Below are positions 1 to 59,840 of a DNA stretch of 59,840 bases, piece after piece. Within the stretch, counting starts at the first letter, position 1, and each line of letters starts with the position of its first letter. Location: the NCBI GenBank assembly GCA_003427395.1, contig BFEA01000004.1, positions 6,681,158 through 6,740,997 on the forward strand, written 5' to 3'. The translations under genes and the position numbers were made by a program. The stretch comes from Chara braunii (taxonomy: Eukaryota; Plantae; Charophyceae). The notes beneath the pieces are model-generated. The model had not been told where the DNA came from. It saw only the letters and a list, made by a program, of their open reading frames with translations, and made no database searches.

Positions 1-10364: not shown

Positions 10365-12831
10365 GCTTGGTGTTCTACCAGCTGGAGATAACACGTTGGC
10401 CCTCCAGGCCAGCATTGACTGGACCTTGGTCAATATTGTTGGTTGCTATGCAGCAATGGTATTGGCCATTCGACATTGCTAATGTGGGGTTGGAGGGGGG
10501 GAGGGGGAGGTGCAAGTGACTGGCCTAAGATGCTCGGCACTGGCATCGCCGGTCGGTTTCCCCCGTCGGCAATGCCTGACCACCCTACATACTCGCGATG
10601 AGGAGCTAATACAAGCCTTGCTCTCGCACTACAGCTGTGGTGCCAACCTACCCCGTGGGCCCGGGACAGTTCGAGGTTTGGTTGGGTGGTGTTCCCCCTA
10701 CTATACATAGAGTAGCGAGAGGATGAGATAAATGAGATAGATGCGGAATAATATACATAGATAGATTGAGAGAAGAGCTGAGTAGATCATTGAAGGGTGG
10801 AATGAGAGTTGGGCTCGCAGGCGCAGAGGATAGATGTGTTAGCAAGGATAGACGAGCTTGTCGTAATCCACTGTCGATATAGGTACGGTGTGCTTGTCGT
10901 GATTCATTGACGATATAGGCATATTGCATCACTGGAGGTGAAGCGGCGGATCCTGGTCTCACTTCGCTGATCTACTACTTTCGCATTCACATGCAAGGGG
11001 GAGCAGGAGCGCGCAGGGTAGTGCAGGATGGCGCAGGAACGCACGATCCCATGGCCATACGCCCTGAACCCCATGACGCCGCCCTGCGCCATCCTTCCTT
11101 CGGTGCAGGATGGCGCGATCGGCGGCCAGCTGGTCGGCGCAGAACGATGTGATCCGCCTGGCAGCGCAGCAGAACGGCCGCACAATCCTTCAATCAACCA
11201 TCCCGCAACATTGCCAGTGTGGGCGCTGTCCTGCCCCATACTCCGGTGCGGAATGACGGGGTCAGCCTACAGTAGCCGTTGCAGGACGGTGCGATCGGAC
11301 GGCTTGCCCATCTTCCCCCAAATAGAATGTACCGTCATTATGGCTGCATCTAGACAAAGTTCCCCAAAATACAGCTGTAATGACCGTAGGGTCTATGCGG
11401 GGGAAGGCGTGTGGTCGGTGCCAAAAGGCGCAGGACTTCGCAGCAGGGGCGGTCGGTGTCAAACGGCGCGGTGCATGAAGGCGCGATCCTTCAGCCCACC
11501 GTCCTCCACCATTTGCGCATTCCTGCGCCCTGCGCCATCCTTCGACCCAGTACTGTGCCATCGGACGCAGGACGCCGCAGGACGTCGCAGCAAGGCGCAG
11601 GCCGGCGCAGGACGGCACAGGAAGGTTGATCCCTTTAGAATACTCACACTAGGCCCTCAAAATCACAAAATCCCATACTAACCGGCCAGATCGAGTCCTC
11701 CGTTTACAAGTCCTCAATCTGGCCTGGCCACTCATTTTGCGATTTTGCGACTTCTAGGGCCTAGTCTGAGTATGCCCTTAGATTGAGCCATCCTTAGGTC
11801 AACCACAGAACCTGGGTCAGTGCAGAACCCACGACGGCGCGATCGGCCTTCATCGCCCAACTTGAAGGTCATTGCCCTTTTGCAATCGGTAAGCAGGGTT
11901 CCACGTGGCAAAACTCCGATCAGTATCCCAATCGGAAAGAATAAGGGGAAAAAAAAAAGAAGTGACAACAGATAATCATTGCCATAGACTGCTTCTCGCA
12001 CATGCAACCTCAGATAATCATTACTCTTCCGCATGTTCCCCCATCTGTCAGCAGCAAGCTACGAGCGAAGCTCCCAGCAACACACTTGGTAAATACACCC
12101 ATGGAGGCGCCACGTGGCAAACCTCTCGTTCGTCGACTTGAGCGGAAAAAGAAGGCCAAAAGATGCCCCTCGTCCACCACTTTTTTTTCTTTTTTTTTTT
12201 GGGCACCACATCATAACCCACAAGAGTGATTGCGAACGGATGAGAGAGAGAGAGAGAGAGAGAACGAAAGTAATGTCGAACCCACACCTATCTTACAGCT
12301 ATGCCATCCTATGCCGTACTATACCATTGAGCCCTTTTTTTTTTTCCCAGGAAAATGCCATGTTATGCTTTTTTTTTTTTTTTTTAAGATGCCATGCAGC
12401 AGGCCCGGCGCTCTCCACACTTCCCTTCTTTGAGAAAAAAAGAGGTTTAAAAAAAAAAAAGAGTGGAATTCCCCTTTTTTTTCGTTGTTAAATATCTTTT
12501 ATATCTTGTTAATTTTGTTCTGTTTTAGAAAACCAATTCCCCTGCTGTGACCAGAGAGGTACATCCTCGCGACTGCTCCCCTACAGTGATTGGGTTGCTT
12601 CTTTTTTTTTTTTGGAGAGCTGGACATGGCATCGTTTCTTCACCCCTGTGATCGGTGAGAGGTATCCCTCCCCTGTTCGTTGTATGTTATCATCGGTCGT
12701 CGGAATGTACCTATCGCTCATTCCTGTATACATTCATTCATTTCATTGCTTCACTGCATCGCCGTGGCTCAATGACGTGTACCTTCCCTTTTCTTTTGCT
12801 TTTTTTTGCTTTTCTTGTTCAGGATGATTAC

Positions 12832-15318
12832 CTTATGAGCTTTTTCGAGAGCCTCTCCCCCCTTGATCAGGATCCCGTTCTTGGCTCCGACCGCGGTCCC
12901 GACTAGAACAGCCGTCGGGGTCGCAAGGCCCAGGGCGCAGGGGCAGGCTATGATGAGCACGGTGATGCCGAACTCCGCGGCCAGGATGTAGGGATCTGTG
13001 CCAGTCGGCAGCCAACTGTCGGGATACCGATGGCTAGCTCCCGCGTACAGCCACGCGGCCCAGGTGAGGAGAGCGAGCACCACGATGGTCGGGACGAACA
13101 CGCTGGAGATCCCGTCTGCCAGCCTCTGGATCGGGGCTTTCTTCATCTGCGCGTCTTCGACCAGGCGAACGATCTGTGCCAGGATGGTGTCGGGACCCAC
13201 GCGCTCGGCGCGCATTACAATCGCTCCGTCCAGGTTCATCGTACCACCGACCACCTCATCGCCGACACTGCGCGCCACCGGTCTCGACTCACCCGTGACC
13301 ATGCTCTCGTCCACGTGGCTCTTCCCCCCGACGACACGTCCGTCGACCGGGATCTTACTCCCAGGTCGCACCTTCAAGATATCCCCTCGCTGAACGAGAG
13401 AGACTGGTATGACCCTCTCTTTCTGCTGTTTTCTCCTCGGACTGCTCTCTCCCTCTCTCTCTGCTCCCCCTTCCCGGCCTGTCCGTTTACCCCGCCCCCC
13501 CTCTCTCTGCATTCTCTCTTCTCCTGCCTCTCCCTCTCCGACGCGGCGTGTATTACTACTCCCTTTCTCTCTTCCCGCACTCTCTCCTCTATCTCCCCAG
13601 CCTTCACAACCCACAGACCCCTCTCTCTCTCTCTCCTTTCTCTCTCCTCCTTCTCCTCCTCCTCCTCCTCCTTCCTTGCTTCCATCAACCATCGCCCAAG
13701 AGTTAGCTTGCGAAACCTCTTCGTCGCTTTTCTCCTTCGTTTCTCCTCCTCCTCCTCCTTCCTGGCCTGTCGATTTGCCACCCTTCTCTTCTCCTCCTCC
13801 TCCTCCTCCTCCTTCTTCTTCTTCTTCTTCTTCTTCTTCTTCTTCTTCTTCTTCTTCTAGCAGAGTTGCAGTCTCTGGTGCCAGCTTGAGAAGCTTGGAT
13901 ATGGCGGCCGTCATATTCCCTTTGGCCAAACCTTCCAAGAACTTTCCCAGCAACATGAAGGTGATGAGCATGGCGCTGGTCTCGAAAAAATCCATCTCAG
14001 TGTAATTAGCGTCGAAGAGGGAGCGGATGGAAATCCACGCGGAGTAGAAGTAAGCGGCGTTGGTTCCCAGCGAGATCAGGACGTCCATGTTGGCAGATCG
14101 ACGGCGCAGAGCGCGCCAAGCACCCACGTGGAACCTCCTTCCAATGACGACCTGCACTGGAGTCGCCAGAGTCCACCTCAGCAGGTGACCGATCGTGAAG
14201 CCATTATGAATGTCAATCATCATGACACGATCAGTAGAAGAGAAGCGAGGGAAGATCATGGCCAGGAGGAAGACAGGAACCGTGAAGATCAAGCTAAGCA
14301 GAAGAGGCCGAAGCTCCCGCGTAACCAGCCGTCGACGACGGCGCTCCTCGATTGCGCCACGTGTCATCGCCTGCTCATCTATCACCTCGACATTGATAGT
14401 AAATGCTTCATCGTCGGCGGCCATATCCTTCCCCTCCTTGTTGCTGCTCTTCGTCTTCGTCTTAGTCTTCGGCTTCCTCCTCCTCCTGCTCGTCCTCGTC
14501 ATTGTCGTGTCATTAGAGCTGACGTCATCATTCCTTCCCTCCTCCCTCTCCCATTCTCCACTCCCGCCTCCTTCCTTCTTCTCCGTGATCGCCCTCTTAT
14601 CCACATCCCTGATCGTCATCTTATCCGTAATCGCGTCGATGATCTGACGTGGACCAATCAGGATCGTCGGATCGTACCTTACTCTCAAGATCAAGCCCCC
14701 TGCGTCCTCCGTCGATTGCCACGTCAGCTCGCGCACTCCTGGGCGCCTTTTCAACACCTCTTCGATCCGGGTTTTCATCTGCTGCCACGTGTCGCCACCA
14801 GCAGCAGCCACGTGGATGCGGAGGACGACCACTTCCTGCTGCTCCCCTTCCTCTCGTTGGGCATCGCCTTTCTTCTTGTTGTTTGCCCACCTGGACGTGG
14901 TGGTCTCCCCCACTGCTTCGCGGCCCCCGACTGCATCGCTCCTCTTTTTTGTCTTTATCTCAATCAACTCAGACTCGAAGCCCGCGTCCGTGATGACCTC
15001 AAGAACTAGCCGTTGATCTAAGATCGTCGGATCAAAGCCCACCTCTGCCTCTCCTGCCATCAAATTGACCATGGCTGTCTGAATGCCTTTCGTTCGCTTC
15101 AGCACGTTCTCCAGAGACGTCGAACAACTTGTACACGTCATCCCATCGACGCGGAAACGCGCCACGTGGCAACCACCGTCGCTGCCCCGATCCCGTTCCT
15201 CCTCCTCCTCCTCCTCCTCCTCACCCTCTCCCTCTCCCTCTCTCCCCCCCCCTCGCTCCCGATTGAGTATCTTCCCGTCGAAGCCCGCATCCACGATCGC
15301 GTCAATTACCTTCTGCTC
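12832..15318 (-). CDS. HMA5: HMA5-like ATPase exon 2: HMA2, degenerate HMA3, TM1-6 and A-domain
   Basis: Boundaries gtgcag|GAG and AAG|gtaatc. Motifs: [85 protein letters not shown] is closer to plant HMA5 than to RAN1 as I recall those sequences. Confidence 0.93.
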
Positions 15319-15399
15319 CTGCACGCAACGATTGATTGATTGATTGTGATCATCATTTGTCACACCAAGGTCGACAGTACCATATACCAAACTTATCCA

Positions 15400-15900
15400 C
15401 TCCCTTCGCTATCCATCCATCATAACATTATGTCTCATTCTCTATCCGTTCATCATCCTCTCTATCTATCCATAGTACTAAATATCCTATCTTATCTATT
15501 TATGTACCCATCCATAATATCCTTTTTCTTATAATATCCAATCCTATCCAATCTTATCCATTTTCATAATATCCAATCTTATCCAATCTTATCCATCCAT
15601 AATATCCAATCCTATCCAATCTTATCCATCCATAATTATCCAATTTTATCCAATCTTATCCAATCTTATCCATCCATAATATGCAATCCTATCCAATCTT
15701 ATCCAGTCTTATCCATCCATCCATATCTTATTTTATCTTATCCTATCTTATCCAATCTTTCTTCTATCTTATCCAATCTTTATTCTATCTATCTTATCCA
15801 ATCTTTATTCTATTGCATCCAATCTTTATTCGATATTATCTTATCCACTTTTATCCATTCGTATTTCCAATGTTAGATACTCCATCCATCCGTTCATCGC
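15400..15900 (+). repeat. Intronic (ATCCA/ATCTT)n low-complexity array
   Basis: Direct inspection; lies upstream of the exon 2 acceptor. Confidence 0.75.
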
Positions 15901-15916
15901 AATGACATCCATCTTC

Positions 15917-15989
<73 letters not shown>

Positions 15990-16142
15990 CCGTCGATCCC
16001 TTCCTTGCATCCATCCACGCATCCACGCATCCGCATCAATTTCACCTGTCGATCCTCTACTTACAAAGACGAAAACGAAAAAACGAAAAAACGAAAAAGC
16101 GTGAAAGAAAAAAGCAAGAGAAAGAGAAAAAGAAGAAACAAC

Positions 16143-16204
<62 letters not shown>

Positions 16205-16460
16205 CATTGCTCCGTACACCTGCCGGTACGGGCAAATTCCTCGTTTGACAAATTCAGATTTCCTGTTTGAGCGATTCCCAGCAAGTGCTGCTCCCCCCTC
16301 CAACCCCCAACCCAACCCAACCAACCAACCAAAAAAAAAAAAAAAAAAAAAAAAAAAGTAGTTTGAGCAACCGGCCCCCTGCCTGTGGATCCCCACAAAC
16401 GGGAAGCACACATGAAAGTGGACGGCACTTCATTCCCACTTTCCAGCTTTCCAGACTTCC

Positions 16461-16669
16461 TTTTTTCTGGTACGAAACATCTTTCCAGCTTTCCATCTTT
16501 CCAGCTTTCTAGCTTTCCAGCTATTCAGCTATTCAGCTATTCAGCTATTCAGCTATCCAGCTTTTCTGAGATGCTCCTACCAACCAATAGGGCATTCTTA
16601 ACACAACTGGAAAGCTGCAAAGCTGGAAAGCTGGAAAGCTGGAATGATGTTTCGTACCAGAAAAAAAAA
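16461..16669. repeat. Inverted-repeat element with internal (ttccagct)/(attcagct) units
   Basis: ttttttctggtacgaaacatc ... gatgtttcgtaccagaaaaaa. Confidence 0.6.
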
Positions 16670-17386
16670 CTTTTAAAAAGGCAAAAAGAGAACCGTGTTC
16701 GAACTCCCGTTTAGAAAATCTACCGGAGAAACGGTCGTTAACGGTGACCATTTGGCAATGACAGCCGGGGGACGGTTGTTAACGGTCTCACCGTTTGGAA
16801 ATCAACGAACAGTTGGGGTGTTCTAACAGGTCAAACCAGGAGGCGGGGCGGGGTTGAGGGGTTAAGGGGTTGAGGGGTATGGGGGCCCGGAAATAAATGG
16901 CAAAGAGAAGAGCCCCCTATTAAGGGGCACCATGTGTTCCCCAAATGCCTGGCCATTAAAATTGTGAATGCTAGCGTCTTCTTCCGAACACAACGGCCCC
17001 TCGTTATGTATGAAAATTTACAGTTGGATGCATAGCGCAGTATAGACATTATGAATGCATACATAGCGTAGTATAGGCATTATGGACTCATAGCGTAAAT
17101 TTGATCTATGTACACTGTAAGCAGCCATTGGGAATGCTGGCGTCTCTCCGGTTAGATGCATTCATAATCAGGGTTCGTTGTGTTCGCCGGTACGTCCATC
17201 AATTCATAATGTCTATACTACGCTTTGCGTTCTATTCGGATGGGAAAAAGAGCTAAACGGTTCGAACTGTTTAGACGAGGGCTATTTTTTTTTTTGGTAC
17301 AATTTTTTAATTATTATTTTTTCACCGGAAACAGTACTTCGTTTGCAAATTACAACGGTGCACTTTGTTCACTCTCCCTCACTCAC

Positions 17387-17437
<51 letters not shown>

Positions 17438-17772
17438 NNNNNNNNNNNNNNNNNNNNNNNNNNNNNNNNNNNNNNNNNNNNNNNNNNNNNNNNNNNNNNN
17501 NNNNNNNNNNNNNNNNNNNNNNNNNNNNNNNNNNNNNNNNNNNNNNNNNNNNNNNNNNNNNNNNNNNNNNNNNNNNNNNNNNNNNNNNNNNNNNNNNNNN
17601 NNNNNNNNNNNNNNNNNNNNNNNNNNNNNNNNNNNNNNNNNNNNNNNNNNNNNNNNNNNNNNNNNNNNNNNNNNNNNNNNNNNNNNNNNNNNNNNNNNNN
17701 NNNNNNNNNNNNNNNNNNNNNNNNNNNNNNNNNNNNNNNNNNNNNNNNNNNNNNNNNNNNNNNNNNNNNNNN

Positions 17773-17837
<65 letters not shown>

Positions 17838-17920
17838 GACAGACCAAGCACGAGAGGGAGAGAAAGAAATGCACACATACACACACACACAGAGACAGAC
17901 ACACAAAGACAGACACACAG

Positions 17921-17959
<39 letters not shown>

Positions 17960-18159
17960 TGAATCAACAGCAAGAATTTTAGACATCCGGGAGAGTTCCA
18001 CGTGCCATTACGTACGTGCCAGAAGGAAGCCAAGGGGTTCCCCTGGCAGAAATGGTTGGAATGGGTGTGTAAGTTATAAAGCGGTGTCCTTTGTTTTCTT
18101 TTTTGTTTTTTTTTTTTGCTTTCACGTGGCTGCCTGACTTAGTTCTTCTCTTCTCTTAC

Positions 18160-18393
18160 CTCTGCGAGTGTCAATGCGTGGTTGACGACGAGCCTGGCTT
18201 TGTTGTGAAGTAAGGACACCGACACCGATCCAATTCCATTGACGCTCTTCTTAATAACCGTCTCCACAGAGGACGAACAAGAAGCACAGCTCATGCCTTC
18301 AACCTCCACATCTATAATCCACCCCTTCTTCCTGCACTTGCCGCTCCCATCTCTCGCTCCAGCCGCTTCGACATCGCAGTGGTGGTCTCCCAT
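18160..18393 (-). CDS. HMA5: P1B Cu(I)-transporting ATPase (HMA5-like), coding exon 1: first heavy-metal-associated domain
   Basis: Encodes VEGMSCASCSSSVE (GMxCxxC). Ends at GAG|gtaag donor, phase 0, and joins in frame to [13 protein letters not shown] of the next exon. ATG at 18393. Possible acceptor sites near 18421-18429 mean a further upstream exon cannot be excluded. Confidence 0.85.
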
Positions 18394-18539
18394 TTCGACG
18401 CCCTCCTCCTCCGTCGTTCGCTGCTATCTACATAGAAGATAAGATAGACGAGCATTGCATTGGATTGCATCGCATCCTTCTCACCACTTAGTCCATACAA
18501 CATTGACAATCTGACAGTGTCTATTCAACAATAGCATCT

Positions 18540-18639
18540 CATCCATCTATCGATCGATCTATCTATCAATCCATCTATACATGCATTCATTCAGCCATCC
18601 ATGGTCCTTCAAGCGACCAAGTCATCAGTCAACCCATCG

Positions 18640-18674
<35 letters not shown>

Positions 18675-18751
18675 CATCGATCGATCAATCAGCCAATCCA
18701 TCCATCCATCCATCAATCAATCAATCAATTAATCAATCGATCCATCCATCC

Positions 18752-18785
<34 letters not shown>

Positions 18786-19005
18786 TCATCGATCGATCGA
18801 TCAATCGATCAATCAATTACTCAAGCAGTCCATTGATCTATCAATCAATGAAAGAATAAATTAATTAATCAAACAATCAATCAATGAAACAATAAACTAA
18901 CTAATCAATCAATGAAACAATCAATTAATCCATCCATCCATCAATCAATCAATCAATCAACCAATTAATCAACCGATCACCGAGTGCTTGATCGATCCAT
19001 CAATC
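18540..19005 (+). repeat. (ATCA/ATCC)n tetranucleotide array
   Basis: Direct inspection. Confidence 0.8.
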
Positions 19006-19999
19006 GACCTATTGACGGTGCGGAATAACGGAATGATAACCACCCGTCGCCCCGAGAAAGTTTGTGTGTGGGGGGGGGGGGGGGGGGGGGGGTATATACA
19101 GTCGACCTGACGACGACCTGCAGATCTAGGTCCGGGGTCTGTAGGTGGTCCAGAGGTTAGACCTGGTTCAGTCTCCTTTGTCTCATTCGCCTGGCCTGCG
19201 GTTTGCAATATGATGTAGCCTGCAGCAGCCCCCCGTTCTGTCAGCCGTTGATCATATCCACACACAGCGAAACTGACGACCATGTTCAGATGCCCCCCGT
19301 TCTGTCAGCCGTTCCAGGATTTTTTTCTTCTTCTTAGCTGGTCCAGAGTTTGCACCTGGTGCAGACTTCTTTGGCTCTTTGACCTGCGCCGGGATTGGGA
19401 GCAGAAGTTTGTCATAATAGCCCATCTTCTCAGCGGGGGAAAAGCATGGCCGGTGAAGAGGGAGGGAGTAGGAGGGGGGCCCTCTCTCTCGATCGGGATG
19501 ATAGGGAGGCTTGTCCCTTGGCCCATCGGGGACAGGGGCTTCATGTTCCGCTGGACCTGGGCTGCTGGCCATGCCCTTCCAGACCTGCTGGCTCGACGGG
19601 ATAGGGTGGTTGCCTCTCTGTCGTTCTTCTCCCACGCCATCCGACATGATTGCCCTGCGGTCACACGTTGGCCTGACACGTCATCAGTGTGAAGGCCATA
19701 ACCCTGGTTGAAGAGAAGGGGGCTCATGGTTAGCGGCCCAGGATAGTGAGATGAAGCGAAGCTGTGCCGACGATCGACACGTGTCGTTGTACCGCAGCTC
19801 TTGAGGTTGCTTGTCTGAGGATAGCGCTCTTGCGCGCTGCTACTTTACTCTGGCCGGTGGCAATCACCGTCGTTTTGTGTGTGCATGTTTACCTTCCACG
19901 TCCGTTTTTACGTCCATTTTTTGGACGAAGGTCCTACGTCATCTTTAAGTTTATATAGTTTTTGTGAGTGCGCTTGCGGTACTAGAAGGGCCACGTTCT

Positions 20000-20066
20000 G
20001 CCCCTTGGGACATCCGTTGAAATTGGAACGATACAGAGAAGGAAGATTAGCATGGCCCCTGCGCAA
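20000..20066 (+). pseudogene. U6: U6 snRNA 3'-truncated retrocopy with poly(A)
   Basis: gggacatccgttgaaattggaacgatacagagaag(gaag)attagcatggcccctgcgcaa matches the 5' two-thirds of plant U6. An A-rich tail follows immediately. Confidence 0.88.
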
Positions 20067-20177
20067 AAAAAAAAAAAAGAAAGAGAGAAAAAAAAGGGCC
20101 TCGTTCATTCTCATTTTGCACAGTGTAGGGCATACGCACACTACCGGTAGGAGATCATTCTCATTTTGCACAGTTTA

Positions 20178-20285
20178 GGGCATACGCACACTACCGGTAG
20201 GACTATTTTACTCAGTGGTGGATGGAATTGAGGCCAGATGCATACAGGTGTGGCCGAAGGGCTATTTAGTAGTGTGAGTATGCCC
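20178..20285. mobile_element. Tourist-like MITE family B
   Basis: tta-gggcatacgcacactac ... gtagtgtgagtatgccc-tta. A related decayed copy lies at 11638-11777. Confidence 0.7.
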
Positions 20286-21183
20286 TTAGAGAGTAGTGGG
20301 AAAAAAAGAAAAAGGGGGAGCGAGGCGCTAGCTCTTTGCTTGCGTCACGGCGTCCTCGAGTCAAAAATGAAAAAAAGGCAAAATGGTTGGAACACCCCTG
20401 AAAGTTGCTGTATTTCGTCAGATACCACTAAGGCGCTACAATTAGGAGTAGTGGTAGGTAGGTAGTGTGAGGGGAAATTGAGAGAAGAACATAGTTTTTA
20501 ATAAATAAATAAAAAAAAGGCAACGGGTCGGACCGGGCGGAAAAGCAAACTGGGACCCCACAGAGCCGGGTTCGGTGGTCTTTCCCAACTACGCGGAGGG
20601 TTTCTTTGGGCTCCTACGAAGTCGGATGTTCTTGTGGTCCGCCATATGGCTTGGCCTCCCGATGTGGGTGACACAGACGTACCTGCTGAGGAAGGGTGGA
20701 CATAGAAAAGGCCGACAGGGTAGGGGTCCTTGAGCTTTCCATTTTATGTAGTGTTTTTGGGCCGTTCATCACGGGCTATGTGTGAAAACGTACCCCTAAC
20801 AAAGCGCCGCACCCACAGACCTCGGAAAGTGATGGGGTCCGACTTTTTCACCAAAATTACCTAGCTTAGGCACTGTCCGATCAGAAGCTAAGGCACAGGC
20901 TTATCCTGAAATGTGGTCGTCATGGTCGTGATACTTAGCTTCTGATTCGACAGTCTGGTATTGGACTTCACTTTTTTCGCTTGTTGAAAGGGAGGTGTAA
21001 ACAGTAGGAGGTTTTAGTTAGGATCTTCTATTTCCAGGTTTGGATTGTGATTGGGTAGATCCTAGGCAGTTTTCTGAGAACTGCAGTTGTTTCTCATAGG
21101 TAATTGACTGATTGTTTTCCTAGCCAAAGCCGGGCCATGGCCCTGGAATTTCAAATGTGTTACATATTCTCAGTTGTACTTCA

Positions 21184-21282
21184 AAGGGACGCTGAGCCCG
21201 GTTCTCAGCACGTGATGCTCCCCACGAATAGATTGGAGCTTTTGTTCCCCCCCCCCAAAAAAAAAAAAAAAAGAAAAAAAAA
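21184..21282 (+). repeat. Representative copy of the dispersed two-hairpin element with poly(A) (~13 copies in the window)
   Basis: aagggac GCTGAG cccggtt CTCAGC acgtgat GCTCC ccacgaatagatt GGAGC, then C and A runs. Other copies at ~1330, 1879, 5587, 6798, 9512, 10158, 28492, 31574, 41740, 43788, 51977 and 55206. Confidence 0.8.
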
Positions 21283-24200
21283 GTGCGTAAAGTGGGCAAT
21301 TTTGTTGAGAATGCGGATCCCACAACTTCCCGATGTAGGAGGGCGCATCGCTTTGTTACGGGTACGTTTTCGGGTTATGTGTACGTGGCGCGTAGTCCGT
21401 GATGGACGGCCCAACGGTGCTAAACAAAACGGAAAGCTCAAGGACTCCTACCCCTACCGAGAAAGCTGCCGCGAAAATGAGTCAGCCTTTTCGATGTCCG
21501 CCCGTGGTTGCCTGGTTCGTTGGTGGAGCAGAGGACCATGCGACGTGGGCAGGCTGCTTTCCTGGCCGTTGGCAAATGTCGTGTCACCCACTTTGAGAGG
21601 CCAGGCCATACGGTGGTCCAAAGGAACGTCCGTCACCGTGGAAGGTCAAAAAAGCCCGCCGCAGTACTTGGAAAGACCCACTTTGGGCACCGTGGACCGG
21701 TGGCATGAAGAGGGCGCGGAGTGAGTGCTCGCAACAATGGCTATTGTAGTTGCAACACTTGCTGTTTGCGCCGGAAGGACATCTTTATTTTTCATTGGGG
21801 TTCGAGGCGCATACGGTTTTGCCGGAAACCACCTTTATTTTTTATTTTTCTTTTGCGGCACGTGGAACGAGTGGTTTTGAGTTCTGAACCATCTAATGTT
21901 GCAGGCGATGGTGTGAGACTGCCCAATATCACTTGGGACCATATTGGGACCGAGCACGACCAACTTGGGGTGCGGATGCAGTGGTGTGAGGCGACATAGA
22001 TTTGCGAGTTGGTTTGGGATAAATCCTTGGGGACGTGATGCTGTTGGAACTGCAACCGGGACTGCATTGGGACTATCTAGGGCATTTGGGACCCAGTGAG
22101 ACTTATTTGTGGGAACACCCTCTGGAGGGTTACTGCACTTGAGTTCTCTCAATGAATCTGACTCTGCTCATTCAGACACTTGGTAGAGGACGTGGCCGTG
22201 GCTCAGGGGAAAGGCCACAACATGTGGAGTTGTGAGCTGTGTATTTTCATGCGAGCTGCATATTTTCATATTCAATGACGATCGTTTTCTTTTGAATTGA
22301 ATATTACTCGGATTTCTTGAGTGAGCGGAACCAAACTTCACTCAAGGTCAGTCAGTTGATTGACTCAGATTTCCCTTCACACCTGTGTGTGAACCCACAC
22401 TTTGCTTGACCTTGTCATTTTGAATGTTCAAAAGAAAAAGGTAAAGGAAAGTTGTATGAGTCATGCCTGTGAACGAAAAAGTCTAACTCGAGTATTAGAT
22501 TGTACTGTTTTCTTTTGAATTTGTTTTCTTTGCGTGTTGTGCAGGTAGGTAGAATGCTACTTACAAAGGAGATTGACTATGCCTATTCGAAAAAAGAGAA
22601 AATGATTACATTCCTACTTCTCACCTGCCTGCATGCCAAAAAAGTGTCGTTGTCTTGAGAAACGTTAATCATGTGCATACCATAAAACGAATTTCATTGA
22701 AAGAAAGCAGATAGGGTCAAACGAACTTGTTTTTTTTCGCGAGGATTGATCCATTCTATCATGAATGACCTTATCTACCTATACCTGTCCAAATGACTTT
22801 CGTTCTCTATCTCCTCTGAGTTTCTTTTCATCCAAGTTACCCCGAGCTTAGGAGAAGTGAGAATAATTGAAAGCTATTGGCAGTGAATACATTCTCTTTC
22901 TCTTGGAAGCATATGGGGCGGGGGTTCGTTGTTTAGGAAGTGACCCTGTTATCGACCCAAAGTGGATCGTTCTACGGGGGGTACTTTGCCGATTCGGTGG
23001 AGACGGCCAGACTTATGAGATCCGAGTTTTGTGCTCGGGTGAGGGGGAGGAGTACCACAGACCACTTCCTAGAAGGAGAGACATGCAACACTTCAAGTAA
23101 TATACCCGATCAAGAATCATCCGCAAAACAACCTGTCATCCAAGAAGATTGAGAAAGTATGGAGATATGTGTGAGTGTGTATAATCTTAGGTTGGCGGTA
23201 GGCTGAAATGAATGACTTTGGCAATATGTATCATCAAGTTAAAACTTAGGCAGCCGATTACCTTATCGACTACATTAGTGTCATTGTCGATAGTCAACTC
23301 TTCGTTGACAGTTATGATTGTTTTGTACAGTTCGGCCGGGGTTGGTCAAATTTTATTTTGATCTTGTATCTTTGGATGTGCGATATGATGATTCAAATTC
23401 TTTCGATTATCATTTCAGATGGGATATACATTCTTATCGACTAAGAACGGTTCCTTTTGATATAACTATGTGTGATTGTTATAACTTTCTTTTGACTAGT
23501 ATTTAAAGGGACAGGGGAGTTTCATGCTTGGTTGAGACCGTTTTAGTCGACCGACGACCGTTTCGTACTTAGGAGATCAGTGCCCTAAGGAACGGACGAC
23601 GCTCGGGTCTGCTTGGCTTTAACCAAGCGTATCTATACTACAACGAACGAGCAAACGCCCTCGACTGACCTACCTCTGCAATTGCATCTAAAAACTTTCG
23701 CACGTGGGTCACTAGCTCGGTAGGGATACGCCCCTAAGGGTGGTGACAACCCCTTAGGGAAGAAAAACTTATGCCTTGCGGGAACCTATCCTGTCGTAGG
23801 GGAGTCAAGGGGACTACGGGATGTATAGTTGGCGTACCCTGCTAGAGCGGCGAAGGAACGATGCGACCGCGTCCGTTTCGACGGTTCGCAATATTATTTT
23901 ACATCGTTCCTGAGTCATCTCTGGTTTTGTTTTTGTTTCACTCCTTCGTGACATGGCTGGGAGGGCTCTCGCACTTTGCAAAAAAGTGGAAGTCGATGCA
24001 CTCGACATCGGGATCGAGTGAGACTCGAAGGAGTGTGCGTATACGAGTGATTGTATGACAAGGGGCCACTATCAGAGAGAAGAAGGCTGCTGTGCCTTGA
24101 TTTGCGGATTCCTCTTCCTTTGGTTCTCAGAAGCTACGTTCATGGCAAATGGTCATGTGTTCCCCTCTCGAAGATTGCGTGTATAACCAAAGTTCTCTCC

Positions 24201-36431: not shown

Positions 36432-37604
36432 ATGGGCGACCGAAGAGACTACGACCGTAGGAGGACCAGGTCCGGAAGTGAAGAGAGAGTGAATAGCAGG
36501 GGTTCCGACCGTCAGTATGACCGAGGAGGCGAGCGTTTCTATAGGCGATCTCCCCCAAGATGCTTCTCTTGTGGAGAACGTGGTCACTATGCAAATCAGT
36601 GTCGGAACAACAGACCTGCGACCGAGAGCCGCCCGTCGACATCGCATGACGTACAAAGAGGCGGATCAACATCACCAAGAAGGGAGGGAACGAAGAACGC
36701 GAGCGGATCATCATCCCAGGATTCGGACCTGCGACAGCAACTGGAGGAACTTACTAAGAGCCTGGCTGGTATGTCTGAGTTCGTCCAATCTGAGAAATTG
36801 AAGAAGGCGGAGGAGGAGAAAGCGAAGAAAGAGGTGGAGGAGGAGGAACAAAGACTAGCGGCTGAGAAGTTGGAGCAGCAAAGAAAGGAACGTAGAAGAA
36901 TGGAAAAGATACGTAAGGAGAATGAAAGATTGGCGGAGATTGGCAAGAAGGTGGAGCTCCAGATCGCAATCAAGACGAGTGAGTTCTTCGACCGGGTTGA
37001 AGCAAGTTTGGGACCTGCGTTGACACTAGCCCGTAAGGCGAAGGGTAAGAAACAAGTGGTTCACGTATTTGACCCTGAACCAAGTTCGGGGAAGGACAGC
37101 GACAGCAGTGCAACAAAAGAGATCCGAGCCAAGACCGGGCGCCTGGCGATTAACGAGAAGTGGAAACGTGGTCCTGAACCAGAGTTCGAGGACAGCCCTC
37201 CGATGCTGACACCTGGAAAGCGAACACCGGGAATACCGAAAGAGAAGGCCACTACAGGAGGCACTCGACGTTCCAGATCTAAGGCGAAAGTTAAGACGAA
37301 GTTGTCACCATACGTTGAGAAGTTGAAGAAGACCCCCGGTCAACCAAGTACAGTGGCGAAGTTGAGGTTTCACAACCAAGCCATGGAGGAACTTCGTGGT
37401 ATGGATGCGCAAGAATTGCAAGCGATCTGCAAAAGTGAAGGACTGGCATACAATGACAAAATTGATGCCATTTTTGACATCGCAAGCTACCGTACAAGAA
37501 AGGCCTTCAGAGAAGTGGAGCCGGTCGACCTATTTGGCCAGATGAGCCGGAATGAAGATGATTCTACATCGCTTGAAGACGAGGATCAAGACCAGGACGC
37601 TTGA
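36432..37604 (+). CDS. PLE ORF1: Gag-like nucleic-acid-binding protein, 390 aa (CCHC knuckle, coiled coil, SAP-like motif)
   Basis: Uninterrupted ORF from ATG 36432. CFSCGERGHYANQC at 36561-36602, an E/K-rich coiled-coil segment, and EELRGMDAQELQAICKSEGL near the C-terminus. Confidence 0.8.
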   Translation: MGDRRDYDRRRTRSGSEERVNSRGSDRQYDRGGERFYRRSPPRCFSCGERGHYANQCRNNRPATESRPSTSHDVQRGGSTSPRREGTKNASGSSSQDSDLRQQLEELTKSLAGMSEFVQSEKLKKAEEEKAKKEVEEEEQRLAAEKLEQQRKERRRMEKIRKENERLAEIGKKVELQIAIKTSEFFDRVEASLGPALTLARKAKGKKQVVHVFDPEPSSGKDSDSSATKEIRAKTGRLAINEKWKRGPEPEFEDSPPMLTPGKRTPGIPKEKATTGGTRRSRSKAKVKTKLSPYVEKLKKTPGQPSTVAKLRFHNQAMEELRGMDAQELQAICKSEGLAYNDKIDAIFDIASYRTRKAFREVEPVDLFGQMSRNEDDSTSLEDEDQDQDA

Positions 37605-40465
37605 TGCGTTTACGGAGCTGGAGAGATATGGCGCATCGTCCGGCTGTTGACGAGACAACGTTGCCCAGAGAAACACGTGGATACTAAGGCAGAGGAACTA
37701 CTTCGTTTGTGCATTCTACTACTATCTCTGAGGGGTGAAATCCGATGGACGAAGAAGATTGTGGAGTCCTGGCGAAGACTGTACGAATCGCATGGGATTG
37801 GATTCTTGAATTTGAAAGGTTGTGTGTACGTAGTTGTTTCACCATTCTGTAAGTTGCAGTACGTAGGTAAAACCACGCGGAACATTGATGTGCGCTGGCG
37901 TGAGCATTTGTCTGCATGTCGGAGTAAGAAGCAGTCACACTTCCATCGATGGCTTTGCACATTTGGGTTGGGTAATTACGTGCTGCTACCTGTTGATTTC
38001 GCCCAGAATGAGGTGCTTCTGGAGCTCGAAGCTGTTTATATTAAGCAATGGTCTCCGTTCCTCAATACCAGCGGATGTAAGCGGAACAACCAAGGTTGGG
38101 GTAAGCGACGTCTGGGTAAGAAAGAAAGGAGTGATAAAGTGGGCGGAAGTATACCTCGAGATTGCCGTGTCATCCGCTTTCGATCTGATGAGGAGGCATT
38201 TTCGCTCAATCTCGGGGAAATCCTGGCAACCAAGGATAAGGCCGGTAGCAGAAGATTCGTGATTGAATCGAGTGGTGGTACACCTGGGCGCATGGATGGA
38301 AGGCAATTCGTCGAAAGTTTGGTGAATCTTCTGTGAAGACTGTTGCTGGTATCGTACAACTGAAGCGCTGCAAGAACCTCTTTGAGATAGTTGGAGAAGT
38401 GCAAATCGAATACCTCCGTGTATGGAAATCGAAGGGTGGCTATCTTAAACAAGTATTGTTTCAAATCTTGAGGAACCCAGGTAAGCTATCTGATGTTTAC
38501 TCCTGGGGACTGAAGTCGATGATTAGAGTGTATAATACCATCAAAGATTTTCATAGAAAATCCACATGTAAGTACCTGAGACATTTAGTATCTCGTGTGG
38601 TCCGAGATAGGTTTGGTTTGAGTTTGTCAGCAGATCTTGTCATTCGAGTGAGGTTTGACGATCGGGTTCGACTCGTAGAACTTAGAAAGATAATCAATGA
38701 TGGGATTATGGAGTGTGATTTACCTTGCTGTTTTCGGAAGCGTGCGCGGGAGAAAGTCCGCATAGTCTGGGTTAAGAACCAGTCTGTGGGTGACATTATC
38801 CATAATCAGAGAGCCTTTGCCTCTCGAGAGATTTTGACATGTACATGTGCAGGGTTGACCTTCCCTAGATCGGGAGGTCACGTATGCTTCCGTTTAAGTC
38901 TGGGTGGGCCGCACCACCATATATTAGCGAACGCAAATGATATTCCTCGCTCTGAGGTGACAAACCGTGTTGACTTGCTTCAGCGTGAAGTTATCGCGAG
39001 ATTTTAGACATGGTATAACCTCAAGGGCCCTTGCCCTAGGATCTCTAAGGACCGTTTGTCTGTGTGCGTTGTAGCTACTAGCGATAGCGCGAGTAAGTTG
39101 CGATTGGCGGATGTGACTCGTGTGAAGGAAAAGCTGGATGGTCTCGTCCTGACACCACTTGACAGAAATCCCGGCGATACTTTGGTGATGTGCCCAGCAT
39201 CATACTATTCGGCGATGATGAGCACTTTTGTAACCAGTCCAGGTTACCGTGTAGTTCAATCTCCTGCAGAGCAAGTGCCGAGAGAGATCAAGGAAGATAT
39301 GACTGACAATGGTTTGAAGAAATTCGTCCGTTGGGACCAGAAGGGTAGATTTGGTGAGTCTTATGTGTTACCAAAGCACAAGGACACGGAACGATTTAGA
39401 CCAATTTGCCCAACGTTTAACGAGCCAATGGTTCGTACAGGAAGGTTGGTTGCGAAAGGGCTTAACCATCTACTGTTCCAGCTACCCATTGACTGACATT
39501 TCAACCTGCAAGCTGTGTCACATCTAGCAGGAAGATTGCAGCGGATTAACAGGAAGATTGGGAAGTTGACGCATGCATCTGAGATTGAATCCGGATCGTA
39601 TGATATTAAAGAAATGTTTAGTAGACTTCCTCATTGTGAAATCTTGGAGGCTGTCAATTGGATTGTTAACCACTATCGGGACAAGGGGAAATCTTTCGTC
39701 AGGGTGAACACAAGGGGTAAGGGAGTGAGTTTTGGGGTCACTACCGGTGCTGACCACTGGAGACGCTTAGATCTGGGGGACATCATGAAGTTCGTCCGCT
39801 TGGAATTGAGTCACACTTACACGTATGCTACAGGGGTGCTGTTAAGACAGGTAATAGGCATCCCCATGGGCAAGAGTACTAGCCCTCCCCTCACGTGCAT
39901 CATGTGCGCTTTGGCAGAGTGTAAGTTCTTGAACAGTATCGGGCGTTACAAGAAGCAGGTTTTTGGTTTGAGACTGATTGATGATGTCATCCTGATCACT
40001 GCGTCCTTACAGGAGAGAGTTCGAGAAGAAATTGTACGGAGATTTGAGCACTGCTACCCGGAGACACTGACACTGAAAAGGACTGATTCCGGTGATGGTA
40101 TTTTACAGTTCTTGGGATGTGAAGTCCGTACATCCCAGAGGAACCCTTTCCTTGGATGTGTTCAGCTAACAAAGAACGAAGAAACTATCTGGACGGAAGA
40201 AAAGTTGGTGTTCCAGAATGGTCAGTCTTAATCGGCCTGGGGGAGCAAACAGCAAAAGAACGCTATTACCGGAAGCCATCTGCACCGGATCAATCAGAAC
40301 ACGACTGTCCGGTCGGAGATCCCGATGCGTGTCCTGACGGTAAAGAGAGAACTCCGTTTGAAAGGTTTTCCTCCTGACTGTTTTGAGAGGGTTTTGAAGA
40401 AGTTCGTTGTGGGGAAAGATGAGGTGTGGAAGCAGACTGTGAAACTGCTTACTTCTTCGTCTTGA
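37605..40465 (+). pseudogene. PLE ORF2: GIY-YIG endonuclease, CxC linker and reverse transcriptase (1 frameshift, 3 premature stops)
   Basis: EN: CVYVVVSPFCKLQYVGKT..R..EH..E..N. CTC at 38840-38848. RT: YVLPKHKD, RFRPI, YDIKEMF, QVIGIPMGKSTSP, RLIDD, FLG. Frameshift near 38280; stops ending at 39007, 39496 and 40231. Confidence 0.88.
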
Positions 40466-41445
40466 TGAAGCTCCTTACCATCAAGTGTTATCTCACCTGC
40501 ACAGTGAGTCTGACAGAGAAGACCTGGACAGGATACCTGTCATGTCTAAGTTGGTACAGGTTATTTCCCTTCTTTTTCTCAGCCCGTAAGGTGAGGTGCA
40601 GACGGTTTCGGTGATGCACGACAACAGTATCCATCGGGAGAACTTGTGTAAATTAGATATCTGGGAATTGAACAGAGATATGTGTGTGCGTATGGCATCT
40701 ACTTAGTTTACCAGGTGAGGTCTGTACGGTTACTTCTGTTTGTAAGGACAGGTTGCCCGGGATGCGTTCAGAAAGTATCTGGCAGGGTAATTAGACAGGG
40801 TAAGTACGTTTTGGTTTTGTTTTTGTTTGGAAAAAAACAGTCTATCAGTGATGCGCTCAGAGAGCACTGGACTGGGTTTGTTTCGTTCCGGAAAGAACGG
40901 ATTGTGGATGATGCTTTCGTAAGGCATTGGACATGGTTTTGAAGTTGTCGGCTACGTTGTTGCTAGGCTTCGGTAACTAATCTATTCCGGTGCTTTCTGA
41001 CTGTTTGGTTCGGTGGATAGATAGATAGGGCACCTGTTTCTGTGGGTTAGAAGGCCCTGTGATTTTTTGAGATACGTATACGGTACCAGCACCAGGTATT
41101 TTGGTACCCGGTACTGATATCGCGACAGGAACGTACGATAGAGCCTTTGGCTATAAGACGATAATCGCCCGGGTGGGCCTGTGTGCTTTTTCGATAGGAT
41201 GTGTATATTTTTTTTCGAGTGCGTAGGCTATATGGTAGGCTATGTAGTTAGCTCTTCTGGACTATCGTGGGTTACGGTTCAGGTAATCCGACTACATCAC
41301 TAAGGATAAAGAGGATTAGGTACAGATCAGTTGACCTCTTCAGGACTGACGGGACTGGAAGCTAAGGTCATTTCGGAGTGAGTGTAGCCGAAGGTACGGA
41401 AGTGGGAAGGAAGGAAGGAGGGTTTTGATTGAGGGAGAAGTAGGT

Positions 41446-41502
41446 GGACACCCCCTGATGAAGGCAACGTGGCTGTTGCCGAAACGCGGCGTCGGGGATG
41501 CC
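41446..41502 (+). ncRNA. Minimal type I hammerhead ribozyme
   Basis: cccc-CTGATGA-a-ggcaac(gtggct)gttgcc-GAAA-cgc g gcg-TC-gggg. Complete catalytic core, 6-bp stem II, short stem III, stem I cccc/gggg. Predicted cleavage after GUC at 41493. Confidence 0.85.
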
Positions 41503-41534
41503 GTTCCTGAATCGTTTAATATTTTCAAGCGTAA

Positions 41535-41657
41535 TGCTTTGAGTGTTAATACGATTTTGAAGTTGACTACATGTACTGTGTTTGCGTGAATTGACGCTAC
41601 ATGAATTCACGCTGACTTTGTTTGATTCTTCTCACATACTCTTGTATCATTCAACTT
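41535..41657 (+). repeat. PLE 3' pseudo-LTR (direct repeat copy 2)
   Basis: Near-identical to 36177-36303. Confidence 0.9.
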
Positions 41658-41705
41658 CAACTGTTATATCATACGAGGACTAAAAAGGTAACTCAAACAC
41701 ACAAC

Positions 41706-43270
41706 TTTTTTTTTTTTTTTTTTTTTTTTTGGGACAAAAGCTCCAATCTATTTGTGGGGAGCAGCATGTGCTGGGAACCGGGCCCAGCACAAAACTTAAA
41801 AACTTCACAGTGAAAAAAAGCAGAAAAAAGCAACCTTGGATATTGTCCCACTGGCGAATCCACTGTAAAAAGATCCGGGAAAGCTCCCCATCTGCAACCA
41901 AACCATTTAGGGCTTTGGCTGTACAACCCTGTTTTTGCACTTTGTACTCCCAGTCTGCCAAGACAACTTGCTTTATAGCGTACTTGATTTCTGCCCTCAC
42001 CATTGGGGGTGTAAACTGTTCTCCCCTTCTCAAAGTAGCATTCCGAAGATTCCATATCGTCCATACAATGGCAGCTCAAATAGTTTCTTCTTCTGCATGC
42101 CATGGGCCAAATGATCAGGGGACGATCTTCTTCTGGAAGCCAACCCCATCAGCACAAACTGATCGTCCCAGTGAGCAGCTGGCGCTGGGACAGGGATGTT
42201 GGACTGTCTCCACCACTCCCAGAACGGTCTAGATATTTCACAAAGTAAGAGAAGGTGATGGATGTCCTCCATTCGTATTCCCCGACAAAGTCTGCATTCT
42301 GGACTAGCCTTTTCCGTTCTTCTTGCACACCAAGAAGCAACAGGCAATGCTTGATGCTTTATCAACCTGAGCAAACTTGTGCATTTACTTACTGTCAGTT
42401 CCAGCAACTGTTTCCAAAAACCTGGCAGTGCTTGAACCAGTCTTGTCAGTGAGTCTGTTACCCATCCCCTTGCCATTCATATTCTTCCCACTACCCAGTT
42501 TACATCCACTTCCGGTATTGACTTCAGATAGCCCAACATAGTTGTGTAACTATCATCGAGCGAGATCAGCAAGTTGATTTCTTCGGGTGTGTCCAGGCCC
42601 AGTCCCTCGGGTCGACCCGTAAATAGTAAGCTGCTAGCGTCCCTTGTACAAAATGATTCGACTGCTGCTCCATCATACTTCTCGACTCTCCAAATCAGCT
42701 CCTTTTCCTGATGGTCCTTGTGTTTATACCGCATGCCCATCACAGGCACCACCCCCCGACTCATTGTTTGAAGCCAGTCCTGCGGTATAGCCTGTTGCAA
42801 TTGGTCCAAGTGTTGACTTTGGTGCCACAGTCCGGTCAGTTTGGGGTGAGGGTGTGAATAGGTCTCCAACCCGCCGTTGTTACATCCCATAATATGTCAG
42901 CAAGGGTACCTATCCCTCAACTCATCCATCATGATGCATTCCCAAACTTCCCCAGGGCCAAAACATCCAAATGGAAATCCCTCCGAAGTCAAAATCCGAG
43001 GGTTGTTGAACAGGGGTTGGGCAAGTATTTGTTCAGTAATCATCGGTTGGGGTTGCGGCTGGGGACACCTCTTTCTCCATGTCTTCAGTATGGCTGCGGC
43101 AGATGCCCGGCAACAATCGTTTCCTAAGGTAGTCCTGACTCAACGCAGCTAGCCACACACAACAGTAATCTTCCCATTCCCATTCGGAGAGTAGGACAGT
43201 TTCAGCCAGTTGACGCCATGGGGCGAAAGAGGGTTCTAAGATCGCCCATGGGATCCACCTGGAAAGCAAG
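41706..43270 (-). mobile_element. L1/Tx1-like non-LTR retrotransposon 3' fragment (ORF2 C-terminus, zf-RVT-like) with structured tail and poly(A)
   Basis: LPVASW...CRLC....EDIHHLLLLC..W and WTIWNLRN motifs across frameshifts. Followed on the minus strand by the two-hairpin element (41740-41788) and a long A run. Confidence 0.75.
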
Positions 43271-43418
43271 GCAACTATCTATCGCTCAGGGTCTAAGATT
43301 GCAGCCTCCTGGAAGACTATTGTCACAGCCATGACCACGACGATGACGGCAGCATGCGCTACGTTCATGCAAATCCAGAAGATGAAGGACACGGCTACGA
43401 AAGTCGTGTTGCAAGCGC

Positions 43419-43455
<37 letters not shown>

Positions 43456-43719
43456 AACAGCTCTGTCTGGTGCCAGTGGTGCTGGTAAGAGCAGACACTA
43501 CCCCCTGAGGAGCAACACCTAGACGAAAAACAGGATGATGAGGCAGTGTTCCTGATGAGGAAGATCCTCAGAACGAAGACGGCCACCAGGACCAAACTGA
43601 CGAGTCGTGACGACCTTGATGATGGAGCGCATGGCCATGGCCGCGCTCCGCTTTCGGTTTCCCGCAGCTCCCCCTCTTCCTTCTTTTCCGCCCGTGTATG
43701 TATTAGCTCGGTACATATC

Positions 43720-43757
43720 CTGTCTCTTATACACATCTAGATGTGTATAAGAGACAG
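43720..43757. other. Nextera mate-pair junction adapter (assembly artefact)
   Basis: Exact CTGTCTCTTATACACATCT+AGATGTGTATAAGAGACAG. Confidence 0.97.
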
Positions 43758-44216
43758 GGAGCAGACACCACTAGCAGTCTCGGGAGGGCTCCATCGATTG
43801 GTGGGGAGCAACACCTGCTGGAAAGCGGGTCCAGCGATCATTTGTAATCGAATGTTTGAACAATTGTAAATGCGCAGGCACACGGTGATGGGCAGCATTG
43901 ATTGCCATCGAGCGAGGGGATTGACGGCCCATCAAACCCTAGGCCCCTTACCCTGCCTTATTCAACTACTATACTGATACAGTAAGAAGGGGAAAGAACC
44001 AGACAAGGTTTGGTTTCTACTTCTGCAATTTTCTACCCAGTGTTACCAGCGCATGTGTCTCCCCTATAACAGTAATTAACAAAACCCACTCAAGTGGGGA
44101 GAGCACCAATTCAAAGAGAGAAAACAAAATTATAGGAGAATGAAAGAGCAGCAAAAAGTCAGATTAGACACCTACTCTTCCGCCCTCACCACGTGGCGGG
44201 GACCAAGCGACACGCC

Positions 44217-45780
44217 CTAGGAGCAACCAACAAACCCTAGTGACATATGCAACAGCACCTCTCCCCCCCCCACCCCCGGCCCGCCACATGGCAAATACTT
44301 GTAATCATTGTGATTTGTGTGCCCATCAAAATATGTAATGGGCAAACGTCGATCGAAACAAGACAGGCGCAGATATGACAATATTACCTGTCGACAAAAA
44401 CCAACTGGAAGTCCTATCCCTACTCCTTCTCGCCACCACAGTGTGCCTTTCCACACCCCCCATTCAATAAGCGGCGGCCAGAACAGAGAAGAGAAGGGGG
44501 CAAGAGGAGAAAAGAGTCGTCGCCCGTCCCCCGGCTCACTCACCGCGTTATTGCTGATGCCGATTTCTCCAGTGGCCCTGTCGATGATTCGGTCGTTGCT
44601 GTTATTGTTGTAATTGCTGTTATTATTGTCGTTGTCGTCATCAGTATTGTTGTTGTTGTTGTTGTTGTAGCTGATGGTACTGCCGATCTCGCCAATGTCA
44701 AAATCACTGTTACCAAAACTGACGGACTCTGCGATGCCGTTGTTGTTGTTGTCATCATTATTGTTGTTGTTGTTGCTGCCTCTTTCATCAACACACGACC
44801 GTGAGATCACAACGACAACAACGCTGCCAGGGTTGTTGTTGTTGTTGGTGGTGGTGGTGTCATGACTGATGATGCCGCCAATCTCGCTAGGATCGCCATG
44901 AAAGGGACTGGCAGCAGCAGCAATGATATTGCCATTGTCGCCAGAATCGCCATGAAAGGGACCGGCAGCAGCAGCAACGATATTGCCATTGTTGTCGTTA
45001 TTGTTGATGTTGTTGTTGCTGTTGTTGTTAATGTTGTTGTCGTTGTTTCTGTTAATGCCGATGCATGGACATCCTGCCACTTGCGTAGGTGTTGCGGGTG
45101 ATGATGGTGAATCGTCCTCCTCCTCCAGGTCTATCTGAGCATACCAGTGCTTCATGGACACGATGCACAATGCTTGCCCCTCCTCAAAGACTGTGTAGCA
45201 ATGTCGCATCAAAGTCGTCGCCTGTTGCTGGTCAATAAACCTTACCAAATAAGAAGCTGGCCCCTCCTCCAGCTTCGTAATAATGTGCACAAGGCTCTAC
45301 ATCATGCTTTGGTGTGTGAGATATGGCAGTGCGTTCCCCCCGTCGGCCACCAGCCTCATCTCATCCACTTTCTGCCGGAGAAGATCATGACTCATCTGAA
45401 GAAACGAAAGCCACTAGGCGGCGCCCTGAAGTAAGGCCTCAGTCCTGCCCATTGGCATCGTTGACCGTGTTGACCCCGTTGACCTTGTCGTTGTCATGGC
45501 AAAATCTCCCGTCCACGTCGTCGTCTTCAGTACGCTGGCGTTACTGCGTCCTCCAGATCCCATGTGGGGCTACCCACTTCAGCTGGCGAAAGCTGGGGCC
45601 GTGAACGCTCGAGTCGCGCGGCTATGGTCGCTCGAAGCGGCAATCGCGAGGTTCGTGCGGTGCCTGGCGGGCGGGCCTTGCCGTCTGCGGGCCGCAAGGC
45701 GCTAGTGCATCTCCTCTGGGCACCGTGCTGACAAAACAACCTAAGTGGGAAAATCCCTCACTCGCTCTCGGACCACTGTT
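44217..45780 (-). repeat. Dispersed element with an Asn-rich ORF (copy 1), function unknown
   Basis: EEGP..LMRHCYTVFEEGQALC followed by poly-Asn tracts; homologous to 53544-54600. Confidence 0.45.
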
Positions 45781-46035
45781 CAAGTAGCCTGAGGCAATCA
45801 CCCTCCCCTCATGCGTACCCCGCTACCGTCCTCGCCTAGGTTCATTTGGGACTACGATGGGCCGATGGCCACTATGGGGGAGCAGGTCACACTAATCTCT
45901 ACTGTACCGCTCCAATATTAACACATATCACGAAGGACTACGAAAAGGCACTGGCCTTGAGGTACCAGCAATGGGCTGACCTGAAATCCTAACAATAATT
46001 CAGAATTACANNNNNNNNNNNNNNNNNNNNNNNNN

Positions 46036-49000
46036 CCCCCCCCCCCCTTCCTTGTGAAAGCCCTTTTATAAGGTCACTATCCCAGCAGTGGTAAGAGAAC
46101 CACCGGAATTGAGGCATTGGTTGTTGGGCTGCTCCATCATCGGCTTTCAGTGGAGTTTGAGCTTAGGTTTGCGTTTCAACAATTAATGCGCGTACCAACT
46201 GAACCTGGCTACAGTCCCAATGTAGGACTTCGCTACACGGGTCGTCCCAAGTGATAACAACGGCTTACGGGCGCACCAGCTAAGCTAAGCCCATCAGCCT
46301 CACCATTGGTCTCCGAACCGGTACCGAGAATTAAAATAGTCAAAAAAAAAAAACAAAAAAAAAACGACGGTACTTAAGAAAAAAAAAGAGGGGGGGAATT
46401 GCTGGTACCCCCTTGACCCCATTGACTGGGCCCGTGCCTGGGACCGACAAGCAAAACTAAGGGGGATAGTCCCAACCCCTTGGTCCTTGGTACGTTGGCA
46501 GTGCTCCTTCGCCCCTTCATCGTCGGCTGCTAGCCTAGATCCCTATACCTACGATTTGTAAGTCAAGTGTTGTAACCAATAGTGCTTAGCCCAAGATTGA
46601 TTTTAGCAATCACGCAATTCCATATAGACAGGTACCATGCGGCGCGTTGACCTACCGTGACACACCAAGGGTCACATCCTTCCCTACCAGTTGAACCCAC
46701 GACCACCAAGCTCCTTCATCTACCTTGCGGAGGCCTGATCCATGTCTTACTCCACCATTCACTCCCCTACCACACAAACGTTGTGCGGCCGTTAAAACCA
46801 ACCTCCGTACGAGCGAACGCACACCACGGTTATATGTACCGACCAACGGAAAAAGTCGCAGTCCTAATTTAATCGAAATCAAAAAGTTGGTTGGCAGATG
46901 CACAAACACTATAACATCAATAAGAAACATCACACGCGCCTCAAAACAGCGCGCCCACGCATTCTCACCTTTTCCCTTGAACACACAGTCGATCACAAAA
47001 AGAAACCTAGCCGCGACTCACACGGCGCACGCAACTTTCGACCCTAAATTTTTAATCAATACTCTTTTTTTGTCACTCGTAAAAAACAGGGCGGATACCC
47101 TTGTAAGGGTATGCGCACTGACACCGCGTCAAACTAGGAACTAGGCCTACTTGTATTGGCATCGGGTTCCTTCGAACAGGTACCAGTTCTTGCCTATCCA
47201 TTCCCAACACATTCAAGACCTGAAAAAGTACAGAAACAAAGTAACAAAATCATGACCCTATGGGCCTACGCTATCTACCGGGAAACACTATGAAAACCGA
47301 GCTCAAAGCATTTAACAAGTCTCGGGTTCAATTCCCGTCTAGCAAAAAAAACAAAACAGAAGAAGGGCATTTCCGAAAGTACCGGAATCATGACCCTACG
47401 CTATTTGCCGAAAAACACTGAAAACCAGGCTCAAAGACATTCGACAAGTTTTGGGTTCGATACCCCCGAGGCAAACACAACAAAGATCCCTGTACGAATG
47501 TGAGCAAAAAAAAAAAACTAACCATGCATTTATCAGTCGGTCGCACTACAACAACTCGGTAAAACGACAATCTGACCTAACACACCACATGTGACAAGAG
47601 GTCAACAGTCCTTCCTCAGATCGCATCCTCTCTCTTTGCAAATCGGCGAAGCACAGGAAGGAAGAAACGACGAGAGAAGTCTTTCAGTCTTAGTTCTTTC
47701 ATTAGACAGATCACTCATGAAGGGATTTCCGAACGGATCGATGTACTTCGATCTATCCGGTGTAGGTAACTCCCTACGATAGATCACTCTTCTGCCTCTT
47801 GCAGCCCCATGATAGATAAGACTGCCCCTTTTGAATCTCAAGTCGATCCTCCTTCCACATACTTTCCTCGTTCTTAGTCATTTGGACACAACCTATATAA
47901 AGGTACGTACTGTCAGTACATACGTGACATCCCAAAAAATCAAAGCTGTCAGAACCGTCGTCCATCCGTTTGAGGCACAAGTCATCTGGATAACAAACTT
48001 CGAAGCATCGTTGTATCTCCGTCTTCACTACATTTGAGATGTCGAAGGCGAACATAGCGACGTCATCAATCAATCTAATGCCGAAGATCTTTGCTTTCCA
48101 TCTCCCCAGGATCGCAAGAAAACGATACTCAGCATGTGCACACATGATGCACGCCAAAGGAGGACTTGATTTTCCCCATTGGGATGCCAACGTTCTGCTT
48201 CAGTAGAATCCGAGTGGCATATGTGTAACAGTGTAAGTATGTAGGAGTTCAATCTCCAAGAATCGCAAAATATCGCGGAGATTGATCCTCCTCCAGTGGT
48301 CATCACCTGTAGTGAGCCCGAATGTACTTCCTCTCCCTCTGGTATTCACCCTCACGATCTCCCTCCCTTTTCTTATGTGATGGGTGATGATCCAATTCAC
48401 TGCTTGCATGATGTCAGTGTGGGGTAGTCTATTGAACATAATATCGTACGACATACCTCACACATCAGATCGACTACCCATAACCTTGCTATTAATTTTC
48501 CTCAATCGATCCGCCAAATGTGAAAGAACATACAAATTAAAATGCCAAATTGAATCACATGGTAGTGAAAACAGCAGGTGGTTCAAACCCTTGGCCGTCA
48601 GTCTGCCTCTCCATACAGTCGGCTCTCCGAAGGTAGGATAAATTGGTATGAACTTGATAACATCATTTTGCTTCGGTAACACGTATGTCGCTCCTAAATA
48701 TCCCCTGTTATCCCATCTGGCCATCTTTCCCAGACCACTGCCATACATCTCCTCCGTCACCTCTTGCAAAACCCACTCTTCAAAGTTCAACATCTCACTG
48801 TAACCGCCATTCCTCACAAAGGTCGGCATCATAGCCTCGAAGTACACCTTAGGGCACAATACCAGGGTTTGCCCTGGATTGCGGTCCATAGGGGTACACA
48901 CCAAGCCACTCAGGCGTTTCTTCAACCTCAGAACGTCATCAACTGCGATGTAAGCATCCGGTTCTTCCTTTCGGCACATGAAACACCTACCTAAGTCCTC

Positions 49001-50640
49001 CTTCTCAATGCATATCTACTTCCGTCGGTAGTTACTCCATTGGTCAAAGTTGGTCACCACCTCGTGTCTGAGCAAATCAATCCTACTACCAAATTCATGA
49101 ATAGGAGTATTCCTTGCATTGAGAAGTAATGGTTGCGCGTCGCACAAGGTGTTGAGACGGAAGCACATTTGAGCTACCACACGTGGGAAGGATAAGCCTG
49201 CGCAATTGCAGGTTAGCACATCGCATGCGGCATACTGCCGCTGGTTGTGCAAGATGTCCCCAACAGACTGTTTTCTGGTCCAGACTGGCGGACTTACTTA
49301 CGTGCATGTGCCTTAAAGCAAGCCGGCAAATCACATTCCATCACTAAATCATTAATCACTTTCCTCAACTCAGACAGTCGTATGCGGTTATCAAATTTTG
49401 CACGTACGACGAGGTAAGCACTTAGACTCAATTCAAACCTCTTGTTGAACACGCCTTGCAGCAAACGTCGCAGGTATTTCCGAGTCGATTTTCGGCTAAA
49501 ATCTGTATTAACTCCATATAACCGTAGTACTGATCTCATGCTCCAAGAGTAGATTTCATTAAGCATCCTAGTGGTTTTCAAAATGCCAATCAAGACCAAG
49601 TTTTAACGCACGACATCGGGGTTTCCAAACTACCAGGTGCACAATTTTGAAACACCCCCCTCCTTCAATCAGTCCTTTAGTGTTGTTCAGTAGAACTTCA
49701 CGTCTGTCAAACTTGACTCACCAAAAACTTTCCTAACCTTCTTCCAAGGAGTGCACCATGTGTTCGCTCCATCAGTCCGTAAATCAAAACGTGTGCATCC
49801 TCTAGAGTCTAGAGGAGTAGTTTTCAAGAAAATCCTCGATATTGACTAAGTCACCTTCCTGCTCCATACTTAAGAAGTTAATATGTCGCACCTCCTTGTA
49901 CGGTTTTCCCGGTTGAGCCTGAGGGTTCTTCTTCCTTCGTTCCCTTGCCCCATTCCTCGTCCTTTTCTTCTTCCTATGTTTTTTCGTCACGGTGACCCGT
50001 ACGTGTTCAAAACTGGCGACCATTGCCTAATGTATGTGCTCTCCAGATTATCAATGTCAAATCCACTCATCACATCAACATGAATTAGAACATATTTGTA
50101 AGTACCGAAGCGACCAAGCCAACGATTAAAGTGCGTCTGTGCCGTGAATTTACATCCATACAAGTGCTCCTTCCAGTGTGTATCGACGTCCCGACACATC
50201 TTTCCAACATATTGCGAGCCGCAATATGGGGACACGGCTATATACACCTCATTCTTGAGGCTCAAGAACTCAAAACCATACTTCTCATACAATCTCAACC
50301 AAGACTCAACACACTTCCTATTCCAGCGGATGCATCCAGCAATGGCCAACCTCACTACCACTAATCGTAGTAGTTCCTCGATTCTACGGTTGCATTCCGT
50401 AGACTTACCTCGCAGATCCATGAAAAGGTCACAAAACCGCCAATACTCGGCAATACCAAAACCACAGCAAAGTCCGCGTCGGTGTGCGTTTCGTGGGCAG
50501 CTCCATCGGTGGACTACCTTCGAACACGACCTCGGGGCCTCTCTTCCGCTTCTCATGAATGATGAGGTTACCTGTCCTTGCCCGGATGTCCTCCGTATCA
50601 CTATTCACGAGCTCATAGTGGTGGTTGAGGAGAGTCATTA
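46036..50640 (-). mobile_element. Second, more decayed Chlamys/Naiad-type PLE of a divergent subfamily, 5' truncated
   Basis: ORF1 remnant EKRKRGPEVVFEGSPPM. EN: EVYIAVSPYCGSQYVGK..KEH..E..N. CNC at 49202-49210. RT: YVLPKQND, GKSSPPL, IRLIDD, FDFLGC. Collinear with copy 1 down to ~47570. The 3' limit is uncertain because of the gap at 46011-46035. Confidence 0.85.
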
Positions 50641-50648
50641 CGCATTTA

Positions 50649-50770
50649 GGGCCTTGCTCCACCACTCACCCAATTTGCAAAATGAGAATGAACCTTCCGC
50701 TAGACATGGGAACATGCAGCGCAATAATTTTTGTCTTTTGTGGATGTGGTCAGTGGTGGCACATGGTCCT
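50649..50770. mobile_element. Tourist-like MITE family A at the truncated 5' end of PLE copy 2
   Basis: gggccttgctccaccactc...gcaaaatgagaatgaaccttccgctag; the right TIR is decayed. Confidence 0.6.
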
Positions 50771-51539
50771 TCCAAAGATCTTTAAATCCTGACGAAGCAG
50801 AGGGACGGAGGAAAAAATAAAAATAAAAAAATCAGCAGCAGCAGGTAAACGAGAGGAGCATGTTATGCGTTTACGCCGTTTAGAAAACTTCTAAGAACTT
50901 AAAAGACCTATTTCTTTTCCCCTTGTTCTTCTCTTGGTTTAATTTATATTTTTTTAAATAACAAACCTGGTTTCTCAAAGGGAAAAACCCTGGCCTTTCC
51001 CTCCCCCCCCAAAAAAAATCAGCCTGTAGATCACGTTGACTTACAGTCAGATACATGTAATGATTGTAATCCAGGTAAGGTCATACTTCATAACTTTATT
51101 TTTCCTTTGTATCCGACTGCAATTACGGCCAGATATGAAGGCTGAAAAAAAAAAAAANNNNNNNNNNNNNNNNNNNNNNNNNNNNNNNNNNNNNNNNNNN
51201 NNNNNNNNNNNNNNNNNNNNNNNNNNNNNNNNNNNNNNNNNNNNNNNNNNNNNNNNNNNNNNNNNNNNNNNNNNNNNNNNNNNNNNNNNNNNNNNNNNNN
51301 NNNNNNNNNNNNNNNNNNNNNNNNNNNNNNNNNNNNNNNNNNNNNNNNNNNNNNNNNNNNNNNNNNNNNNNNNNNNNNNNNNNNNNNNNNNNNNNNNNNN
51401 NNNNNNNNNNNNNNNNNNNNNNNNNNNNNNNNNNNNNNNNNNNNNNNNNNNNNTTTTTTTTTTTGGCGGAGATCATTATGCATTTAGAAAAGTCTGCCTG
51501 TGTTCTCTCTGTGCATTTCCAAACACTTCTTATTCACTA

Positions 51540-51855
51540 ACCGTGTGGAATGGAAGAGGAAGGCCATGCTCACACTACCACTTTTCCACTTATTTCTGGA
51601 CGGAATCCCGACCAGATTCATACCGCTCCGGCCGTAAATGCCTTCCGATACGTTCAAGATAGTGCTACTGTGAGTACGCCCGTGGCGCCGCTATACTTTG
51701 GACTCTGTGGACCTTGAGGAACTCCGCGACTCGCCGGCACGAGCGCCTTACTCCACCCAATGGCATGGTGAGGGCGGAGGTGAAATACGACATTAAGCAA
51801 ACAATTCTTGTAGAATGGACCTTTAAAGTCCAACGTTACCATAAGCAAAGCCAGG

Positions 51856-51860
<5 letters not shown>
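51540..51860 (+). mobile_element. LINE ORF2 C-terminal fragment, same family as 41706-43270
   Basis: AAILWTLWTLRN..TPPNGMVRAEVKYDIKQTILVEWTFKVQ matches AAIVWTIWNLRN..TPPMVRAEIKYAIKQVVLADWEYKVQ. Confidence 0.7.
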
Positions 51861-51886
<26 letters not shown>

Positions 51887-51938
51887 GCCAGGTAATGGCC
51901 CTGGTATTTCAAATCTTGTGTATAATGCTATATGGGAC

Positions 51939-51976
51939 CTGTCTCTTATACACATCTAGATGTGTATAAGAGACAG
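51939..51976. other. Nextera mate-pair junction adapter (assembly artefact)
   Basis: Exact CTGTCTCTTATACACATCT+AGATGTGTATAAGAGACAG. Confidence 0.97.
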
Positions 51977-53543
51977 CACGAATAGATTGGAGCATTTTGT
52001 CCCCCCCCCCAAAAAAAAAAAAGAAAAAAAACAGTGAGGGATTCGCGACAAAAGCACTGAAGTTGTTTCGTTCGTGCTGGCATCATTTTCCAGGTCTGTT
52101 GACGATTGCTGTCGCAGCCGATGGGAGGCCGGAGATGTGTTTCTCCTCCTTTTTGTGACATATTTGTGGTTTGTAAATAGCCAGCAGTTTGTATTCTCTG
52201 TGTATTTGCTCGGGCCCAGGAGACTGCGGTGTCGACGGATGTACGCTTTTGGCTGGGGATCGTCTGATATATGCCCACTAGGCCAAGGAAATAGTTTACC
52301 TTGCAACCTTTTCTATGATTGGAGGGAAGCTGGACCTGTTTTTGGGACTTGTATGGTTCGAAAGCAGCCACCCGATGAACCTGGCCGGAGTGCCAGGATC
52401 ATACAACACCGGCTGCCCATTAAAAAAAAAAAAAAAAAAAAAAAAAAGTTTGGAACAAGACCACACAGACAGCTGTCAATTAGGACGTTCCAGGCAGCTT
52501 GTTCTTTTTCTCGTTTTTTTTTTCACCTTGTTCTTTTTCTCTTTAGAAGTTTTCACCAAATAACTTTTTGCCCTAGGGCTTTCAAGCCCGGCTTTTATAA
52601 AGACATTGTTCATTGAAAAAAAAAAAAAAAATGAAAAAAAAAAANNNNNNNNNNNNNNNNNNNNNNNNNNNNNNNNNNNNNNNNNNNNNNNNNNNNNNNN
52701 NNNNNNNNNNNNNNNNNNNNNNNNNNNNNNNNNNNNNNNNNNNNNNNNNNNNNNNNNNNNNNNNNNNNNNNNNNNNNNNNNNNNNNNNNNNNNNNNNNNN
52801 NNNNNNNNNNNNNNNNNNNNNNNNNNNNNNNNNNNNNNNNNNNNNNNNNNNNNNNNNNNNNNNNNNNNNNNNNNNNNNNNNNNNNNNNNNNNNNNNNNNN
52901 NNNNNNNNNNNNNNNNNNNNNNNNNNNNNNNNNNNNNNNNNNNNNNNNNNNNNNNNNNNNNNNNNNNNNNNNNNNNNNNNNNNNNNNNNNNNNNNNNNNN
53001 NNNNNNNNNNNNNNNNNNNNNNNNNNNNNNNNNCTCTTGCAGCACCCGGGGAGGAGGGGCATTCAGAATAGGGGCTTTGGAAAATCGATTATAGCAAAAC
53101 CTTGGACAAAAGTCCGGTTCCACCATTGCACACTATTATGTAAGGTTACTTGCACCGCATCCCCCCACGATCCTCATAATCCACGAATCCACTCAAGTTG
53201 GGGGCCACAGTTTACACAGACTACCCGGATTAACAGCCACATGCTAACCTAATTAATCAGTCAAACACGTGGCAGGGCACCAATCAATCACACCGGCGGC
53301 CGTGGTGCCAATCGTCGCTTCTCCGCCTGCCCAGCCAATCAATCACACAAGCAGCCCTGATGCCAACCTTCAGTGCACTGCCTGCTCTGACACGTGGCGT
53401 AATCCTAAATTGTAAAAAACTGCAAGAAATGAAAATCGCCAATTTTGCTTGGCAAGGCAATGAGCAAAGACCTGAGTGAACCACAGTTGTCCTGTTGCCA
53501 CGTGGCAAAAACAGGAAGCGACGATCCAGCTATCTAGCTTTCA

Positions 53544-54600
53544 CTATCCCACCCCCTCACGCCACCACCCCACTCCTCGCGCCCACACCCAGCCCTCCCG
53601 TTTGCAAATCAACCCAATCTTCCTCGCCACTCGCCCATCCCCAATCGAACTTACCACCTCGTGAGTGGTGTCGTTTTTGTTATCGTTGATGTTGTTGTTG
53701 TTGTTGTAAACATCGAAAGGACGAAGATCCAGGCCTCTACCCCACCCTGCTACCCTCCCACCCGGATCCCATGGAAGCACCGCAGTGCTATTTCGCCCGC
53801 ACGAGCAGCGCCAGATACACATGAACATGCACAAAATCATCCCCTCCCCAAGAGGCCTACCTCCACCGAACATGGCAAGAATCGTGGGAGAAGCCTGCCG
53901 CACCCTGCGATTGGCCCCGTCCGAATCGATGTTGCAATTGTTGTCAGAAATATTGCCGTCGTTATTGGCGACCTGGATGACTTGGATGCGAACGTCATGG
54001 TGATCTTCACGAAGATCACTGTCTTCGCCGTTATTATTGTTGCTGTTATTGTTGCTGTTGTTGTTGTGGTTGTTGTCATCGTTACCGATGTCGTTGTTAT
54101 TGTTGTCGTTGCTGTTGACGGCGTCGATGAGAGCGACAGCGGTGAGATTGTCGTTGTTTTTACTGTCGATGTTGATAGCATCTTCGGCGATAGGGTTGAT
54201 GTTGTTAGCGTCTTCGATGATGTTGTTGTCATCATCATAGCAGCGGTCCTCCAGCGTAGCACAAAGTTCTTGCCCCTCCTCAAGCTCCTCGTAGTACTGC
54301 TGCATCAAGTCATCCAATCATGGCCAGTATATAAACGCACGCAGATTGGGGGGCGGCCCCTCCACCAACCCCCATGTGGACTCCAGTAAACACTGCCGCT
54401 CACTCAGGATCCACGAGAACGACGGAACAATCATTTCGGCAGCCGCCGATCGCAGCTTTGCCACCGCCTGGCTTACACGCGCCTTGCTCACTTGGACGGT
54501 AGTAAGCCACGCATCAGCCCCCAATTCACCCGAACATGCCATCGCCAACCACCCCTCAATTCTCACCTCTTCGTGTATTACACCCCACGTCACACACCCC
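53544..54600 (-). repeat. Dispersed element with an Asn-rich ORF (copy 2)
   Basis: VEGP..LMQQYYEELEEGQELC, poly-Asn/Asp tracts and PWDPGG. Confidence 0.45.
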
Positions 54601-54992
54601 TACACACACCTAGCAACACCCCTCCTTACTGATCTCACCCTCCCTAGAGGTCCACAGATAACGTGCCACGTGGCATGCATCCGATCAGCTCAGAGGCCAC
54701 GTCAGATGACGGGAGAGCCACCCTGACGTGTTGCACGAGGAGCAGGCCGTGCCGTGCCGGCCGGTCCCCTGTGGGGGACCAAGGTGCAAGCGGTCCGTAT
54801 TGCAGCCGCTGCACTTCTTATCTCTAGTAGGACTATTTCCTTTCGACTCCCGATGTGAGCTTGGCCGGCGATGCCTTGTTCATAATTGGGAGCTGCCTGC
54901 ACATATGTGAGGGAAGTCGGGCCCGTTTTCCGACTTGTATAATAAACTACCTTTTAAGAAAGAAAAATGACAGGCACCTTTTCTTTTTTTTT

Positions 54993-55200
54993 TTAACCAC
55001 CAGTACTTGGGACAGCTATCGGCCGCAGCGCTTTCCCGTTAATGCGCCTCGCCTTTAGGGCTTCGGGGTACCGGACCACAATGGCTGGAAGCGCCACCCA
55101 ACAAAATTTCGAAACGGTACCCCGGCGCTTCGGCGAAAATCGGCGCGCAGGGGCATTCCAGGCTCGACATCGATAGCTGGGCCAAGTACTGGTGGTTTAA
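54993..55200. mobile_element. TTAA-flanked MITE, same TIR family
   Basis: ttaaccaccagtacttgggacagctatcg ... cgatagctgggccaagtactggtggtttaa. Confidence 0.7.
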
Positions 55201-55255
55201 ATAAGGCTCCGATCTATTCTTTTTTTTTTTTTTTTTTTTCCACCTTGTTCTTCTT

Positions 55256-55625
55256 CTCAGTTGGTAAGGCACGCAAGTGGCATTCAAGAGGTCTTGGGTT
55301 CAATCCCCATTGGCCTCATGTACCTTCCTGGGCAAGCTTGGCACCCGCCACCTAGAGATATGCCGTTGGTCCCCCCGAGTGGCATTGAGCAGAGACTGCT
55401 GATGTTCATAGGGGGAGGGGACCGGAGGGGAGGCACAGTGACTGGCCCATTGAAGAAGCTCGGTCCTGATGCTACCGGCTGACCCCTGGCCGGTATCGCC
55501 CACCTGCTGTACCAGGTATCGCACCTGCTGGTGGGTGCAGCTCCCACATGTTCCCTCATTGGAGGCTTGAGCGGATGTGGCTGCTATGGGGTTCCCCGTA
55601 ATACTATAATGACAATAAAAAAAAG
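55256..55625 (+). mobile_element. Putative tRNA-derived SINE (tRNA-like head 55256-55318)
   Basis: ctcagttggtaaggcac...gaggtcttgggttcaatcccc (partial A-box plus B-box), then a unique body and an A-rich end. No TSD identified. Confidence 0.45.
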
Positions 55626-55720
55626 GTCTGAAAGGCCGTCCTGTCCAGATAAGTGACTCTCATACCTCTAGAATCCAGCCTCTACAACAACCTGGGCTTC
55701 AAAAAAACAAAACAAAAAAA

Positions 55721-55906
55721 GGGTAACTTCAGTAGAGTCACAAAAACGAGTTATAATTGCACTATGGGCCAAGATACAGTTTGCAATTGCACTTCGGGCA
55801 CCCTACCTGGCTAGAAAGCTGCATTTCCCAAACTGCAATTCGAAACTGTATCTTGGCCCATAGTGCAATTATAACTCATTTTTGTGACTTCCGCGGAGTT
55901 TTCACC
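55721..55906. mobile_element. Fold-back (Mutator-like) MITE
   Basis: Long inverted arms agtcacaaaaacgagttataattgcactatgggccaagatacagttt and its reverse complement. Confidence 0.7.
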
Positions 55907-55992
55907 AAATAATTTTTTGCCCTTTCTTTTGGAAACAGGTGAAGGAGTTGATGAACCAGTCGGACAAGACCATACTCACCCTACGGTCCCTG

Positions 55993-56105
55993 CCCTTCTT
56001 CCCCCCAAATACAACACGTGGTCATTATAACTGCATTGGGGTATCTATCAGTCTAAATACATAAAGTATAATGACCTTACGTTGCATTAGCAGGGGGAAG
56101 AAGGG
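55993..56105. mobile_element. Tc2/pogo-like MITE, decayed (another copy at 11308-11409)
   Basis: Same TIR family as the 9.2-10 kb copies. Confidence 0.6.
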
Positions 56106-56354
56106 TAGGACTTTCCGGGATGTACCTGACGGCAATTACTTCCCGTCTCGGATGCATCTGACGGCAAATTACATCCTCAGATCAGTTACAAAAGATTTCA
56201 TCATGATGCGGGTATGGCCTCACTTGGAACGAAGGCATGAGGCACATGGCTTAGAAAGCAACCAAGAACGCAAACACAATTCCTTTTCCTCGGACTTATC
56301 CGATGTATCAGACTTCAATCACGTCCAGAAATGAAAGGAAAAGCTCTAGTCTGA

Positions 56355-57638
56355 GGGCACGCTCACACTGGGGTGTGACGCCCAACCTCACACCCGGCGC
56401 GACTTCCTACCGACCTTCCCCATCACAGATGACGACAGCGTCTACTGCGATGCGGACGTACGGCGCGCGCTGAGGCGAACGGAGCAAGTGTGCTGGCGAG
56501 ACCCGCCTCGGGCTTGTGATATAAGGGGGAACGGGTTTGTCTTGATTGAGCGTTTTGATTCCCCGGCTCCAATATTACCTTATACGGGTTTGACTGTGCT
56601 GCCGCATCGTCTGCAATTTCTGCACGGCGTGTGGGGCCAATACGGGGCTATGGAGTTCCACGGGACCACCGTGAGTTGGTGGTATGGGAGGAGGATGTGG
56701 AAGGGAGGGAAATTGGTGGCGATAACAACGAAGCCGAAGGATATGAAACACTGCGTGTAATACGTAGTTGGGTAGTTGGGAGCCCTCGGGTCGCTGGTTA
56801 TAGCACGGCGGAAGTCCCTGGGACACAGTCGGTCGTTCTCGGTTAGACAAAGGAATTCCGGATGTCGCAGCCTTAGTTGTTCTCCCTCCCAGTATTCACT
56901 GTACTCTGGATTCCGCAACCCTTCCCAGTCCGCGAGGTACGACATCTTGGCATTTCGGCGGATCACTAGCTACGGCGTAGTGAGAACCTTCGGCACGCAT
57001 CGGATCGTACCTCGATTGACCAAGGAATTTCCGGGTATGGGGGCGGAAATTCCTACCGGCTCAATTCTCGCAAAATGGAAATTTTGCGCTTGTCCCGATA
57101 CTAGAGGTGCCAGGTTCATCAGTGATCACGAATCGCCCGCGTGTGGACACGTGTAGGCCGCGCTGATCAGATCGCGCTTACACGTGTGCACACGAGGTGT
57201 TCGGTCGTACACGGGCCTGTTGGCTGATTCTCGTGCAAAAGTGAGAGTTCAATCCTACATGCAAAATCTCCACGTGGCATAGATACCCACCCAATCATCC
57301 AATCATTCAAGGATCCTTCAAACAATCATTTTCGATCACGCAAAATGACACCACACACATCAGACACCGCAACAACATCAAACTCTTATCGTGACGACAG
57401 TAGACCAAGGTGATAAACAACGATGATGATTAGGCAAAAAAACGACAAGCATATCATTCCATCAGAACTCGTCCATCAATATACACAGAAGAGGAAGGAT
57501 CGAGACCGAATGAGGCACCATTCAAGACAAAGATGCCGAAAGAAAATACGGGCGAATTGCCCGAGCCGCAGTCAAAACTTATATACAAAAAGGAAAGGAA
57601 AGGACAAAGAAACTTGCAACTTCACGCCCATCCATCTC

Positions 57639-57721
<83 letters not shown>

Positions 57722-59520
57722 CCCCCCCCGATGCGGACAGTCCGTCATCACGCACCAACCCACGAAGTTGTCACCCCGCTTAGTCCTCTTGTACCCGTCG
57801 AGTTCGCCCGCGCACTACAGTCCGCCGTAGCCCCACGCGTCAACCCCGCACATTCGGCACCAGCTCGTCGGGTCACCCAACTCCCACTTCACTCACCTCT
57901 TACCTCGCTCGTGAGCTGACCCTCACTGAACGCGCTACCCTGAGCTTCCAGCAACTGTTTTAAAGAGCTATCTAATCACGCAGCCGAAATTTATAGCGTG
58001 CATGCATGCGCGACGAACACGGAAATGCAAGGACTTAGAAGGGAGAGAAGGGGAGGGAGTGCCTGCGTTCTGCATAGCCAGATCGCGGTGTGGGGTACAT
58101 AGCCACTCTCCACGCATCGATCGATCATGCAGCCCGCGGGCCAACTAGACACAGCAAAGAAGGGAGAGGGCGGGAAAGATGAAGCTCAAGAAGAAAGATA
58201 CAGTTACAATGGCGCCCTGCCCAAAATAAGAGTTACACGCACAATTAAGGGCGCCGACTAATCAGAGTTCCGTTGCAGCCGCAAGAAGAAACGCGTGAGC
58301 AAAGAGCACCACGCGGCAAAAGAAATTCCGAATTCCTAAATTCCTAAATTCCTATTTAACGTGAAAAATGCTGAAAGAACTTTATTAAAGCACAAATCCT
58401 GAAAGGAAAGTCCGAAATTCCGAGAGCCATCGAGGGTTCAAAAAAGAAAGAAATTTAAAAAGAAAGAAGCAAAAACTCCCGCCCGATTACCGCGCCGAAA
58501 ACCCGACAGCAGAACAAGAAAGAAGCGACGTCAAACATTATTAATCGCGCCTCTGTCGGCGTGCCCGCCACTCAATCGACCATCCCGGGATTTGCCCATC
58601 CCTGGTCCCAGCCATCCGAAAAGAGGCGACGTAAAAAGAAGACCAAACAAGGATACTGATGCAATTTCCTGTCGATCCCATCTCCCCTAATTGGCCCAAC
58701 CTTCCCATCTTAGGACCCCTCATTGTCATCGCGCAGAAAGTCGCACGGCACAGAAAGTGGTTCGTCACAGAGGTACCAAATCCTTATATAATCCCCCAAA
58801 TCCCCCCAAAAATAGTCTGGAGGAATCGTCACACCAGGATCTTATTTCCCCAAACTACTTATTCGTGACCCCATTTGTCAGCGACCTGAGGGGCCCCGCG
58901 GGGGTTGGGAATTTGCGGTGACCTACCTCCGGAGGTTACCTCAAATAATTCCCTTTCCCTTTCTTGTTCGCAATCAAGATGCGGGAATGGAAATAAATTT
59001 GAGGGATAGTCACTCCAGGACCTTATTTCCCCAAACTACTTATTTGTCACCCCATTTGTCAGCGGCCTGAGGGGCCCCGCGGGGGTTGGGAATTTGTGCT
59101 AACCTCCGGAGGCGGGAATGGAAATAAATTTTTGGGATAGTCACACCAGGACCTTATTTCCCCAAACTATTTATTTGTCAAATTGTCACCCCATTTGTCC
59201 GCGGCCTGAGGGGCCCCGCGGGGGTTGGGAATTTGCGGTAACCTACCTCGGGAGGGTACCTCAAATAATTCCCTCTCTTGTTTGGAATCAAGCTGCGGAA
59301 ATGGAAAGAAATTCGAAGACGGAGATATTCCCAGGAAATGCGATCTCGCAGTGTGACTGGCGCAGTCAAAGAGGACTCAAAATCCGGGCGGCCACACTTC
59401 TTCCTTGTCTGTTGCAAAATGGGGAAGCAGTGTGAGGGGTCCAGCCAGGATTTTTCCCCAAATGGGGCATCCCATTTTTTAAAGAAAATACGATCTTGGG
59501 TACGCAGTGTGAGCGTGCGC
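56355..59520. mobile_element. Family B TIR pair enclosing ~3.1 kb (split MITE or cargo-carrying Harbinger-like element)
   Basis: tga-gggcacgctcacactg ... cagtgtgagcgtgcgc-tga. Confidence 0.55.
58828..59300 (+). repeat. Tandem repeat, 3 units of ~130-180 bp
   Basis: caggaccttatttccccaaactac...cctgaggggccccgcgggggttgggaatttg occurs three times. Confidence 0.85.
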
Positions 59521-59563
59521 TGAATATCCCTCAAAAGGAAAATATGCCCTCAAAAGGGTTAAT

Positions 59564-59685
59564 GGGCCTCGCTCCAGTACTCAGGACATGCACAAAAGAC
59601 AAAAAATATGGAGGTGCATCTTCCCATGTTTCTGGCAAATATTCATTCTCGTTTTGCACACTTGGTGAGTAGTGGAGCGAGACCC
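59564..59685. mobile_element. Tourist-like MITE family A
   Basis: gggcctcgctccagtactca ... tgagtagtggagcgagaccc with AAT/AAT TSD. Confidence 0.75.
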
Positions 59686-59840
59686 AATAATTCATGTGTC
59701 TTAAGTGTCCTAAAGTGTCCTTAAAAATTGAGTGTTCTTACTGTCCTCCTTGACAATCGTTTTTGTGTTCTTACCGTCCTCCATCTGGGTTGCAGTCGAA
59801 CGGTGGGATTTGTGATGGTGTTGGATTTGAAGTGTAGGGT

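Follow-up and report, generated by a model that had tools for sequence, protein, structure and literature searches.

A Minimal Hammerhead Motif Conserved in Chlamys-Type Penelope-Like Elements of Chara braunii

The Element and Its Tandem Repeats

The DNA studied here, a stretch of 59,840 nucleotides from the alga Chara braunii (hereafter, the window), carries a full Penelope-like element (PLE) unit of the Chlamys type, in a decayed state (Table 1). It was compared with 11 C. braunii loci, fetched through homologs of the element's proteins and designated below by L numbers. These loci represent several families, with only 33–85% protein identity. One of them, L004, holds a copy of the same family (86% nucleotide identity over 4.3 kb), and its alignment with the window fixes the bounds of the unit: the repeat runs to ...CATTCAACTT, past which the unit begins. 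The last part of the unit and the sequence just before the unit form a direct repeat of 93–96% identity. Pseudo-LTRs of this kind, generated by partial tandem insertion and accompanied by 5′ truncation, are present in the Chara elements of the window, L004, and L006. Of the upstream partial copy, the window has 129 nt, L004 at least 310 nt, and L006 at least 1.6 kb. Downstream of the unit, the 48 nt that precede the T25 run may be a PLE tail or plain flank. PLE tails of 30–40 bp have been described (PMC8557442), and they have been explained by internal initiation of reverse transcription (PMC11167929).

Table 1. Features of the Penelope-like element, in window coordinates.
Feature	Position	Strand	Basis or remark
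Upstream pseudo-LTR	36175–36303	+	129 nt; 5′-truncated remnant of a preceding partial tandem copy
Full PLE unit, Chlamys type, decayed	36304–41657	+	5354 nt; colinear with the L004 copy at 86% nucleotide identity
ORF1, gag-like, with CCHC zinc knuckle and charged coiled-coil-like region	36432–37601	+	Pfam zf-CCHC PF00098
CCHC zinc knuckle of ORF1	36561–36602	+	Motif coordinates
In-frame UGA	37602–37604	+	ORF1/endonuclease-RT junction, conserved in diverged copies; candidate recoding or readthrough site
Endonuclease-linker-RT frame	37605–40465	+	Pfam, motifs, comparison with other copies
GIY-YIG endonuclease	37821–38072	+	Pfam PF01541, E = 9e-8, match at 37815–38051
CxC linker motif (CTC)	38840–38848	+	Between EN and RT
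LDRNPG motif	39158–39175	+	Sequence reading
RT motif A (YDIKEMF)	39599–39619	+	Sequence reading
RT motif B (GIPMGKS)	39857–39877	+	Sequence reading
RT motif C (LIDDV)	39974–39988	+	Sequence reading
3′ untranslated region upstream of the hammerhead	40466–41450	+	Unconserved between diverged families (tblastx, blastn against the loci)
Type I minimal hammerhead motif	41451–41497	+	Read from sequence, Rfam model match, family conservation
Helix I	CCCC 41451–41454 / GGGG 41494–41497	+	4 bp
Core CUGAUGA	41455–41461	+	Sequence
Unpaired A	41462	+	Separates A9 from pair 10.1 of helix II
Helix II GGCAAC/GUUGCC	41463–41468 / 41475–41480	+	6 bp; a closing G-U pair would make 7
GAAA (GAA, then A15.1)	41481–41484	+	Sequence
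Helix III ACGC-G-GCGU	41484–41492	+	1-nt loop
C17	41493	+	Predicted cut between C41493 and G41494
Repeated segment of the downstream pseudo-LTR, closing the unit on its 3′ side	41533–41657	+	Direct repeat
48 nt between unit end and T25 run	41658–41705	+	PLE tail extension or flank, by inference

Coding Frames and Their Decay

The element carries a gag-like ORF1 followed by an endonuclease (EN)-linker-reverse transcriptase (RT) frame. The zinc knuckle of ORF1 matches the Pfam family with 22.3 bits, for a cut-off of 20.8, and the ORF1 homologs comprise the window's own protein and 34 others, all of them C. braunii proteins described as "CCHC-type domain-containing". In protein, family, and alignment searches, the stop-interrupted frames were queried as separate pieces. 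By this way, the EN piece recovered one protein (85% identity) and the RT piece three (44–56% identity), again all from C. braunii. The initial annotation had assigned the element to the PLEs with an N-terminal endonuclease, and this assignment is confirmed, since the GIY-YIG domain precedes both the CxC linker and the RT motifs. The order ORF1-EN-linker-RT recurs in nine of the 11 fetched loci and is only partial in L002 and L007.

We also examined the individual domains. An alignment of the EN from 10 Chara regions reveals conserved Cys and His residues around the GIY-YIG (SP.CK, EH, AC, TH.H), which may or may not correspond to the CCHH motif; in Chlamys elements the EN is characterized by the lack of this motif and of the CX2-5CxxC zinc finger. 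At the position of the DKG motif, which was placed by eye and for which a DK(x) version is typical of Chlamys elements, LDRNPG (D-R-N) is read in the window and in all five further Chara copies compared. Between the RT motifs YDIKEMF and GIPMGKS lie 79 residues (85 from start to start), a long spacing that may reflect the insertion-in-fingers domain located between RT3(A) and RT4(B) in Chlamys elements. Among seven copies, the RT pieces gave a weak match to Pfam RVT_1 in two, and a search of PDB sequences with an RT profile returned nothing relevant. When an AF2 model of the RT (pLDDT 54) was submitted to Foldseek, the 10 best PDB matches were all telomerase RTs (E of 1e-4 to 1e-2, TM about 0.4), which fits a Penelope-like RT, telomerase RT being the expected nearest relative, as weak evidence from a low-confidence model.

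In the window copy, a 1-nt frameshift (near 38282) and three premature stops, a TAG at 39005, a TGA at 39494, and a TAA at 40229, interrupt the EN-RT frame. Each of these stops is replaced in other copies by a sense codon. The natural stop of the family is the TGA at 40463, coding conservation ending near 40460. The junction between EN and linker is covered by eight loci. It is read in one frame in four of them (L004, L005, L009, and L011), and the other four show a frame change at or near the junction.

The Hammerhead Motif

The position of the family stop places the hammerhead in the 3′ untranslated part, some 1 kb from its beginning, and a location in the 3′ UTR had indeed been proposed. 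Its three-helix topology, open at helix I, fits a type I hammerhead. The core is complete: C3 U4 G5 A6 N7 G8 A9 occupy 41455–41461, and G12 A13 A14, A15.1-U16.1, and H17 occupy 41481–41484 and 41492–41493. Our reading of the sequence agrees with the initial annotation on the core elements CUGAUGA, GAAA, and GUC; on the 6-bp stem II GGCAAC/GUUGCC and the stem I CCCC/GGGG; on the sense orientation; and on 41493/41494, which is the correct position for C17 and for the predicted cut. Stem III was likewise found as described, ACGC-G-GCGU with a 1-nt loop. It is unable to form a stable hairpin and quasi-palindromic, like the dimer-dependent minimal hammerheads. Two details were amended. The unpaired A on the 5′ side of helix II had been overlooked, such an extra nucleotide being a variation known from other natural hammerheads (PMC4209133), and the range of 41446–41502 first given contains the motif with 5 nt in excess on each side.

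Helix I is limited to 4 bp, and no loop 1 of the sort that full-length hammerheads possess (i.e., a closed or bulged helix I able to contact loop 2) can be defined in it. A longer helix I, read from the MFE fold of the window, was rejected, its extension not being kept in L004.

The end of helix I lies 160 nt, and the predicted cut site 164 nt, upstream of the end of the PLE unit. In the window copy, the repeat starts at 41533–41535, i.e., 34–38 nt past the motif. The place of about 40 nt before the terminal repeat, given initially, is therefore right for this copy but not for the family, in which the hammerhead sits within the pseudo-LTR. Indeed, sister copies have longer pseudo-LTRs, with the hammerhead inside. 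In the window, the motif falls outside the terminal repeat because the upstream pseudo-LTR was 5′-truncated to 129 nt, and this remnant is too short to contain a second hammerhead. No second hammerhead was found in the window, including by a model search with filters off around a second PLE remnant at 47.8–50.6 kb.

Chance Occurrence and Database Models

Could such a motif arise by chance? A strict sequence pattern matches once in the window and in none of 100 shuffles. A structural descriptor requiring at least 4, 6, and 3 bp in helices I, II, and III finds a match in one of 300 dinucleotide shuffles, and a descriptor relaxed to 3/3/3 in 46 of 300 (15%). It is thus the length of helix II that makes the motif improbable by chance. 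Taken by itself, the single motif is improbable, not overwhelmingly so, and its reality is settled by the comparative evidence given below.

The initial annotation had proposed a search with hammerhead models, which was run with Rfam Hammerhead_1 (RF00163). The model aligns end to end with 41450–41499 (22.4 bits, E = 0.004 on 351 nt), but the score does not reach the gathering score of 34, and an Rfam scan at the gathering threshold reports no hammerhead. The deficit comes from the 4-bp helix I, from a helix II hairpin of 19 nt instead of the 14 in the model, and from the extra A. Minimal PLE hammerheads usually score under the gathering value of RF00163, which is a score threshold and not a structural criterion. 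The CCCC...GGGG minimal hammerhead pattern was also sought in metagenomes, with no match.

The low Rfam score and the 15% of shuffled windows matched by the relaxed descriptor speak for a chance match, or for a motif of some other element inserted in the 3′ region. We give this reading next to no credence. Besides the single match of the strict descriptor among 300 shuffles, homologous motifs occupy the same relative position and strand in 10 of the 11 independent loci, in both pseudo-LTRs, and sister copies are colinear with the window over the entire 3′ region. The covariance-model matches in the loci and the comparison of the 3′ UTRs effectively refute a chance or nested origin.

Conservation of the Motif in Chara braunii Copies

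In the same-family copy L004, the upstream pseudo-LTR holds a hammerhead whose 47 nt are identical to those of the window, in a surrounding pseudo-LTR that is 9% different. The structural descriptor identified further type I motifs in L002, L003, L006, L008, and L010, all in sense orientation. We then used a covariance model built from three hammerhead copies (threshold E < 0.1), which retrieved 16 motifs in the window and 10 of the 11 loci, 15 of the 16 being in sense orientation. In L003, L005, L006, and L008 the hammerheads are paired: one lies about 300–400 nt upstream of ORF1 and the other 5.06–5.41 kb farther on. This spacing matches the length of the unit and thus corresponds to one hammerhead per pseudo-LTR.

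Between diverged families, the 3′ UTR can be aligned only at 41440–41515, an island formed around the hammerhead. The core is intact in 11 of the 16 motifs, and each of the other five has one G-to-A change at G5, G8, or G12. These changes occur in loci whose frames are visibly broken too, by frame changes or internal stops (L001, L003, L004, and L006), which fits decay after insertion. A core unconserved in other copies of the family would have spoken against the hammerhead; instead, 16 homologous motifs with 11 intact cores were found in C. braunii copies, and the hammerhead is, on this comparison of sequences, a property of the family. The window copy itself, with its three premature stops, its frameshift, and its single hammerhead, is dead. 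Its hammerhead is a well-preserved fossil and not a working part.

These data also bear on whether the hammerhead contributes anything to the element. Craig et al. raised the idea of a selfish passenger, since Naiads and most Chlamys elements thrive without hammerheads (PMC8557442). The motif would then be a relic of the pseudo-LTR with no role for the retrotransposon, or would serve non-autonomous, retrozyme-like derivatives, and animal retrozymes have been traced to PLE pseudo-LTRs in a 2026 preprint. The core mutations in five of the 16 copies could be read in the same way; however, they are single G-to-A changes in loci with broken frames, as fits post-insertion decay. Moreover, the motif is kept at the same position in at least six diverged families, the rest of whose 3′ UTRs cannot be aligned, and this speaks for element-level selection. 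We therefore hold a passenger or relic to be very unlikely.

Covariation and the Nature of the Selected Feature

The diverged hammerheads were aligned by the model, MAFFT having misplaced helix III. In the resulting alignment of 16 sequences, 96.3% of the cells are paired. A test for covariation across genomic copies, already envisaged in the initial annotation, favors the proposed structure: 20 cells show changes on both sides of a pair, for 5.3 ± 1.7 in shuffles (0 of 500), and helix II covaries. The covariation score reaches 0.319, versus 0.125 in shuffles and at most 0.061 with slid partners. These numbers overstate the independence of the observations, since related sequences were compared, in an alignment fitted to the model. 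The number of pairs with any double change, 4 versus 3.4, is not above that of shuffles in these 16 related sequences. Three pairs of helix II covary, showing as many as five pair types, and the helix exists in at least six distinct sequences, each of which keeps 6 bp. Helix III contains one covarying pair; its sequence varies while the palindrome is kept (ACGCGU, ACCGGU, and AAGCGCGCUU, with ACGC-N-GCGU in the window's group). Helix I has no support from covariation because its CCCC/GGGG is invariant. The motif, its conservation and covariation, its position, and its strand were all directly observed in these copies.

On the same alignment, RNAalifold recovered helix II and, for the monomer, an alternative pairing that sequesters CUGA. 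This preference of the monomer for another fold leads to a different view of what is selected, in which the motif would mainly be a protein-recognition or RNA-folding element, e.g., a landmark near the site of internal RT initiation, any cleavage being protein-assisted and dispensable for transposition. The reconstituted PLE Poseidon (PAc) of Anolis offers a precedent, its hammerhead cleaving only with the protein of the element and its catalytic mutants inserting normally in vitro (PMC11167929). The conserved island also runs about 15 nt past helix I, to 41515. On the other hand, invariance across diverged families coincides exactly with the nucleotides of the catalytic core and the GUC site, while the helices are free to covary, and this is the signature of selection for catalysis. 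The palindromy of helix III is kept through sequence change as well, and a simple protein-binding site needs none. We thus consider a primarily protein-recognition or folding role unlikely, though less so than a passenger.

A Likely Double Hammerhead

How could a hammerhead with such a short helix III be active? The loop of this helix is 1 nt in the window and 0 nt in sister families, and a hairpin cannot close on a loop of this size. Folded as a hammerhead, the monomer has an energy of −14.3 kcal/mol, versus −21.7 for the MFE fold, in which the core is sequestered. For the self-duplex of helix III the value is −12.3 kcal/mol, and the two-copy cofold (the dimer MFE) reaches −50.5, versus 2 × −21.7. 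Helix III being too short intramolecularly and (quasi-)palindromic, a double hammerhead is most likely the active form. Dimer formation, cleavage, and a role in transcript processing are what we infer from these features and from the position of the motif.

The following sequence of events may be proposed. As the hammerhead lies within the pseudo-LTR, a full insertion, i.e., a partial upstream copy plus a full copy, has two sense hammerheads one unit apart. Two motifs would pair through helix III and form a double hammerhead. The partners could reside on one read-through transcript or on two transcripts, and the element's own protein would possibly assist them. Both motifs would then be cut after C17 (41493), yielding a unit-length RNA with 5′-OH and 2′,3′-cyclic phosphate ends. 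We judge it quite probable that the motif is the hammerhead of a Chlamys-type PLE of C. braunii, of the Chlamys-2_cBra type presented below, likely to act as a double hammerhead with the predicted cleavage.

Results on other PLEs temper the weight to be given to cleavage. The minimal hammerheads of metazoan PLEs cleave poorly in vitro, and only as dimers or trimers (PMC4209133). For Poseidon, besides the dependence on the element's protein and the unaffected insertion of catalytic mutants mentioned above, no RNA ends appear in RNA-seq data where the cut is expected (PMC11167929). Together with the proliferation of Naiads and of most Chlamys elements without any hammerhead (PMC8557442), this dispensability and these missing RNA ends weaken the idea that hammerhead cleavage is a necessity.

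A Conserved In-Frame UGA between ORF1 and the EN-RT Frame

Another feature of the element concerns its coding part. At the junction between ORF1 and EN, a TGA is present in eight copies of diverged families (the window and seven loci), and a TAG in L011. The peptide located just past the UGA (..YG.DEIW..) is conserved in the frame of ORF1, and there is no ATG ahead of the GIY-YIG motif in the EN-RT frame. Judging from this conservation, the stop between the two frames is not a lesion. A stop and a downstream peptide that are both conserved in frame, with no ATG before GIY-YIG, make the UGA a candidate recoding site and suggest programmed readthrough or another recoding. No SECIS or other known RNA was found in the 3′ UTR by an E-value scan of 40100–41750, and no conserved RNA structure within about 100 nt downstream of the UGA. 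The conserved in-frame UGA is unmentioned in the text of Craig et al. 2021 (PMC8557442).

Both features can be joined in a more ambitious scheme, to which we would give a somewhat less than even chance. EN-RT would be made only by recoding of the UGA, through a gag-pol-like readthrough or, less likely, selenocysteine insertion, and obligate-dimer hammerheads in both pseudo-LTRs would excise a unit-length, possibly circularisable RNA. If this were true, UGA recoding and dimer hammerheads would be two features not described together for Penelope-like elements.

Comparison with Known Hammerhead-Bearing Elements

The association of this type of element with a hammerhead has been known since 2021. 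Craig, Yushenova, Rodriguez, and Arkhipova reported canonical hammerheads to be missing from N-terminal-EN PLEs, apart from two exceptions. One of these is Chlamys-2_cBra of Chara braunii, an element with a canonical 3′ hammerhead and an upstream zf-CCHC ORF (PMC8557442). Theirs is also the only mention of a C. braunii hammerhead that we found in the literature. Since this association was published, the window does not contain a new kind of element, and the novelty implied by the initial annotation does not hold. Like Chlamys-2_cBra, the window element comes from Chara braunii and possesses an N-terminal GIY-YIG, a CxC motif, widely spaced RT motifs A and B, partial-tandem pseudo-LTRs, a hammerhead near the 3′ end, and an upstream gag-like zf-CCHC ORF. 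The comparison was with the published description of Chlamys-2_cBra, and identity of the two at family level is putative. An assignment to the Naiad clade was rejected: Naiads have metazoan hosts and no canonical hammerhead, and here all relatives come from the alga C. braunii and the hammerhead is present.

In its architecture, the Chara motif resembles the minimal hammerheads of metazoan PLEs described by Cervera and de la Pena in 2014 (PMC4209133). It shares with them the type I topology, a long helix II (6–7 bp here), a helix I of 4–5 bp without a defined loop 1 (4 bp in Chara), an unpaired nucleotide on the 5′ side of stem II, and a palindromic helix III so small that it implies dimers. 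Both pseudo-LTRs carry the motif in metazoan elements, as they do in L003, L005, L006, and L008 but not in the window copy. The Chara host element differs by its N-terminal EN (i.e., a permuted order) and by its occurrence in a streptophyte alga. In plants, the hammerheads of Selaginella PLEs were reported as canonical and not minimal (PMC4209133). The consensus of RF00163, which covers the newt satellite 2 and Schistosoma Sm-alpha types, has the GAAACGC..GCGUC helix III and the CUGANGA core in common with the Chara motif. The Poseidon PAc hammerhead of Anolis carolinensis (PMC11167929) is also borne by a PLE, in the pseudo-LTR region; it differs in overlapping the start of the ORF, and its element has a C-terminal EN.

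Significance for Penelope-Like Elements

To the known association, the present analysis adds comparative support for the structure of the hammerhead, its status as the only conserved non-coding block of the element, and the presence, in an alga, of a minimal architecture like that of animal PLEs. One algal branch of the otherwise hammerhead-free N-terminal-EN PLEs thus carries a hammerhead under selection, which bears on whether PLE hammerheads are ancestral or were repeatedly acquired. The C. braunii families with intact paired motifs provide material for testing the role of the hammerhead in Penelope-like elements.

The junction between ORF1 and the endonuclease-RT frame

In the main element, a decayed Chlamys-type Penelope-like element (PLE), the gag-like ORF1 is separated from the endonuclease (EN)-RT frame by an in-frame TGA that is conserved across copies. 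We observed that the same-frame peptide directly 3' of this TGA (..YG.DEIW..) is also conserved and that no ATG is present upstream of the GIY-YIG motif. No conserved RNA structure was found within ~100 nt 3' of the TGA, nor was a SECIS found in an E-value scan of window 40100-41750. The junction TGA looks like a case of programmed stop-codon readthrough or recoding, and not like decay.

The lesions specific to the main element copy are a frameshift of 1 nt and premature stops at three positions; at these three stop positions, other copies carry sense codons. In this family the frame naturally ends at a TGA, and half of the loci that span the EN-linker junction keep it in one frame.

Positions of the features in the window and in fetched C. 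braunii loci carrying relatives of the main element (L002 to L010)
Feature	Sequence	Position	Strand
TGA at ORF1/EN-RT junction	window	37602-37604	
TGA at ORF1/EN-RT junction	L004	9728-9730	
TGA at ORF1/EN-RT junction	L005	11168-11170	
TGA at ORF1/EN-RT junction	L006	11165-11167	
TGA at ORF1/EN-RT junction	L007	10832-10834	
TGA at ORF1/EN-RT junction	L008	11162-11164	
TGA at ORF1/EN-RT junction	L009	11153-11155	
TGA at ORF1/EN-RT junction	L010	11129-11131	
Frameshift	window	38282	
Premature stops	window	39005-39007, 39494-39496, 40229-40231	
Natural stop	window	40463	
Conserved segment beyond helix I	window	41498-41515	
Inverted-repeat structure	window	35574-36009	
A28 run	window	36130-36157	
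48-nt segment	window	41658-41705	
T25 run	window	41706-41730	
Second PLE remnant	window	47819-50605	-
U6 match	window	19995-20104	+
Second U6-like match	window	10076-10162	-
Second hammerhead	L010	15584-15634	+
Type III motif	L002	4902-4956	-
Type III motif	L004	15107-15135	-
Duplicated block / N run	L004	8023-8223	
Duplicated block / N run	L004	13483-13820	

Surroundings of the main element

An A28 run borders the main element on its left and a T25 run on its right, with an 80-nt inverted-repeat (MITE-like) structure directly upstream. No target-site duplication was identified around it; the 48 nt following its end may be a PLE 'tail'. The window also holds a second remnant of a Chlamys-type PLE. 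It belongs to a different family, shares 43-51% protein identity with the main element and retains EN, linker and RT, with ORF1 as a fragment only; a search downstream of it revealed no hammerhead, even when filters were turned off. Both U6 snRNA matches (52.3 bits, above the Rfam gathering threshold, with an A/G-rich tract replacing the 3' half; and 40.1 bits, just below it) are likely U6 pseudogenes or retrocopies.

Hammerheads and tandem structures

Among diverged families, conservation extends ~15 nt beyond helix I of the PLE hammerhead, and the GCC following GGGGA is nearly invariant; a further constrained element may adjoin the hammerhead. A distinct variant (helix I CCCU/AGGG; helix II GCUGCU/GGCAGC; helix III of 10 nt, perfectly palindromic) lies 1.4 kb 3' of the first L010 hammerhead and probably belongs to another PLE family. 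The type III hammerhead-like motifs of L002 (RF00008, 37.4 bits, below gathering) and L004 are unrelated to the PLE hammerhead and could be retrozyme-like elements.

In L004, which holds a same-family copy, the upstream pseudo-LTR contains a tandem duplication of the ~100-nt block directly 5' of the hammerhead, and a run of N falls precisely at the expected site of the downstream hammerhead. This duplication and N run exemplify how PLE tandem structures disturb genome assembly.
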